Shown: positions 1 through 50,405, counted from the stretch's first letter. The stretch is DNA of 50,405 nucleotides from a virus (UHGV-0192279); one strand, 5' to 3'. The notes: generated by a model not told the origin, from the sequence alone. Program-made: numbers and translations.

Positions 1-6
1 ATCACA

Positions 7-387
7 ATGTTTCGTTTTCGTCGTGTAAATATTGATGGTAAATCCATTACCGAAACCCGCCTCGCTGGTGCTGAATTAAAACCCGGCGAACTGGTGAAAC
101 TGGAAGATAGCAAGTTTGTGAAGGCGGTGGATGGTGATGCTGGGGTTGCTCGCTTGTATATCGTTAACCCTGCATTCCATGAAGGCAAAACCATTGCCGA
201 TGCAATCGCGCAAGGTGAAACCGTTGTTGCTGACTACGTGGAAGAAGGTCGCGAGTTTGCTTATCGCGCGACGGCGGCTGCCTACACCAAAGACCAGGCC
301 ATCAAGCTGGGTGAAGTAACCGTTGCATACTGCCAGGAAGATGTAACCCTGGACGCAGAAGACTTTATTCGCGTTCGCGTCGCTTAA
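7..387 (+). CDS. putative head decoration/auxiliary capsid protein (126 aa)
   Basis: ATG at 7 is served by the AAAGGGG SD at the window end (wrap-around); lies between scaffold-like gene and major capsid gene; no motif-level identification. Confidence 0.3.
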   Translation: MFRFRRVNIDGKSITETRLAGAELKPGELVKLEDSKFVKAVDGDAGVARLYIVNPAFHEGKTIADAIAQGETVVADYVEEGREFAYRATAAAYTKDQAIKLGEVTVAYCQEDVTLDAEDFIRVRVA

Positions 388-404
388 TTTAAAAGGGGAA
401 TAAC

Positions 405-1460
405 ATGTACTTTACAAAACAAAATTTAGCCACAAACAGCAGGATGCGGGCGCACTGGAACGAACTGTGGGCGCAACGCAACATCTTCAACGATCAGCAT
501 GACGCTATGATTGCAGCAAACAAGGCAAACATGACCGCTGAAATGTTGGCCTGTAACGCCGTTGGCGGCTTCGCAAAAGAATTCTGGAAAGAAATTGATA
601 ACCAGATCATCGAACTGAACACCGAAGAAATCGGTATCGAGATCGTAAACGACCTGATGGGTGTGCAGACCGTATTACCAATCGGTAAAACGCTGAAAAT
701 GTACAACGTATCTGGCGACATCAACGATGAGGTCGTAATGTCTATGGATGGTCAAGCGCCACACGGCTTTGATCACACCGAATACGGCAGCGATGGCGAC
801 CCGATCCCGATGTTCGCCGCTGGTTATGGTGTGAACTGGCGTCTTGCTCAGGGTCTGAATACTGTAGGCATCGACCTTGCTCTGGATAGCCAGCGCCTGA
901 AACTGAAAAAATTCAACAAAGCCCGCGTTAAATTCTATCTTAGCGGTAACGACAATATCGTGGTAGATGGTCACAAAGCTATGGGTATTAAAAACCATAA
1001 AAACACTCAGCAGCTTACCCTGACCACTAACCTTACTACCGCAGATTTCGAGGCGCTGATCAACTTCTTCACCATTGGTGAATTCGGTGTACTGGCCCGC
1101 AATAACTTCGTTGCAAAATACGATATTATGTGGGTATCTCCTGAAATCATGGCTAACCTGGCACGTCCGCACATCGTTAACGGTGCTGTGGTTGGTAGCG
1201 TACTGCAAACGGTTATGCCGTTCGCCCCGGTTGGTGAAATTCGTCAGACCTTCGCACTGAAAGGCAATGAGATTATTGCTTATCAGCGCCGCCGTGACGT
1301 CATTTCCCCGCTGGTTGGCATGACTACTGGTGTAGTCCCGTTACCGCGCTTTATGCCAACTGATAACTACAATTTCCGCATCATGTCAGCCGAAGGTTTA
1401 CAGATCACCTGTGACATGCTGGGCCGTTCCGGTGTAGTTTACGGTAAAAATCTTAATTAA
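405..1460 (+). CDS. major capsid protein (351 aa)
   Basis: Strong SD AAAGGGGA; size and position in head module; followed immediately by a strong terminator as expected for the most abundant virion protein. Confidence 0.55.
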   Translation: MYFTKQNLATNSRMRAHWNELWAQRNIFNDQHDAMIAANKANMTAEMLACNAVGGFAKEFWKEIDNQIIELNTEEIGIEIVNDLMGVQTVLPIGKTLKMYNVSGDINDEVVMSMDGQAPHGFDHTEYGSDGDPIPMFAAGYGVNWRLAQGLNTVGIDLALDSQRLKLKKFNKARVKFYLSGNDNIVVDGHKAMGIKNHKNTQQLTLTTNLTTADFEALINFFTIGEFGVLARNNFVAKYDIMWVSPEIMANLARPHIVNGAVVGSVLQTVMPFAPVGEIRQTFALKGNEIIAYQRRRDVISPLVGMTTGVVPLPRFMPTDNYNFRIMSAEGLQITCDMLGRSGVVYGKNLN

Positions 1461-1476
1461 AACGTTTCCTGTAACT

Positions 1477-1504
1477 CCCCGGCGCAATGCCGGGGATTTT
1501 TTTT
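1477..1504 (+). terminator. rho-independent terminator after capsid gene
   Basis: CCCCGGC-gcaat-GCCGGGG stem-loop followed by A+8T run. Confidence 0.7.
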
Positions 1505-1522
1505 GTATGTGGAGCAAACAAA

Positions 1523-1909
1523 ATGGTCACTACAGAACAGGCGCGGGAATATCTTGAAAGCCAGGGTATTGACCTGCCAGACATTATCTTATCTTTGCTG
1601 GTGGAGCAGGCTAATAGCGTAAACGAATGCCTTGATGCTAATTATCCGGCCTCCACTGCAACATTAATTCAGCTTTATCTCATTGGCCTGTTAGGGCTAA
1701 CCCAGGCTGATAAATACATTTCCTCACAGACAGGGCCGAACGGCGCAAGCCAGTCTTACCGCTATGTCGATTTTAATAAAAGATGGAAGGCAGCTTGTTC
1801 TCTGCTTCGCTCAATTGATAAACATAATTGCACAGCCGAACTAATCCCGGCGGATCCCGAAGCCACCGCGCACGTCGGGCTGTGGATTGGTAAGATCAGG
1901 AGGATGTAA
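1523..1909 (+). CDS. head-tail joining region protein, function unassigned (128 aa)
   Basis: In-frame ATG at 1523 with GGAG SD; track ORF 1487 start overlaps the terminator so internal start preferred; position only. Confidence 0.3.
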   Translation: MVTTEQAREYLESQGIDLPDIILSLLVEQANSVNECLDANYPASTATLIQLYLIGLLGLTQADKYISSQTGPNGASQSYRYVDFNKRWKAACSLLRSIDKHNCTAELIPADPEATAHVGLWIGKIRRM

Positions 1910-1911
1910 CA

Positions 1912-2097
1912 ATGTGGAACGACCTGACACTACCAAATCCAGTATTGCCGAAACTGTTTACCCGTGTGTGGGTAAAAACGGATACCGGACGCCAGGTGGC
2001 GGCCTACCTCAATGATGCTGGTGAATGGGTAATTCTTTGCCCGCGCGTGGCGAAAACACATCCCAAAATCATTAGCTGGAGTTACGGCTATGAGTAA
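1912..2097 (+). CDS. small virion-module protein (61 aa)
   Basis: AGGAGG SD 6 nt upstream of ATG; tightly packed in structural operon. Confidence 0.3.
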   Translation: MWNDLTLPNPVLPKLFTRVWVKTDTGRQVAAYLNDAGEWVILCPRVAKTHPKIISWSYGYE

Positions 2098-2458
2098 GAT
2101 TGCGCGATTCAGTTACAAGGCATTAGCCACCATCTACCCCGTAACGCATGACGACTGGACAAACGCCGACGTATACGGTGCACCATACCTGATTAATTGC
2201 GCGTGGGAGCGCACCGACGGCACGGCAACAGACACAAACGGCAATGAGGTTAGCAATACAATAACCGTATTTACCGAACTGCTTCATAATATGCAGCCAG
2301 TGCAGCGCCCGGAAAAAGGTTGGATGATTGCCACTGGCGACACCACTAATATTTCCGACCCGCTGGCGGCTGGGGCGAACGTTATAACCGGGATCGTTGA
2401 ATGGGATATGAGCATGTTCAACGACGCGCCGGATTATAAGATCGTGACAGGGGGTTAA
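2090..2458 (+). CDS. head-tail adaptor-like protein (122 aa)
   Basis: Start overlaps upstream stop; position between capsid and tail genes. Confidence 0.3.
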   Translation: MSKIARFSYKALATIYPVTHDDWTNADVYGAPYLINCAWERTDGTATDTNGNEVSNTITVFTELLHNMQPVQRPEKGWMIATGDTTNISDPLAAGANVITGIVEWDMSMFNDAPDYKIVTGG

Positions 2459-2460
2459 TT

Positions 2461-2901
2461 ATGCCGATTAAGGGCGTTAAACGCGTAAGGGAACGATTAA
2501 AGCAGGAGCTAAAGGAAATCACAGATAAAAAGACGCACGAAGTTTTATGGCGCGTAGGTATGCTGGCTGGTGGCTTTGCTGCGAACATGACCCCGGTTGA
2601 TACGGGTTTTTTAATTAACAGCCAGTTTCAGTATATAGGGAACACGGCTGACGGTATGCAATTACGCCTGGGATATACGGCCCGCTATGCTGAATGGGTG
2701 CACAATATGCCAGGTACATTAAAAGGCCAGCCTCGCGAACATTTCGGCAAAACCAATAACCTATCTGAATTCGGCGGCGGTACTGGCAAGGGTGAATATT
2801 GGGATCCAAACGCGGAGCCGGGATTCTTGCGCAAGGCATTCGAAGATCCTAACCACGCCGATGATATTTATAAAGAGATTGTAGAAGGTTACAAAGTATG
2901 A
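2461..2901 (+). CDS. neck/tail-completion-like protein (146 aa)
   Basis: GGGGG SD; position; family assignment by recall only. Confidence 0.3.
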   Translation: MPIKGVKRVRERLKQELKEITDKKTHEVLWRVGMLAGGFAANMTPVDTGFLINSQFQYIGNTADGMQLRLGYTARYAEWVHNMPGTLKGQPREHFGKTNNLSEFGGGTGKGEYWDPNAEPGFLRKAFEDPNHADDIYKEIVEGYKV

Positions 2902-3284
2902 AACGCAGCGAAGTTTATGACGAAATAAGGGATTGGATTCAATCCCACGGATACGATGAAGGCTATATTTTACAAGCCCGTTTCTGGAATGAGCGAAGCA
3001 ATTCGAATAACGACAGATACATCGTGATCCAGCAAAACGGCGGCGCGGCTGGTGAAGAAGCAATAACCCGTGATTATTTCCGCATCCTGGTTATTTCGGC
3101 GCGTAATGATGCAAATATCAGTGAGGTGGAAGACCTGGCAGATGCCATCCGTCAAAGCATGTTAACAGAATATAAAACTGATAAAATTACACACATGAAG
3201 CCAGTTGGCGCTATTCCTGCAATGCAAACGAGAGAAGGGCGCTTTATTTTTACCGTAGCTTTTCAAACCATCATATCCAGATAA
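2898..3284 (+). CDS. tail terminator-like protein (128 aa)
   Basis: Overlapping start-stop (ATGA) with upstream gene; size and position just upstream of major tail gene. Confidence 0.3.
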   Translation: MKRSEVYDEIRDWIQSHGYDEGYILQARFWNERSNSNNDRYIVIQQNGGAAGEEAITRDYFRILVISARNDANISEVEDLADAIRQSMLTEYKTDKITHMKPVGAIPAMQTREGRFIFTVAFQTIISR

Positions 3285-3296
3285 GAGGTAATTAAC

Positions 3297-3773
3297 ATGT
3301 CTCAGACTTGCGAAAAAGGCGCGTTTTTAGGCCGTGACGTTGCTGTATTCTTCGCTATCGCTTGTCCAAATGCGAAGCCGGTAGCTAGCGATTATAAAGA
3401 GTTAGGCATGATGCGCGGAAAAACGCTTTCCGTCGAATGGGAAACCGCAGACGCCACCGCCGATAAATCAGCCGATTACACGAAGGAATCAATGGTTACT
3501 TACAAATCCGTTTCTTTCTCCGGCGACGGTGTATCCCGTACTGAGGGAATCCATAATCAGAAAGTGCTGAAACGCCACGTAATTACGCCAGACAAAACCA
3601 CTGGATCACAACCTTATGTATGGCTAAAGATCGTTTCTCCTGTAGACGTAACCGAAGGCCCATTCCTTTGCACTTCCTTTAAAGAAGAAGATCCGCACGA
3701 TGATGTTTCTACCTGGTCTATTGAGTGCGAAAGCGCTGGACAGGTAACGGTAGGCGATATCCCATCGGAATAA
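3297..3773 (+). CDS. major tail (tube) protein (158 aa)
   Basis: AAGAGG SD; position before chaperone and tape measure genes; followed by strong terminator. Confidence 0.5.
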   Translation: MSQTCEKGAFLGRDVAVFFAIACPNAKPVASDYKELGMMRGKTLSVEWETADATADKSADYTKESMVTYKSVSFSGDGVSRTEGIHNQKVLKRHVITPDKTTGSQPYVWLKIVSPVDVTEGPFLCTSFKEEDPHDDVSTWSIECESAGQVTVGDIPSE

Positions 3774-3791
3774 CAACTCAGATTAACAATC

Positions 3792-3815
3792 GGGGCCATT
3801 TGGCCCCTTTCTTTT
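3792..3815 (+). terminator. rho-independent terminator after major tail gene
   Basis: GGGGCC-attt-GGCCCC hairpin followed by TTTCTTTT. Confidence 0.65.
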
Positions 3816-3827
3816 AGGGTGATAACT

Positions 3828-4505
3828 ATGATTCATGTTCGGACCGGGCAATTTGCGGCGGTGGTAGACGGTAGGCGGTATGTGTTTAATCCCTGCTTCG
3901 CCGCGATGGCAAAAATAGGCAGTGACAGAGAACTGGTCGAATATTTTGCAACAATCCACGGCGGCAAATATCCATCACGCTTGCCAGCAGACCCAGACTT
4001 ACGCAATCGCATTCTGGCGCGGTGTTATGGTGAAATAGTGCAGACATCAATGCACATCCTGAAATGTTGCTCAGACGATGAAATAGGCCCGTTATTGGGC
4101 GAGTGTAGGTTTACTCCTTCGGGCAAGTTGCGACTAAAACCAGGCTTGATGCCTACTGACGACGTTATCACGCTGGCGCAGCATTGCGTGTACCACGGCT
4201 TAATCGGTGATGGGCCGGAAGAAGATGCCGGAGAAATCCCGGAAGGGGAATATAAGCCGACTTTTAACGTCCTTGAATTCGTCTATTCTGCCGTTGCTCA
4301 CCTGGGCTTGTCAGAATCGGAAGCATGGAATATGACAATGACCGGATATAGGGCCACTGTACGCGCTAAAACGCCGCCAGACGAAAGAAGCGAAAGAAGT
4401 AAGCCAAACGTTCACATAAATAAACGTGCTTATGACGAGCAAATGGAGGCCGCTAAAAAGGCGCTAAAAAGAATGGAAAATCGCAAGCAAGAAAAAGCCC
4501 GGTAG
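3828..4505 (+). CDS. tail assembly chaperone (G/GT position), 225 aa
   Basis: ATG at 3828 with AGGGTGA SD (track start 3819 is GTG); located between major tail and tape measure genes. Confidence 0.45.
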   Translation: MIHVRTGQFAAVVDGRRYVFNPCFAAMAKIGSDRELVEYFATIHGGKYPSRLPADPDLRNRILARCYGEIVQTSMHILKCCSDDEIGPLLGECRFTPSGKLRLKPGLMPTDDVITLAQHCVYHGLIGDGPEEDAGEIPEGEYKPTFNVLEFVYSAVAHLGLSESEAWNMTMTGYRATVRAKTPPDERSERSKPNVHINKRAYDEQMEAAKKALKRMENRKQEKAR

Positions 4506-4513
4506 ATCCGGGC
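4492..4513. terminator. bidirectional hairpin terminator
   Basis: A5-GCCCGG-tagat-CCGGGC-GTTTGTCTT; T-run on minus strand is clean, sits 8 nt downstream of minus-strand gene 4521-4934. Confidence 0.5.
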
Positions 4514-4520
4514 GTTTGTC

Positions 4521-4934
4521 TTATTTGATTCTAACAATATCAATAAAACCGTTACCTAAATTGACAATTGCGTGATTTTTTGCGCCAGCGCCGCCTTTAT
4601 TAAAAATTCTTTCAGCGAAAGCAATTTTATTTGCTTTACACTCGTTAGCTATCCTGTTTTTTATTTCGCTGTTGTTTTCAAAGCCTACGCTTGCAGCAGC
4701 CTCGATTACAAGGCCATAATTAAACCAACGAGCATAAACTGGTTTACCTTCAAAAATTTTATCAATTACCTTAAAAAGAATTTTGGGTGCGGCTGGTTCT
4801 TTTTTGATCATGTCGTGATATGCGGCTACATGGTTTGCCACTTCTTCACAGTTAATGTTTATGGCCTCGTTAGCGTTCGCGTTAAATGCCAGTGCAGCAA
4901 TCACAGCAAGTACCATTTTTGCTAACCGTTTCAT
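4521..4934 (-). CDS. secreted accessory (moron) protein with signal peptide (137 aa)
   Basis: N-terminus MKRLAKMVLAVIAALAFNANA-NEA is a classic Sec signal with AxA cleavage site; GGGGG SD; antisense to tail operon; AT-rich flanks. Confidence 0.6.
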   Translation of the reverse strand: MKRLAKMVLAVIAALAFNANANEAININCEEVANHVAAYHDMIKKEPAAPKILFKVIDKIFEGKPVYARWFNYGLVIEAAASVGFENNSEIKNRIANECKANKIAFAERIFNKGGAGAKNHAIVNLGNGFIDIVRIK

Positions 4935-5001
4935 AATTAACCCCCGTAATTATTCTGATTTGCTAAATGCTTCATTTAACTTAGTTATACACGCATATTG
5001 T

Positions 5002-5085
5002 TTATTTTTTAAGTGCTTTTAACATTTCTTCGATAAGGTCCGCATAGCGTTCATATTCGTTGGGACGGTAGTTTACGTTTCTCAT
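5002..5085 (-). CDS. 27-aa leader ORF of antisense cassette (MRNVNYRPNEYERYADLIEEMLKALKK)
   Basis: ATG preceded by AAAGAGGATAAGGAA SD; first ORF after candidate minus-strand promoter. Confidence 0.25.
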   Translation of the reverse strand: MRNVNYRPNEYERYADLIEEMLKALKK

Positions 5086-5155
5086 TTCCTTATCCTCTTT
5101 CACTTCCTCCGGGACATCCGTCCTTCCTGCATCTCTTCTATCTTTCCCTACATCA

Positions 5156-5184
5156 TTTATACAAAACGGTATCGTTAAAGTAAA
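5156..5184 (-). promoter_or_regulatory. candidate sigma70 promoter for antisense cassette
   Basis: Minus strand TTTACT -17 nt- TATAAA; TACA-N3-TGT motif abuts the -35 on its upstream side. Confidence 0.3.
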
Positions 5185-5235
5185 GACATTTTGTATAAAA
5201 TAGATGCATAGATCACATTTGCATGAGGTTAAATC

Positions 5236-7584
5236 ATGGCTACCAGTGTAGGCACAATTTATTACGAAGTTGACGCAAAAACAGGACAACTTCTTGTAGC
5301 ACAACGACAGGCAGACCAGGCCTTTGACCGTATAGAGCGCGGTGCTAAACAGGCAGATCGCCAGGTAAACACACTGAAAACATCAATCAAAGCACTGACC
5401 AAGGTTATCTATCTGCTAATTGCTGCCGAGGCCGTTAGACAGTTTATGGAAATGGCAGAGCAGGCCAAAATGCTTCGCGTAAAAATCAAAATGCTTACGG
5501 GCGATGCGGAGTCCGCCGGACGGGTTTTCGACGGCCTGAAAGCAATATCCAGGGAAACAGGGCAAAGCCTGAAGGATACTGGCGAGTTATGGCAAGGTCT
5601 TGCCATCTCACTGAAGAACACGTCAGCTACGGAAGGGCAATTACTTAACCTGGTTGGCACTATTCAGAAAATGGGGGCGTTAGGCGGCGCATCAGCGGAA
5701 CAGATGTCTAACTCTATGCGCCAGTTCCGCCAGTCTATAGACGGCGGCGTGCTGCGTGCTGAAGAATTTAACAGCCTACTTGAAAACACCCCGACCATCG
5801 TACAGACAATGGCCCGTCAGATGGGGTTATCTATGGGCAAGTTCCGCGCCGAAATGCTGGACGGCAAGATCACGGCAGAAAGGATGGTTAACGCAATCCA
5901 GGCGGCTACGCAGGAAACAAACGAGCAGTTTGCTCAGTTGCCGCGCACATCCGGCATGGCTATCAATGAGCTTAAAGTCGAAATCATGGGGCTTGTTGAA
6001 CAGCTTGATGATCTTTTCGGCGTATCAGATGGCGTAGTCTCAGCTATCGACTTAATCACAAAAGGCGTTAAGGGGTTAGGTGAGGGCGCTAAATTCGCTA
6101 AAACCTGCTTCGATACACTCAAAACGGCTGGTGGCGAATTCATCGACATGTTTGATGATGTGGCTGTGAAGGCTGGCGAGGTGGCAGAGAAGATCATCGC
6201 AATGGTGACGCCAATCAAGGCACTTATGGACGCCTACAAATGGATGAAGGAGGTTGTAGATAAGCGCAAGGAAGAACTAAATAGCAACAATGAGAAGAAA
6301 TTCGGCCCTACAGTCGGTAAAGTCATGACTTTTGCAAACGACATTAAAAACGCGACTGCCGCTTATGATGAGTTTATGCAGAAACAGGCAGAAGCCAACG
6401 ACGGCAAGATCACCGGATTCGACAAGCCAGTTGATAAGCCTAAAAAGGGTAAGAAGACTGGCAGCAAGAAAAGCAAAGAGGATACGCTTGGTGACAAGGG
6501 TATAAGCGTTTCTGACCAGTACAATAAAGACACCGCCGCCATGCGCAAAGCGTTAGAGAACGGCAAGGCCATTGATGCTGCATTCGCCCAGGGTAAAATC
6601 ACCCTCCTTGAGTACCGCGCCGCGCAAAAAGGGATAGTTAAGGAACGGGATGAAGAATTAGCCCAAATTCAGGTAGATGAATTGCGTGATAAATGGGCGC
6701 AAATAGTAAGCCCGATGAATCAGCTTAAAGGCGAGGTTGACCCTATTAAGCAGGTACAAGATGAATGGGCCGTCCGTAAGCAAAAGCTTATCGACCTGGG
6801 CGCTACCGAAGCGCAACAGAAACAGGCATTGTTAGCCTATGAGCAACAGATCCGCGATCTGAAATGGGAGCAATGGCAGGCGCAAAGCCAGACAAACGGC
6901 CTGATCGGTGATTGCGTTAATGGCCTTAAAGGTGGTATGAGCAATGCGCTTGTCGGCCTGCTTAACGGTACTCAATCATTGAGCGATGTTTTTGCTAACT
7001 TAGGGAGCAATATACTAGGGAATATTGGCAACAGACTTTCTGATATAGCAGCCGACTGGATAGCAGATCAGATCATGATGGAAACACAAAGCAAGGCAAC
7101 TCAAGCAAGTACAACGGCAAGCGCGGTTGCCGCTCAGGGAAGCATCGCGGCGGCGGCGGCCCCGGCGGCGGCGGCAACGGCTGCATCAACTGGCGGTAGC
7201 TGGGCGGCGGCTGGTTCGGCGGCGCTTACTGCGATCACGTCGCTGGCAACATCCATTTTCGGCGGCGGGCGCTTTAATGGTGGTAGCGTAATTGGTGGCA
7301 ATATGTACCGCGTCGGGGAACATAACAGGCCGGAGCTATTCCAGACGTCTAACGGCAACCAATACATGATCCCCGGCGAGAATGGCAGGGTTATCCCGGG
7401 GCGTGATATTGGCGGCGGCGGCGGCGGTATCAGTATGCCTGTTTACATCGACATTCAAACCACAAACGGATTTAGTGACGAAGACAGCCGCAGACTTGAA
7501 CAGACAATGGAACGTGTAGCAATGAAAATGATAACAAGGGAATCGCAAAGACCTGGCGGGATGTTGCAACCGCGCCGCAAATAA
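5236..7584 (+). CDS. tail tape measure protein (782 aa)
   Basis: Largest ORF between chaperone and tail-tip genes; long alpha-helical sequence with Ala/Gly-rich C-terminal region. Confidence 0.85.
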   Translation: MATSVGTIYYEVDAKTGQLLVAQRQADQAFDRIERGAKQADRQVNTLKTSIKALTKVIYLLIAAEAVRQFMEMAEQAKMLRVKIKMLTGDAESAGRVFDGLKAISRETGQSLKDTGELWQGLAISLKNTSATEGQLLNLVGTIQKMGALGGASAEQMSNSMRQFRQSIDGGVLRAEEFNSLLENTPTIVQTMARQMGLSMGKFRAEMLDGKITAERMVNAIQAATQETNEQFAQLPRTSGMAINELKVEIMGLVEQLDDLFGVSDGVVSAIDLITKGVKGLGEGAKFAKTCFDTLKTAGGEFIDMFDDVAVKAGEVAEKIIAMVTPIKALMDAYKWMKEVVDKRKEELNSNNEKKFGPTVGKVMTFANDIKNATAAYDEFMQKQAEANDGKITGFDKPVDKPKKGKKTGSKKSKEDTLGDKGISVSDQYNKDTAAMRKALENGKAIDAAFAQGKITLLEYRAAQKGIVKERDEELAQIQVDELRDKWAQIVSPMNQLKGEVDPIKQVQDEWAVRKQKLIDLGATEAQQKQALLAYEQQIRDLKWEQWQAQSQTNGLIGDCVNGLKGGMSNALVGLLNGTQSLSDVFANLGSNILGNIGNRLSDIAADWIADQIMMETQSKATQASTTASAVAAQGSIAAAAAPAAAATAASTGGSWAAAGSAALTAITSLATSIFGGGRFNGGSVIGGNMYRVGEHNRPELFQTSNGNQYMIPGENGRVIPGRDIGGGGGGISMPVYIDIQTTNGFSDEDSRRLEQTMERVAMKMITRESQRPGGMLQPRRK

Positions 7585-7588
7585 CACT

Positions 7589-7615
7589 AAGGCCGCTATA
7601 AGCGGCCTTTATTTT
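7589..7615 (+). terminator. rho-independent terminator after tape measure gene
   Basis: AGGCCGCT-ata-AGCGGCCT hairpin followed by TTTATTTT. Confidence 0.55.
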
Positions 7616-7901
7616 ACATGGTAAGGATATAAATTAAACAGCACAGGAATGCGGGCGCGGCGAAGTCGCAAACGCTAGCCATATTCCATGCTTTTGGTAA
7701 AAAACCACCATACCACGGCATTCTTTCTCGTTTCCCTCCGCAAAATTCCGCTATGTAACGATATTCAGCCTGTGTGTGTTCCCGCGCAAAAAAGAATGTA
7801 CATCCAATCAGGCCGCCAGTGAGATAATCACCAGTAAGCAGGCCGATAACAACCTGTATAGTCGCCGCAGCCAGTGCGTGACCAATAACGGTTAAATCCA
7901 T
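7614..7901 (-). CDS. small membrane protein (95 aa, about 2 TM helices)
   Basis: Hydrophobic segments; last gene of four-gene antisense cassette. Confidence 0.45.
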   Translation of the reverse strand: MDLTVIGHALAAATIQVVIGLLTGDYLTGGLIGCTFFFAREHTQAEYRYIAEFCGGKRERMPWYGGFLPKAWNMASVCDFAAPAFLCCLIYILTM

Positions 7902-7903
7902 CG

Positions 7904-8089
7904 TTAATCCTCCCGATCGTTCTCAAATGTGCCATCTACAAATTTTTGCAGCCCGGCGATAAGTTGTGTTGCCTGCGATTTTTCAATTACTATGGTTTCA
8001 GTCCCCATAAGTTCGGTTATCCACAGCCGACCATCCTCATCAAGATCTAACCTAACTCCGTAACATAACTCTGTTTCGTCAATAATCAT
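7904..8089 (-). CDS. small acidic protein (61 aa)
   Basis: AGGAGG SD upstream of ATG; preceded by palindrome GTTACGT-gcg-ACGTAAC. Confidence 0.45.
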   Translation of the reverse strand: MIIDETELCYGVRLDLDEDGRLWITELMGTETIVIEKSQATQLIAGLQKFVDGTFENDRED

Positions 8090-8198
8090 TTTTCCTCCTA
8101 TAATCTTCCGTTACGTGCGACGTAACCCCTGCCGAACATCACTAACCAGATGTTCCAGATCTCCCGCTAGGTATATTTCTCCTCCTCCATATTCCACC

Positions 8199-8459
8199 TC
8201 ACTTATGAGCGCCTTTCACTCCGCAATGACAGTTGTATTCCAGGTGATCGATAATTAACCAAATATTCAAATCTTCACTGAACAGCCGCCAGTCAGGATT
8301 GATATCGAATTTAAAGCCATAACCATCACGTAATTTTTTGGGGCGGGCTTCTTTTTTCAGGAAGGCGTTAAGCAACTTCTTGCCTTTCTTGATTACCCGT
8401 TCCTGTGCATTCTTTTGTGCTTTCAGGTTTTTTCGATAGTTACCAGTTTCATAACTCAC
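8199..8459 (-). CDS. small basic protein (86 aa)
   Basis: GTG start with AAGGA SD; Lys/Arg-rich N-terminal half. Confidence 0.4.
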   Translation of the reverse strand: MSYETGNYRKNLKAQKNAQERVIKKGKKLLNAFLKKEARPKKLRDGYGFKFDINPDWRLFSEDLNIWLIIDHLEYNCHCGVKGAHK

Positions 8460-8469
8460 CCCATCGTCC

Positions 8470-8625
8470 TTAGTTAAGCGCCCTCAGGAAGAAATCCCGG
8501 TATTCATCATTCTTCGCGTTCATCATGAATTGACCGTATTTGAATGCGTCGTCGAAACCCTTAACAATTGCTACTTCCACTTGCTCGAATGCGTTGTTTA
8601 GCATCACTACTACATAGCTACTCAT
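8470..8625 (-). CDS. 51-aa ORF (MSSYVVVMLNNAFEQ...)
   Basis: Below 60-aa track cutoff; ATG with GTGAGG SD; first gene of antisense cassette. Confidence 0.3.
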   Translation of the reverse strand: MSSYVVVMLNNAFEQVEVAIVKGFDDAFKYGQFMMNAKNDEYRDFFLRALN

Positions 8626-8695
8626 TTTTGGGCCTCACTTGCTGGTACCGCTTTTCTTCTTGCTTCCTGTATACAGCTTGTTGCTTCGTGTGTGA

Positions 8696-8709
8696 ATACA
8701 TATTGTAAA
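8696..8709 (+). repeat. 14-bp repeat ATACATATTGTAAA copy 1 (contains palindrome TACAtatTGTA), 6 nt upstream of a TATAAT hexamer
   Basis: Exact 14-mer shared with 10301-10314; both in divergent intergenic regions upstream of tail-tip genes. Confidence 0.6.
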
Positions 8710-8795
8710 TTGGCTATAATTCTTGTGTCGAATATCTCATTTTTCGCGTAGAAGTGCGTAAAGATATATACAAAATGTAACTTACAGGAGGGGGT

Positions 8796-9149
8796 ATGCC
8801 GGAAGTGTTCAGATGGACACCACAGAGAAGCTACAGCGTAAACAGTGAGCCTAACGTGTCCGTTATCAAGCTGGGCGATGGCTATGAACAGCGCCAGACA
8901 AAAGGGATTAATCCACTACTTGACAGCTATACGCTGGTCTTTAAAGGTACGAGCGCCGGATGCGGTGACGCCGGAAACGTGGCGCTCCAGGTTGACGCAT
9001 TTTTAAGAGCACGTTGCGCGGTCGAGGCGTTTTACTGGACGCCATCTACAGACGGAGTGAAAAGGCTTTTTGTATGCCGAAAGTGGAGCATGGCGAAAGA
9101 CGGCCCGGTATGCACTCTGAATGCAACGTTTGAACAAGTTATCAATTAA
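8796..9149 (+). CDS. M: minor tail protein M (117 aa)
   Basis: Clear similarity to lambda gpM pattern (FRW...GDGY.QR...WTP...KWS...FEQV.N); AGGAGGGGG SD. Confidence 0.85.
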   Translation: MPEVFRWTPQRSYSVNSEPNVSVIKLGDGYEQRQTKGINPLLDSYTLVFKGTSAGCGDAGNVALQVDAFLRARCAVEAFYWTPSTDGVKRLFVCRKWSMAKDGPVCTLNATFEQVIN

Positions 9150-9162
9150 TGGAGAAGTCAAT

Positions 9163-9348
9163 ATGTATGCTATTTGTGTAGTTGACCGCACGGGCGCTTT
9201 TACATTATTTGACGACTATGAAATCAAAGATCTTACCGTAAAGGATGACAATGGCGAGATCTGGTATCTTCATGACGTTGGTGACGGGTATGTTGGGTGC
9301 AGGTCGAGAGAGGGAAGGGGAGTTTTATTTTTGGTTGATAGGGTATAA
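9163..9348 (+). CDS. small protein between M and L (61 aa)
   Basis: ATG with GGAG SD; track ORF 9121 start is in-frame upstream and overlaps M. Confidence 0.35.
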   Translation: MYAICVVDRTGAFTLFDDYEIKDLTVKDDNGEIWYLHDVGDGYVGCRSREGRGVLFLVDRV

Positions 9349-9448
9349 ACACGACCCCGCGCGAAGCGGGGTTTATAGTGTCGATAGCAGAATGCATAAC
9401 AATCCAATAATGATAATAATCACCTCCAGAACGTAATGTTCGCACATC

Positions 9449-9697
9449 TCATAACGCCCCCTTCAAATATGTCAATCCCTTATCAGTGACGAATGAATGG
9501 TTTACCTGGTTTTCATCCGTCATGATGATGAATAACTTTTCCTGTAGGTATTTCGCTTTTGGGTACAGCGTTAAACAGACCTGGTACAAAACCCCGCGCT
9601 CAATCAGCAAATCAATAAATTCGTGCTCATGATAACCGATAAGGCGGGCGGCCTGTTTCAACGTGTACACATAGTCACCGTGATTGCGCCGCGTCAT
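9449..9697 (-). CDS. small HTH-like protein (82 aa)
   Basis: Helix-turn-helix-like segment YTLKQAARLIGYHEHEFIDLLIERGVL; last gene of three-gene antisense cassette. Confidence 0.4.
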   Translation of the reverse strand: MTRRNHGDYVYTLKQAARLIGYHEHEFIDLLIERGVLYQVCLTLYPKAKYLQEKLFIIMTDENQVNHSFVTDKGLTYLKGAL

Positions 9698-9706
9698 ATT
9701 GCCACC

Positions 9707-10033
9707 TTATTTGCCGAACGCTCCCAGGTTGTCGATACAGAAATCTTTTGCCGCTTTTTCGTATTCACGTTTTGCTTGCGGATCATCTGCCGGGAAACCT
9801 TTTACGTGTATTTCACTAGGACAAGCCTGATCCATAGAGTTGGCAAAATTAACATTGAAGTTAACATTAATATCTTTCGGGTTCATATCTTCCACCTTAT
9901 CCGCTATTTGTACTGGAATGATTTTAAATTCCCTGGCGCGTCCGAAGAATCGAACAAGTTTTTCACCTTCCTCGATCGCCATTTCGTGACTATCATACAA
10001 GCCGTAACCTTCCCAATCCTTACTTCCTGCCAT
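9707..10033 (-). CDS. hypothetical protein (108 aa)
   Basis: ORF in antisense cassette; no recognisable motif. Confidence 0.4.
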   Translation of the reverse strand: MAGSKDWEGYGLYDSHEMAIEEGEKLVRFFGRAREFKIIPVQIADKVEDMNPKDINVNFNVNFANSMDQACPSEIHVKGFPADDPQAKREYEKAAKDFCIDNLGAFGK

Positions 10034-10081
10034 CCATACATCGAGACGATATTTTGCATGGTGTTACCTTTGTGTTTATTG

Positions 10082-10240
10082 TCATGCGTATCTGTTGTAG
10101 CTATTAGCCTTGCAAGCGTAATACTGACGTTCGGCTATATGGAACGGTTTTCCCATCTCTTTGATAAGAACATCCATAAATTTTTTCATGTCGCCTTTCA
10201 CTTCAACAAAAACTTTCTCTGCGTATTTTGCGGGTCTCAT
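10082..10240 (-). CDS. 52-aa ORF (MRPAKYAEKVFVEVKGD...)
   Basis: Below track cutoff; ATG at cassette 5' end with weak SD. Confidence 0.25.
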   Translation of the reverse strand: MRPAKYAEKVFVEVKGDMKKFMDVLIKEMGKPFHIAERQYYACKANSYNRYA

Positions 10241-10300
10241 AGTGTTCTACCTTGTTCAAAGTTGTGCCATTTTGTTGACTCCCCTTCGTTTGAGTAAAAT

Positions 10301-10314
10301 ATACATATTGTAAA
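10301..10314 (+). repeat. 14-bp repeat ATACATATTGTAAA copy 2
   Basis: Exact copy of 8696-8709, 67 nt upstream of the L start codon. Confidence 0.6.
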
Positions 10315-10380
10315 AATATGGATCAATCCATTTTGGCATGATCTTGCGTGATGCAGATCACAAAATGACAAGGTGAGAAA

Positions 10381-11085
10381 ATGCGCAATATACCTACAGA
10401 GATGATTATTGATTCCGTCGATGCCGGAGTCGGCGCGGTAATTGACTTGTTCGAACTGGACCTTACGCCCCTGGGTGGCGAGGTTATCCGCTTCCATTCC
10501 GGCGCAAACGGCTATTACGGCCCGGTTATCTGGAAGGGGGCGGCTTACAACAGTTACCCCATCGAGGCTACTGGCTTCGAAATGAAAAACGAAGGCGTTT
10601 ATTCGCGCCCTCAAATGGTTGTAGCCAACATCGGCGGGCTAATTACGGGGATGAATAACGATTTCAACGACCTAAGAGGCATGAAGGTTACGCGCCGCCA
10701 GGTGGAGGTGAAATATCTTGACGCTGTTAACTTCCCTAACGGAAACCCCGACGCAGATCCATCTATTGAAGCTGTGTCTTTTTACGTCGTGGAGTCCATG
10801 AGCGAAGAAACAGCGGATCAGGTGCAATATGAACTGTCAACGCCAATTGATGCAGATAAGGCTGTTATTCCTGGGCGCACCATCCTTGCTGACGTTTGCC
10901 AGTGGCAATACAGAGGCGACGGGTGCATGTATTCTGGCGGCCCGGTCGCAACGGATAAAGATTCACCAACAAGTGACCCAACGTTAGACAAGTGCAGTCA
11001 CCGCCTTAGCGGTTGCCGTTTGCGTTTCCCGCGCCCGGCAGCACTGCCGATCTCCTGTTTCCCTGGTTCCAGCAAGGTAGGTTAA
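10381..11085 (+). CDS. L: minor tail protein L (234 aa)
   Basis: Strong similarity to lambda gpL (RPT..V.N..G..TGM, RRKV..LDAVNF.NGN, GR..LA..C.W.YRGD.C.YSG, DKCS..LSGC). Confidence 0.9.
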   Translation: MRNIPTEMIIDSVDAGVGAVIDLFELDLTPLGGEVIRFHSGANGYYGPVIWKGAAYNSYPIEATGFEMKNEGVYSRPQMVVANIGGLITGMNNDFNDLRGMKVTRRQVEVKYLDAVNFPNGNPDADPSIEAVSFYVVESMSEETADQVQYELSTPIDADKAVIPGRTILADVCQWQYRGDGCMYSGGPVATDKDSPTSDPTLDKCSHRLSGCRLRFPRPAALPISCFPGSSKVG

Positions 11086-11087
11086 TC

Positions 11088-11819
11088 ATGGGGATGGAAG
11101 ACAAAATGTCGCGTTATGCCGCCGCGCATCCGTTTGAGGAAGTTTGCGGACTTGTAATAGATAACGAGTATTTTTACCCGTGCGCTAACGTGTCTGAAAC
11201 GCCTCACAACAGCTTCAAGATTTCGCCGGACGATTACATCAAAGCGGACGAATTGGGCGTTATAACCGCCGTTTTCCACTCCCACGTTGATGATATTTCG
11301 GTATTGTCTGCGCGGGATCGACAACAGCAGGTTATTTCCGGTCTGCCGTGGTTTTTATATTCCGGCGGCAAGATAAGAAAATTTCGCCCGGTGGCGCACC
11401 TGCTAGGCCGTAAGTTTGTGCACGGGGTAACTGACTGCTACGCGCTTTTCCGTGACGCCTATCACCTTTGTGGTGTAGACCTGCCGGACTTCGAGCGCCT
11501 TGATGGCTGGTGGCTGCGCGGTGAAAACCTGTATTTAAAAAACTTGCCGCAAAACGGGTTTTATCAGGTTGATGCGCAAAGCATCCAGCCAGGTGACGTA
11601 ATCATCAGACAGCCGTTTAAAGGTGCGGATCCATGCCACGCAATGATTTACCTGGGTGATAACACGGTTTTGCATCATGACCATGCCGGACTATTAAGCC
11701 GCCGCGAGCAAATGCGGCCTGCTTATGTTCGACAAACGCATTCAATATGGAGATCTGATAAATGCTCAAATTTAGATTTACGGGCAATCTTCGAAGATAT
11801 TACAGCAAAGTGTGTTTAA
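11088..11819 (+). CDS. K: tail tip protein K (JAMM/NlpC-P60-like), 243 aa
   Basis: Similarity to lambda gpK incl. JAMM motif HSHx7Sx2D and HGVTDCY..FRDAYHL; ATG at 11088 with AGGTAGG SD (track start 11013 overlaps L). Confidence 0.9.
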   Translation: MGMEDKMSRYAAAHPFEEVCGLVIDNEYFYPCANVSETPHNSFKISPDDYIKADELGVITAVFHSHVDDISVLSARDRQQQVISGLPWFLYSGGKIRKFRPVAHLLGRKFVHGVTDCYALFRDAYHLCGVDLPDFERLDGWWLRGENLYLKNLPQNGFYQVDAQSIQPGDVIIRQPFKGADPCHAMIYLGDNTVLHHDHAGLLSRREQMRPAYVRQTHSIWRSDKCSNLDLRAIFEDITAKCV

Positions 11820-12292
11820 ACGTTGAAACGCCAGCGCAAGGACTTCGCTTATTGACGGCGCAGAATCAGGAATTCAAAAAGGCATTTTTAAACACTCCTT
11901 TGCGCTTACGAATTGCCGGGAAAGATTACGACGAAAAAACCGCGCCAGCGGCGGTCAATAGCAAATATCCAGATGGAACTACGGTTATTATTGCGCCAAT
12001 AGTCGAAGGTGGTATTGCAGGTATTGGCGTGATCGGCTGGATTATGATTGGGATATCAGTTGTCAGTGTCGCTTTTTCTATTTTTATGTCTCGCAACATG
12101 AAAGTGAAAACATCGTCTGAAAGCGCACAGGATAACACCATCACAAACAATTCTTACACCAGTGTAGAAAACAGGGTGGGCCAGGGAAGACCAGTTCCTA
12201 TCTTATTGGGTGAAATGAAAGTTGGTTCAAACGTCGGATCGTTAGGTATAGACACAACCAACAATAAAGACGCCTTAGACGTTGTAAGTTAA
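11762..12292 (+). CDS. I: tail assembly protein I (176 aa)
   Basis: Similarity to lambda gpI (RIAGKD..., Gly-rich hydrophobic core, LGEMKVGS); overlaps K end as in lambda. Confidence 0.85.
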   Translation: MLKFRFTGNLRRYYSKVCLNVETPAQGLRLLTAQNQEFKKAFLNTPLRLRIAGKDYDEKTAPAAVNSKYPDGTTVIIAPIVEGGIAGIGVIGWIMIGISVVSVAFSIFMSRNMKVKTSSESAQDNTITNNSYTSVENRVGQGRPVPILLGEMKVGSNVGSLGIDTTNNKDALDVVS

Positions 12293-12306
12293 CAGGAGAA
12301 TCAACC

Positions 12307-15300
12307 ATGAGTAGCGGCGGCGGTGGTAAAGCAAAAACACCAACATTAATAAACGATAACCTTTATCACAAACAGTTTTATCGTGTACTCGATATTATTT
12401 CAGAAGGGCCGATTTATGGCCCTGTCAATACAAAAGCGCCATTAAATAGCGTGATGCTTAATGACACGCCTGTTACTGACGCAAACGGAAATACAAGCGT
12501 TCATGGTGTTAGTGTGGCGTGGCGTAACGGCACGTTAGATCAATCTCCGATTAACGGTTTTAACGGCATTGAATCAACCACTATTGTTAACGCTAAGGTA
12601 ACTCACGACACGCCAATAATCAGGACTGTTTCCGATCCTAACGTAAACCGCGTTCGCCTGAATATCGGCGTGGATTCGCTTGTGCAGTCTGACGAGCAAA
12701 GCAATCAACATAACACATCCGTAATGATGGCGATTGAAGTTAAACCATCCTCATTTTCGGCATGGTCGCTGGCTAAAAGCGTAACCATCGGCCCGGGTAA
12801 GCAGAGCGGCGAATATCTCGAATCTCATGTCATTAACGCTCCAAATGAAAGACCTTTCGATATTCGCGTTCGCCGTGTAACAGCCGATAGCACAAGCGAT
12901 CTATTGCAGAATGATACGAGATGGAGTAGTTACAGCGAAATAATCGACGATAATTTGTCTTATCCTCACACCGCTGTAGCTGGCGCGGTGATTGATCATG
13001 ATCAGTACGCTGACACGCCTACCCGCACTTATCACCTGCGCGGGCTGATTGTTGATGTTCCTGATAACTATAACCCGGAAACTCGCACTTATTCCGGTTT
13101 ATGGCTTGGCGGATTCAAACAGGCATACAGTAATAACCCCGCCTGGATATTCCGCTATCTGGTTAAAAACAGGCGTTTCGGCCTTGCCCGTCATGCTGGC
13201 TATATTGACGTTGACGACGGCGCATTATATACGCTTTCTCAATACTGCGATCAGCTGGTCGATGATGGTTATGGCGGCCTTGAGCCTCGCATGACGCTTA
13301 ATGCTTACATTACGGAGCAGATGAGCGCCCGCGACTTACTGGACAATATCGCCGGGATGTTCCGAGGCATCGCGTTATGGGACGGGCAACGCCTCACCGT
13401 GATGATTGATGCACCACAAGACCCGATCGCCACCATTACAAACGCAAACGTCGTTGACGGGGCGTTCACTCGATCGAGTATCTCCCGCGCGGAATGCTAC
13501 AACGCCGTGATTGTGTCCTGGACTGACCCGGAAAACGGCTGGGAGCAATCAAAAGAGTATGTAGCAGATGATGAGCTAATCGCCCGCGATGGTTACAACG
13601 AAACCACGATGGAGGCGTTCGGCTGTACGTCACGCGGGCAAGCGCACCGCGCGGGCAAATGGCTGATAGAAACAGCAAAACGCGAGCCGTCAAAATTCAC
13701 GTTTAAAATGGCGCGTGACGCAATTCACTTTACGCCAGGGGATATAATCGAGATCCTCGACAATAACCGCGCTGGCGCTCGCTTAGGCGGTCGCATCGTG
13801 GCGAACAATGGTAAAGTGATAACGGTAGATAAGGTCGATTCAGAATATATTGCGGCTGGCGACACTATAAGTCTTCTTGATAGCGATGGAAAATTTAAAA
13901 AACATCAGATCACTGGTGTTAACGGGAACAAAATCACACTGGCAGCGGCCCCGGCATGGATTCGGAACGGGACTGTTTTTGCTGTATCAACCGAAGCAGC
14001 AAAACCCGTTTTATGCAGGATCACCAGCGTAGCCGAAACTGAAAACAACAGCGTGTACACCATCGAGGCCGCGCAGCACGACCCGAACAAACAAGCGGTA
14101 GTCGATGAAGGCGCAATATTTGAAATCAACAACGACACGCTTAATCATTTCCGCGTTCCGAACATAGAAAACCTGAAAGTAATAAACATTGCGTCAGAGA
14201 CTGTTCAATGCCGCGCTACATGGGAAACACAGACAACTACGCATCGCATGACCTTCGAGATCCGCATATACAATGCAGATGGTGCGGTGGTTAAAAGCTA
14301 TGAAACCACGAAATATAGTTATGATTTTTATGGTATTGAAGCTGGCGTGTATTCTTTAGGCGTTCGCGGAAGAAATGATACTGGCATGAAGGGTGCAGAA
14401 AGTATCGTTGACCTTGTTATCGGTGCGCCAGCAGCACCGATCGGCGTTAATTGGGTTCCCGGCGTATTTCAGGCGACCGTGTACCCGATAAGCAAAACCA
14501 CACTTACTACCGATACGTCATACGAATTCTACTATGCAGGGGAAAACCAGATCACAGATCCGGCAAAAATAACCACGTCGGCACAGTTTACCGGGCGCGG
14601 TTATCAGTGGACTTTTGGCGGCATGAACACGGGCCACACTTATTACGTTTATGTTCGCACTCGTAATGCTTTTGGTGTGTCTGATTTCGTCGAGGCATCA
14701 GGTAAGCCAACAGAGGATTTTGACGAAATCACTGATTACGTTACAAAGGATGTAATGGAATCAGAGCAATTCAAAGAGATGATTAGCGATATTAAAGATC
14801 TTGGCGATCGCACTGATATTATAGAAAGTGCGACCAACGACCTTAAATCCGCTACTGACGACCTTAAGGCAGCCACCGACGACCTTAAAGCTGACACAGA
14901 TACACTTAAAAAAGACACCGAAGACCTTTATAAAAAAGTCGAAGAAAACGCCGATGGAATAGGCAAACATGAGGTAAGAATAGACTCATTAGAGGTATCA
15001 AACGAAAACGTTAACAACGAACTGGCACAGACAAAAGCAAGTTTACAAAACGCTTCGCTTGCTCTGATCAATAACTCGCTTGCTCAAACTAACACGCGGG
15101 TTACTCTTACCGCTCAATATAAGAAAGGTCGCAACGAAACGAAGGCACAGATTGACCGCATCGACAACGTTATCGCAGAGGAGAAAAAAGCGACAGCGGA
15201 ATCACTGGAAACCATCACAGCCGAAATAAATACGATGGACTCAAACATCAAAGGAGAAATAGCCCGAGTAGACAAAGCAATGGCAACCGAAACGCAGGCG

Positions 15301-16524
15301 AGAACGGAGGCTATAAGCAACGTTAACGCCAGTATCAGCAGCCTGGAAAACAAAACTGATGCGAGCGTTTCTCGTCTCGATAAAGCAATATCAGATGAAA
15401 TGCAGGCAAGAAGCGACGCAATAACAGAGGTTAAAGCTGATTTAACAACGCTTGAAAATAGCACAAATGCCAGTGTTAGCCGCCTGGATCAAGCTATCGC
15501 TGACGAATCAAGTGCGCGCGCTCAGGCAATATCAGGTATCAGTGCGGAGCTTGGTCTTGTTGAAAATGAGGTTGATAAAAACAGCGACGAAATAGATCAG
15601 GCGAAAGCAAGTCTGCAAAACGCCTCGATTGCACTTATCAACAACTCAATAGCGCAAAGTAAAATGAGCACTGTTATTGAGGCAAAATACAGGAAAGGCC
15701 AGACAAAAACAAAAGCAGAAATAGCAAGGGTCGACACAGCAATAGCGGACGAAACCCAGGCCCGCGCGGAAGCTATAGCATCACTTGAAGCCAATATTAA
15801 TGAAAATATTTCAGCAAAAATAACAGATATATCAACGGCGCTCGCTACTCACGAGGCATCAAGTGCTGAAAAATTTGTCCAAATATCGGCATCTTTCGAC
15901 GATGTAAACTCAAGCATCACTGAATGGTCGCAGGCCATGACAACGGCGGACGAGGCATTATCAACCAAAATTGATCAGCTGAAAGTGACCGTTAACGGGA
16001 ACACAACAGCGATCGAGACAACATCGAAAGCGTTAACCGATTTCAAAGGCAACGTTGATGCGTCATATTCAATCAAGCTCGCCACCGATAACAACGGCAT
16101 GAAATACGCTACAGGTATGTCGCTTGGATTGACTGGAGACGGGACTAACTTTCAGTCACAGTGTATTTTCCTTGTTGATCGCTTTGTGTTAATGACTGCC
16201 GCAAACGGTACATATCAAACGCCTTTCTACGTTCAAAATGGCTCTTGCTATATACGCGACGCATGGATCAAAGACGCAACAATCACAAGTGCTAAGATCG
16301 CACAGCAGATACAATCATCTAACTACGCGTCAGGATCCGCAGGGTGGATGATTAATAAAGATGGTAGAGCTGAATTTAACAACGTTACCGTGAGAGGTAG
16401 TGTTATTGTTCAAGGCGGCGGAACATTTAGCATGACGAGGAGCGACGGGCGCGTAATTCTTAATAATAACGGTGTTAGAGTTAATCTGCCGAATGGTGGC
16501 GTGATAATACTTGGATACTGGTAA
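12307..16524 (+). CDS. J: host-specificity/central tail fibre protein J (1405 aa)
   Basis: Colinear similarity to lambda gpJ across N-terminal 1000 aa (SEGPI.GPV, YHLRG..., FGCTSRGQAHRAGKWL...); C-terminal part contains coiled-coil repeats. Confidence 0.95.
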   Translation: MSSGGGGKAKTPTLINDNLYHKQFYRVLDIISEGPIYGPVNTKAPLNSVMLNDTPVTDANGNTSVHGVSVAWRNGTLDQSPINGFNGIESTTIVNAKVTHDTPIIRTVSDPNVNRVRLNIGVDSLVQSDEQSNQHNTSVMMAIEVKPSSFSAWSLAKSVTIGPGKQSGEYLESHVINAPNERPFDIRVRRVTADSTSDLLQNDTRWSSYSEIIDDNLSYPHTAVAGAVIDHDQYADTPTRTYHLRGLIVDVPDNYNPETRTYSGLWLGGFKQAYSNNPAWIFRYLVKNRRFGLARHAGYIDVDDGALYTLSQYCDQLVDDGYGGLEPRMTLNAYITEQMSARDLLDNIAGMFRGIALWDGQRLTVMIDAPQDPIATITNANVVDGAFTRSSISRAECYNAVIVSWTDPENGWEQSKEYVADDELIARDGYNETTMEAFGCTSRGQAHRAGKWLIETAKREPSKFTFKMARDAIHFTPGDIIEILDNNRAGARLGGRIVANNGKVITVDKVDSEYIAAGDTISLLDSDGKFKKHQITGVNGNKITLAAAPAWIRNGTVFAVSTEAAKPVLCRITSVAETENNSVYTIEAAQHDPNKQAVVDEGAIFEINNDTLNHFRVPNIENLKVINIASETVQCRATWETQTTTHRMTFEIRIYNADGAVVKSYETTKYSYDFYGIEAGVYSLGVRGRNDTGMKGAESIVDLVIGAPAAPIGVNWVPGVFQATVYPISKTTLTTDTSYEFYYAGENQITDPAKITTSAQFTGRGYQWTFGGMNTGHTYYVYVRTRNAFGVSDFVEASGKPTEDFDEITDYVTKDVMESEQFKEMISDIKDLGDRTDIIESATNDLKSATDDLKAATDDLKADTDTLKKDTEDLYKKVEENADGIGKHEVRIDSLEVSNENVNNELAQTKASLQNASLALINNSLAQTNTRVTLTAQYKKGRNETKAQIDRIDNVIAEEKKATAESLETITAEINTMDSNIKGEIARVDKAMATETQARTEAISNVNASISSLENKTDASVSRLDKAISDEMQARSDAITEVKADLTTLENSTNASVSRLDQAIADESSARAQAISGISAELGLVENEVDKNSDEIDQAKASLQNASIALINNSIAQSKMSTVIEAKYRKGQTKTKAEIARVDTAIADETQARAEAIASLEANINENISAKITDISTALATHEASSAEKFVQISASFDDVNSSITEWSQAMTTADEALSTKIDQLKVTVNGNTTAIETTSKALTDFKGNVDASYSIKLATDNNGMKYATGMSLGLTGDGTNFQSQCIFLVDRFVLMTAANGTYQTPFYVQNGSCYIRDAWIKDATITSAKIAQQIQSSNYASGSAGWMINKDGRAEFNNVTVRGSVIVQGGGTFSMTRSDGRVILNNNGVRVNLPNGGVIILGYW

Positions 16525-16556
16525 TAAAAAGCCCCTACATAGGGGCTTTATTTTTC
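16525..16556. terminator. bidirectional terminator between convergent J and antisense gene
   Basis: A5-AGCCCCT-acat-AGGGGCT-T3AT5; T-runs on both strands. Confidence 0.65.
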
Positions 16557-17517
16557 AATACATTGCTGGTAACAGCGGGTAATTAATGTTAGCGATAGCG
16601 TTTACATGCCTCCCATTTGTCCTTGCAACTATCAGACTCCCCCTGCTTGGTCTAATGTATCCACCTGATCTTATTGCGCCGTAATAGTAATAATAGTACA
16701 TATTTATGTTTTTCTCAGTTAACGCGCCGTATCTTGCTATAGGAACGAATGCATTGCCTATATATTGATTACCATTAGCCATGTTAAATGTACCACCAAA
16801 AACAAACGGCCTTTGTGCCGTTGAGAACACAACCTGACCGGATGCATTCCTCATTACCAATCCAGCATTGCCAGCAGCAGGAGTCTGCCTTCTAAATACA
16901 ACTAAATCCATGTTAACAGTTGCGTCAACGGTGATGTAATCACTCCCTAGCGCGACTCTTGTACACTTTATGGTGTTCCCTGATCTTTCAACAACAACAT
17001 TAGGATCATCCCATCTACCAAACGCCACCACAGTTCCAGACGGCAAATTATAAGTCCCAGTAAACGTAATGTTCCCAGCGTAAGTGCAACATAATAAATT
17101 AGAATTCGTTGTTATCGTAGTGAAATCAGTTGAATCTCTTATATATAAACCAGCTCCGCTATTGCTTGGGTATCCTATTTCAAAAAACAAACCGCTAACC
17201 AGTACGGTATCACCTTCCCATCCGGGCCCGTTTGCATAACCAAAATCTACCTTCCATTGAGTAGAGTTTAACTTAGTAACATTGCTGATCCAGCATACAT
17301 TAGTAGTTGGATAAACTTCTTTTATAGTTGCAGGCTTTAATGAAAAGAAAAAACCGTCACTACCACCAGGGAAGCAGGTTGGCATTGTGAATGTATAGCT
17401 TGTGGTTTCGGCGGGAATTGACCCAAACGATCCGCAATATGACGGCGCTCTTAATCCTGAAGTAATTTCCATCGCCGGACGGCCATCATTAAGATCTATG
17501 TATAAACCTTGCCCCAT
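16555..17517 (-). CDS. hypothetical beta-rich protein (320 aa), antisense between J and tail fibre
   Basis: GGGGGAA SD before ATG; Gly/Thr/Asn/Tyr-rich with YYYYYYG run; no signal peptide recognised. Confidence 0.5.
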   Translation of the reverse strand: MGQGLYIDLNDGRPAMEITSGLRAPSYCGSFGSIPAETTSYTFTMPTCFPGGSDGFFFSLKPATIKEVYPTTNVCWISNVTKLNSTQWKVDFGYANGPGWEGDTVLVSGLFFEIGYPSNSGAGLYIRDSTDFTTITTNSNLLCCTYAGNITFTGTYNLPSGTVVAFGRWDDPNVVVERSGNTIKCTRVALGSDYITVDATVNMDLVVFRRQTPAAGNAGLVMRNASGQVVFSTAQRPFVFGGTFNMANGNQYIGNAFVPIARYGALTEKNINMYYYYYYGAIRSGGYIRPSRGSLIVARTNGRHVNAIANINYPLLPAMY

Positions 17518-17585
17518 GATATTCCCCCAACATTTAATATCTTATAGAAATAATAATATGCATATTTTGTGTGAGCAAATACAGT

Positions 17586-17594
17586 TGGTATAAT
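17586..17594 (+). promoter_or_regulatory. extended -10 promoter element (TGgTATAAT) for tail fibre gene
   Basis: Perfect TGnTATAAT in divergent intergenic region; weak -35 (TTGTGT). Confidence 0.45.
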
Positions 17595-17624
17595 ATTATA
17601 ACTAATAACAAAGGAGTCATTGCG

Positions 17625-19388
17625 ATGATTTACACAACAGGCACGATAGCCGTTAGCGGAAAAACAGTTACCGGGACAGGGACTGAATTCAACGCCGCAT
17701 TATCTCTGATCAGGGTTGGTTGCACTCTTATTGCCATTAGCGATCCGGTGCAGATTTTTTCAATTACAGAGGTAAAAAGCGCAACAAGTTTATCAGTAAC
17801 CCCCTCGGCAAGTCCTGCTATTCCGGCTGGCACTAAATTTAGCATCCTGCTTTCAGACTCGATCTCTGTAGATGGTCTTGCTCAGGATGTCGCCGAAACA
17901 CTGCGTTACTATCAAGGCAAGGAATCAGAAATAGCTGACGCCGTCGAATTTTTCAGCGACAACAAAGATGTGATTTCAGCATCAAAATTAGCGTCACAAT
18001 CAGCTACCACTGCAACCAACGCTGCAACAACAGCGACAAGCGCCGCCGATTCAGCTAAGACATACAGAGACGAGGCCCGCGAATACGCCAATCAGACAGC
18101 GCAGCCTTACGCGTATGTTTTGCAGCCGCTGCCGGACGTATGGATACCGTTTAACGACTCTCTCGACATGATTACCGGGTTTTCCCCTTCCTATAAAAAG
18201 ATTGTTATTGGTGAAGAAGAAACAACAGTACCAGGTGACAAGATCGTTAAATTTAAACGCGCGTCAAAAGCAACTTATATAAACAAATCCGGTGTGTTTA
18301 AGGAAGCAGCCATTGACGAACCACGTTTTGAACGAGAAGGGCTGCTGGTTGAAGGGACCAGAACTAACTACATTATAAACGGTAACACTCCATCAAGCTG
18401 GGGGTGCTCGCCGTCAGTTACGACAACTGCAAACACGGATGCCTTCGGCTTCCTGTACGGTAAGTGCGTGATCGTGGCCGATGGTGTAGGAAAAAATACG
18501 GCGTTTAATATGGCTTCCGTAACTGCGGCTAACAGTCTTGATACGTCTGGTGACGAGAAATATGTAACGGCATCATGCCGATTCCGGTCCGACAAGGATG
18601 TACGTCTGCGCGTGCGTTTTGCAGAGGGTGCGGATCAGAGTAGTATGACTTTCTCCGGCGACGCATACATTAAACTTAGCGACTTGTCAGTGTCTAAAAC
18701 TGGTGGCGCTGCGAAACGTATCACGGTAGAAGTTGAGAGAGACGAGGTCACCGGATGGAATCGCGCGGTGGTGATGCTGCAATCCACCACGGCATTGGTT
18801 AACGCACAGTTCCAGATCTCGCCAGTGAGTAGTTATGCTGCCGGGGATTATATCGAACTAACCACACCGCAAGTTGAGCTAGGAATAGGGGCGTCCTCAT
18901 ATATCATCTCCGGCACATTACCGACAACGCGCGCCAGCGATATGGTCAATATCTTCGCAGAAAACAATCTATCATCCCTACCGTTCACATCACTGGTCGA
19001 GGTGCACGTAAACTGGGGTACGCCGCCAAACCAATCGCCTCGAATTTTTGATGTTGGAGGTAATAGGAGTAATGATAATTACTTATCGCTTGGATTTGTT
19101 AGCACGGGTGAGATTGCGGCTAACGTAGGAATGGTGCAACCGTTAATTCAGCCCGAAAGCCGTCACTTTATTGCTGGTGTTCGCGCGCAGCAGAATCTTT
19201 CGGTCGATGCCGTGTGCAACGGTAAATATACAACCAAACCAAGCGGCAATGTATTCGCAGTCAGTGCTACGTCAATCCGTTTTGGCGGGCAAGCCACGTC
19301 GGGGGTGCGACATCTTTTTGGACACATTAGAAATTTCAGGGTATGGCACAAAGCATTGACCGATGCGCAATTGAGCGAGATTGTTTAA
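17625..19388 (+). CDS. side tail fibre/receptor-binding protein (587 aa)
   Basis: AAGGAG SD 8 nt before ATG 17625 (track start 17571 lies upstream of the SD); C-terminal LFGHIRNFRVWHKALTDAQLSEI resembles ConA-like lectin domains seen in phage fibres. Confidence 0.6.
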   Translation: MIYTTGTIAVSGKTVTGTGTEFNAALSLIRVGCTLIAISDPVQIFSITEVKSATSLSVTPSASPAIPAGTKFSILLSDSISVDGLAQDVAETLRYYQGKESEIADAVEFFSDNKDVISASKLASQSATTATNAATTATSAADSAKTYRDEAREYANQTAQPYAYVLQPLPDVWIPFNDSLDMITGFSPSYKKIVIGEEETTVPGDKIVKFKRASKATYINKSGVFKEAAIDEPRFEREGLLVEGTRTNYIINGNTPSSWGCSPSVTTTANTDAFGFLYGKCVIVADGVGKNTAFNMASVTAANSLDTSGDEKYVTASCRFRSDKDVRLRVRFAEGADQSSMTFSGDAYIKLSDLSVSKTGGAAKRITVEVERDEVTGWNRAVVMLQSTTALVNAQFQISPVSSYAAGDYIELTTPQVELGIGASSYIISGTLPTTRASDMVNIFAENNLSSLPFTSLVEVHVNWGTPPNQSPRIFDVGGNRSNDNYLSLGFVSTGEIAANVGMVQPLIQPESRHFIAGVRAQQNLSVDAVCNGKYTTKPSGNVFAVSATSIRFGGQATSGVRHLFGHIRNFRVWHKALTDAQLSEIV

Positions 19389-19398
19389 GGTGGTGAAT

Positions 19399-19665
19399 AT
19401 GAAAGATGTTAGCTTGCAATTTACTGATAAACAGCAATACAACGATATTGTGATTAAGAGCGGCTGGCTGGACGCCAACTGGTCAACCGTATTTGTTGAT
19501 GAAATTGGTTTTGTGCCTGTATTCGATGATCCAGAAAGTGAGACACCTGTACTGATTGAGAAAAAGGGCTATTACGTCAACATGCGCATTACTGGCGACG
19601 ATGTTGATTTGTCGCCGCTGGAAAAATTCATCGTTCTAGATCCAGGCGTCCGCGCATGGGCTTGA
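19399..19665 (+). CDS. hypothetical protein downstream of tail fibre (88 aa)
   Basis: AAGGTGG SD; ATG at 19399. Confidence 0.4.
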   Translation: MKDVSLQFTDKQQYNDIVIKSGWLDANWSTVFVDEIGFVPVFDDPESETPVLIEKKGYYVNMRITGDDVDLSPLEKFIVLDPGVRAWA

Positions 19666-19710
19666 TGGTGCGACAGCAACAGCATGGTGATGTTGAAGAC
19701 ATCGCCGCGA

Positions 19711-19737
19711 AACGAGGCTAACTCCTCGTTTCTTTTT
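19711..19737 (+). terminator. rho-independent terminator
   Basis: AACGAGG-ctaact-CCTCGTT followed by TCTTTTT. Confidence 0.6.
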
Positions 19738-19836
19738 GTGTACCAAATAGTGACCAAATATCAAAAATCCAAAGCAAAGATAACATAACATGCTGTTTTA
19801 CAAATGATTATTCATGTCGTTAATCATTCCAGACAG

Positions 19837-19868
19837 GGGAACGGAGTTCCGTTCCGTTCCCATTTTTT
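19837..19868 (+). terminator. second rho-independent terminator
   Basis: 9-bp stem GGGAACGGA/TCCGTTCCC, 7-nt loop, then ATTTTTT. Confidence 0.6.
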
Positions 19869-19957
19869 ACGCCATAAATAAAATGTTCCCCTGCTAATTC
19901 CACCAAGCATCCGGCAGATGGCAGGGCGACTAAGAAGGATTGTCCCTGTTTTATCCA

Positions 19958-20611
19958 TTATTCCGTGTATTCAACGTGTCCGATACATCCGTCAATAATA
20001 GCTTGCGCCATATTGCGATAATCACGCGAATAATCATTATCACGATTGAAATTTATTTCTCCTGCCGCATCCTCACCAATAACCTTCGTAGCCAGAGCAA
20101 ACGCAATTTGCGCCAGTGCTTTTTCTTTCGGATCAACGTATAAATAATAATTATAAAAACCCCATTCAATAGCATTTTCTTTCTGTATACTGCCTTTTTC
20201 TGTGTATACCCCGTATTTATCACCGATAAACTTAAACATTACAATCCCAATGTAATAGCCATCAGGATAATAACAATCAAGCCACACGCCGCACGGCGGC
20301 TTTTCTCCTGGCTTCCATTCTGTTTTTTCTTGTTGTGTTTCGCAATCATGGCGTTCATCTTCGATTAATTCATCAATGATTTCACTTTCTTTATTCATGC
20401 CGTCATCATCCTTATTCGATAAATTAGCGTATTTATCAAATTTCCAGCTTGCAGCCATAACCGAATAAGTGCCGCCAGTGTCAGCGCGGACACCCAATAA
20501 ATAGTATGATCCAAAATTATATTCTGTGCGGCATGTTGTTACCTCAAACGATGGGTAACATTCAGGGTTAGTGCGATGGCTAATCACGCCAATTGCTTTT
20601 AGTTTATTCAT
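19958..20611 (-). CDS. hypothetical protein (217 aa), last gene of leftward early operon
   Basis: ATG at 20611 with GAGGA SD (track start 20626 is TTG); no recognisable motif. Confidence 0.5.
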   Translation of the reverse strand: MNKLKAIGVISHRTNPECYPSFEVTTCRTEYNFGSYYLLGVRADTGGTYSVMAASWKFDKYANLSNKDDDGMNKESEIIDELIEDERHDCETQQEKTEWKPGEKPPCGVWLDCYYPDGYYIGIVMFKFIGDKYGVYTEKGSIQKENAIEWGFYNYYLYVDPKEKALAQIAFALATKVIGEDAAGEINFNRDNDYSRDYRNMAQAIIDGCIGHVEYTE

Positions 20612-20626
20612 TTTGCTTATCCTCAA

Positions 20627-20803
20627 TTACGCCACAGTTACGTTGTCAACTTTGATAAAATATTCAGGGTGATTTTCTATTTCGTGCTGAAAGTGAGCGT
20701 GACACAATCGCCACTCCCGCGCCTGGTTGTGGAAGTAATAAACATATTCGCCATCAACCTTATACAAAATTCCGGTAGGTTTAGCCATGTAATAACGCGC
20801 CAT
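20627..20803 (-). CDS. 58-aa ORF (MARYYMAKPTGILYKVDGEYVYYFHNQ...)
   Basis: Below track cutoff; ATG overlaps ninB stop (TAATG), GGGGG SD; exactly fills gap to next gene. Confidence 0.3.
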   Translation of the reverse strand: MARYYMAKPTGILYKVDGEYVYYFHNQAREWRLCHAHFQHEIENHPEYFIKVDNVTVA

Positions 20804-21234
20804 TATTGCCCCCAGCGTTTTATAAATTCCTCGTTTAATTTCGTATCACCCGACCATTGAACATCATGTTCCGCGCCGAACGAGTAAATCAATTCGATTA
20901 GTTCGCTGAATTCTGATTTACTCATTCGACTTGTAGACGTTCCCAATACAACGAAGCCTGATTTATCCAGGTTAGGGACTACGCCATATTTCTTAAGTCC
21001 GGCAGTGAATACCGCTTTCCAGTCTTCCGGCGACAGCTTCTTACCGTACCAATTAACCTGATCGCTAATGTCGGTCAACAGCGCCCAAAGCAACGCATTT
21101 TGGCTTAGCGAGCGGGTTTTCTCCTGAATGGTGATTATCAGCGGGCTTTTGCTATCAGGCTGGATCTCTCTTATCTGCCTGATAGCATTTTCTTTCACTG
21201 CGTCGTTGACTATCTCAAATCTAATTTGCCTCAT
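20803..21234 (-). CDS. ninB: NinB/Orf-family recombination mediator (143 aa)
   Basis: Strong similarity to lambda NinB (TIQE..RSL.QN..LWA, VFTA.LK...VVPNL...GFVV.G.STSRM). Confidence 0.8.
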   Translation of the reverse strand: MRQIRFEIVNDAVKENAIRQIREIQPDSKSPLIITIQEKTRSLSQNALLWALLTDISDQVNWYGKKLSPEDWKAVFTAGLKKYGVVPNLDKSGFVVLGTSTSRMSKSEFSELIELIYSFGAEHDVQWSGDTKLNEEFIKRWGQ

Positions 21235-21428
21235 GATACACCGTTACTATTTCGCCATATAGCACGCGCATACATAATCGCCTGCAAAGAAATTAGCCGC
21301 GAGCTTGTCATGTATTTTTCCTTTAATCTTTTCATATCAACCGTGACAGGCTTATCAGGATCATCGCCGCGCATGTATTCCGCGATCGTGCTTAAATCCT
21401 CCACGGTCAATTCTAAATCCTTGTCCAT
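21231..21428 (-). CDS. hypothetical protein (65 aa)
   Basis: ORF with overlapping start/stop in operon. Confidence 0.35.
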   Translation of the reverse strand: MDKDLELTVEDLSTIAEYMRGDDPDKPVTVDMKRLKEKYMTSSRLISLQAIMYARAIWRNSNGVS

Positions 21429-21437
21429 AATTCCCCC

Positions 21438-21644
21438 TTACACAATCCGCATTGTGTTTCGCAATTCCCCACGCAGCGCCCGCAATGCATCGTGCATTGG
21501 CACAAAAACCCGGTTAAATTTTACGTGTTTATATTTCCGCATCAGTGGCGGTGTATACACCTTTGCGTCGTATACTTCCCACGGATAATAAACGCGCGTA
21601 TCGTCGACAAACGTTTCAACTGAATAAAAGATTACCCGTCTCAT
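21438..21644 (-). CDS. hypothetical protein (68 aa)
   Basis: ORF with overlapping start/stop in operon. Confidence 0.35.
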   Translation of the reverse strand: MRRVIFYSVETFVDDTRVYYPWEVYDAKVYTPPLMRKYKHVKFNRVFVPMHDALRALRGELRNTMRIV

Positions 21645-22234
21645 AATTCTAACCCCGTTTCACCGTTAAGTTTTTCGATCTCAAATACTGGTTTATCCGG
21701 TAACAGGCCGTTATTTTTCCGGTATTCATTCAGGCGGCTGTCAAAATCAAACGCGAGATCATTAGCGTGACCAAAGCGCCCAGGTTTAAACAGTGAGTAA
21801 AAGTTAAGGCCGTGTTTTTTGGTGTCTATGCAAAGCGTTTCATCAAGTACCATTAAACGCAGCGTGCGCGACAGGTAATTCCACGGGATACCAGTTTCCG
21901 CGCTAATGTCACGCATACGCTTCTTAACGCTGTAGTCACTAAATAACGCCGCCACACGATCACGACGTTGTGCATACAAATATTTAATTCGATACCCCAA
22001 TAATCTGCGGCGCGGTCCGAAATATGTATATACACGCTCGACAATACCAGTATCAATCAAGTGTTTAATTGTCTCAGGCAAACATCCGGCTTCGTCATAT
22101 TTCGCTGATAATCCGGTTTTCTGGCGTAGCTGGTGCATTGTTGCGATGCAGTCCAGTTCAAGGATATTGATAACTTTTGTTTCAAGTTCAATGCTCATTG
22201 TTTTTCGTCTCGTTTTAAGCGCGAAAACAGCCAC
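21641..22234 (-). CDS. hypothetical protein (197 aa)
   Basis: ORF downstream of helicase gene; no recognisable motif. Confidence 0.45.
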   Translation of the reverse strand: MAVFALKTRRKTMSIELETKVINILELDCIATMHQLRQKTGLSAKYDEAGCLPETIKHLIDTGIVERVYTYFGPRRRLLGYRIKYLYAQRRDRVAALFSDYSVKKRMRDISAETGIPWNYLSRTLRLMVLDETLCIDTKKHGLNFYSLFKPGRFGHANDLAFDFDSRLNEYRKNNGLLPDKPVFEIEKLNGETGLEL

Positions 22235-22277
22235 CAGAAAGAGATCAACTTTCCGGTAAGCCGTTTGCTCAAGTTAA

Positions 22278-23699
22278 TTAAAAGGATGCGTTATTCTGGT
22301 TATTTCGTGTGGAGAATCGGCTTGCTGCCGGACGTTGTTGCATTGACTGGATGCAGGCGGACGCCGCGCGAGCCTGGTTGCATGGAATGATGTTGCCGTT
22401 ATCGTCAAACCGCTGGTAAACAGTCCCCGTTTTCCCGTAACGGTTTTTTGAAACGATGATCTCCATGTATTCGCGGGCAACTGATTGTTCGTTGTAGTAG
22501 CCGTCGCGGTAGACCATGATGATCCGGTCTGCGTCTTGTTCAAGATTACCGGAATCACGCAGATCAGAATTGTTCGGGCGCTTGTTCGGTCGTTCTTCAA
22601 CGCGGCGGGATAATTGCGCCAGCGCCGCCACTGGCACGCGCAACTCTTTCGCCATCATTTTCAATGACCACGACAATTGCCCTACGGCGAGATCATGACG
22701 TTCGGCCTTAGCCAGTTTCATTAACCCGATGTAGTCAATCATCACCATTCCAAGATTAGGATGGTCCTGTTTCATCCGTTCGACGGTGGCGCGTATTTCC
22801 TCAACCGTTAACTGCGATGCGTCAACAATCCACACATCGAGATCGGCAAGGGCGCTCATCCCCCGGGCAACGTGCGCCCATCCTTCGTCATCCAGTTTTA
22901 CCGGATTACGTAGGCAATCCGTTGATAAATTCCCAGCGCCAGCGATAGCTCGTTCAGTCATCTGATCGAGCGACATTTCAAGCGTGAACAGCAAAACGCC
23001 GACCCGCTGACCTTCTCCGCCAGGGTATTGGCGTCCAGCCGCCGCGCGGGCAATTGCCAACGCCAACGCCGATTTACCAGACCCCGGGCGTCCGGCGATA
23101 AGCACCAGATCAGTAGCGTTAATGCCGCCTAACATTTCGTCGAGTGGGTCAATCCCTGTTTTGATGTTGTCAGAGTTCACGCCACACTCCATGCGTTTAC
23201 TTAGCACTTCCGTGTATTCCTGGACAGCATCGCGCAACAGCACCGGGATAATCTGATCTTTTGTTACCTTTAATTTTGAATACCGGGAATCAAAATCTTT
23301 CATCGTCTCTTTGACAACTTCAAGCGTCCCCGTTTCCAGCTTGTAGCGAACGTCTTCCATTAGCTCCAGCATTTGCCGCCGCTGGTGTTCTTCCTGTAGT
23401 AGCTGCGCGTACCCTTTCAGGTTGGCAGCAGAAGGACACGATCGCGCCGTTTGCATTAGCGGTATGAAATTTTCGTTACCGATTTCATCACCAACCAATA
23501 ACGCGTCGATAAGATTTCTGTTTCTGGCTTGCGCCCTGATGATTTCGAACGCGCGCCTGTACAGAGGAATAGTGAATACATCAGGATCGAGTGTAGCAAG
23601 AACATCTTGCGCGTTAGGAGTAAGCCCGCCTAACAGGAGGCCACCTATAACAGCCGCTTCGCGCTCCTGCCGCAATGAGTTTACTTGGTCAGTTATCAT
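22278..23699 (-). CDS. dnaB: replicative DNA helicase, DnaB family (473 aa)
   Basis: N-terminal DnaB domain plus Walker A GRPGSGKSALALAIA and conserved RecA-fold motifs. Confidence 0.9.
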   Translation of the reverse strand: MITDQVNSLRQEREAAVIGGLLLGGLTPNAQDVLATLDPDVFTIPLYRRAFEIIRAQARNRNLIDALLVGDEIGNENFIPLMQTARSCPSAANLKGYAQLLQEEHQRRQMLELMEDVRYKLETGTLEVVKETMKDFDSRYSKLKVTKDQIIPVLLRDAVQEYTEVLSKRMECGVNSDNIKTGIDPLDEMLGGINATDLVLIAGRPGSGKSALALAIARAAAGRQYPGGEGQRVGVLLFTLEMSLDQMTERAIAGAGNLSTDCLRNPVKLDDEGWAHVARGMSALADLDVWIVDASQLTVEEIRATVERMKQDHPNLGMVMIDYIGLMKLAKAERHDLAVGQLSWSLKMMAKELRVPVAALAQLSRRVEERPNKRPNNSDLRDSGNLEQDADRIIMVYRDGYYNEQSVAREYMEIIVSKNRYGKTGTVYQRFDDNGNIIPCNQARAASACIQSMQQRPAASRFSTRNNQNNASF

Positions 23700-23709
23700 T
23701 ATGGCATTA

Positions 23710-23727
23710 CCTCATGTTTACAAAATG
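23710..23727 (-). repeat. 18-bp repeat CATTTTGTAAACATGAGG (minus strand), copy 1, upstream of helicase start
   Basis: 17 of 18 nt identical to 24846-24863; contains start-stop mini-ORF ATGAGGTAA and the TACA-N3-TGGA motif. Confidence 0.6.
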
Positions 23728-24851
23728 GAATATTCAGGGTAATAAACAAAGCGCCCAATTTCTCCATGAGCCGGGCTGTAAATAATCACCGCCGCCAGCC
23801 GCCGTGAACGCCAGCCGCCATTCGTCGAGTAAGCATCTTTGCCAGCTAACGTTCCGTGATACTCGACAACGCCTAACGATGATTCAATCAGCCGCTGGTG
23901 ATGCCAGTGTCCGCAATGAGCGTAAACTGACGACGATTTACCGAAATCCTCCCGCCAGTCAGAAACACAGGCAGCAAGTAAGGTTTCTGGTTTTTTGATG
24001 GTGTGTCCGTGGTGGTAAGCAAGGAATGTTTTTCCGTATTGTGTGTGGTGGACGATAGCAGGGGACACATCAACCGTTACGCGCGGTTCATCTTCGTAAA
24101 AAGCCGCCAGCGCCGCACGTAGCCAAATCATCCCCGACTGATCGTGATTGCCGGATAACACCTGGATCTCGACGTCCTTATGGTTTAACAACATTTTCCC
24201 CACCGCACGCCGGACCGACCGGATCGCCACATAAACAAGTTTTGCGTAGCGTGAATCGCAATCTAAGACGTGATTACTTGATGGCGTCACTGGTAATAGC
24301 CCGTCCGTGTGAAGCACATCACCGCCGAGAAGCAATACAGCTTTTTCAGACGTTGGTGCAGCGCCTACAGCGTAGTCAAAGAAGTCATTTAACACGCGTT
24401 CAGCGATCCCGGTGTCGTAGCTTTCTCCGCATTCAGCTTTATGCGCAAGCGCCCCGATATGCAGATCGAATACCGGATAAAGGGCCAGGCTTTTCTGAAA
24501 ATCAATTTCCGGCACTGGCACGGCTTCCTCGCGCGGCATTTCTTCCGTAAATGCGTCACAAGCTGCCTGCATTAGCCTTTCCATTTCCTCACGGTCACGG
24601 GCCGTTTTAATCCAGCGCATGATTACATTGCCATCTTTATCAACGAGCAATGATTCACCATTGACACCAAAACCCGGCGCGCGGCGCGTGGATATTAAAC
24701 CGCGTTTCGCCAGCCGTGCGCCCAGGCGCTCGACGTTGCGTTTTGCCATGCCGTACTTCTCAGCGATCTGTTTATACGTCAGGCCGCTGTTATGTTCAGC
24801 GATTAATTCCTCATCGCTGATCTTTCTTTGTGACATAACGTTATTCCTCAT
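23718..24851 (-). CDS. HTH domain fused to metallophosphoesterase (377 aa)
   Basis: N-terminal HTH (LTYKQIAEKYGMAKRNVERL); C-terminal calcineurin-like motifs DLHIG, GGDVLHTDG, GNHD, GHWHH. Confidence 0.7.
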   Translation of the reverse strand: MRNNVMSQRKISDEELIAEHNSGLTYKQIAEKYGMAKRNVERLGARLAKRGLISTRRAPGFGVNGESLLVDKDGNVIMRWIKTARDREEMERLMQAACDAFTEEMPREEAVPVPEIDFQKSLALYPVFDLHIGALAHKAECGESYDTGIAERVLNDFFDYAVGAAPTSEKAVLLLGGDVLHTDGLLPVTPSSNHVLDCDSRYAKLVYVAIRSVRRAVGKMLLNHKDVEIQVLSGNHDQSGMIWLRAALAAFYEDEPRVTVDVSPAIVHHTQYGKTFLAYHHGHTIKKPETLLAACVSDWREDFGKSSSVYAHCGHWHHQRLIESSLGVVEYHGTLAGKDAYSTNGGWRSRRLAAVIIYSPAHGEIGRFVYYPEYSIL

Positions 24852-24863
24852 GTTTACAGAATG
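24846..24863 (-). repeat. 18-bp repeat CATTCTGTAAACATGAGG (minus strand), copy 2; ATG here is the start codon of the phosphoesterase gene
   Basis: Near-identical to 23710-23727; contains perfect palindrome TACAgaaTGTA. Confidence 0.6.
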
Positions 24864-24965
24864 TATATTTATTTCCCGTAAAACGCGCTACAACGCAAAA
24901 TCCCACCGCGTAACCCACTTATAAGAGTGCAGTGTCTTTCTTGCGTCAGAGGCGCTATCAGGTGG

Positions 24966-25154
24966 CTATTTTTTGATTTTTAAGATGACATAAACGTTAG
25001 CTTGTTGGCGTCCATGCAATTTACTCCTGCAAATGGCTATTACTCCGGCCTGTTCCAGAGATCGGATCGCTAGCTTAACACTTTGCCGACTCACTCCCAA
25101 CCTGTCAGCAAGCATGATAAGTGATATTTGATAACCTCCCGTCCGGCAATGCAC
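24966..25154 (-). CDS. small winged-helix/HTH protein (62 aa)
   Basis: Segment DRLGVSRQSVKLAIRSLEQAGVI is HTH-like; GTG start, weak SD. Confidence 0.3.
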   Translation of the reverse strand: MHCRTGGYQISLIMLADRLGVSRQSVKLAIRSLEQAGVIAICRSKLHGRQQANVYVILKIKK

Positions 25155-25207
25155 AGCCAGCAGATCGTAAACTTTACGCTCAGTTTTGGTTAATTTCGTG
25201 AAAAGCC

Positions 25208-25293
25208 CTTAAACGCTCTATAACGAAGAAAACGCATTAAGCCAAGCAAGTATAGCACTTGATATGTTTTATCGCGTTAGGGGAGCGTTTAAG
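25208..25293. repeat. 11-bp perfect inverted repeat CTTAAACGCTC ... GAGCGTTTAAG enclosing 64 bp
   Basis: Arms at 25208-25218 and 25283-25293 in intergenic gap of leftward operon. Confidence 0.5.
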
Positions 25294-25326
25294 TGGGTTA
25301 TTTTGGGTTTTTGTGAAGCTTGGTAG

Positions 25327-26379
25327 TCAAAGAGCGCCAGCGCGGGTGTCGCGTAGCGTTTTTGGTTTTAGTAAGAAATCTAGTGTCGCAGTGAAGCCAT
25401 TGCCGAAGTAAAAATCTGAGGCCGTATTTTTGAACGCTTCGAAGTAGCTGATAAAGCCTTTGACGCTTTTATCTTTCAGGTAGTCAGAGAACGCATAAAT
25501 TTTACGTTCCAGATCCCGATCAAGTTCAGCAGGTGGTAACAGGCCATCAAACGTGCTGTTAAATGCTTCCACTACGTCGGCGGCGTTTACAGTAGCTGAT
25601 AGCTTGCGCCATTGTTCAGCATCAGCCAAATACCCATCAAACTTAGTTACCCGGCAAATGTTGATAGGCTTAGGTGTTCCACCACGGCTACGCCATTGCG
25701 TTAAAGCCCACTCAATCACTAATGTGATCTCATCCTCCGTATACGCTTTACGTGTTTTTGTTTCTGTCAGTAGTTCTACGAATGGCTTAGCATCACGACA
25801 TTTGCATCCTGCCTTGTCGTTGTAGAAGGCCAGGCAACGCAATGCCGCTTCGTTTACGCCATCCTGATTGACCATTTTTTGTTCATTTTCGACAATACAC
25901 GAAGTGTATATATCTTTTTCTCTTTCTTTTTCTACTTCTAATTCTAATTCATGACCCTTTCCTGACCTGGTCATGACCCGGTCATGACCTTTTTGTGTTG
26001 GATTGATTAACTTTTCTAATGTTAATTGCTCCTTCGCTGTGTTTATGGCGGCCCTGTAAGCGCTTTTAGAAGTCATTGATTGGTCCAGCCTTTTCAATAA
26101 CTTTAAACAAGTTATGTGGCCTTGAGAACATTCAAACAAACCAATTTCGATGAAGTATTTCATCATTTCTTCTATACGTTTTTCAGTAGATCCGACGTTT
26201 CGCGCAATTATTCTTGCGTCATGTCGTAGGTCAAAAGTTAGATTGTGCTGATCTACGTCATAAGTTATTAGTTCTAGGCAATACCAATAAAGCCCGTACC
26301 CTTCCAGGCCATAATCTAATAAAACGTTTTGAAGTTTTTCATCGCGGTTTGCATCGCTATCATGCTTAAACCATTTCAT
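25327..26379 (-). CDS. replication initiator / replisome organiser (350 aa)
   Basis: N-terminus MKWFKHDSDANRDEKL...EGYGLYWY resembles phage replisome-organiser N-domain; gene contains iteron array and AT-rich tract. Confidence 0.65.
   Translation of the reverse strand: MKWFKHDSDANRDEKLQNVLLDYGLEGYGLYWYCLELITYDVDQHNLTFDLRHDARIIARNVGSTEKRIEEMMKYFIEIGLFECSQGHITCLKLLKRLDQSMTSKSAYRAAINTAKEQLTLEKLINPTQKGHDRVMTRSGKGHELELEVEKEREKDIYTSCIVENEQKMVNQDGVNEAALRCLAFYNDKAGCKCRDAKPFVELLTETKTRKAYTEDEITLVIEWALTQWRSRGGTPKPINICRVTKFDGYLADAEQWRKLSATVNAADVVEAFNSTFDGLLPPAELDRDLERKIYAFSDYLKDKSVKGFISYFEAFKNTASDFYFGNGFTATLDFLLKPKTLRDTRAGAL
25949..25989. repeat. putative replication origin iterons (4 x TGACC at exact 11-bp phasing, two full GGTCATGACC palindromes)
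   Basis: TGACC at 25952, 25963, 25974, 25985; immediately 3' of a 45-bp AT-rich pyrimidine tract (25905-25948); located inside initiator gene as in lambda O/ori. Confidence 0.55.
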
Positions 26380-26382
26380 AGA

Positions 26383-26637
26383 TCATTCCTCCGGCAATGC
26401 AATGTCATAAATGTCGCCGTATTCGTCAGCGCGTTTAATGAATCCTTTGCGGATCAATGAATTTAATGCGTCAACAGTAGTATGCAGTGGCAGTTCGCAC
26501 ACTTTTGCGATCTCTTCGCGTGAAGCATGTGCGCGGCCTTTGTTGTCTGCCTTTTCTGCAAACGCAATTAAGACAAGTTTTTGGATCGGGCTGTTAAGTT
26601 TTACGTTCCATGCTTCATTCATCATGTGCATACTCAT
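26383..26637 (-). CDS. small HTH DNA-binding protein in cro position (84 aa)
   Basis: First gene of leftward operon divergent from repressor; AGGAG SD; winged-helix-like segment; could be Cro analogue or initiator-associated DNA-binding protein. Confidence 0.5.
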   Translation of the reverse strand: MSMHMMNEAWNVKLNSPIQKLVLIAFAEKADNKGRAHASREEIAKVCELPLHTTVDALNSLIRKGFIKRADEYGDIYDIALPEE

Positions 26638-26746
26638 CTTGTTTTTCTCCTATGGTTAGAGTGAACGCGCGGGCGGGCATCCCATTAGCATTAGATAGCA
26701 GTGACTGACCGCTCAACAGATCCCGCCGTTGCGTGATATTTGTTTT

Positions 26747-26780
26747 TCGCTTCGCAGCGACACCGGATTTTTAAAGAGCA
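26747..26780 (-). promoter_or_regulatory. nut-like site (boxA-like TGCTCTTTAAAAA + hairpin TCGCT-gcga-AGCGA) in leader of leftward operon
   Basis: Minus-strand boxA matches lambda nutL/rrn boxA consensus; 8 nt later a 5-bp stem with GNRA-type loop. Confidence 0.45.
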
Positions 26781-26979
26781 TGAGGTATGCGCCTTTTTGT
26801 GCTATTCCGTTATCTTTTTTTTTGCGTCTTTGCAACTATGGCCTTACCTTGTCTGCAAGTTTACAGAATGGAGTTTTTAAATCAAGGCTTTGAAAAATAC
26901 ATTTTGTGACTTGTATCAAACTTTTGAGGTTATAGGGTAGCGACATGAAAACAAATGGTATGACTTAGCAAAGCAGCTC

Positions 26980-27591
26980 ATGCGAGCGCAAGGCATGAGC
27001 CAGGATTCACTCGCGGATCTCATGGGGATAACTAAAGGCGGCCTGTCACACTGGCTTAACGGTCGCCGCGAGCCAAATCTTGAAGATATTGCGCGGATTA
27101 TGCGGGCACTTGGTCGTCGGCAGTTCACTGTTACCCATGATGGAATGGTCATTGATGATTCTGTTTCTAACACGTTACCGGGAGCGCCGCAGCGTGATTT
27201 AGGCAGTTACCCGGTTGTTGACTGGAAGGACACAGTAAACAATATGGAAGATACAAGGCGATCAACATTACCACACGTTACGACTAGCGTTATTTGTTCA
27301 GATGATAGTTACTGGCTGGTTGCTAAAGGTGAATCAATGAACGCGCCGCAGGGGTTGAGCATCCCTGCCGGGACGATGATACTTGTTGACCCACACGCGC
27401 CAGCTATCGATGGAAAGCTGGTTATAGCACAGCTTGAGGAAGGGCAAATACCGACGTTTAAACAGTTGATTATTGATGGAGGTCAAAGGCTTTTACGTTC
27501 GCTTAACCCGCTGTATCCACCAATCCCCATGAATCCTGAATCGAAAATCATAGGCGTGGTGGTGGACGCGAAGATCGTAAACCTGCCATAA
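26980..27591 (+). CDS. CI-like repressor (HTH_XRE + S24 LexA-like peptidase), 203 aa
   Basis: N-terminal HTH (SQDSLADLMGITKGGLSHWLNGRREP) and C-terminal S24 domain with Ser (GESM) and Lys (TFKQL) dyad. Confidence 0.85.
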   Translation: MRAQGMSQDSLADLMGITKGGLSHWLNGRREPNLEDIARIMRALGRRQFTVTHDGMVIDDSVSNTLPGAPQRDLGSYPVVDWKDTVNNMEDTRRSTLPHVTTSVICSDDSYWLVAKGESMNAPQGLSIPAGTMILVDPHAPAIDGKLVIAQLEEGQIPTFKQLIIDGGQRLLRSLNPLYPPIPMNPESKIIGVVVDAKIVNLP

Positions 27592-27597
27592 AAAATT

Positions 27598-27622
27598 AGC
27601 CGCCGAATGGCGGCTTTTCTTT
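27598..27622 (+). terminator. rho-independent terminator after repressor gene
   Basis: AGCCGCC-gaat-GGCGGCT followed by TTTTCTTT. Confidence 0.65.
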
Positions 27623-27714
27623 GCCCTGAAAACACCAAAACGTAAACATAAAACGTGTTTTATTATTTAAATATCAATGACATATAAAATATTTAAAAAA
27701 GTATACAAAATGGA

Positions 27715-27743
27715 TTGACTCGGTGTATCACGGGGCGTATATT
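27715..27743 (+). promoter_or_regulatory. candidate early promoter (pL analogue): TTGACT -17- TATATT
   Basis: Near-consensus -35 and -10 with 17-bp spacer; TACA-N3-TGG motif abuts -35; about 40 nt upstream of boxA. Confidence 0.5.
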
Positions 27744-27785
27744 TCGAGGCAAAGGAGGTAGCAAGGCAGGGGAAAGAAGGTTACT

Positions 27786-27823
27786 TGCTCTTTAACAATC
27801 TGGTCAGCCGCTGGAAGTGCGGC
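27786..27823 (+). promoter_or_regulatory. nutL-like site: boxA TGCTCTTTAACAAT + boxB-like hairpin GCCGC-tggaagt-GCGGC
   Basis: boxA identical to E. coli rrn boxA core; hairpin 7 nt downstream; located in leader of N-like gene. Confidence 0.6.
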
Positions 27824-27879
27824 AATTAATGAAGATGATTTTTATTAAGTATCATCATGGGATATAAGGAGATCAGATT

Positions 27880-28170
27880 ATGACCGTAACAATTATGTAT
27901 GGCAAATGTGATAGCAAAATAAATGCCAGGGAACGCAGAAGAATAAAAAGAGAAAACGAAAGAAAATCATCACCTGCAATCAATAAAACTGACAATGTTG
28001 ATAAAGCTATTCGTTTTGCAAACGTAGAAAGATGCAAACCGAATGGCATTAAAGAGCATCGCAAAGGTGCGGCAAAATGGTATGCGGAAAACGAAAGCGG
28101 CAATTACTACCACGCAACACAACCGCGTAGTCTAGGGGAAAAACCCCTGGATAAAGTACGCTACAGATAA
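27880..28170 (+). CDS. N-like transcription antiterminator (96 aa)
   Basis: N-terminus MTVTIMYGK...NARERRRIKRENERK resembles P22 gp24/lambda N arginine-rich motif; AAGGAG SD; preceded by nut site. Confidence 0.65.
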   Translation: MTVTIMYGKCDSKINARERRRIKRENERKSSPAINKTDNVDKAIRFANVERCKPNGIKEHRKGAAKWYAENESGNYYHATQPRSLGEKPLDKVRYR

Positions 28171-28200
28171 TACAAAATGTAAACTTTCAAAGGTGACATT

Positions 28201-28323
28201 ATGGTTGTTCAGGCGCTTCAATTCAAACTGGCTGTAGCGGAAATGCTTCACGATGCCGAAATGTGGAGCACCGCGAATAAAGCTTTATATGTAGTGTTAA
28301 CAGCGAGGGAGATTAAAGGGTGA
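28201..28323 (+). CDS. 40-aa ORF (MVVQALQFKLAVAEMLHDAEMWSTANKALYVVLTAREIKG)
   Basis: AAGGTGA SD; stop overlaps erf GTG start; preceded by perfect TACAaaaTGTA. Confidence 0.3.
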   Translation: MVVQALQFKLAVAEMLHDAEMWSTANKALYVVLTAREIKG

Positions 28324-28961
28324 AAACAGAATTACATAAAAAGCTGTGGACTATTCAGCAGACGCTGAATGCGCCGAAAAGTCAGCGCAATAATTTTGGC
28401 GGTTATAATTATCGTTCGGCAGAAGATATTTTAGAGGCTGTTAAACCACTGCTTCAAAATATCACTCTGACGGTAAGTGATGAAATCGTCTTAATTGGCG
28501 AACGCTATTACGTGAAAGCTACGGCGACACTAAGTGACGGTGAGGACGCGATAGCGGTAACTGCTTACGCAAGGGAGGAAGATAATAAGAAGGGAATGGA
28601 TGCAAGCCAGCTAACAGGAGCAACATCAAGTTACGCGCGGAAATATGCTTTGAACGGTTTATTCTGCATAGACGATGCAAAAGACGCGGATACTGATGCT
28701 TACAGTAAGCAGACAGGCCAGCAGCCTAGACAGCAGAAAAACCAGCCAAAACAACAACAGCAGCAGCAGAAAGCGCCGCCAAATCCTGATGAAGTGTTAG
28801 CGCGTTTCTGTGATGCAGCAGCGAAAGCGCCGGACGCTAACAAGTTGCGTGAAATATTCGGTAAATGCTGGAAATTACTGCCGGAAGGATCGGAACATCG
28901 AGTTAAAGCAAAAGATGTTTATGACATCCGGATCGCAGAGCTTAATGTGGAGATGAGCTAA
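28320..28961 (+). CDS. erf: Erf-family single-strand annealing protein (213 aa)
   Basis: Strong similarity to P22 Erf (LNAPK.Q.N.FG.Y.YRS.EDILE.VKPLL, SDEIVLIG.RYYVKATAT, GATSSYARKY.LNGLF.IDDAKDADT). Confidence 0.9.
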   Translation: MKTELHKKLWTIQQTLNAPKSQRNNFGGYNYRSAEDILEAVKPLLQNITLTVSDEIVLIGERYYVKATATLSDGEDAIAVTAYAREEDNKKGMDASQLTGATSSYARKYALNGLFCIDDAKDADTDAYSKQTGQQPRQQKNQPKQQQQQQKAPPNPDEVLARFCDAAAKAPDANKLREIFGKCWKLLPEGSEHRVKAKDVYDIRIAELNVEMS

Positions 28962-29380
28962 TGAGTTTAAATTCAATCACGCTTGGCGGGAATATCGGAA
29001 ACGACATGGAAGTACGCTATACGCAAAACGGGAAGGCGATTGGTAGTTTTCCGTTAGCTGTAACGAATGGCTACGGCGATAATAAGCGGACGATGTGGAT
29101 CACTTGCCTGGTATTCGGTGAGCGAGCGGAAAAATTAGCGTCACATATCCGCAAGGGTGGAAAGATAGTTGTAAGTGGTCGCCTGGATGTTCGGCAATAT
29201 GACCGGAACGACGGCACTAAGGGGACGGCGGTAGAAGTGGCGGTTAACGAATTTGAATTCATGAACGTTAACCAACAAGGCCAGCAGCAAGGCCAGCAGC
29301 AGAAAGCGCCGCCGCAGCAGCAGAATAATAACGGGAATAATCCGCCGCCGATGGACTTCGATGACGATATCCCGTTCTGA
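28961..29380 (+). CDS. ssb: single-stranded DNA-binding protein (139 aa)
   Basis: OB-fold SSB pattern, Gln/Gly-rich linker and acidic C-terminal tail MDFDDDIPF. Confidence 0.9.
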   Translation: MSLNSITLGGNIGNDMEVRYTQNGKAIGSFPLAVTNGYGDNKRTMWITCLVFGERAEKLASHIRKGGKIVVSGRLDVRQYDRNDGTKGTAVEVAVNEFEFMNVNQQGQQQGQQQKAPPQQQNNNGNNPPPMDFDDDIPF

Positions 29381-29395
29381 TTAAATAGGTTAGCG

Positions 29396-29674
29396 ATGGG
29401 TGATTATTTAAAAGCGCCACCGCCACCACGAACAAAAGAGCAAGTATTAAAAGAAGCCCGTGATCAAATCGATCATGAGCTTTTTTTATGCGGCACGGCA
29501 GCGGATCGGATGGCAAAAAGATTTAGTGACCTGTACGCAAAGCAAATATGGTTCGACAACTGGCAGGCAAGTTTTTACCCACTACAGAAAACTGATGATA
29601 TGCATTGGCCTGAATATGTCGATCCACGTATGCGCAAATATCGCGGGCGTATGGGCCAGGTTATTAACGATTAA
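29396..29674 (+). CDS. hypothetical protein (92 aa)
   Basis: ORF in early operon. Confidence 0.4.
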   Translation: MGDYLKAPPPPRTKEQVLKEARDQIDHELFLCGTAADRMAKRFSDLYAKQIWFDNWQASFYPLQKTDDMHWPEYVDPRMRKYRGRMGQVIND

Positions 29675-29687
29675 TGAGGAGTTAATC

Positions 29688-29939
29688 ATGACAGCTACAA
29701 CATTAAGCGAAAATAACTGTAGAGGTTTTCAGAGAACTGCGGAAAGCCTTGATGATAGTGATGTATTTGTTGATTTCGGCGGCGGCAACTATGAATTCGA
29801 AACGTCTGCGGGCTGGAGTGATAAATGGCCTTTCCCTACTCGACAGGAATTAAGCGATCGTAAATCATTTGGCGAAGATGCCGAACGCCTGGCGAATAAT
29901 AAATGGCTGGATAAATTTATTGCGGAGGCTGAAAAATGA
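29688..29939 (+). CDS. hypothetical protein (83 aa)
   Basis: ATG at 29688 with GAGGAG SD (track ORF 29460 extends upstream in same frame across previous gene). Confidence 0.4.
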   Translation: MTATTLSENNCRGFQRTAESLDDSDVFVDFGGGNYEFETSAGWSDKWPFPTRQELSDRKSFGEDAERLANNKWLDKFIAEAEK

Positions 29940-30055
29940 ACATAATCAAAATAGCAGCGTTATCCGCAGGGGTTGCAATAGCGGTTGCTTATCTTGCCGC
30001 TTCGCTTTATATCACGATAGCGATCATAAAACTGATTACTAATATGTGGGGTTAA
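29936..30055 (+). CDS. 39-aa single-TM peptide (MNIIKIAALSAGVAIAVAYLAASLYITIAIIKLITNMWG)
   Basis: Below track cutoff; GGAGG SD; ATGA overlap with upstream stop; hydrophobic core. Confidence 0.4.
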   Translation: MNIIKIAALSAGVAIAVAYLAASLYITIAIIKLITNMWG

Positions 30056-30057
30056 TC

Positions 30058-30177
30058 ATGAAAGTCGGTAAGGATATTGTGACGGTCGCGTTTTGCGTTA
30101 TTTGTTTCCTGTTTACGATTGCATTTTGCGGAGCACTTGCTGCGGTATTGGCTTTTATTGGTAAGGGGTTGATGTGA
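30058..30177 (+). CDS. 39-aa single-TM peptide (MKVGKDIVTVAFCVICFLFTIAFCGALAAVLAFIGKGLM)
   Basis: Below track cutoff; GGGG SD; stop overlaps next start. Confidence 0.4.
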   Translation: MKVGKDIVTVAFCVICFLFTIAFCGALAAVLAFIGKGLM

Positions 30178-30449
30178 TGGTTACTTGGAATGTAAAAGAG
30201 GGCGATCTTGTTGTTTTGCCTGAATATCGTAGTGACCCTGGTCTGGTTGTGCTGAACAAGACATATAACGATCTTGAGCGCCCAATCCTGGTTAAATATC
30301 TGGACGGAACAATTATAGAGCCGCGTTTCTTCGACAAGATTGAACTGAAGGCCCGCAATGTTCGCGTTAAGCCGTTCCGGGCTTATGTTGAAAACCACTG
30401 GCGTAAATTGTTCGCCGGACTGGATGGGATGTTCGGCGTATGGCTATAA
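30177..30449 (+). CDS. hypothetical protein (90 aa)
   Basis: ATG at 30177 overlapping upstream stop (TGATG). Confidence 0.45.
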   Translation: MVTWNVKEGDLVVLPEYRSDPGLVVLNKTYNDLERPILVKYLDGTIIEPRFFDKIELKARNVRVKPFRAYVENHWRKLFAGLDGMFGVWL

Positions 30450-30631
30450 AATTAGTGAAGGTTAAACACCTGAAAGGCGGTGAAAGATTAATGTCATGGT
30501 GGGGACATGAATTTATTGCTACTGCCTTTCATTTCGGCCCGGGTGGTCAAGTAACAATATTTGATGAAGATTACGACGAGGTGGGGCAATGGCATCTTGA
30601 GCAATATGTCGAGGTGTTAAATGAAAATTAA
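30440..30631 (+). CDS. hypothetical protein (63 aa)
   Basis: ORF with overlapping start; weak SD. Confidence 0.3.
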   Translation: MAIKLVKVKHLKGGERLMSWWGHEFIATAFHFGPGGQVTIFDEDYDEVGQWHLEQYVEVLNEN

Positions 30632-30953
30632 ATTCCACAAAGCGTATGACGCTAACACAAACAAGCTATCACTATTTATCGAATTCGAACGCCGGATCGT
30701 GGTAGCGCCCTGGTCGCGCCGCTTCAATGACGCTGGCGGGCGGCGAAAATTCGCGGTTGATATGCTGTTACGCGGCTGCGGCCTTATGCGACCGCTATCT
30801 GACTTAAAACGAATGATGCCGGGATCGTTCGGTCAGATTGATGAAATAGAAATAAGCCCGGAAGAACTGAAACGGGAGCGTGATTTATTCCTTTCAAGCG
30901 AAGAAAACCCGTTTAATTCAGAAACTGAAATGAAATGGCATCATCCACTATAA
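30621..30953 (+). CDS. hypothetical protein (110 aa)
   Basis: GAGGTG SD; ATG 30621. Confidence 0.4.
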   Translation: MKIKFHKAYDANTNKLSLFIEFERRIVVAPWSRRFNDAGGRRKFAVDMLLRGCGLMRPLSDLKRMMPGSFGQIDEIEISPEELKRERDLFLSSEENPFNSETEMKWHHPL

Positions 30954-30964
30954 GGGTAAATATT

Positions 30965-31585
30965 ATGAACAATATCAAAACGGCTTATTCACTCGGCAGC
31001 GAAGGCATGTTAATTACTCGCTACACAGAAGACGCGAGCTTTCACGAAGTGGTAACTAAGGATTATCACGAAGTATTAAAAGATATGAACGCTGGCGCGT
31101 ATGACGGTGATTTAAACCTGGCGCTACAGGTTGTTGACATTGTGATGGATGCGTCAATCCGCGATTACGTGTCTCTAAATATGGAAGAAAAAACATCGGT
31201 AGCGCGTTATGTGTTCTGCCTCACTTTCGTAAGACGCATGGAGGAGGAATTCGGACGTGTACCAGTGCCGGAAGAACTGGACCCGCTTGCGTATGGTAGT
31301 GCGATAATGGTCCCGCTGGGCGACGGGGTGATGGGTAGTGCTTCATTGCATACAATCCGTGAACTGATGCGAGATAGCCTTGAAGCTGAAGTGCTTAAGA
31401 AAGCGGTAGAAGAAGGGCGCGACGCGGAAGAAGTGAAAAAATTCATGCCTGTTATTTATGGTGATATGGTCGGCGATAATATGCGGGCTAATGATTTTGG
31501 CGTCCAGTGTGTTCTGGCGACGCTGAATGATGCCAGAAAACGTGCACAGCCAATGCCGAAACAGGAAAAACGTGTACTACATTAA
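30965..31585 (+). CDS. hypothetical protein (206 aa)
   Basis: ATG 30965 with AAGGG SD (track start 30935 overlaps upstream gene). Confidence 0.45.
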   Translation: MNNIKTAYSLGSEGMLITRYTEDASFHEVVTKDYHEVLKDMNAGAYDGDLNLALQVVDIVMDASIRDYVSLNMEEKTSVARYVFCLTFVRRMEEEFGRVPVPEELDPLAYGSAIMVPLGDGVMGSASLHTIRELMRDSLEAEVLKKAVEEGRDAEEVKKFMPVIYGDMVGDNMRANDFGVQCVLATLNDARKRAQPMPKQEKRVLH

Positions 31586-31589
31586 CAGG

Positions 31590-31621
31590 GTGATCGCGAT
31601 CACATAAATATACATTTTGTG
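31590..31621. promoter_or_regulatory. perfect 14-bp palindrome GTGATCGCGATCAC followed by ATACATTTTGTG motif
   Basis: Intergenic gap inside early operon; palindrome arms GTGAT/ATCAC recur at 34002-34015. Confidence 0.4.
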
Positions 31622-31683
31622 CTGTGATCGCATATCCGTTTTGTAAGAAGAAATCGAAAGGTTTACGGCGCGGAGAAAACAAG

Positions 31684-31902
31684 ATGGAGCGCGAATTGAT
31701 GCTCTACTGTGTAGAAGGTGGTGTAGGTCACGATGCCTACGTCGCCGGGAAAAGCTATCCAGCCGATGAAGTGCTTTTTAATATGCACTTGAGAGAAAAC
31801 GAATACCAGATATCCGTGTGGAAGCGGTGCGTTGATGGTGTTGAAGTTGCTAGCCTTGAAAGATATTTAGGTAAATTCGACTACGGATTAATGGAGGCTT
31901 GA
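31684..31902 (+). CDS. hypothetical protein (72 aa)
   Basis: ATG 31684 (track ORF begins at upstream GTG 31624). Confidence 0.35.
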   Translation: MERELMLYCVEGGVGHDAYVAGKSYPADEVLFNMHLRENEYQISVWKRCVDGVEVASLERYLGKFDYGLMEA

Positions 31903-31904
31903 TT

Positions 31905-31973
31905 ATGGACGACGCATTGTTATTCATGTGCATTTGCTGGAGATTTGTTGCTTTCTGTTTATTTGTTAGATGA
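31905..31973 (+). CDS. 22-aa hydrophobic micro-ORF (MDDALLFMCICWRFVAFCLFVR)
   Basis: GGAGG SD 7 nt upstream; below track cutoff. Confidence 0.3.
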   Translation: MDDALLFMCICWRFVAFCLFVR

Positions 31974-32001
31974 TTTATTGAATACCATATGAGGTGATTT
32001 T

Positions 32002-32139
32002 ATGAAATGCGTTGGAGACTATAGGCTACCGGATAACGCTAAATTAGCTGGGTCGGTTATGCTGGCTGTTATTACTATAACGCGGTCGGTGATATTTACA
32101 GAGTTAACATTATTGATGGTGTACAGCATTTTCGTTTAA
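32002..32139 (+). CDS. 45-aa single-TM peptide (MKCVGDYRLPDNAKLAGSVMLAVITITRSVIFTELTLLMVYSIFV)
   Basis: GAGGTGA SD 6 nt upstream; below track cutoff. Confidence 0.35.
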   Translation: MKCVGDYRLPDNAKLAGSVMLAVITITRSVIFTELTLLMVYSIFV

Positions 32140-32181
32140 TGCCTTATAGATTGAGCGCGCTTAAACAGGCGGTATTAATGC

Positions 32182-32385
32182 ATGAAGTTTAAACATTACA
32201 GGGAATGGAAAATTCCAGAAGCAGCAACAAAGGCAGCGCCAGGTGATTTTTCTGGCGTTTATTTTTATATGGATGGCGAATGGTATTTCGGCAGCAGGCC
32301 GGATCACTATTACCATGAAGTATGCAAGCCCCACGTATGGGATATTAAAGAACGCGTGAAAGACGGAGTGATTGAGGACGTTTAA
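32182..32385 (+). CDS. hypothetical protein (67 aa)
   Basis: ORF in early operon. Confidence 0.4.
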   Translation: MKFKHYREWKIPEAATKAAPGDFSGVYFYMDGEWYFGSRPDHYYHEVCKPHVWDIKERVKDGVIEDV

Positions 32386-32387
32386 AA

Positions 32388-32624
32388 ATGTTTAAGAGCT
32401 TTTTAAACTGGTTGGGAGCGTGGCTTTTAGCTACGCTTTTTGTTTTCCTGGCGGCAGCGGCTGTTATCGTCGTTATTATGCTGGGGGCGATTTTTATTAC
32501 GTGGTCGATGCCTGAATTTAACGACATTGGGAATATTCTTTTTGTCGCCCGCGCTTTATTGGCGGTTAGCGCATTTGTCGGGTTTTGCTGGACTGCCGCG
32601 CCAGATTGGGATGATCCGTTTTAG
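32388..32624 (+). CDS. small membrane protein (78 aa, 2 TM helices)
   Basis: Two long hydrophobic segments. Confidence 0.45.
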   Translation: MFKSFLNWLGAWLLATLFVFLAAAAVIVVIMLGAIFITWSMPEFNDIGNILFVARALLAVSAFVGFCWTAAPDWDDPF

Positions 32625-32626
32625 TT

Positions 32627-32860
32627 ATGGCTTTATTCAACCTGTCAGAGCCGCAATTTAATGCCGTTAAAACTGCCGCGCGGGCGGCGCTTTCTGCCTG
32701 CAAGACAGAGGTGGAAAGAAACGGATATAGCGATAAAGCCACGCGGCTGATACTCGACAAGCATTATCGCAAGGTCGCCCCGCTAATCAGCATTGAGCGT
32801 TTTGTGTGGTTGGTGGGGTATCTGAATAACCGCTGGGGGACGGAGCAGGATTATTTCTAA
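32627..32860 (+). CDS. hypothetical protein (77 aa)
   Basis: ORF in early operon. Confidence 0.35.
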   Translation: MALFNLSEPQFNAVKTAARAALSACKTEVERNGYSDKATRLILDKHYRKVAPLISIERFVWLVGYLNNRWGTEQDYF

Positions 32861-32869
32861 GGGGGCGCA

Positions 32870-33217
32870 ATGAAAAATGATTACGGCGGCAGTCATACGC
32901 CGAAAGAAATAAAAGACCTATGGCAGACGCCGAAACCTGTTTTTAGAGGAATGGATCGGGAATTCGAATTCGTCGCGGTTGTTTCCGGTGCGCTTATTTC
33001 TGGCGGCGTTTACCGGGTTCTACCTGGTGATTTCGATTCCAAACGCTGGCCTGCAAATATAGCGTCCGCCATTGGCGATGCGTTAATTTTTCCCACGCTA
33101 TCGTTTATGGCATTTATGCCGGAAATATCAGCTATTCAATTCATCTCAAAAATGGCAGCGGTAACGGTGATCACTATCATCATGCGCCGCTATTTCACGT
33201 TTGAGGGTGGAAAATGA
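32870..33217 (+). CDS. hypothetical membrane-associated protein (115 aa)
   Basis: GGGGG SD; hydrophobic segments. Confidence 0.4.
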   Translation: MKNDYGGSHTPKEIKDLWQTPKPVFRGMDREFEFVAVVSGALISGGVYRVLPGDFDSKRWPANIASAIGDALIFPTLSFMAFMPEISAIQFISKMAAVTVITIIMRRYFTFEGGK

Positions 33218-33978
33218 GCGGGCTTAGAAATTGGGTTATCTGGTCGCTGTACGACGGAAGCGGGTACGCCGTTAAAGATTGGGCGGAAGCTGGTTATAAA
33301 TGCTATTGCTTCAACTATGACGGCGCTAATCACGGGGATTATGACGGGGTAAAAATAATTCATCCAAATATTGAATATGTTAACGTATGGATTGACAGCC
33401 ATTTCCTGGTAATGTTCTCCCCTGAATTGTCTGTTTATCCAGATCCTGACATTATCTTGGGCTTTCCTCCGTGTGATGATCTTGCCGTATCAGGCGCTCG
33501 TTGGTTCGCTGATAAACGGAAAAAAGATCCTGGCTTCCAGGTAAAGGCGGCGTATAACGCAAAAATTGTAGAAAAACTGGCGAATATGTATAACGTGCCG
33601 TGGATGGTGGAAAATCCAGTTGGCGCACTGTCAACGTTATGGCGTAAACCGGATTTTATCTTCAATCCTTGCGTTTACGGTGGCTACCTGCCTGAAGATG
33701 ACAAACATCCTGCTTTCCCGGAATACATTGCCGACCGCGATGCCTACACGAAGAAAACATGTATTTGGTGTGGTAATGGATTTAAGCAGCCGCTATTCCG
33801 GCCTGTACCAATGCCGGATGAATGGGAAGACAGTAAGCAGCACGCGAAGTTAGGCGGAAAGTCGAAGCGCACTAAGATGATCCGCTCACTAACGCCGCGC
33901 GGCTTCGCACGAGCTGTATTCCTGGCTAACGACAGGGCCATCACGCGGACTACGCTTAACCGCGTTTTACCGGACTAA
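33214..33978 (+). CDS. DNA methyltransferase-like protein (C5-MTase-like motifs), 254 aa
   Basis: Motifs resembling C5-MTase I (LYDGSG), IV (GFPPCDD, Pro-Cys) and VI (ENPVG); short, no obvious target-recognition domain. Confidence 0.4.
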   Translation: MSGLRNWVIWSLYDGSGYAVKDWAEAGYKCYCFNYDGANHGDYDGVKIIHPNIEYVNVWIDSHFLVMFSPELSVYPDPDIILGFPPCDDLAVSGARWFADKRKKDPGFQVKAAYNAKIVEKLANMYNVPWMVENPVGALSTLWRKPDFIFNPCVYGGYLPEDDKHPAFPEYIADRDAYTKKTCIWCGNGFKQPLFRPVPMPDEWEDSKQHAKLGGKSKRTKMIRSLTPRGFARAVFLANDRAITRTTLNRVLPD

Positions 33979-34075
33979 AGTTTACAAAATGGCGTCATAG
34001 CGTGATATGCATCACATAATGGCGCTTTTCGCCTTGTTCTGGCGCATCCGTTTTGTATACTTCAAGCAAACAAAA

Positions 34076-34108
34076 TACTCTTTAAAAATCCGGCATCGCT
34101 GAAATGCG
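34076..34108 (+). promoter_or_regulatory. third boxA-like element TACTCTTTAAAAAT with adjacent hairpin
   Basis: CTCTTTAAAAATCCGG is a 16/16 match to the minus-strand element at 26765-26780; upstream of nin-like genes. Confidence 0.4.
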
Positions 34109-34137
34109 TAGAAATAACCTGAAAAGGAGAGAGCATT

Positions 34138-34314
34138 ATGTCTTTTGATGATTACCAATGGCATGACGACTATGAAAGAGAAAGCGTCATGCGTGCAATG
34201 TGCAATGTATGCAGCACGAAGAAAGGAGGCTGTAACGAGTGCAACGAATGCTTAGAACATTGGCTAAGGGCCGGACACGCCGAAAGGCGGAACGAAACAG
34301 AGAATCAAAAATAA
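34138..34314 (+). CDS. small Cys-rich zinc-ribbon-like protein (58 aa)
   Basis: AAGGAG SD; CxxC...CxxC...C pattern. Confidence 0.35.
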   Translation: MSFDDYQWHDDYERESVMRAMCNVCSTKKGGCNECNECLEHWLRAGHAERRNETENQK

Positions 34315-34328
34315 TCGGGGTGGTTTTT

Positions 34329-34934
34329 ATGCAGAACCCTAAAAAAACCATAAGACGCCGTTGCAAATGCTGCGGCGTTTTTTTTGAGCCTAAATATCAC
34401 AACCAGACGTGGTGCAGCGATGAATGTCTGGAAGAACTGAAGTTTGATCAGCTATGCCGCGACCGTGAGAAGGCTATGAAGGCTATGGAACGGAAGAAAC
34501 GCCGTGATAGCCAGCGGGAAGAACGAAACCGGAAGCGGAAGCAGTTAAATCCGCGTAGCTACTGGATTAAACAGGCGCAAAACGTTTTTAACGCTTATAT
34601 ACGCGAGCGTGACGCGCGATTGCCGTGTATATCTTGCGGGACTTACTACGGTGAGCAATGCGGGTGGGATGCGGGCCATTACAGGACGGTAGCCGCCGCC
34701 GGACACCTTCGCTTTAACGAGGATAATTGCCATAAACAATGCAGGCACTGCAACCAGACATTAGACGGAAACACCGGAGGGTATCGCCCTGCGCTGATTC
34801 GAAAAATTGGCCTCGCAATGGTGGTTGCGCTGGAGAACAACAACGATACACACAAATGGACGATCGCAGAATGTAAGGAGCTAATAAACATCTATCAGGC
34901 GAAATTGGACGCCTTAAGGAGAAAGGCAGCATGA
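34329..34934 (+). CDS. ninG: NinG/Rap-family recombination endonuclease (201 aa)
   Basis: N-terminal RCKCCG zinc-binding start and conserved central Cys/His pattern typical of lambda NinG; ATG 34329 with GGGGTGG SD. Confidence 0.7.
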   Translation: MQNPKKTIRRRCKCCGVFFEPKYHNQTWCSDECLEELKFDQLCRDREKAMKAMERKKRRDSQREERNRKRKQLNPRSYWIKQAQNVFNAYIRERDARLPCISCGTYYGEQCGWDAGHYRTVAAAGHLRFNEDNCHKQCRHCNQTLDGNTGGYRPALIRKIGLAMVVALENNNDTHKWTIAECKELINIYQAKLDALRRKAA

Positions 34935-35338
34935 ATGAATATACCTTTAGCCTGCCTTACCCGCCATCGAATAACCGCTATTACCGACATTCACGGGGTT
35001 TTCACTATATCAGCGAAGTGGGGAAGGAATACCGGGAACAAGTAAAAGACATCATCGAATTATTAAATCTAGACATTAACCTGTCTTGCCGACTGGCAAT
35101 CGCCATTTATGCCGCGCCGCCTGATAACCGGACCAGGGATCTTGATAATATCCCTAAATGCCTATTTGACAGCCTTACTTATGCCGGATTTTGGAAAGAT
35201 GATGGACAAATTGACTCAATAAAAATTGTCCGCTGCCGGAAGGTAAAAGGCGGACGCTTGTTTATTAAGATCCGCGAACGCGGCGACCTACTACCGGATA
35301 TTGACGAATACGCGACTAATATGTGGGGTGAGCAATGA
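34931..35338 (+). CDS. rusA: RusA-family Holliday junction resolvase (135 aa)
   Basis: Typical RusA pattern (LPYPPSNNRYY, DLDNIPKCLFDSLTYAGFWKDDGQI). Confidence 0.85.
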   Translation: MNEYTFSLPYPPSNNRYYRHSRGFHYISEVGKEYREQVKDIIELLNLDINLSCRLAIAIYAAPPDNRTRDLDNIPKCLFDSLTYAGFWKDDGQIDSIKIVRCRKVKGGRLFIKIRERGDLLPDIDEYATNMWGEQ

Positions 35339-35517
35339 AAAACGAAGTTAAAGATCTGCAAATAGATATTCAGCGCGATGAGCATGATTTAGCTACAGTC
35401 CGACAAATCCAGGCTTTTCATATGCGCGAATTGCTTGCATTGAAAGAGCTTGAGAAAAAGTTAGTCCAGTCTATTTCTGATCGTAAACAACTTATTGCTC
35501 GTTACGGGGGGAAATAA
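35335..35517 (+). CDS. small coiled-coil protein (60 aa)
   Basis: ORF with ATGA overlap. Confidence 0.4.
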   Translation: MKNEVKDLQIDIQRDEHDLATVRQIQAFHMRELLALKELEKKLVQSISDRKQLIARYGGK

Positions 35518-36239
35518 TGAATTTAGAATCCATTCTGAAATTCCACTTTCCCAAATCACCGCGATTATCAGACGAAAGCCGGGGCACATCCCCGGATGCG
35601 CTTAATACGACTGATGCGCTAACCGCTGCGGGTATGGCGCAATCGCGCGTAGAGCTTGGCTATAGTGCTTTTTTAGGGAAGATGGAGCTATCGCAAGCCG
35701 AAAAACACAGGGCTGTAGTATTGCTTACAGAGCGTTTAAGAGCTATGGCGAAAGATTACGAATATGTGATGGAATTAAATGAAGAACAACGCAATGATCT
35801 TATTATTCTTGTTGCCGTTTTCGCGTTTCGGGATTATTGCCAAAGCGCCGCGACGGAAAAAACTTGTATGGAGTGCGGCGGATATAAATTTACGTTTGAC
35901 GACTACGGAGAAAAACATCTTTGCAAAAAATGCAAGGGGCATGGAAAGGTTCGCAATCATTGTAAACAATGCAAGGGGAGTGGCGAGATACCGGATAAAA
36001 CAGCCAGCGAAGCGGCGGAAATGCCAGTATTCAAAACGTGCCAGCACTGCGGCGGGCGAGGCTACTCGCGTTTCCCTGTAGATCTTGTCCGGCAGGCTGT
36101 TAACCAGCTTGTTTTCCCGGTAAGCCGATCAACATGGTGGAAGAAATACAGGGTTTTCTATGAGGACGCCATAGCGGAGCTATTCAAAGAAGAAGCCCGC
36201 GCGGAAAGCGAAATCAAGCGAGTGACACGGGGTGAATAA
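35517..36239 (+). CDS. putative late antiterminator Q-like protein with 4 CxxCxGxG zinc-finger repeats (240 aa)
   Basis: Position directly after rusA as in lambdoid prophages; four DnaJ-type CxxCxGxG repeats; family assignment tentative. Confidence 0.4.
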   Translation: MNLESILKFHFPKSPRLSDESRGTSPDALNTTDALTAAGMAQSRVELGYSAFLGKMELSQAEKHRAVVLLTERLRAMAKDYEYVMELNEEQRNDLIILVAVFAFRDYCQSAATEKTCMECGGYKFTFDDYGEKHLCKKCKGHGKVRNHCKQCKGSGEIPDKTASEAAEMPVFKTCQHCGGRGYSRFPVDLVRQAVNQLVFPVSRSTWWKKYRVFYEDAIAELFKEEARAESEIKRVTRGE

Positions 36240-36439
36240 TGGATAAGCTGGAAATAAACGATCAGTTCGCTGTTATCTTATTTGAAGACAAAACAGGCGG
36301 CGCATGGTGTAAGAAAGTTACTGGTGCGGAAGCGCGTTTAATATTAGGTATGGCAAGCGCGTTAAATGAAGGCGAATTGCCTGCCATTCCTGTTAAGCCA
36401 GTGCATATCTATAAGCGGGGCGATGATGAAAATAATTAA
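36239..36439 (+). CDS. hypothetical protein (66 aa)
   Basis: ATG overlaps upstream stop. Confidence 0.4.
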   Translation: MDKLEINDQFAVILFEDKTGGAWCKKVTGAEARLILGMASALNEGELPAIPVKPVHIYKRGDDENN

Positions 36440-36773
36440 TATCGGGTGGTTATATTGCGAAAACTGCTACGAAGACGGCATGGTCGTTAAGACTGAAAAA
36501 GGTTGTGGCCTCTTTCTGTATCAAGGCGATAAGTTTGTTTGTCCGCGATGCGGTGGTAGTGGTGAGATAGAAATTATTGAAGATAACGCCGAAGCGCCAG
36601 AACCAGAGCGCATTGTCCTTGACGAAAAAATAAAAATTCATCCTGATTTATTACAGCAAATTATCGATCACGTATCGGCAGCAGCAATCTACAGCAATAA
36701 CAATTATCAGCGTGAAATTAACGTCAAACGTGCGATTGAGCAGTATTTCGAGGGTGATGATAATGAAGCCTAA
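36423..36773 (+). CDS. zinc-ribbon protein (116 aa)
   Basis: ATG 36423 (in-frame within track ORF 36366); CENC...CPRC motif. Confidence 0.4.
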   Translation: MMKIINIGWLYCENCYEDGMVVKTEKGCGLFLYQGDKFVCPRCGGSGEIEIIEDNAEAPEPERIVLDEKIKIHPDLLQQIIDHVSAAAIYSNNNYQREINVKRAIEQYFEGDDNEA

Positions 36774-37035
36774 ATTAAAAGAACATATTTACCGCCAGTT
36801 GGTTAACGCGCTTGCGGATACAGCACGATATTACGCCGGGACACAACAGCTACGCGGGCGGCTATCTTCGGTTGTTAACCGCTATATTGATGCCGGATGC
36901 CATCGCAAAGGTGAAATTATAATGGATGAAGCCATCAAGCGACGGACGGCTGAATGGTCAGTTAGTAACACCGGATTGACCGGATACATTGAAGGCTATA
37001 ACGACTTTTTACAGGAGCATAGCGATGGCAAGTAA
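36763..37035 (+). CDS. hypothetical protein (90 aa)
   Basis: ATG 36763 with GAGGGTGA SD. Confidence 0.4.
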   Translation: MKPKLKEHIYRQLVNALADTARYYAGTQQLRGRLSSVVNRYIDAGCHRKGEIIMDEAIKRRTAEWSVSNTGLTGYIEGYNDFLQEHSDGK

Positions 37036-37333
37036 AGATCTACATTTAAACCTGAAAGGAGAATACTTTTACGCCATCCGGGCGGGAAAGAAGGTGGAAG
37101 AATACAGGCTTTACAATGACTATTGGCGTAAACGCCTGGAAGGGCGGAAATATGAACGCCTGATCATTAAGCTGGGGTATCCAGCCAGCCACGAAGCGCA
37201 CCGGATTATAAACCTGCCTTATTTCGGGTACGAAGTAAAAACTATCACGCATCCATTATTCGGCCCTGATCCTGTTAAGGTATTCGCAATTAAGTGTGAT
37301 GTGAATTGGATGTTAAGGTGGGGTGAGCAATGA
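37025..37333 (+). CDS. ASCH/PUA-like domain protein (102 aa)
   Basis: ATG 37025 with AGGAG SD; LKGEYFYAIRAGKKVEEYR resembles ASCH-domain N-terminal motif. Confidence 0.4.
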   Translation: MASKDLHLNLKGEYFYAIRAGKKVEEYRLYNDYWRKRLEGRKYERLIIKLGYPASHEAHRIINLPYFGYEVKTITHPLFGPDPVKVFAIKCDVNWMLRWGEQ

Positions 37334-37545
37334 AAAAAGCTGGCCTATCAATTAGCCGTGTATTGTGCGGTGACGAAAACGAGATCCGCATAGAAATTAA
37401 ATTTAGCACAGGTAAAGAGATAATCCTTTACACGACACCTGAAAACCTGACGCTGGCGCTTACTGGTAAATCTGAAACGCCGTGCGACGTCCGGTTGCGC
37501 AATATTGAAATTAAGGAATTAAGGAAGGTGAAAGATGAAAAGTAG
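37330..37545 (+). CDS. hypothetical protein (71 aa)
   Basis: ORF with overlapping start. Confidence 0.35.
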   Translation: MKKAGLSISRVLCGDENEIRIEIKFSTGKEIILYTTPENLTLALTGKSETPCDVRLRNIEIKELRKVKDEK

Positions 37546-37735
37546 AATGAAACGCATGGTAAGAGCTTACGATAAGGCTTTAATGGTTTTTGATGATTTG
37601 CGACGCAATAAGCGTGAGCGTCGTAAATGGGCGCGTTTATTCGCGAAAGAATGGCACGAAGACGATGCGACAATCGACTGTCAAAAAGACGCTGACGAAT
37701 TAGCTGACGATAACGTTTATTATATGATGTGGTGA
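37535..37735 (+). CDS. hypothetical basic protein (66 aa)
   Basis: AAGGTGA SD. Confidence 0.35.
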   Translation: MKSRMKRMVRAYDKALMVFDDLRRNKRERRKWARLFAKEWHEDDATIDCQKDADELADDNVYYMMW

Positions 37736-37739
37736 CAAC

Positions 37740-38105
37740 ATGCAAATAATCATTGATTACCTTTGCCATGCAGCAAATACACTTTTCGGTTTTTATCAAC
37801 AACCTTTCCTTAAAGAGTGGGATTCGATGTTAAACGATATCCTCGACAAAGGATTAATAATGGAGGTTGACGAGCTTACAATCAAAATTAATTATGAAGG
37901 TGAAGAATATCAAATTTGGGTGGGTAATAGATGGTATTCATACGGTCATATTTATTCAATTGGTGGTAAGTTCATTAAAAGAAACCAGGAATTCAGACCG
38001 CGCTTCCGCACAATGCGCCGACTACATAACCTGCATATGAATCTATTTGAAGACCAGGAAGCACGGGAACTATTCAAGATCTACGGAGATAAATCATGGA
38101 GCTAA
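37740..38105 (+). CDS. hypothetical protein (121 aa)
   Basis: ORF in early/accessory block. Confidence 0.4.
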   Translation: MQIIIDYLCHAANTLFGFYQQPFLKEWDSMLNDILDKGLIMEVDELTIKINYEGEEYQIWVGNRWYSYGHIYSIGGKFIKRNQEFRPRFRTMRRLHNLHMNLFEDQEARELFKIYGDKSWS

Positions 38106-38326
38106 AAATTTGGCAGGCTATCGACGTAGTTGATAATGAGTTAAGTATGTTTGCCACTGACGGAAAGCGCGCGGTGATCGCCACATGGACGCGTAACCAT
38201 GATGATATCGCTTTTCGTCGCAAGGCTGCGGAGTGGCTTTTCTCTGATGGCGGCTACACGATGAACATCGCCCAGCTTGCCAGAATGAAGGATGAAAAGC
38301 TGGTAGACAGCTACACAACTGCATAG
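38096..38326 (+). CDS. hypothetical protein (76 aa)
   Basis: ORF with overlapping start. Confidence 0.35.
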   Translation: MELKIWQAIDVVDNELSMFATDGKRAVIATWTRNHDDIAFRRKAAEWLFSDGGYTMNIAQLARMKDEKLVDSYTTA

Positions 38327-38336
38327 CGGGGTAAAT

Positions 38337-38570
38337 ATGCGTATCTATGAACACAAGCGGGATAAAACCCGCTTTTTTGTTCGTGCTGGCGTGGCGTACC
38401 AGTATCACGAATGTGGATATATTGAGGCGCTTGCTTACGACCTGGATTTCGAACAAGAAAAAGAATGGTTTGACTTTAAGATTTACCGGAAGCGCAAGCC
38501 AACGCGCGACGAGCGCCACGCTATCCGTGATTTTCTAATCAGCATTGACCGCTGGGAGGCAGAAGAATGA
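38337..38570 (+). CDS. hypothetical protein (77 aa)
   Basis: GGGGT SD. Confidence 0.35.
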   Translation: MRIYEHKRDKTRFFVRAGVAYQYHECGYIEALAYDLDFEQEKEWFDFKIYRKRKPTRDERHAIRDFLISIDRWEAEE

Positions 38571-38860
38571 GAACGAAGAAAGTGGCAGATCAGAAAGCGT
38601 TAGTTATCGCTACAACGGACGTATCGTTATTCACGAAGGGCGAAGAAATAGATCTTAAATTGCTTTTCGGTATGTTTGAGCCACACGAAAAGCCGTGGTT
38701 TGTTCATGAAGACAAACAAGGCAATATGCGCGTAGTAGTGCCTGACAAAAACAGCGACATATTTTTTTCTATTCCAGATCCGTTGCATGACGGTGAAATG
38801 CTGGCGGTATTGTTGATTGCTGATGCTGTTACTTATAAGGGTAAAAAATATGAAAGTTAA
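38567..38860 (+). CDS. hypothetical protein (97 aa)
   Basis: ATGA overlap with upstream gene. Confidence 0.4.
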   Translation: MRTKKVADQKALVIATTDVSLFTKGEEIDLKLLFGMFEPHEKPWFVHEDKQGNMRVVVPDKNSDIFFSIPDPLHDGEMLAVLLIADAVTYKGKKYES

Positions 38861-39077
38861 ATTCTTGCACGATCACGGATACCCGTCATTAAAACGCGTG
38901 GTAGGGGAAACGGTAGACGTCGTTCATTCTGATGATGTGACCTGCGTCATTATGGGTAAAGACCTTATCGCTCACGGTGCTGATGATCACTACATTAACC
39001 CGGCGTGGTCATATACGTTTAGCCTGGGCGACTTCGTAGGCGATAAGGGGCGCGGCTTGCAAGTAGTCGAGGGTTAA
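38850..39077 (+). CDS. hypothetical protein (75 aa)
   Basis: ATG 38850 (track ORF 38817 extends upstream). Confidence 0.35.
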   Translation: MKVKFLHDHGYPSLKRVVGETVDVVHSDDVTCVIMGKDLIAHGADDHYINPAWSYTFSLGDFVGDKGRGLQVVEG

Positions 39078-39081
39078 TATC

Positions 39082-39297
39082 ATGGACGTTTACGAGGATT
39101 TATACCTCCAGACAAATAGCCGCACTTTTTATTTTCTGAAAAGTGGCGTCGTATATCGCAGCGACGACGGGGTGATAATGAAAGAGTGGTTATTTAAGCG
39201 TAAAGACCTACTTGATGATCTGGTTTTTGCCGGGATATTCCGTAAACATCCGGCTAACCTGGAAGAAGAAATGCTGATCGACGAGGTATTGAAATGA
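39082..39297 (+). CDS. hypothetical protein (71 aa)
   Basis: GAGGG SD. Confidence 0.4.
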   Translation: MDVYEDLYLQTNSRTFYFLKSGVVYRSDDGVIMKEWLFKRKDLLDDLVFAGIFRKHPANLEEEMLIDEVLK

Positions 39298-39545
39298 AAA
39301 TGAAAGTGAATTATTTCAGGGCGAAAGACAAGGTGACAGGAAAGCGTGTAGCTATCCTGGTTAATGAAGCAAATTATATGTTTGTCCTCCAGCCGTGGTG
39401 CATGGCTGATTATAACGATGATTATCGCCGTCACGCCGCGCGGCGGGCGGTCGGGATGAAAGGCTGGCAACCGCGCGACATGCTCAACTATTGCGACTGG
39501 AATCTGATAGCAAAATATACGGTCGATTATAAAGGGGTTTTCTAA
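39294..39545 (+). CDS. hypothetical protein (83 aa)
   Basis: ATGA overlap. Confidence 0.4.
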   Translation: MKMKVNYFRAKDKVTGKRVAILVNEANYMFVLQPWCMADYNDDYRRHAARRAVGMKGWQPRDMLNYCDWNLIAKYTVDYKGVF

Positions 39546-39757
39546 TGCAAGTTAAATGCTCATACTCAAGCAATGACGGCGTTTTCACGACTGGACGTAT
39601 TTATGACGTTCACATCGTTTATGGCAACGAAAATCACACAATGAATAACTGCCTTGCCTTGATTGACAATCAAGATGAGATCTGGATATTCAGGCCGAGC
39701 TACAGTGGCGGTGAAATATCCGGCGTGGGTTTTGCTGCCAGCTTTGAACGTTATTAA
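39545..39757 (+). CDS. hypothetical protein (70 aa)
   Basis: TAATG overlap. Confidence 0.35.
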   Translation: MQVKCSYSSNDGVFTTGRIYDVHIVYGNENHTMNNCLALIDNQDEIWIFRPSYSGGEISGVGFAASFERY

Positions 39758-39767
39758 AGGGGTAGAC

Positions 39768-40022
39768 ATGAAACATTTATATTTTGAGGTAGTGCAGACG
39801 CGTGACCGCGATATATTCGAAGACGGGAAAATTTACTGCGGCGTTCAACTCCACGGCGCACCGGGCGGTGATGGCGCAATGGCGATAACTGGTGATGATG
39901 ATAAGGTTTATTTTGCTTATGTCACACGCTTTCCACACACTGACAAGGTTTATTATCGCATCGTGCATGACTTCCACGGCGTAGCTGTATTTTGTGACCG
40001 CGAAGGCAGTAAACCGGAATAG
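39768..40022 (+). CDS. hypothetical protein (84 aa)
   Basis: ATG 39768 with AAGGGG SD (track ORF 39663 extends upstream). Confidence 0.4.
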   Translation: MKHLYFEVVQTRDRDIFEDGKIYCGVQLHGAPGGDGAMAITGDDDKVYFAYVTRFPHTDKVYYRIVHDFHGVAVFCDREGSKPE

Positions 40023-40031
40023 GTGATGGTT

Positions 40032-40178
40032 ATGAGTAGGAAACATAGATACCAGTGTACATACTCACGATGCAGCGCGTTTTTTAAGAATGGCAAGATC
40101 TACGAGTTTGGCGCGGCATTGGTTGACGCAAAGGACGCAGTTCATAAGGCGCGTAGCTTACCAGGTGTGGAGTATTAA
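40032..40178 (+). CDS. 48-aa ORF (MSRKHRYQCTYSRCSAFFKNGKIYEFG...)
   Basis: AGGTGA SD; below track cutoff. Confidence 0.3.
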   Translation: MSRKHRYQCTYSRCSAFFKNGKIYEFGAALVDAKDAVHKARSLPGVEY

Positions 40179-40180
40179 TT

Positions 40181-40435
40181 ATGGAGATAATCAAAATATG
40201 GCGCGGCAATAGTAAGGCTGATGGTGAGTTTTGTCGCGTCGTTCAATTCGTCAATTACGGTAGGTTTTACGAGCTACCTTATGACAAAAGGAAAGATGAT
40301 TTCTATTTAAGCGAATCAATCCCGGTGCACAGAAAAATGAAGGCGCTTAGAGGATTATTGCGAAGTGGTTTTTATTCTTGCCCTAACCCATTAAACAATC
40401 CTGAACTGGTAGCTGTTTTTTACGAAGGAGAATAA
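40181..40435 (+). CDS. hypothetical protein (84 aa)
   Basis: ORF in accessory block. Confidence 0.4.
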   Translation: MEIIKIWRGNSKADGEFCRVVQFVNYGRFYELPYDKRKDDFYLSESIPVHRKMKALRGLLRSGFYSCPNPLNNPELVAVFYEGE

Positions 40436-40438
40436 ACA

Positions 40439-40762
40439 ATGACTAAATTTATCAGCGTTAAAGTTTTCCGTGGCACTATTCCAGAAGGTGAGAAATACGG
40501 CGAATTCGGTGGGATGCCTGGCGCATGTTTCCGTGTAGCAACGGAAGACGAAGAACATGTTAAATGCTTCCACGTATCGGAGCCGCCTTTTAATCCAGAG
40601 CATCTTGAACACCCTGATAAAATTAAAATGTTCGTTTTCGCTTCACTGATGATTAATCCTTGCCCTGATGCTGATGTCGAATTGGTTGGCGCGGAAGTGG
40701 TCGCGGAATACAAAATAACCGAAACAGAAAGCGGAGATTCTAAAATTGAGCGCATCAAATAA
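40439..40762 (+). CDS. hypothetical protein (107 aa)
   Basis: GGAG SD. Confidence 0.4.
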   Translation: MTKFISVKVFRGTIPEGEKYGEFGGMPGACFRVATEDEEHVKCFHVSEPPFNPEHLEHPDKIKMFVFASLMINPCPDADVELVGAEVVAEYKITETESGDSKIERIK

Positions 40763-41000
40763 ACCTTACAAAATCCGGTGTAAAAATAAATATATCGGAT
40801 TTACACCTGGTTGTGAATACCTGGGCCATATTGGTTATGGCCCTTTCGGTAACTTAGGGATGATTACGATTGACGACGACGGCGACAGCAGGACGCTTGA
40901 TCTTGATACGGATGATGATTTCGAATACATCCCGCCAGTCACTTCCCGCGCCGTCGATGAATTCCTGGCAGAACAAGAAGACGATGAAGAGGACGATTAA
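40746..41000 (+). CDS. hypothetical acidic protein (up to 84 aa; start uncertain)
   Basis: Track start is TTG; first in-frame ATG is at 40857. Confidence 0.3.
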   Translation: MSASNKPYKIRCKNKYIGFTPGCEYLGHIGYGPFGNLGMITIDDDGDSRTLDLDTDDDFEYIPPVTSRAVDEFLAEQEDDEEDD

Positions 41001-41002
41001 CG

Positions 41003-41143
41003 ATGAATGACGAATACGTTAATAATTTTATTGTTATGTTTCTTAGTGAACATTGGCGCATGTTTGAACATTATTGTTTTGAGCGAGGGGAAAACGCTGA
41101 AGAAATTTATCAATATTTAGGCGGGGAGAAAGAAGATGATTGA
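41003..41143 (+). CDS. 46-aa ORF (MNDEYVNNFIVMFLSEHWRMFEHY...)
   Basis: Below track cutoff; fills gap between flanking genes. Confidence 0.25.
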   Translation: MNDEYVNNFIVMFLSEHWRMFEHYCFERGENAEEIYQYLGGEKEDD

Positions 41144-41336
41144 ATGTCTTATCCTTGCGGTGGTTCTCCTTTATATCGCTGGCGCTATCCTGATGTCTTG
41201 TTTCATCAAATCTAACGATCTCGATCGTGGTGGTCTTGAGATTACTTTCTGGCCTGTAGCAGTCTTTTACGCTTTTGTAGACGCTACGCGCATACAGATC
41301 ATGCGAGCTATTAAGGAGCGCAAAAATGGGAAATAG
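41136..41336 (+). CDS. small membrane protein (66 aa)
   Basis: Hydrophobic helices. Confidence 0.4.
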   Translation: MIECLILAVVLLYIAGAILMSCFIKSNDLDRGGLEITFWPVAVFYAFVDATRIQIMRAIKERKNGK

Positions 41337-41439
41337 CGACCATGAATATGACGGCGTTTATCAGTCGTTAGCATCACGCGCTTATTACCGCCTTGAAGGC
41401 GAAAGCGTTTTGATGCGCCTGGGTAGACTTGATCGGTGA
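41326..41439 (+). CDS. 37-aa ORF (MGNSDHEYDGVYQSLASRAYYRLEGESVLMRLGRLDR)
   Basis: AAGGAG SD 9 nt upstream; below track cutoff. Confidence 0.35.
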   Translation: MGNSDHEYDGVYQSLASRAYYRLEGESVLMRLGRLDR

Positions 41440-41519
41440 CATGAGCCATTTTTACCTATGACAGCGAAAGAAATTATTACGATGGTTAATCATGGGTACT
41501 GGCGCAAGGTTGGTGATTT

Positions 41520-41693
41520 ATGAATGAGATCGAAGACGGTGTATATGTGCATAACTTATTTGATATTGCTTACTTGCTGAAAGAGGAAAAGGTTTTTGTT
41601 ATGTCGAGTGAGCATCCTTTCTGGACTGGCGTAAACATGGATCGTGAACAGATGCAAATATTGCTTGATAATGGCCTGATAAAGAAGAAATAG
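41520..41693 (+). CDS. 57-aa ORF (MNEIEDGVYVHNLFDIAYLLKEEKVFVMSSEHPFWTG...)
   Basis: Below track cutoff; last ORF before late terminator. Confidence 0.3.
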   Translation: MNEIEDGVYVHNLFDIAYLLKEEKVFVMSSEHPFWTGVNMDREQMQILLDNGLIKKK

Positions 41694-41759
41694 AAGCCAT
41701 GATCGCGCATAAAAAACAAATAGATTAAAATACTTCCTAACAATGCGAAATTGTAATTA

Positions 41760-41786
41760 CCCGGCCCAGCGCCGGGTTTTTGCTTT
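41760..41786 (+). terminator. rho-independent terminator immediately upstream of lysis genes (tR'-like)
   Basis: CCCGGC-ccagc-GCCGGG followed by TTTTTGCTTTG; 16 nt before holin SD. Confidence 0.65.
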
Positions 41787-41801
41787 GTTGGAGGTAAATC
41801 T

Positions 41802-42002
41802 ATGCTCGACAAAATACGGGAGACGTGCGCGTATGCAGTAGGGGCCGTAACGGCCTTTTTCGGTGCGATAACCATCAATGATGTTGCTGTCTTTGTGGGT
41901 ATCTTATCAACCGCAGGTACATTTGCCGTTAACTATTACTTCAAATCACAGGAGAACAAGCGAGCGCAAGAGGAACACGACGCGCGAATGGGGAATAAGT
42001 AA
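41802..42002 (+). CDS. holin, phage-21 S-like pinholin (66 aa)
   Basis: GGAGGT SD; two hydrophobic helices and charged C-terminus resembling S21 (…YFK..E..R). Confidence 0.7.
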   Translation: MLDKIRETCAYAVGAVTAFFGAITINDVAVFVGILSTAGTFAVNYYFKSQENKRAQEEHDARMGNK

Positions 42003-42494
42003 ATGATTAGCCAATCGCTGAAGAACAAGATTATTGCTGCGGCGGCTGGTGGGGCGATCTCTATTGCGGCTGTGATGGTTAAATCATTAGAAGGCGTGGA
42101 GTACGATCCGTATCGTGATGTTATCGGTGTATGGACTGTATGTTATGGTCATACCGGAAAAGACATCATGCTTGGTAAGACTTACACGCAATCAGAATGC
42201 GATGCTTTGTTAAATAAAGATCTCCACAAAACCGCAAAAGCGATCGACCCCTATATTAAAGTCGAAATATCAGATTTTACCCGCGCGGCGCTTTATTCAT
42301 TCGCCTATAACGTAGGCGCTACCAACTTTAAAACATCAACATTATTGAAGCTACTCAATGACGGCAAGAAATCGGAAGCGTGCGCACAGCTTAAACGCTG
42401 GATCTATGCTGGTGGTAAGCAGTGGCAAGGGTTAATTAACCGTCGTGATATTGAATATGCCGTTTGCGAATGGGGTGAAACATGGACAAGGTAA
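42003..42494 (+). CDS. SAR endolysin, lysozyme GH24 family (163 aa)
   Basis: N-terminal signal-anchor-release segment [17 protein letters not shown] followed by E-x8-D-x5-T catalytic motif ([23 protein letters not shown]) as in phage 21 R. Confidence 0.9.
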
Positions 42495-42952
42495 AGGCGT
42501 TAGTTATTGCCGTTGTTGTTTGCATTATTGCCGGACTAACTGCCGTTACATGTTATTACCAGGGTGAGGCGGCAAGGTTACAGGAAGAAGTCACGGTGAC
42601 GCAAGGCGCACTAAAAACAGCAAGTAACACTATTCAGCAGATGAAGGAGCGAAACGCAGAGCTATCAAAACTTGATAAGAGGTATCACGATGAAATTAAA
42701 GCTATCAGATCTGACATTGCCGATCTTCGCGCTGGCATTGATAGCGGCGCTATCAGGTTGCACGTCAACGCCGAGCCAGTGCGATTGCTCGACAATACCG
42801 GAACCGCCAGCCGCATTGATGGAGCCACCTGTAGACTCACTGCCGACGCTGAATCGGCTTATCTATCCCTCAGAGAACAACTAAAAGAGAAAGACGCGAA
42901 GATCACCGGATTGCAGGACTACATCAAAACGCAGTGCTTACGCAAAAAATAA
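42482..42952 (+). CDS. i-spanin (Rz-like), 156 aa
   Basis: N-terminal TM helix then coiled-coil periplasmic domain; overlaps endolysin end. Confidence 0.7.
42690..42884 (+). CDS. o-spanin (Rz1-like lipoprotein) embedded in +1 frame of i-spanin (64 aa)
   Basis: ATG 42690 with AAGAGG SD; lipobox LSGC after signal peptide; Pro-rich mature part. Confidence 0.6.
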   Translation: MKLKLSDLTLPIFALALIAALSGCTSTPSQCDCSTIPEPPAALMEPPVDSLPTLNRLIYPSENN

Positions 42953-43230
42953 CAGCGCGTGGACGTGTCGCCGTTTTCGCCAGCCAGCCATAACCGGGTC
43001 AATCCTTCCCGCGAGCGACTGCGGAATAGTCAAAAACACGTAATACCGGATCATCCATCCCATTAACAGGTCGGCGCTACCTGGGTAGAAGAAAGCGCCA
43101 TCCACCAATTTTATAAAATTCTGGAAACGGTACTGATGAAGCGCCGTTTTCAGTGTTTTATAGCTGTTTTCACTCCCTGCGGTGTCGAGTTTTGCGGGGG
43201 TTATATTTTTCAGAATAGGAGATTATTCTG

Positions 43231-43773
43231 ATGGCTAAGGCTAAAGGCATTAAGTTGCCTCACTTCAAGATCCCGCTTTTTGAGCATACCACTGTTTTCT
43301 TTTGCCCGACCAGCGAGATGTTCTATGAATTTTGCGAAAAGGCAGGAATTCCGATTGAACCTGATTTCGAGTTGGCTGAAGGATTAACGCTTACTTGCAC
43401 TGGCGAGAATGGTGGTAACTTCTACGTGATCGCAGTATTCAACAATGAGTTGGGAACGCTGGTCCATGAATGCGCCCACACTACATTCCACGTTTTAAGT
43501 GATGTAGGCGTCGTGGCTACCACGGATCCTACCCATCCGGCGAATGAGACTTACGCTTACATGGTAGGCCGTATCTTCGATGCGTTTTCCCCTATCCTGG
43601 CAGAATCAAACGAAGCACAGGTTGCAGCAATGCAGGCGGCAGAAGTCGTCGATCAGGCGCTGGAACAGGCAGAACAGCCGAAGGAAGAAGAAAAGCCAGC
43701 GAAGAAAGGTAAACGTAAGCCGAAATCAAAAGAGGCATATGTGCCGCGCGTAATGAGCTTTAAACGAGGGTGA
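43231..43773 (+). CDS. HExxH-motif protein with Lys-rich C-terminal tail (180 aa)
   Basis: HECAH followed about 25 aa later by ETYAY (possible third zinc ligand); AGGAG SD; C-terminus KEEEKPAKKGKRKPKSKE. Confidence 0.5.
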   Translation: MAKAKGIKLPHFKIPLFEHTTVFFCPTSEMFYEFCEKAGIPIEPDFELAEGLTLTCTGENGGNFYVIAVFNNELGTLVHECAHTTFHVLSDVGVVATTDPTHPANETYAYMVGRIFDAFSPILAESNEAQVAAMQAAEVVDQALEQAEQPKEEEKPAKKGKRKPKSKEAYVPRVMSFKRG

Positions 43774-43775
43774 TT

Positions 43776-43844
43776 ATGTTTACTTTTCTGTTAGGCGTAT
43801 TTGTTGGTATTGCTGCCGCTGTGATCTTGATATACGGGCATTAA
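43776..43844 (+). CDS. micro-ORF 1/12: 22-aa hydrophobic peptide MFTFLLGVFVGIAAAVILIYGH
   Basis: ATG 3 nt after upstream stop; GAGGG SD. Confidence 0.4.
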   Translation: MFTFLLGVFVGIAAAVILIYGH

Positions 43845-43848
43845 TATT

Positions 43849-43944
43849 ATGGATGAGAACATCATCGCCGGACTAATCGGTGTTTCTGTATTTCTGGTGT
43901 GTTTTGTCATTGCCGTGCTGATAACCGTAAAGAGTAAATTATGA
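43849..43944 (+). CDS. micro-ORF 2/12: 31-aa peptide MDENIIAGLIGVSVFLVCFVIAVLITVKSKL
   Basis: ATG 5 nt after previous stop; hydrophobic core, basic C-terminus. Confidence 0.4.
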   Translation: MDENIIAGLIGVSVFLVCFVIAVLITVKSKL

Positions 43945-44015
43945 ACGCCTACGATCTCATCTGGTTATTGGTGCTCATCGTAGGTATTTGCGTGAACATT
44001 TACAGGCTGTGGTGA
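43941..44015 (+). CDS. micro-ORF 3/12: 24-aa peptide MNAYDLIWLLVLIVGICVNIYRLW
   Basis: ATGA overlap with previous stop; AAGAG SD; paralogous N-terminus with micro-ORFs 5 and 7. Confidence 0.45.
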   Translation: MNAYDLIWLLVLIVGICVNIYRLW

Positions 44016-44020
44016 AAAAT

Positions 44021-44095
44021 ATGATTGACCCGGTCGTTATCCTTTCTGCATGCGTCGCTGTATGGCTGGCGGTCATGATATTCATCGAAAGCTAA
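44021..44095 (+). CDS. micro-ORF 4/12: 24-aa peptide MIDPVVILSACVAVWLAVMIFIES
   Basis: ATG 6 nt after previous stop; GGTG SD-like. Confidence 0.35.
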   Translation: MIDPVVILSACVAVWLAVMIFIES

Positions 44096-44105
44096 AGGTA
44101 TCAAC

Positions 44106-44180
44106 ATGAATATTTACGATCTCATCTGGTGCTCATCACTCGCCGTCATTATGTATCTGTGGTTAAAGAATGTTGTATAG
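44106..44180 (+). CDS. micro-ORF 5/12: 24-aa peptide MNIYDLIWCSSLAVIMYLWLKNVV
   Basis: AAAGG SD; shares MN.YDLIW with micro-ORF 3 (DNA-level tacgatctcatctggt repeat). Confidence 0.45.
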   Translation: MNIYDLIWCSSLAVIMYLWLKNVV

Positions 44181-44188
44181 GTGACGGC

Positions 44189-44287
44189 ATGGATATATTC
44201 GAATTACTGGCGATTATGTGCGGCATGATGTTAGGCATTGTCGCCATAATCATCATCATCGGTCTGGTTGTAGGTAGTATCAAATGA
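44189..44287 (+). CDS. micro-ORF 6/12: 32-aa peptide MDIFELLAIMCGMMLGIVAIIIIIGLVVGSIK
   Basis: AGGTGA SD 5 nt upstream. Confidence 0.45.
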   Translation: MDIFELLAIMCGMMLGIVAIIIIIGLVVGSIK

Positions 44288-44364
44288 ACGCCTACGAAAT
44301 GCTATTGCTGGTGGCTGCCGTTGCAGTTATTGCCGTGGACGTATACCGGGAGACTAAAAAATGA
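44284..44364 (+). CDS. micro-ORF 7/12: 26-aa peptide MNAYEMLLLVAAVAVIAVDVYRETKK
   Basis: ATGA overlap; shares atgaacgcctacga with micro-ORF 3. Confidence 0.45.
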   Translation: MNAYEMLLLVAAVAVIAVDVYRETKK

Positions 44365-44429
44365 AATGGCTTGATTTATTTTTCCTGACCGTTGCGATTG
44401 TTCTTACCATGACCGCGTTGACTCAATAG
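44361..44429 (+). CDS. micro-ORF 8/12: 22-aa peptide MKWLDLFFLTVAIVLTMTALTQ
   Basis: ATGA overlap; GGGAGA SD. Confidence 0.45.
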   Translation: MKWLDLFFLTVAIVLTMTALTQ

Positions 44430-44437
44430 GTGAATAT

Positions 44438-44512
44438 ATGGAAACCATCGAGGCTGTATTATTCGTATGTATTGCAGCGGCTGTTATTGTGGGGTTTATT
44501 ATCAATGTCTGA
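44438..44512 (+). CDS. micro-ORF 9/12: 24-aa peptide METIEAVLFVCIAAAVIVGFIINV
   Basis: AGGTGA SD 6 nt upstream. Confidence 0.45.
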   Translation: METIEAVLFVCIAAAVIVGFIINV

Positions 44513-44528
44513 CGGTGATTTCTTAATT

Positions 44529-44573
44529 ATGGCTATATGCACACTGTTAGCCGTTATCGTTTTTTTTGCGTGA
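44529..44573 (+). CDS. micro-ORF 10/12: 14-aa peptide MAICTLLAVIVFFA (may be truncated at T7 homopolymer)
   Basis: Weak SD; ORF ends just after a run of 7 T. Confidence 0.2.
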   Translation: MAICTLLAVIVFFA

Positions 44574-44582
44574 GAAAGCATC

Positions 44583-44726
44583 ATGTCTGAATTCCTCAAT
44601 CTGCTAACGTTCTTGCTTTGCGCTGGTCTGCTTATTGCCGCATTAATGTTATGCGTATACGTGATTGTAATGATTACCGCGCTTATTTACAGAGAAGCAA
44701 AACAGAGATTTAAGGTTAAACAATGA
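44583..44726 (+). CDS. micro-ORF 11/12: 47-aa peptide MSEFLNLLTFLLCAGLLIAALMLCVYVIVMITALIYREAKQRFKVKQ
   Basis: Long hydrophobic span then basic tail; GAGAAAG SD-like. Confidence 0.45.
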   Translation: MSEFLNLLTFLLCAGLLIAALMLCVYVIVMITALIYREAKQRFKVKQ

Positions 44727-44806
44727 AAAAGCTATTCGACTGGTTGGAAGTATTAACATACTGTGCAAGTTTTGTTGCTTGCGTATATATCATCAATAAA
44801 TATTGA
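44723..44806 (+). CDS. micro-ORF 12/12: 27-aa peptide MKKLFDWLEVLTYCASFVACVYIINKY
   Basis: ATGA overlap; AAGGT SD. Confidence 0.45.
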   Translation: MKKLFDWLEVLTYCASFVACVYIINKY

Positions 44807-44816
44807 GAGGTGAATT

Positions 44817-45302
44817 ATGGCCCGCACTAAAAATGCAAAAGCTGACGACAAAAAGCCAGCCGCTAAAAAGGTGGGCCGTCCGCATGGTTATACCGAAGAA
44901 AAAGCATTAGAAATCTGTGAGCTGGTGGCGGACGGTCAGAGTGTTAACAAAATTTCGAAAATGCCTGGTATGCCTACCCGTTCCACAATCCTGAAATGGT
45001 TTAGAGACGTGCCGGAATTCTCGGACATGTACATGCACGCGAAGGAAATCGGCTTCGAGGTATTAGCTGATGAGATCCTCGATATAGCTGATGATGCTAA
45101 GAACGTTGATAAAGACCAACTACGCCGCCACCAACTAATGATTGAAACGCGTAAATGGTTACTGGCAAAACTGCAACCGCGTAAATATGGCGAACGCGTC
45201 ACACAGGAGATCGTCGGCAACAAGGAAGAAGCACCCGTCCAGGTTGAAGTCACGAAAGAAGAGATCGCCCGCATCGTCCAGGAAGTAGAAGACGAGGTGT
45301 GA
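44817..45302 (+). CDS. terminase small subunit (161 aa)
   Basis: GAGGTG SD; N-terminal HTH-like DNA-binding region (GRPHGYTEEKALEICELVADGQSVNKISK) typical of small terminases; directly upstream of large terminase. Confidence 0.75.
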   Translation: MARTKNAKADDKKPAAKKVGRPHGYTEEKALEICELVADGQSVNKISKMPGMPTRSTILKWFRDVPEFSDMYMHAKEIGFEVLADEILDIADDAKNVDKDQLRRHQLMIETRKWLLAKLQPRKYGERVTQEIVGNKEEAPVQVEVTKEEIARIVQEVEDEV

Positions 45303-46783
45303 TTATGTTGTCCATCAAAGAAAGGGTTATTCAATCCAAATGTGAAAACGATGGCTTGTTCTTCAACCGTTATTTCTATAAGCAGGCCAACGGCACGAAG
45401 ATGTTAATCTCAGGCCATCACATAGCCATACGCGATGCGCTACAACGCGTTATCAATGGTGAGATTACCCGTCTCATCATTAACATTCCCCCAGGGTACG
45501 GTAAAACCATGATTGCGACCATTAACATGATGGCGCGGTCCCTCGCAATAAATCCCCGCACACGTTTCCTTCACGTTTCCTATTCCGACAATCTTGCGTT
45601 ACTCAATTCCTCGACAGTCAGAAACATGATTTGCTCGCAGGAATACCAGAAGTTATGGCCTATGAAGATCCGCAATGATGCCAACAGTAAATCAATGTGG
45701 TGGACGGAACAGGGAGGCGGGATATATGCCGCATCTTCACAGGGCCAGATAACAGGCTTCCGTGCTGGTTACATGGAGCCGGGCTTCAACGGCGCGATGA
45801 TTATCGACGACCCATTAAAGCCCGCTGACGCTTACTCTGATGTGATGCGTGAGAAGGTAAAGACCAACTACAACGACACGCTGGCTTCACGTCTGGCAGT
45901 ACAAACAACGCCAGTGATCGTTATCATGCAACGCATCCACTACGATGATTTGTCCGGCTACCTGTTACGCGGTGGAAGCGGTGAGAAATGGTATCACCTC
46001 AACCTGCCTGTGAAGATTGATAACAGCGTCGACTATTGGGATCTGTACCCGGAAAATGAATTCGCTATTCCTATTGCTCACAACCTGCCGGACGGCTGGC
46101 TATGGCCTAAAAAGCACAATGACAGCCACGAAGCCGGACTAAAGGCGCACCGCAGGTCATTCGAAGCCCAATATATGCAGCGCCCGCGTAAATTCGACGA
46201 GGAAGGCGCATTGTGGACGGAAGCGATGATAACCGCTGCGCACCGGATGCAGATAACGCAGGACAAGATTCGCACGGTAATAGCCATCGACCCGGCTACA
46301 ACATCATCTGATGAATCGGACGAAACCGGGATCGTGGCATGTTCCGCCTATGGTGGCGGCAAGTACGCACAGTATTCAGTAGACGGTGACTACTCAGGCC
46401 GCATGTCTCCTAACGATTGGGCGCAAGCCTCAATGAACGCTTATAACATCCATGAGGCTGATGCGATAGTTATCGAAACCAACCAGGGCGGCGAAATGGC
46501 AGTGGCCACGTTGCGTAATGCCGGATTCAAAGGCCGCATTGTTAAGGTGCACGCAAGCAAAGGTAAATTCGCCCGCGCCGAGCCAATATCGGCACTGTAT
46601 GCACAGGGAAGGGTAGCCCACACTGGCAGCCTGTACACGCTGGAAAATCAAATGATGGAATACGTGCCAGCTACCGCTAAAAAATCACCCGACCGCCTCG
46701 ACGCGATGGTATGGGGTATCACTGAATTAAGCCAGCCACAGGCTGTGGGCCTCATGTTACCTAAGCGCCTGCGCGGATTTTAA
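45299..46783 (+). CDS. terminase large subunit (494 aa)
   Basis: Size, position between small terminase and portal, ATPase-like N-terminal region (PPGYGKTM) and acidic nuclease-like C-terminal region. Confidence 0.75.
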   Translation: MIMLSIKERVIQSKCENDGLFFNRYFYKQANGTKMLISGHHIAIRDALQRVINGEITRLIINIPPGYGKTMIATINMMARSLAINPRTRFLHVSYSDNLALLNSSTVRNMICSQEYQKLWPMKIRNDANSKSMWWTEQGGGIYAASSQGQITGFRAGYMEPGFNGAMIIDDPLKPADAYSDVMREKVKTNYNDTLASRLAVQTTPVIVIMQRIHYDDLSGYLLRGGSGEKWYHLNLPVKIDNSVDYWDLYPENEFAIPIAHNLPDGWLWPKKHNDSHEAGLKAHRRSFEAQYMQRPRKFDEEGALWTEAMITAAHRMQITQDKIRTVIAIDPATTSSDESDETGIVACSAYGGGKYAQYSVDGDYSGRMSPNDWAQASMNAYNIHEADAIVIETNQGGEMAVATLRNAGFKGRIVKVHASKGKFARAEPISALYAQGRVAHTGSLYTLENQMMEYVPATAKKSPDRLDAMVWGITELSQPQAVGLMLPKRLRGF

Positions 46784-46861
46784 AAACCATCTCACAATCC
46801 CCCATAAGTTTTTCCATTTTTCGCGTAGCAACGCGTAAACATGTATTCAGGAGTAAACATT

Positions 46862-48235
46862 ATGCCATCCAATTTAGAATTGGCGGTTAATGCTGCCTTG
46901 TCACAACGCCAGGCGGCCTTTGCCCGCTATGCAGCCGCTAACCCATTCTCAATGGGTATTGATGCAAAACGTGATGCTGCGTGGAGTGAATACGGATTCA
47001 AAGAAGAAATCACCTATGACGATTTATACAAACTGTATCGTCGCGGTGGTATCGCTCACGGTGCTATTGAGAAGATCATCACTACGTGCTGGCGCACCAG
47101 GCCAACGCTGATCGAAGGTACGGAAGACGAGAAAGCAGAAAAGGAAACGCCGTGGGAAAGAGAAATCAAAAAACGATTTGATAATCGTTTCTGGCGCGTC
47201 ATAGCTGAATGCGATCGCCGCCGCCTCATTGGTCGTTATGCTGGCCTGTTAATTCACGTCAGGGATAACCAGCCGTGGGATCGGCCAGTGACGAAAGGTG
47301 TAGGCATTGCCAAATTTACCCCTGTATGGGCTGGTGCTCTTACACCGAAGGACTTCGAAGAAAACCCGGATAATGAAAACTATGGCCTGCCGACATGGTG
47401 GGAATACAAGGAGCGCATTAACAGTAAGACCATAGCAAGAAAGATACATCCCGATCGCATATTTATCTTCGGTGATTATTCTGATGATGCCATCGCTTTC
47501 CTTGAGCCGCCCTATAACGCATTCGTTTCGCTGGAGAAAGTGGAAGGCGGTAGCGGTGAGTCATTCCTGAAAAACGCCGCGCGTCAACTGGCTATCTCGT
47601 TCGATAAAGAAATTGATTTCCGTTCCCTGGCTGCAACATACGGTTGCGACGTTACAGAGCTACGCGAAAAATTCAATGAGGCGGCAGAGGATATAAACAA
47701 GGGCAATGATGTGATGATGGCATTGCAGGGAGCTACCGTTAGCCCGCTGGTCACTGCCGTAGCCGATCCGTCCGCTACCTATGACGTCAACCTGCAAACC
47801 GCCGCCGCTGGCATCGACATTCCAACGCGTATCCTGGTTGGGAATCAGCAGGGTGAGCGTGCATCAACCGAAGACCTCCGCTACTTCAATAACCGCTGTA
47901 TGACCCGCCGGGAGGAAATAGGAGGCGAGCTTGAGGAACTATTCCGCAAGATGGCAGATCTCCGCCTTATCAGTATGCCAGTCGACGTGTCGGTACTGTG
48001 GGACGACCTTAACGCCATGACGAAAGCCGAGCTACTCGACGCGGCATACAAAATGGCGCAAATCAATCAGGCATGTCTCGCCACAGGTGAACAAGTATTC
48101 GACGGTGACGAGATTCGCGAAGCTGCCGGGTATGAAGGGCCAACGCAGGAAGTAGAACTGGACGACGAGGAAAACAACAATGAAGGTGAAGAAAATAATC
48201 AGGCGAATACCTCCAGCCGCGATAATGCCATCTAA
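46862..48235 (+). CDS. portal protein (457 aa)
   Basis: ATG 46862 with AGGAG SD (track start 46841 lies within SD region); size, position, acidic C-terminus. Confidence 0.7.
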   Translation: MPSNLELAVNAALSQRQAAFARYAAANPFSMGIDAKRDAAWSEYGFKEEITYDDLYKLYRRGGIAHGAIEKIITTCWRTRPTLIEGTEDEKAEKETPWEREIKKRFDNRFWRVIAECDRRRLIGRYAGLLIHVRDNQPWDRPVTKGVGIAKFTPVWAGALTPKDFEENPDNENYGLPTWWEYKERINSKTIARKIHPDRIFIFGDYSDDAIAFLEPPYNAFVSLEKVEGGSGESFLKNAARQLAISFDKEIDFRSLAATYGCDVTELREKFNEAAEDINKGNDVMMALQGATVSPLVTAVADPSATYDVNLQTAAAGIDIPTRILVGNQQGERASTEDLRYFNNRCMTRREEIGGELEELFRKMADLRLISMPVDVSVLWDDLNAMTKAELLDAAYKMAQINQACLATGEQVFDGDEIREAAGYEGPTQEVELDDEENNNEGEENNQANTSSRDNAI

Positions 48236-49121
48236 CACCGAAGACCCGACTATGACAGGGAAGTTACGATCGGGGGCTATTAAGCGCTTCAAATCCTGCC
48301 TGAATAAAATAGCCGATCCATATCTCTCCATACTTGACAGAATACAATATAGCCTGGCTGTTAATAAGAAATATACCTTTCAGATTTACATGGATGAACT
48401 GCATGACATGCTGGAGGACGCCAGCGACATGATTGATGAGATATTCGAGCTAACCGACCCGGAAAGTTTTTGGTTTTGGCAGAATTACGTGAAGGTGGCC
48501 TATCAGCGCGGCACGGCCCAGGAATACGCCAACATCGCTAACCAGTCGGTCACGTACTCAAGCGCTTATCCTGATGTATCCGCCGTGCTATCCAGTACGA
48601 CTTACCGCACGCGCCTTGCCCTTGTCCGTACCCGTGTATTTGAGGAAATGCGCGGGCTAACGGCACAGATCAAAAAGGATATGGCCCGGCGATTAACCGA
48701 AGGTATGGCCCGTGGTTTAAATCCACTGGAAATAGCGCGCACATTGAATCAGGAAACGCAATTACCTCTATACAGGTGCAAACGCATTGCCCGAACTGAA
48801 ATATGCACAGCGTTACGCACAGCACGTATGGATGAGGCCGAAGCGGCTACGGAGGAATTCAACCTCCGCACCATGCAAATGCACATTTCGGCATTATCAC
48901 CGACTACCAGGCTGTCACACGCGCAGCGGCACGGGAAAACATACACCATAGAAGAACAGCGAGAATGGTGGAGTAGATCCCCTAATTCTATTAACTGCAA
49001 ATGCACCACGATTACCGTATTAGTTGACGAAGACGGTAATATATTAAACGAACGAATATTAGATCGGGCGCAAGAAAACTATAAGGTTGCGCACGCCAAA
49101 TATGGTAATGATTGGGAGTAG
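48180..49121 (+). CDS. head morphogenesis protein (minor capsid, Mu F/SPP1 gp7-like), 313 aa
   Basis: Position after portal; start uncertain (overlaps portal end by about 55 nt). Confidence 0.45.
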   Translation: MKVKKIIRRIPPAAIMPSNTEDPTMTGKLRSGAIKRFKSCLNKIADPYLSILDRIQYSLAVNKKYTFQIYMDELHDMLEDASDMIDEIFELTDPESFWFWQNYVKVAYQRGTAQEYANIANQSVTYSSAYPDVSAVLSSTTYRTRLALVRTRVFEEMRGLTAQIKKDMARRLTEGMARGLNPLEIARTLNQETQLPLYRCKRIARTEICTALRTARMDEAEAATEEFNLRTMQMHISALSPTTRLSHAQRHGKTYTIEEQREWWSRSPNSINCKCTTITVLVDEDGNILNERILDRAQENYKVAHAKYGNDWE

Positions 49122-49126
49122 TAACC

Positions 49127-50395
49127 GTGAGTAAAGAATTGATTCAGGTTAATACCAAATTAACCGCTAATACAATCCGCCGTGAAACATATAACGGTCG
49201 CGAGCATATTGTTGTCCCGTCATATACACTACCCTTTAACATCGTAATGAATCGGGAATATTACCCGGAAGCTGAAATTATCGCTAATTATCAGTCGCTG
49301 GAGGGTACACTTGCCCCGCTGGGCCATCCAACCGTAGACGGTGAGTTTGTTTCCGCATTTAGCCCGGAAGGATTGAACACCGGGTTTTGTGGAGCGTGGA
49401 ACAGAAACGTTGAATTACGCGGCAATCGTGTTTATGTGGAAAAATGGGTGGATATTGAAACAGCCAGCCATTCAGAACAGGGGCGCGAATTATTAACCCG
49501 ACTGGAAGCACTGGAGAAAGGAGAACGCAAAGATCCTATCTGGTCGTCCGTCGCTGTATATCGTAAACGTATGCCAGCTACTGAAGAGATGAAAGCCCAG
49601 GGCGCTGACTATGTAGTAAGAATTATGTCGATCGACCATGACGCTATTTTGCTGCATGAGCCGCCAGCCGCATCACCTGAACAGGGTGTAGGGTTGATGG
49701 TTAATACTGACCAGGCGAAACCGTTAATGGCGGTGGCAATGAAAGAAAACAGCTACCGCACGCTTGAGAAACAATTAACCGACGCGGCGCGGGAATTATT
49801 CCCTGACGCTGATTATGTGTATGTGGTGGACTTCACTGATAAAGAAGTGACGATCGCCACTAATACCGAAAGTGCTCAAGTTTGCGCATATGAAAAACAG
49901 GCTGATAAAATTATTCTCAATAATGGCGAGCTTACAACCAACGAGGAAAGTAAATCTTGGTTTACTCAGTTCGCTGAACACCTTTCTAATCTTTTCTCAC
50001 TGAATGAAAAAATTAAGGCCAATAAATCGGAGGACGATCCCATGCCTTTGACCAAAGAAGAACGCGCCGAACTGGTAAAAGAAATTAACGAAGGCTTATC
50101 CGCCAATATCGCTAATGCAGTAGCAGAGGCATTAAAACCAGTGCAGGCAAGCGTGGAAGAATTACAGACCAACCAGAAAGCAATTAAAGAAGAAATTGCA
50201 GCAAACGCAAATAAAGAAGAAGCAGAAAAACGCGCCGCAGTTGCGAAAGTACACGGCGAAATTGTTGCTAACGCATTAAGCGGTGATGCGCTCGATGCAA
50301 TGTTTAAATCCCTGGGCAAAGCAGCGCCGATGGCTACCAACGCAGCAAACGAAGGTAAAAAAGGCGAAGTCCCGGACTTTAACACCTATTTCTAA
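49127..50395 (+). CDS. scaffolding/prohead-processing-like protein (422 aa)
   Basis: GTG 49127 with GGGAG SD (track start 49112 is TTG); C-terminal third is Ala/Glu/Lys-rich helical as in scaffolds; position before decoration and capsid genes. Confidence 0.4.
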   Translation: MSKELIQVNTKLTANTIRRETYNGREHIVVPSYTLPFNIVMNREYYPEAEIIANYQSLEGTLAPLGHPTVDGEFVSAFSPEGLNTGFCGAWNRNVELRGNRVYVEKWVDIETASHSEQGRELLTRLEALEKGERKDPIWSSVAVYRKRMPATEEMKAQGADYVVRIMSIDHDAILLHEPPAASPEQGVGLMVNTDQAKPLMAVAMKENSYRTLEKQLTDAARELFPDADYVYVVDFTDKEVTIATNTESAQVCAYEKQADKIILNNGELTTNEESKSWFTQFAEHLSNLFSLNEKIKANKSEDDPMPLTKEERAELVKEINEGLSANIANAVAEALKPVQASVEELQTNQKAIKEEIAANANKEEAEKRAAVAKVHGEIVANALSGDALDAMFKSLGKAAPMATNAANEGKKGEVPDFNTYF

Positions 50396-50405
50396 TTAAA
50401 AGGGG

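Follow-up and report, generated by a model that had tools for sequence, protein, structure and literature searches.

The window, by which we mean the whole 50,405-nt stretch of DNA analysed here, carries at positions 43776–44806 a run of 12 head-to-tail micro-ORFs on the + strand, each with an ATG start, that encode peptides of 22–47 aa and tile 94% of this stretch (Table 1). The array extends unbroken from the stop of a 180-aa HExxH gene to the start of terS (small terminase subunit), and its placement between the lysis cassette and the terminase, as given in a preliminary description of this DNA, is borne out by the ORF list and by Pfam matches. Just upstream of the holin gene, a promoter-like site is followed by an intrinsic-terminator-like hairpin, a pair that resembles the pR'-tR' start of the lambda late operon; the mEp021 and mEp010 records have an annotated terminator at the position matching this hairpin. 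The alignment of the SAR-type endolysin to 3HDE and 4ZPU takes in its Gly/Ala-rich N-terminal segment, and Rz/Rz1 are followed, ahead of the HExxH gene, by 278 bp that lack ORFs and contain a terminator-like hairpin. In a consensus scan of 41000–45500, we observed no + strand promoter-like site inside the array, and we infer that the array belongs to the predicted late transcript, downstream of the lysis cassette. Four of the five promoter-like matches in this interval are on the minus strand inside the array, with no minus-strand terminator inside or just beyond it. The small terminase gene has its own strong Shine–Dalgarno (SD) sequence (AGAGGTGA). In most of the RefSeq E. coli relatives that we inspected, PGAP annotates nothing in the gap that the array fills. 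The preliminary description had compared the junction with those of lambdoid phages; the phage belongs instead to the non-lambdoid mEpimmI group, a family of temperate E. coli siphophages that is reported to be prevalent in human gut samples (PMC11893012).

Table 1. Features of the array and its surroundings (positions in the window; KD19, Kyte-Doolittle 19-residue value).
Feature	Position	Strand	Product	Evidence and remarks
Promoter-like site	41645-41672	+		Consensus scan
Intrinsic-terminator-like hairpin	41759-41777	+		Consensus scan
Holin	41802..42002	+	Class II (HP1-family) holin, 66 aa	PF16080 E=5e-15, above cut-off; PGAP 'holin' in relatives
Endolysin	42003..42494	+	SAR-type, homologue of phage 21 R and RrrD	PDB 3HDE E=5.5e-64, 4ZPU E=5e-65
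Rz	42482..42952	+	i-spanin	ORF list; PF03245 on orthologue; PGAP 'i-spanin Rz'
Rz1	42672-42884	+	o-spanin	Inside Rz, other frame; lipobox LSGC
HExxH gene	43231..43773	+	180-aa HECAH protein (residues 79-83)	phrog_1365 E=2e-30
Micro-ORF 1	43776..43844	+	22 aa, MFTFLLGVFVGIAAAVILIYGH; family 10	SD GAGG at -6; KD19 2.72; family 10 or variant 10b in 28/56 arrays
Micro-ORF 2	43849..43944	+	31 aa, MDENIIAGLIGVSVFLVCFVIAVLITVKSKL; family 4	KD19 3.06; pN/pS 0.36; family 4 or 4b in 50/56 arrays
Micro-ORF 3	43941..44015	+	24 aa, MNAYDLIWLLVLIVGICVNIYRLW; family 12	ATGA overlap with ORF2; paralogue of ORFs 5 and 7; pN/pS 0.25
Micro-ORF 4	44021..44095	+	24 aa, MIDPVVILSACVAVWLAVMIFIES; family 0, near-core	53/56 arrays; pN/pS 0.22; SD GGTG at -6
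Micro-ORF 5	44106..44180	+	24 aa, MNIYDLIWCSSLAVIMYLWLKNVV; family 5	38/56 arrays; pN/pS 0.33; KD19 1.63, marginal hydrophobicity
Micro-ORF 6	44189..44287	+	32 aa, MDIFELLAIMCGMMLGIVAIIIIIGLVVGSIK; family 9	27/56 arrays; pN/pS 0.21; two GxxxG motifs
Micro-ORF 7	44284..44364	+	26 aa, MNAYEMLLLVAAVAVIAVDVYRETKK; family 1, near-core	54/56 arrays; ATGA overlap; pN/pS 0.24
Micro-ORF 8	44361..44429	+	22 aa, MKWLDLFFLTVAIVLTMTALTQ; family 2, near-core	50/56 arrays; ATGA overlap; SD GGAG at -8; pN/pS 0.20
Micro-ORF 9	44438..44512	+	24 aa, METIEAVLFVCIAAAVIVGFIINV; family 6	pN/pS 0.40
Micro-ORF 10	44505..44573	+	22 aa, MSDGDFLIMAICTLLAVIVFFA; family 7	pN/pS 0.26
Micro-ORF 11	44583..44726	+	47 aa, MSEFLNLLTFLLCAGLLIAALMLCVYVIVMITALIYREAKQRFKVKQ; family 11	15/56 arrays; pN/pS 0.29
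Micro-ORF 12	44723..44806	+	27 aa, MKKLFDWLEVLTYCASFVACVYIINKY; family 3, terminal gene	ATGA overlap; pN/pS 0.05; KD19 1.51
Small terminase subunit (terS)	44817..45302	+	Sf6 type	PF20901 E=2e-37

The six-frame ORF list confirms the earlier statement that no frame across 43776–44806 holds an ORF of at least 60 aa, the longest that overlap the stretch being 52 aa (with a GTG start) and 47 aa. The preliminary description had counted 12 ORFs of 14–47 aa; the twelve consecutive ORFs stand, with a length range that is really 22–47 aa, as what was taken for a 14-aa peptide 10 forms the end of a longer, 22-aa ORF (MSDGDF...) that has a conserved start in relatives and shares 8 nt with ORF9 (ATGTCTGA). 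This overlap occurs 41 times across arrays. Four starts by ATGA overlap were correctly recognized (ORFs 3, 7, 8 and 12). An SD-like core precedes 11 of the 12 starts, as had been reported, the exception being the window copy of micro-ORF 2, which has no recognisable SD; the spacing is 3–10 nt instead of the 5–10 nt first given, and several cores are just 3 nt long. At the two ends of the array, the last codons of the HExxH gene hold the SD of micro-ORF 1, with 2 nt between stop and ATG, and 10 nt separate the stop of micro-ORF 12 from the ATG of TerS. When we subjected the stretch to 1000 dinucleotide-preserving shuffles, hydrophobic ATG-ORFs of at least 20 aa numbered 1.7 on average and 5 at most, versus the 12 observed; the minus strand of the stretch has none, and every other 1-kb stretch in the window has three or fewer. 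The 12-ORF pattern is thus far beyond chance.

The 180-aa protein encoded immediately upstream was correctly noted as an HExxH protein: among 16 homologues, residues H79, E80, H83 and E106 do not vary, giving an HExxH...E signature, and in one source a homologue bears the name 'PolyVal Metallopeptidase superfamily'. We found no sequence match to it in Pfam, NCBIfam or the PDB. In an AF2 model with a pLDDT of 55, these four residues are carried by low-confidence helices that span 76–91 and start at 106. Its ORF encodes neither a membrane segment nor a signal peptide, and from its sequence it is probably a stand-alone zincin-like metallopeptidase. Gene and array are paired in all 68 loci that we collected; in mEp013, the C-terminal part of the protein is replaced beside an inserted HNH gene.

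These 68 loci, in each of which the gap between the HExxH gene and an Sf6-type terS holds micro-ORFs, comprise 56 distinct arrays with gap lengths of 319–1155 bp and 3–13 micro-ORFs apiece. About 20 peptide families follow one another in a fixed order, and only four of them are present in at least 89% of arrays. Families 6/6b and 7 have equal array counts (39/56) and are neighbors in each of the listed array orders. The last gene belongs to family 3 or to its paralogue, family 15, in 55 of the 56 arrays; in the remaining one (L009), the family 3 gene begins with GTG and an extra acidic ORF comes after it. The terminal gene always lies 10–11 nt ahead of terS or of one extra ORF. Gains and losses involve whole genes and fall precisely at the SD-ATG junction, with deletion junctions at the start codon. 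The cultured phages mEp021, mEp010, mEp013, mEp044, mEp515, mEp554 and MagusPhagus differ in their versions of the array. The fact that gene number ranges from 3 to 13, and that the laboratory phage mEp021 is viable with an array of just five genes, indicates that most array genes are dispensable. Several families are paralogous, with paralogy z-scores of up to 10.7. Peptides 3, 5 and 7 do share the N terminus MN(A/I)Y(D/E), and the DNA-level repeats reported for them were recovered as a 25-nt repeat in ORFs 3, 5 and 7 at 84% and 72% identity; together with the paralogy scores, this repeat backs the earlier proposal that the array grew by duplication.

To assess selection family by family, we calculated pN/pS over 22 loci, in which 15 of 16 peptide families had sequence variation; values for all 15 fall between 0.05 and 0.49. 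The pooled value is 0.28 in frame, compared with 0.91 and 1.20 in the two shifted + frames and 0.14 for the genes flanking the array. Variable sites number 121, 88 and 215 at codon positions 1, 2 and 3, respectively (chi-square p=4.5e-14). Synonymous divergence is 0.32 in the array and 0.40–0.46 in the flanks and, being near the flank level, makes no extra constraint at the DNA or RNA level evident. Across the 56 distinct arrays, start and stop are at the family positions in 482 of 521 gene instances, and about 10 of the 521 are truly broken. In L004, the closest relative, a nonsense codon interrupts micro-ORF 6. Across 523 ORFs, SD cores of 4 nt or more stand before 79% of starts, as against 16% of control positions; the distance from the preceding stop to the start is between −14 and +18 nt in 96.6% of cases, and 31% of starts overlap that stop. 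The search for frame-disrupting indels in close relatives, proposed in the preliminary description, likewise favors coding: in the closest full-length relative (94.4% identity), all five single-nucleotide indels are in spacers or last ORF codons and none is in a core. By these comparative measures, the peptide sequences are under purifying selection and the micro-ORFs are genuine genes, not products of chance, and we infer that they are translated.

The hydrophobic character of the products is strong overall and uneven in detail. Eleven of the 12 window peptides pass the Kyte-Doolittle 19-residue criterion (>1.6), and the summed Hessa score is negative in seven. By these two measures, peptides 5, 7 and 12 are marginal as membrane helices, micro-ORF 12 being the least hydrophobic of all; in all, three to five peptides have marginal hydrophobicity, and family 3, the most conserved, is one of them. 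The earlier view that each product is a single transmembrane helix thus holds for most of them and not for these. Uncharged cores measure 13–33 residues, not the 15–25 first proposed. The C-terminal flank, said to be often basic, is net positive in seven of 12 peptides and only 0–4 residues long in 10; that of ORF7 has eight residues and a net charge of +1, and the only clearly basic tail is that of ORF11, with 11 residues and a net charge of +4. At the other end, Asp or Glu is found among the first five residues of 10 of the 12 peptides. Small-xxx-small helix-packing motifs are present in eight of the 12, and the peptides, at 22–47 aa, are almost wholly helix, with no leader or cleavage motif. 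These features support the description of the products as small hydrophobic peptides that are mostly predicted membrane helices.

We found no meaningful match for the peptides in Pfam, PHROGs or NCBIfam, including any holin or antiholin family; ORF1 gives a very weak match to a type I toxin in NCBIfam (E=0.29), and an Rfam scan of 41500–45500 returned just one sub-threshold match, to an S15 leader. A protein database search with the 47-aa peptide (family 11) retrieved only 11 clusters, all 76–96% identical, and a profile search with this family against 1.84 billion representatives found two, so no remote homologues are detectable. Scans of IMG/VR with the HExxH protein, its alignment and a family-0 DNA motif each returned the same ~47 contigs, and no array homologues were found outside the mEpimmI phage group by IMG/VR, tblastn or profile searches. 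Compared with the holin, SAR domain, Rz and Rz1 of the phage itself, the peptides show one weak match, between family 2 and the Rz N terminus (z=4.6), on which we do not rely. The 2025 paper on mEpimmI phages does not mention the array region (PMC11893012), and a literature search on phage loci with small membrane ORFs in tandem turned up nothing equivalent, in agreement with the initial remark that no lambdoid lysis-terminase junction with such an array was known. The cases of rV5 and a Microbacterium phage were considered and are not comparable to the array. Taking these results together, we assign a probability of about 90% to the reading that the locus is one polycistron of genuine, translationally coupled genes for hydrophobic peptides of 20–47 residues, mostly single membrane helices, and that it is confined to the mEpimmI group. 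Identity, anatomy and membrane insertion taken jointly make a likely, if less secure, proposition.

Several characterized systems share part of this architecture. The M13 gVII-gIX-gVIII genes and the Pf3 coat gene encode single-helix proteins of 32–50 aa, arranged head to tail with overlapping stops and starts, that insert without a signal peptide and with the N-end out, aided by acidic N-terminal tails. The array has the same tiny head-to-tail single-helix genes, with N-out insertion there as a prediction; however, the M13 and Pf3 products are virion subunits of membrane-extruding phages and come from three genes, whereas the array has a variable gene set and mEpimmI phages are tailed siphophages without a known membrane step in assembly. 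The staphylococcal psm-alpha operon has four tandem genes for ~21-aa peptides, each with its own SD, and is like the array in packing several paralogous micro-ORFs with their own SDs into one short operon. PSMs differ in being amphipathic secreted cytolysins with a dedicated exporter, whereas most array peptides are hydrophobic throughout and the locus has no exporter gene close by. Enterobacteria also have small single-pass inner-membrane proteins, such as YohP, MgtS, AcrZ, KdpF and CydX, which were found by RBS models and comparative genomics. With this class, the array shares a length of 20–50 residues, one hydrophobic helix, an SD and ATG for each gene, the lack of a signal peptide, neglect by gene callers and conservation as peptides; each of the defining features, namely its own start and RBS, a hydrophobic segment and peptide conservation, is found here, with membrane location as a prediction. 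Despite these similarities, the YohP-type proteins are scattered and mostly encoded by single chromosomal genes, whereas 3–13 genes are chained in a phage late operon in the array, where whole genes are gained and lost, members are unrelated or paralogous, and searches turned up no similarity to library families (for context on small membrane proteins, see PMC12542507 and PMC10903887). Known late membrane proteins encoded beside holin, endolysin and spanin genes are likewise small, late and lysis-adjacent, and the lysis cassette of this phage is of the phage 21 type. They number 1–4, however, with 60–150 aa, usually 2–4 helices and charged tails, in contrast to up to 13 one-helix peptides that are parted from the lysis genes by the HExxH gene and the terminator-like gap. 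No peptide matches a holin or antiholin profile, against E=5e-15 for the true holin at 41802, and the highly charged C-terminal domain of holins is missing from most of the array peptides.

How else the locus might be read depends on how much weight is given to the peptides themselves. A T-rich spacer, a packaging site or the decayed gene of a large multi-pass membrane protein would explain both the blank PGAP annotation in most E. coli genomes and a T-rich + strand with an AT skew down to −0.25, but such a non-coding reading is highly improbable, as it is contradicted by the selection, indel, SD and shuffle evidence, and start, stop and SD are retained ORF by ORF in the 56 arrays, in different frames. 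Phages of the P22 and Sf6 class have their pac site in or near the terS gene, and the TerS here is of the Sf6 type (PF20901); the 319–1155 bp length variation is also ill-suited to a cis-acting site. The possibility of a cos or pac element, raised in the preliminary description, is thereby answered in the negative: the length is not fixed, whole genes come and go, and the stretch evolves as coding sequence. Selection also weighs against the idea that the peptides are irrelevant and that the coupled ORFs hold ribosomes on the late mRNA from the HExxH gene to terS, blocking Rho-dependent polarity, or set the dose of TerS by re-initiation, since a pure ribosome track needs neither pN/pS values of 0.05–0.49 nor indel-free cores, and terS has an SD of its own. 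We consider this idea unlikely, even with an unbroken, tightly coupled chain from the HExxH stop to the terS start, a terminal gene at constant distance from terS or one extra ORF, and an array length that is free to vary. Tandem type I toxins (ibs/sib, ldr/rdl, zor/orz) resemble the array in being tiny, very hydrophobic and present as tandem paralogues, which is the signature used in type I toxin searches (PMC2887945), and the ORF1 match and the four minus-strand promoter-like matches also speak for tandem toxins that are each restrained by an antisense RNA. Each of these known toxins, however, has a transcription unit to itself, with a long 5' UTR and its own antisense RNA, and the units lie hundreds of nucleotides apart (PMC2887945), whereas the array is one co-directional, coupled polycistron with spacers of about 10 nt, and start-to-stop spacings of −14 to +18 nt leave no room for individual promoters or 5' UTRs. 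There is no minus-strand terminator and no Rfam family match, a synonymous rate about as in the flanks makes no antisense-RNA constraint evident, and the minus-strand matches could merely mirror the A/T-rich complement of hydrophobic codons. With no antisense transcription unit evident, the type-I-toxin-like role suggested initially is improbable. A similarly poor case can be made for the other suggested role, that the peptides are substrates or partners of the adjacent metallopeptidase, like enzyme-processed precursors. The genes adjoin and are translationally coupled, the HExxH...E signature is invariant, and the pairing holds in 68 of 68 loci. Yet no array follows the homologues in the P22-like phages inspected by tblastn (ST64T gp49 and HK620 hkcC), the peptides barely exceed one helix and have no leader or cleavage motif, the enzyme has neither membrane segment nor signal peptide, and the neighborhood contains lysis and packaging genes only, with no transporter or immunity gene near. 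We therefore regard this role, too, as very doubtful.

For what a coupled array of membrane peptides does, our best guess is tentative and draws on array position and peptide chemistry: the peptides may tune the state of the inner membrane and, with it, the timing of lysis. The genes would be read from the late transcript that starts at the promoter-terminator pair upstream of the holin, a process that would need antitermination, so that the peptides would be made together with the lysis and virion proteins. Given acidic N-ends, cores free of charge and C-ends that are neutral to basic, the peptides are predicted to enter the inner membrane unaided by a signal peptide, with the N-end outside and the C-end inside, much as for the Pf3 coat protein and M13 pVII and pIX. 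Acting as helix-binding or membrane-loading agents, they could tune the energised state of the membrane, which in turn would set when the pinholin/SAR-endolysin system fires; families 0, 1, 2 and 3/15 would form the working core and the variable families would be modifiers. Against lysis timing, Rz/Rz1, the 278-bp gap and the HExxH gene part the array from the lysis genes, the array is coupled to the terminase side, and most peptides are without the charged C-terminal domain typical of holins.

About equally likely is that the partners of the peptides are inner-membrane proteins of the host, not the lysis machinery of the phage, with the variable set as a repertoire; possible targets are DNA-entry routes of rivals (exclusion), abortive-infection effectors (counter-defence), or proteases, transporters and sensors (host takeover). 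A gene set that varies from phage to phage at a site with core genes on both sides, as in these 56 distinct arrays from 68 loci, is typical of accessory or conflict loci, and the name that one source gives to the HExxH neighbor denotes a domain class from phage-host conflict proteins (PMC5512222). The small-xxx-small motifs favor this possibility as well, and strong conservation (pN/pS down to 0.05) fits specific partners. The sequences are conserved and not diversifying, however, and late timing is poor for counter-defence. Exclusion would pay most in a lysogen, where expression is not expected because the array has no + strand promoter-like site and a terminator-like hairpin lies upstream; moreover, a lipoprotein-based exclusion system encoded elsewhere has already been characterised in mEpimmI phages (PMC11893012). 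More speculatively, and with correspondingly lower confidence, the array could be a library of transmembrane 'binder' micropeptides that is shuffled by recombination. Each single-helix peptide would match its own inner-membrane protein in the host, such as a defence effector, an entry route of a rival phage, a protease or a transporter; new members would arise by duplication, possibly also de novo from T-rich sequence, and phages would exchange them at the SD-ATG junctions.

Few parts of bacterial and phage genomes are annotated as poorly as small membrane proteins, and the array is an entire operon segment missed by standard annotation. It is also a clean example of the duplication and loss of micro-genes, with junctions at start codons, and its about 20 short conserved families, naturally present or absent among similar phages, constitute a ready-made genetic experiment. 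If the peptides tune lysis, they would add a new layer to the pinholin/SAR-endolysin model. If they instead bind host membrane proteins, they would represent a new class of phage effector and possible tools, and, if the library reading is true, the array would be an accessory locus of a kind new for phages, as well as a natural supply of specific inhibitors of membrane proteins.

Between the gene for the HExxH protein and the small terminase gene (terS), no frame of the array contains an ORF as long as 60 aa. As the preliminary description had read it, the + strand resolves into 12 consecutive ATG-initiated ORFs (ORF1 to ORF12); they measure 22-47 aa. The upper end of the length range given there stands, but the lower end of 14 aa does not, because the peptide counted at 14 aa is the C-terminal part of a 22-aa ORF, and relatives conserve this longer form. 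Four ORFs (3, 7, 8 and 12) start by ATGA overlap and eleven of the 12 have an upstream Shine-Dalgarno (SD)-like core, both as originally counted; ORF10 overlaps ORF9 by 8 nt, and the remaining ORFs begin 2-10 nt past the previous stop. The + strand is T-rich (AT skew of about -0.15 to -0.25). Hydrophobic ATG-initiated ORFs of at least 20 aa number 12 on this strand, covering 94% of the stretch, and 0 on the minus strand; 1000 dinucleotide-preserving shuffles gave a mean of 1.7 such ORFs with a maximum of 5, and any other 1-kb stretch of the window contains at most 3. The pattern is not due to chance. By the Kyte-Doolittle 19-residue criterion, 11 of the 12 peptides are membrane-helix candidates, whereas the summed Hessa scale gives seven clear candidates, with peptides 5, 7 and 12 marginal. 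Asp or Glu occurs among the first five residues in 10 of the 12, and the C-terminal flanks are neutral or basic.

We collected 68 loci with both flanking genes: 47 IMG/VR contigs, 20 regions from GenBank or RefSeq, and the window. The IMG/VR contig L022 is identical to the window throughout this locus and probably represents the same contig. These loci reduce to 56 distinct arrays of 319-1155 bp, in each of which 3-13 hydrophobic micro-ORFs tile 68-96% of the gap. Almost all of the 523 micro-ORFs (96.6%) start between -14 and +18 nt from the preceding stop, and 31% of the starts overlap it, by ATGA in 94 cases and by 8 nt in 41. Of the starts, 79% have an SD core of at least 4 nt lying 3-11 nt upstream, vs 16% of the non-start positions of these arrays. 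The chain is continuous from the HExxH gene, whose last codons contain the SD of ORF1, to the terS side, where 48 of the 56 arrays place the terS ATG 10-11 nt after the last micro-ORF. Eight of the 56 carry an additional 47-aa ORF, acidic and non-hydrophobic (MNDEELKIADEIRKALDSAENNETIY...), between the last micro-ORF and terS; PGAP annotates this ORF and skips the micro-ORFs.

Selection acts on the encoded peptides. Across 22 loci, the ratio of nonsynonymous to synonymous change (pN/pS) is 0.05-0.49 in all families with sequence variation (15 of 16). Pooled, it is 0.28 in the annotated frame vs 0.91 and 1.20 in the two shifted + frames; the sole other low frame is the antisense frame that shares wobble positions, where 0.37 is as expected. 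The flanking genes have a pN/pS of 0.14. Variable sites number 121, 88 and 215 at codon positions 1, 2 and 3 (p=4.5e-14). Synonymous divergence is 0.32 in the array, close to the 0.40-0.46 of the flanks, and nothing suggests an overlapping DNA or RNA function. Start and stop lie at the family positions in 482 of 521 gene instances; the others mostly have just an added upstream ATG, and about 10 are truly broken. The preliminary description had named frame-breaking indels in close relatives as a result that would count against its reading. The closest full-length relative, the KKa019 prophage (94.4% identity), differs at 58 positions, five of them 1-nt indels, and all five fall in spacers or within a few codons of an ORF's end, leaving the hydrophobic cores untouched; the outcome is therefore in favor of coding. 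Spacers together with the five terminal codons of every ORF account for about 22% of the stretch, which by simple arithmetic puts the chance of all five indels falling there at about 0.0005. These data show the micro-ORFs to be genes, conserved and coupled, that occupy a late-operon position and encode very small hydrophobic peptides.

The peptides form about 20 families that follow one constant order: 10/14/13, 4, 12, 0, 5, 20, 9, 1, 8, 2, 6, 7, 8b, 11, 3/15. Families 1, 12 and 5 are paralogous, as are 2, 8, 8b and 18, 3 and 15, 6 and 6b, and 10 and 13, with alignment scores 4-11 sd above composition-preserving shuffles. A 25-nt repeat shared by the starts of ORFs 3, 5 and 7 confirms the DNA-level repeats first noticed there. 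Where genes 5 and 9 are both absent, the spacer normally found before gene 5 is joined straight to the gene 1 ATG, and where only gene 9 is absent the junction lies at its ATG; genes are thus gained and lost at the SD-ATG junction, and the chain that is left can always be translated. This placement could come from recombination between similar 5' ends, from selection for intact chains or from both. Families 0, 1, 2 and 3/15 are present in 50-55 of the 56 arrays and the other families in 1-50. Family 3 or 15 is terminal in 55 of 56, and family 3 shows the tightest constraint (pN/pS 0.05) yet the lowest hydrophobicity; family 3/15 may work unlike the rest. The smallest array (L029, IMGVR_UViG_3300045988_084845; 319 bp) retains three intact micro-ORFs, of families 10, 4 and 3, plus a family 7 remnant; being nearly a natural deletion, it could act as a minimal-array control.

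Features of the lysis-terminase region in the window, and insertions or added ORFs in related loci (locus coordinates)
Feature	Position	Remarks
Second run of small ORFs (+)	41003-41700	46, 66, 37 and 57 aa; upstream of late promoter-like site; similar small hypothetical genes annotated in relatives
66-aa protein	41136-41336	clear hydrophobic N-terminal helix; one of the small-ORF run
Promoter-like site, then terminator	41645-41777	directly upstream of holin
Holin, HP1-family		PF16080
Endolysin		close relative of phage 21 SAR endolysin (3HDE, E=5.5e-64); N-terminal SAR segment in alignment
Rz and Rz1		3' of endolysin
ORF-free gap, 278 bp	42953-43230	between Rz and HExxH gene; terminator-like hairpin
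Hairpin and U-run	near 43124-43165	counterpart of mEp021 'TERM_6'
HExxH protein (+)	43231-43773	180 aa; 3' of ORF-free gap
Micro-ORF array (+)	43776-44806	3' of HExxH gene
Sigma-70-like matches (minus strand)	44075-44526	at 44104, 44283, 44487, 44526
Weak Rfam S15-leader match	44764-44845	end of micro-ORF 12 and start of terS
Small terminase, Sf6-type (+)	44817-45302	PF20901; 3' of array
Large terminase		after small terminase
Portal	46841-48235	PF06381 on orthologue
47-aa acidic ORF (examples)	L012 3460-3603; L017 3664-3807; L009 3607-3750	
Inserted HNH endonuclease genes	L003 1936-2421 (mEp013); L069 2752-3273	free-standing
Intein PF14890	L069 8491-8534 onward	in Mu-F-like head protein of this more distant relative; precomputed Pfam matches

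Matches to the 1-kb array DNA are confined to Escherichia phages MagusPhagus, mEp010, mEp554, mEp013, mEp044, mEp021 and mEp515, together with prophages of 35 among 5426 complete E. coli genomes. These are mEpimmI phages, described in 2025 as a family-level group, non-lambdoid and Nus-dependent, that is prevalent in human gut samples (PMC11893012), and the label 'lambdoid' originally given to this junction is therefore wrong. Upstream of the lysis genes, a strong intrinsic-terminator-like hairpin lies 87 nt past the promoter-like site, where relatives' records also annotate a terminator. The layout resembles lambda pR'-tR', and the late operon therefore probably depends on an antiterminator. 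Our scan found no + strand promoter-like site within the array, which we infer to be read within the late transcript. On the minus strand, four of the five sigma-70-like matches in 41000-45500 lie inside the array; no minus-strand terminator follows them, and they may be no more than a by-product of hydrophobic codons, whose complement is A/T-rich.

The ORF-free gap folds better than shuffles (z=-2.6), and in relatives the same spot holds insertions, an ORF of 603 nt in both L006 and L014 and one of 303 nt in L016. One of the inserted HNH genes separates the HExxH gene from the array, and there the HExxH protein no longer matches in its C-terminal part; the other sits between endolysin and Rz. 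Mobile genes seem to use this junction region as a landing site. Further downstream, PGAP labels the portal 'anti-CBASS protein Acb1 family protein' throughout the RefSeq relatives inspected; the window's copy, scanned against NCBIfam, gave no match, and the name looks like an annotation carry-over.

None of the peptides matches Pfam, PHROGs or NCBIfam. The 47-aa peptide (ORF11) has only 11 close database relatives, and its profile retrieves two clusters in 1.84 billion representatives. The family-0 DNA motif occurs in IMG/VR only on contigs with the HExxH gene, in one copy each, which marks the array, within the sequences searched, as specific to this lineage. PGAP annotates nothing there in most E. 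coli genomes inspected, PHANOTATE-based phage records call a few of the ORFs but read some of these in an incorrect frame, and the mEpimmI group paper (PMC11893012) nowhere mentions the region. The S15-leader match (22.9 bits vs a gathering score of 39.5, E=0.029) is most likely chance.

The neighboring HExxH protein has invariant H79, E80, H83 and E106 and belongs to phrog_1365, a family of unknown function. One homologue carries the source name 'PolyVal Metallopeptidase superfamily', a domain class treated in PMC5512222. The protein has no match among Pfam, NCBIfam or PDB sequences, and its AF2 model is too poor for use.

Pf3 coat and M13 pVII/pIX offer a known mode of membrane insertion. 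By that model, the charge pattern suggests that the peptides would need no signal peptide to enter the inner membrane and that their acidic N-end would lie outside. Our leading guess, at a probability of roughly 0.35, is that they modulate the membrane state and the firing time of the pinholin/SAR-endolysin system: the local lysis system belongs to a type sensitive to membrane energization, its predicted transcript includes the array genes, and four families occur in nearly all arrays. About as likely as a role in lysis timing, and likewise doubtful, is that the peptides bind host inner-membrane proteins for exclusion, counter-defense or host takeover, toward which the varying gene set of the arrays and the helix-packing motifs in 8 of the 12 peptides point.

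The remaining explanations are improbable. That the array is purely a track for translation conflicts with the selection seen at the peptide level. The tests that we ran speak against type I toxins, which we consider slightly less probable still, and also peptidase substrates, to which we give a little less credence again. Homologues of the HExxH protein in P22-like phages are not followed by a micro-ORF array, whether they occupy the same lysis-terminase junction, as in ST64T, or another place, as in HK620, and the earlier suggestion that this protein cleaves the peptides is therefore backed by adjacency alone. Least probable of all is a non-coding stretch or decayed gene, which the tests contradict.

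The elements of the array are of a known kind, small single-helix membrane proteins, which are also familiar as single genes in phage lysis and exclusion. For a chain of up to 13, in constant order and with whole genes gained and lost at start codons, we found no parallel in the papers and family libraries searched. Formally, the closest cases are the psm-alpha operon, M13 gVII-gIX-gVIII and type I toxins in tandem, and the array differs from each of them in architecture or chemistry. Its anatomy is solid, would be surprising to specialists and is amenable to direct tests in cultured phages.
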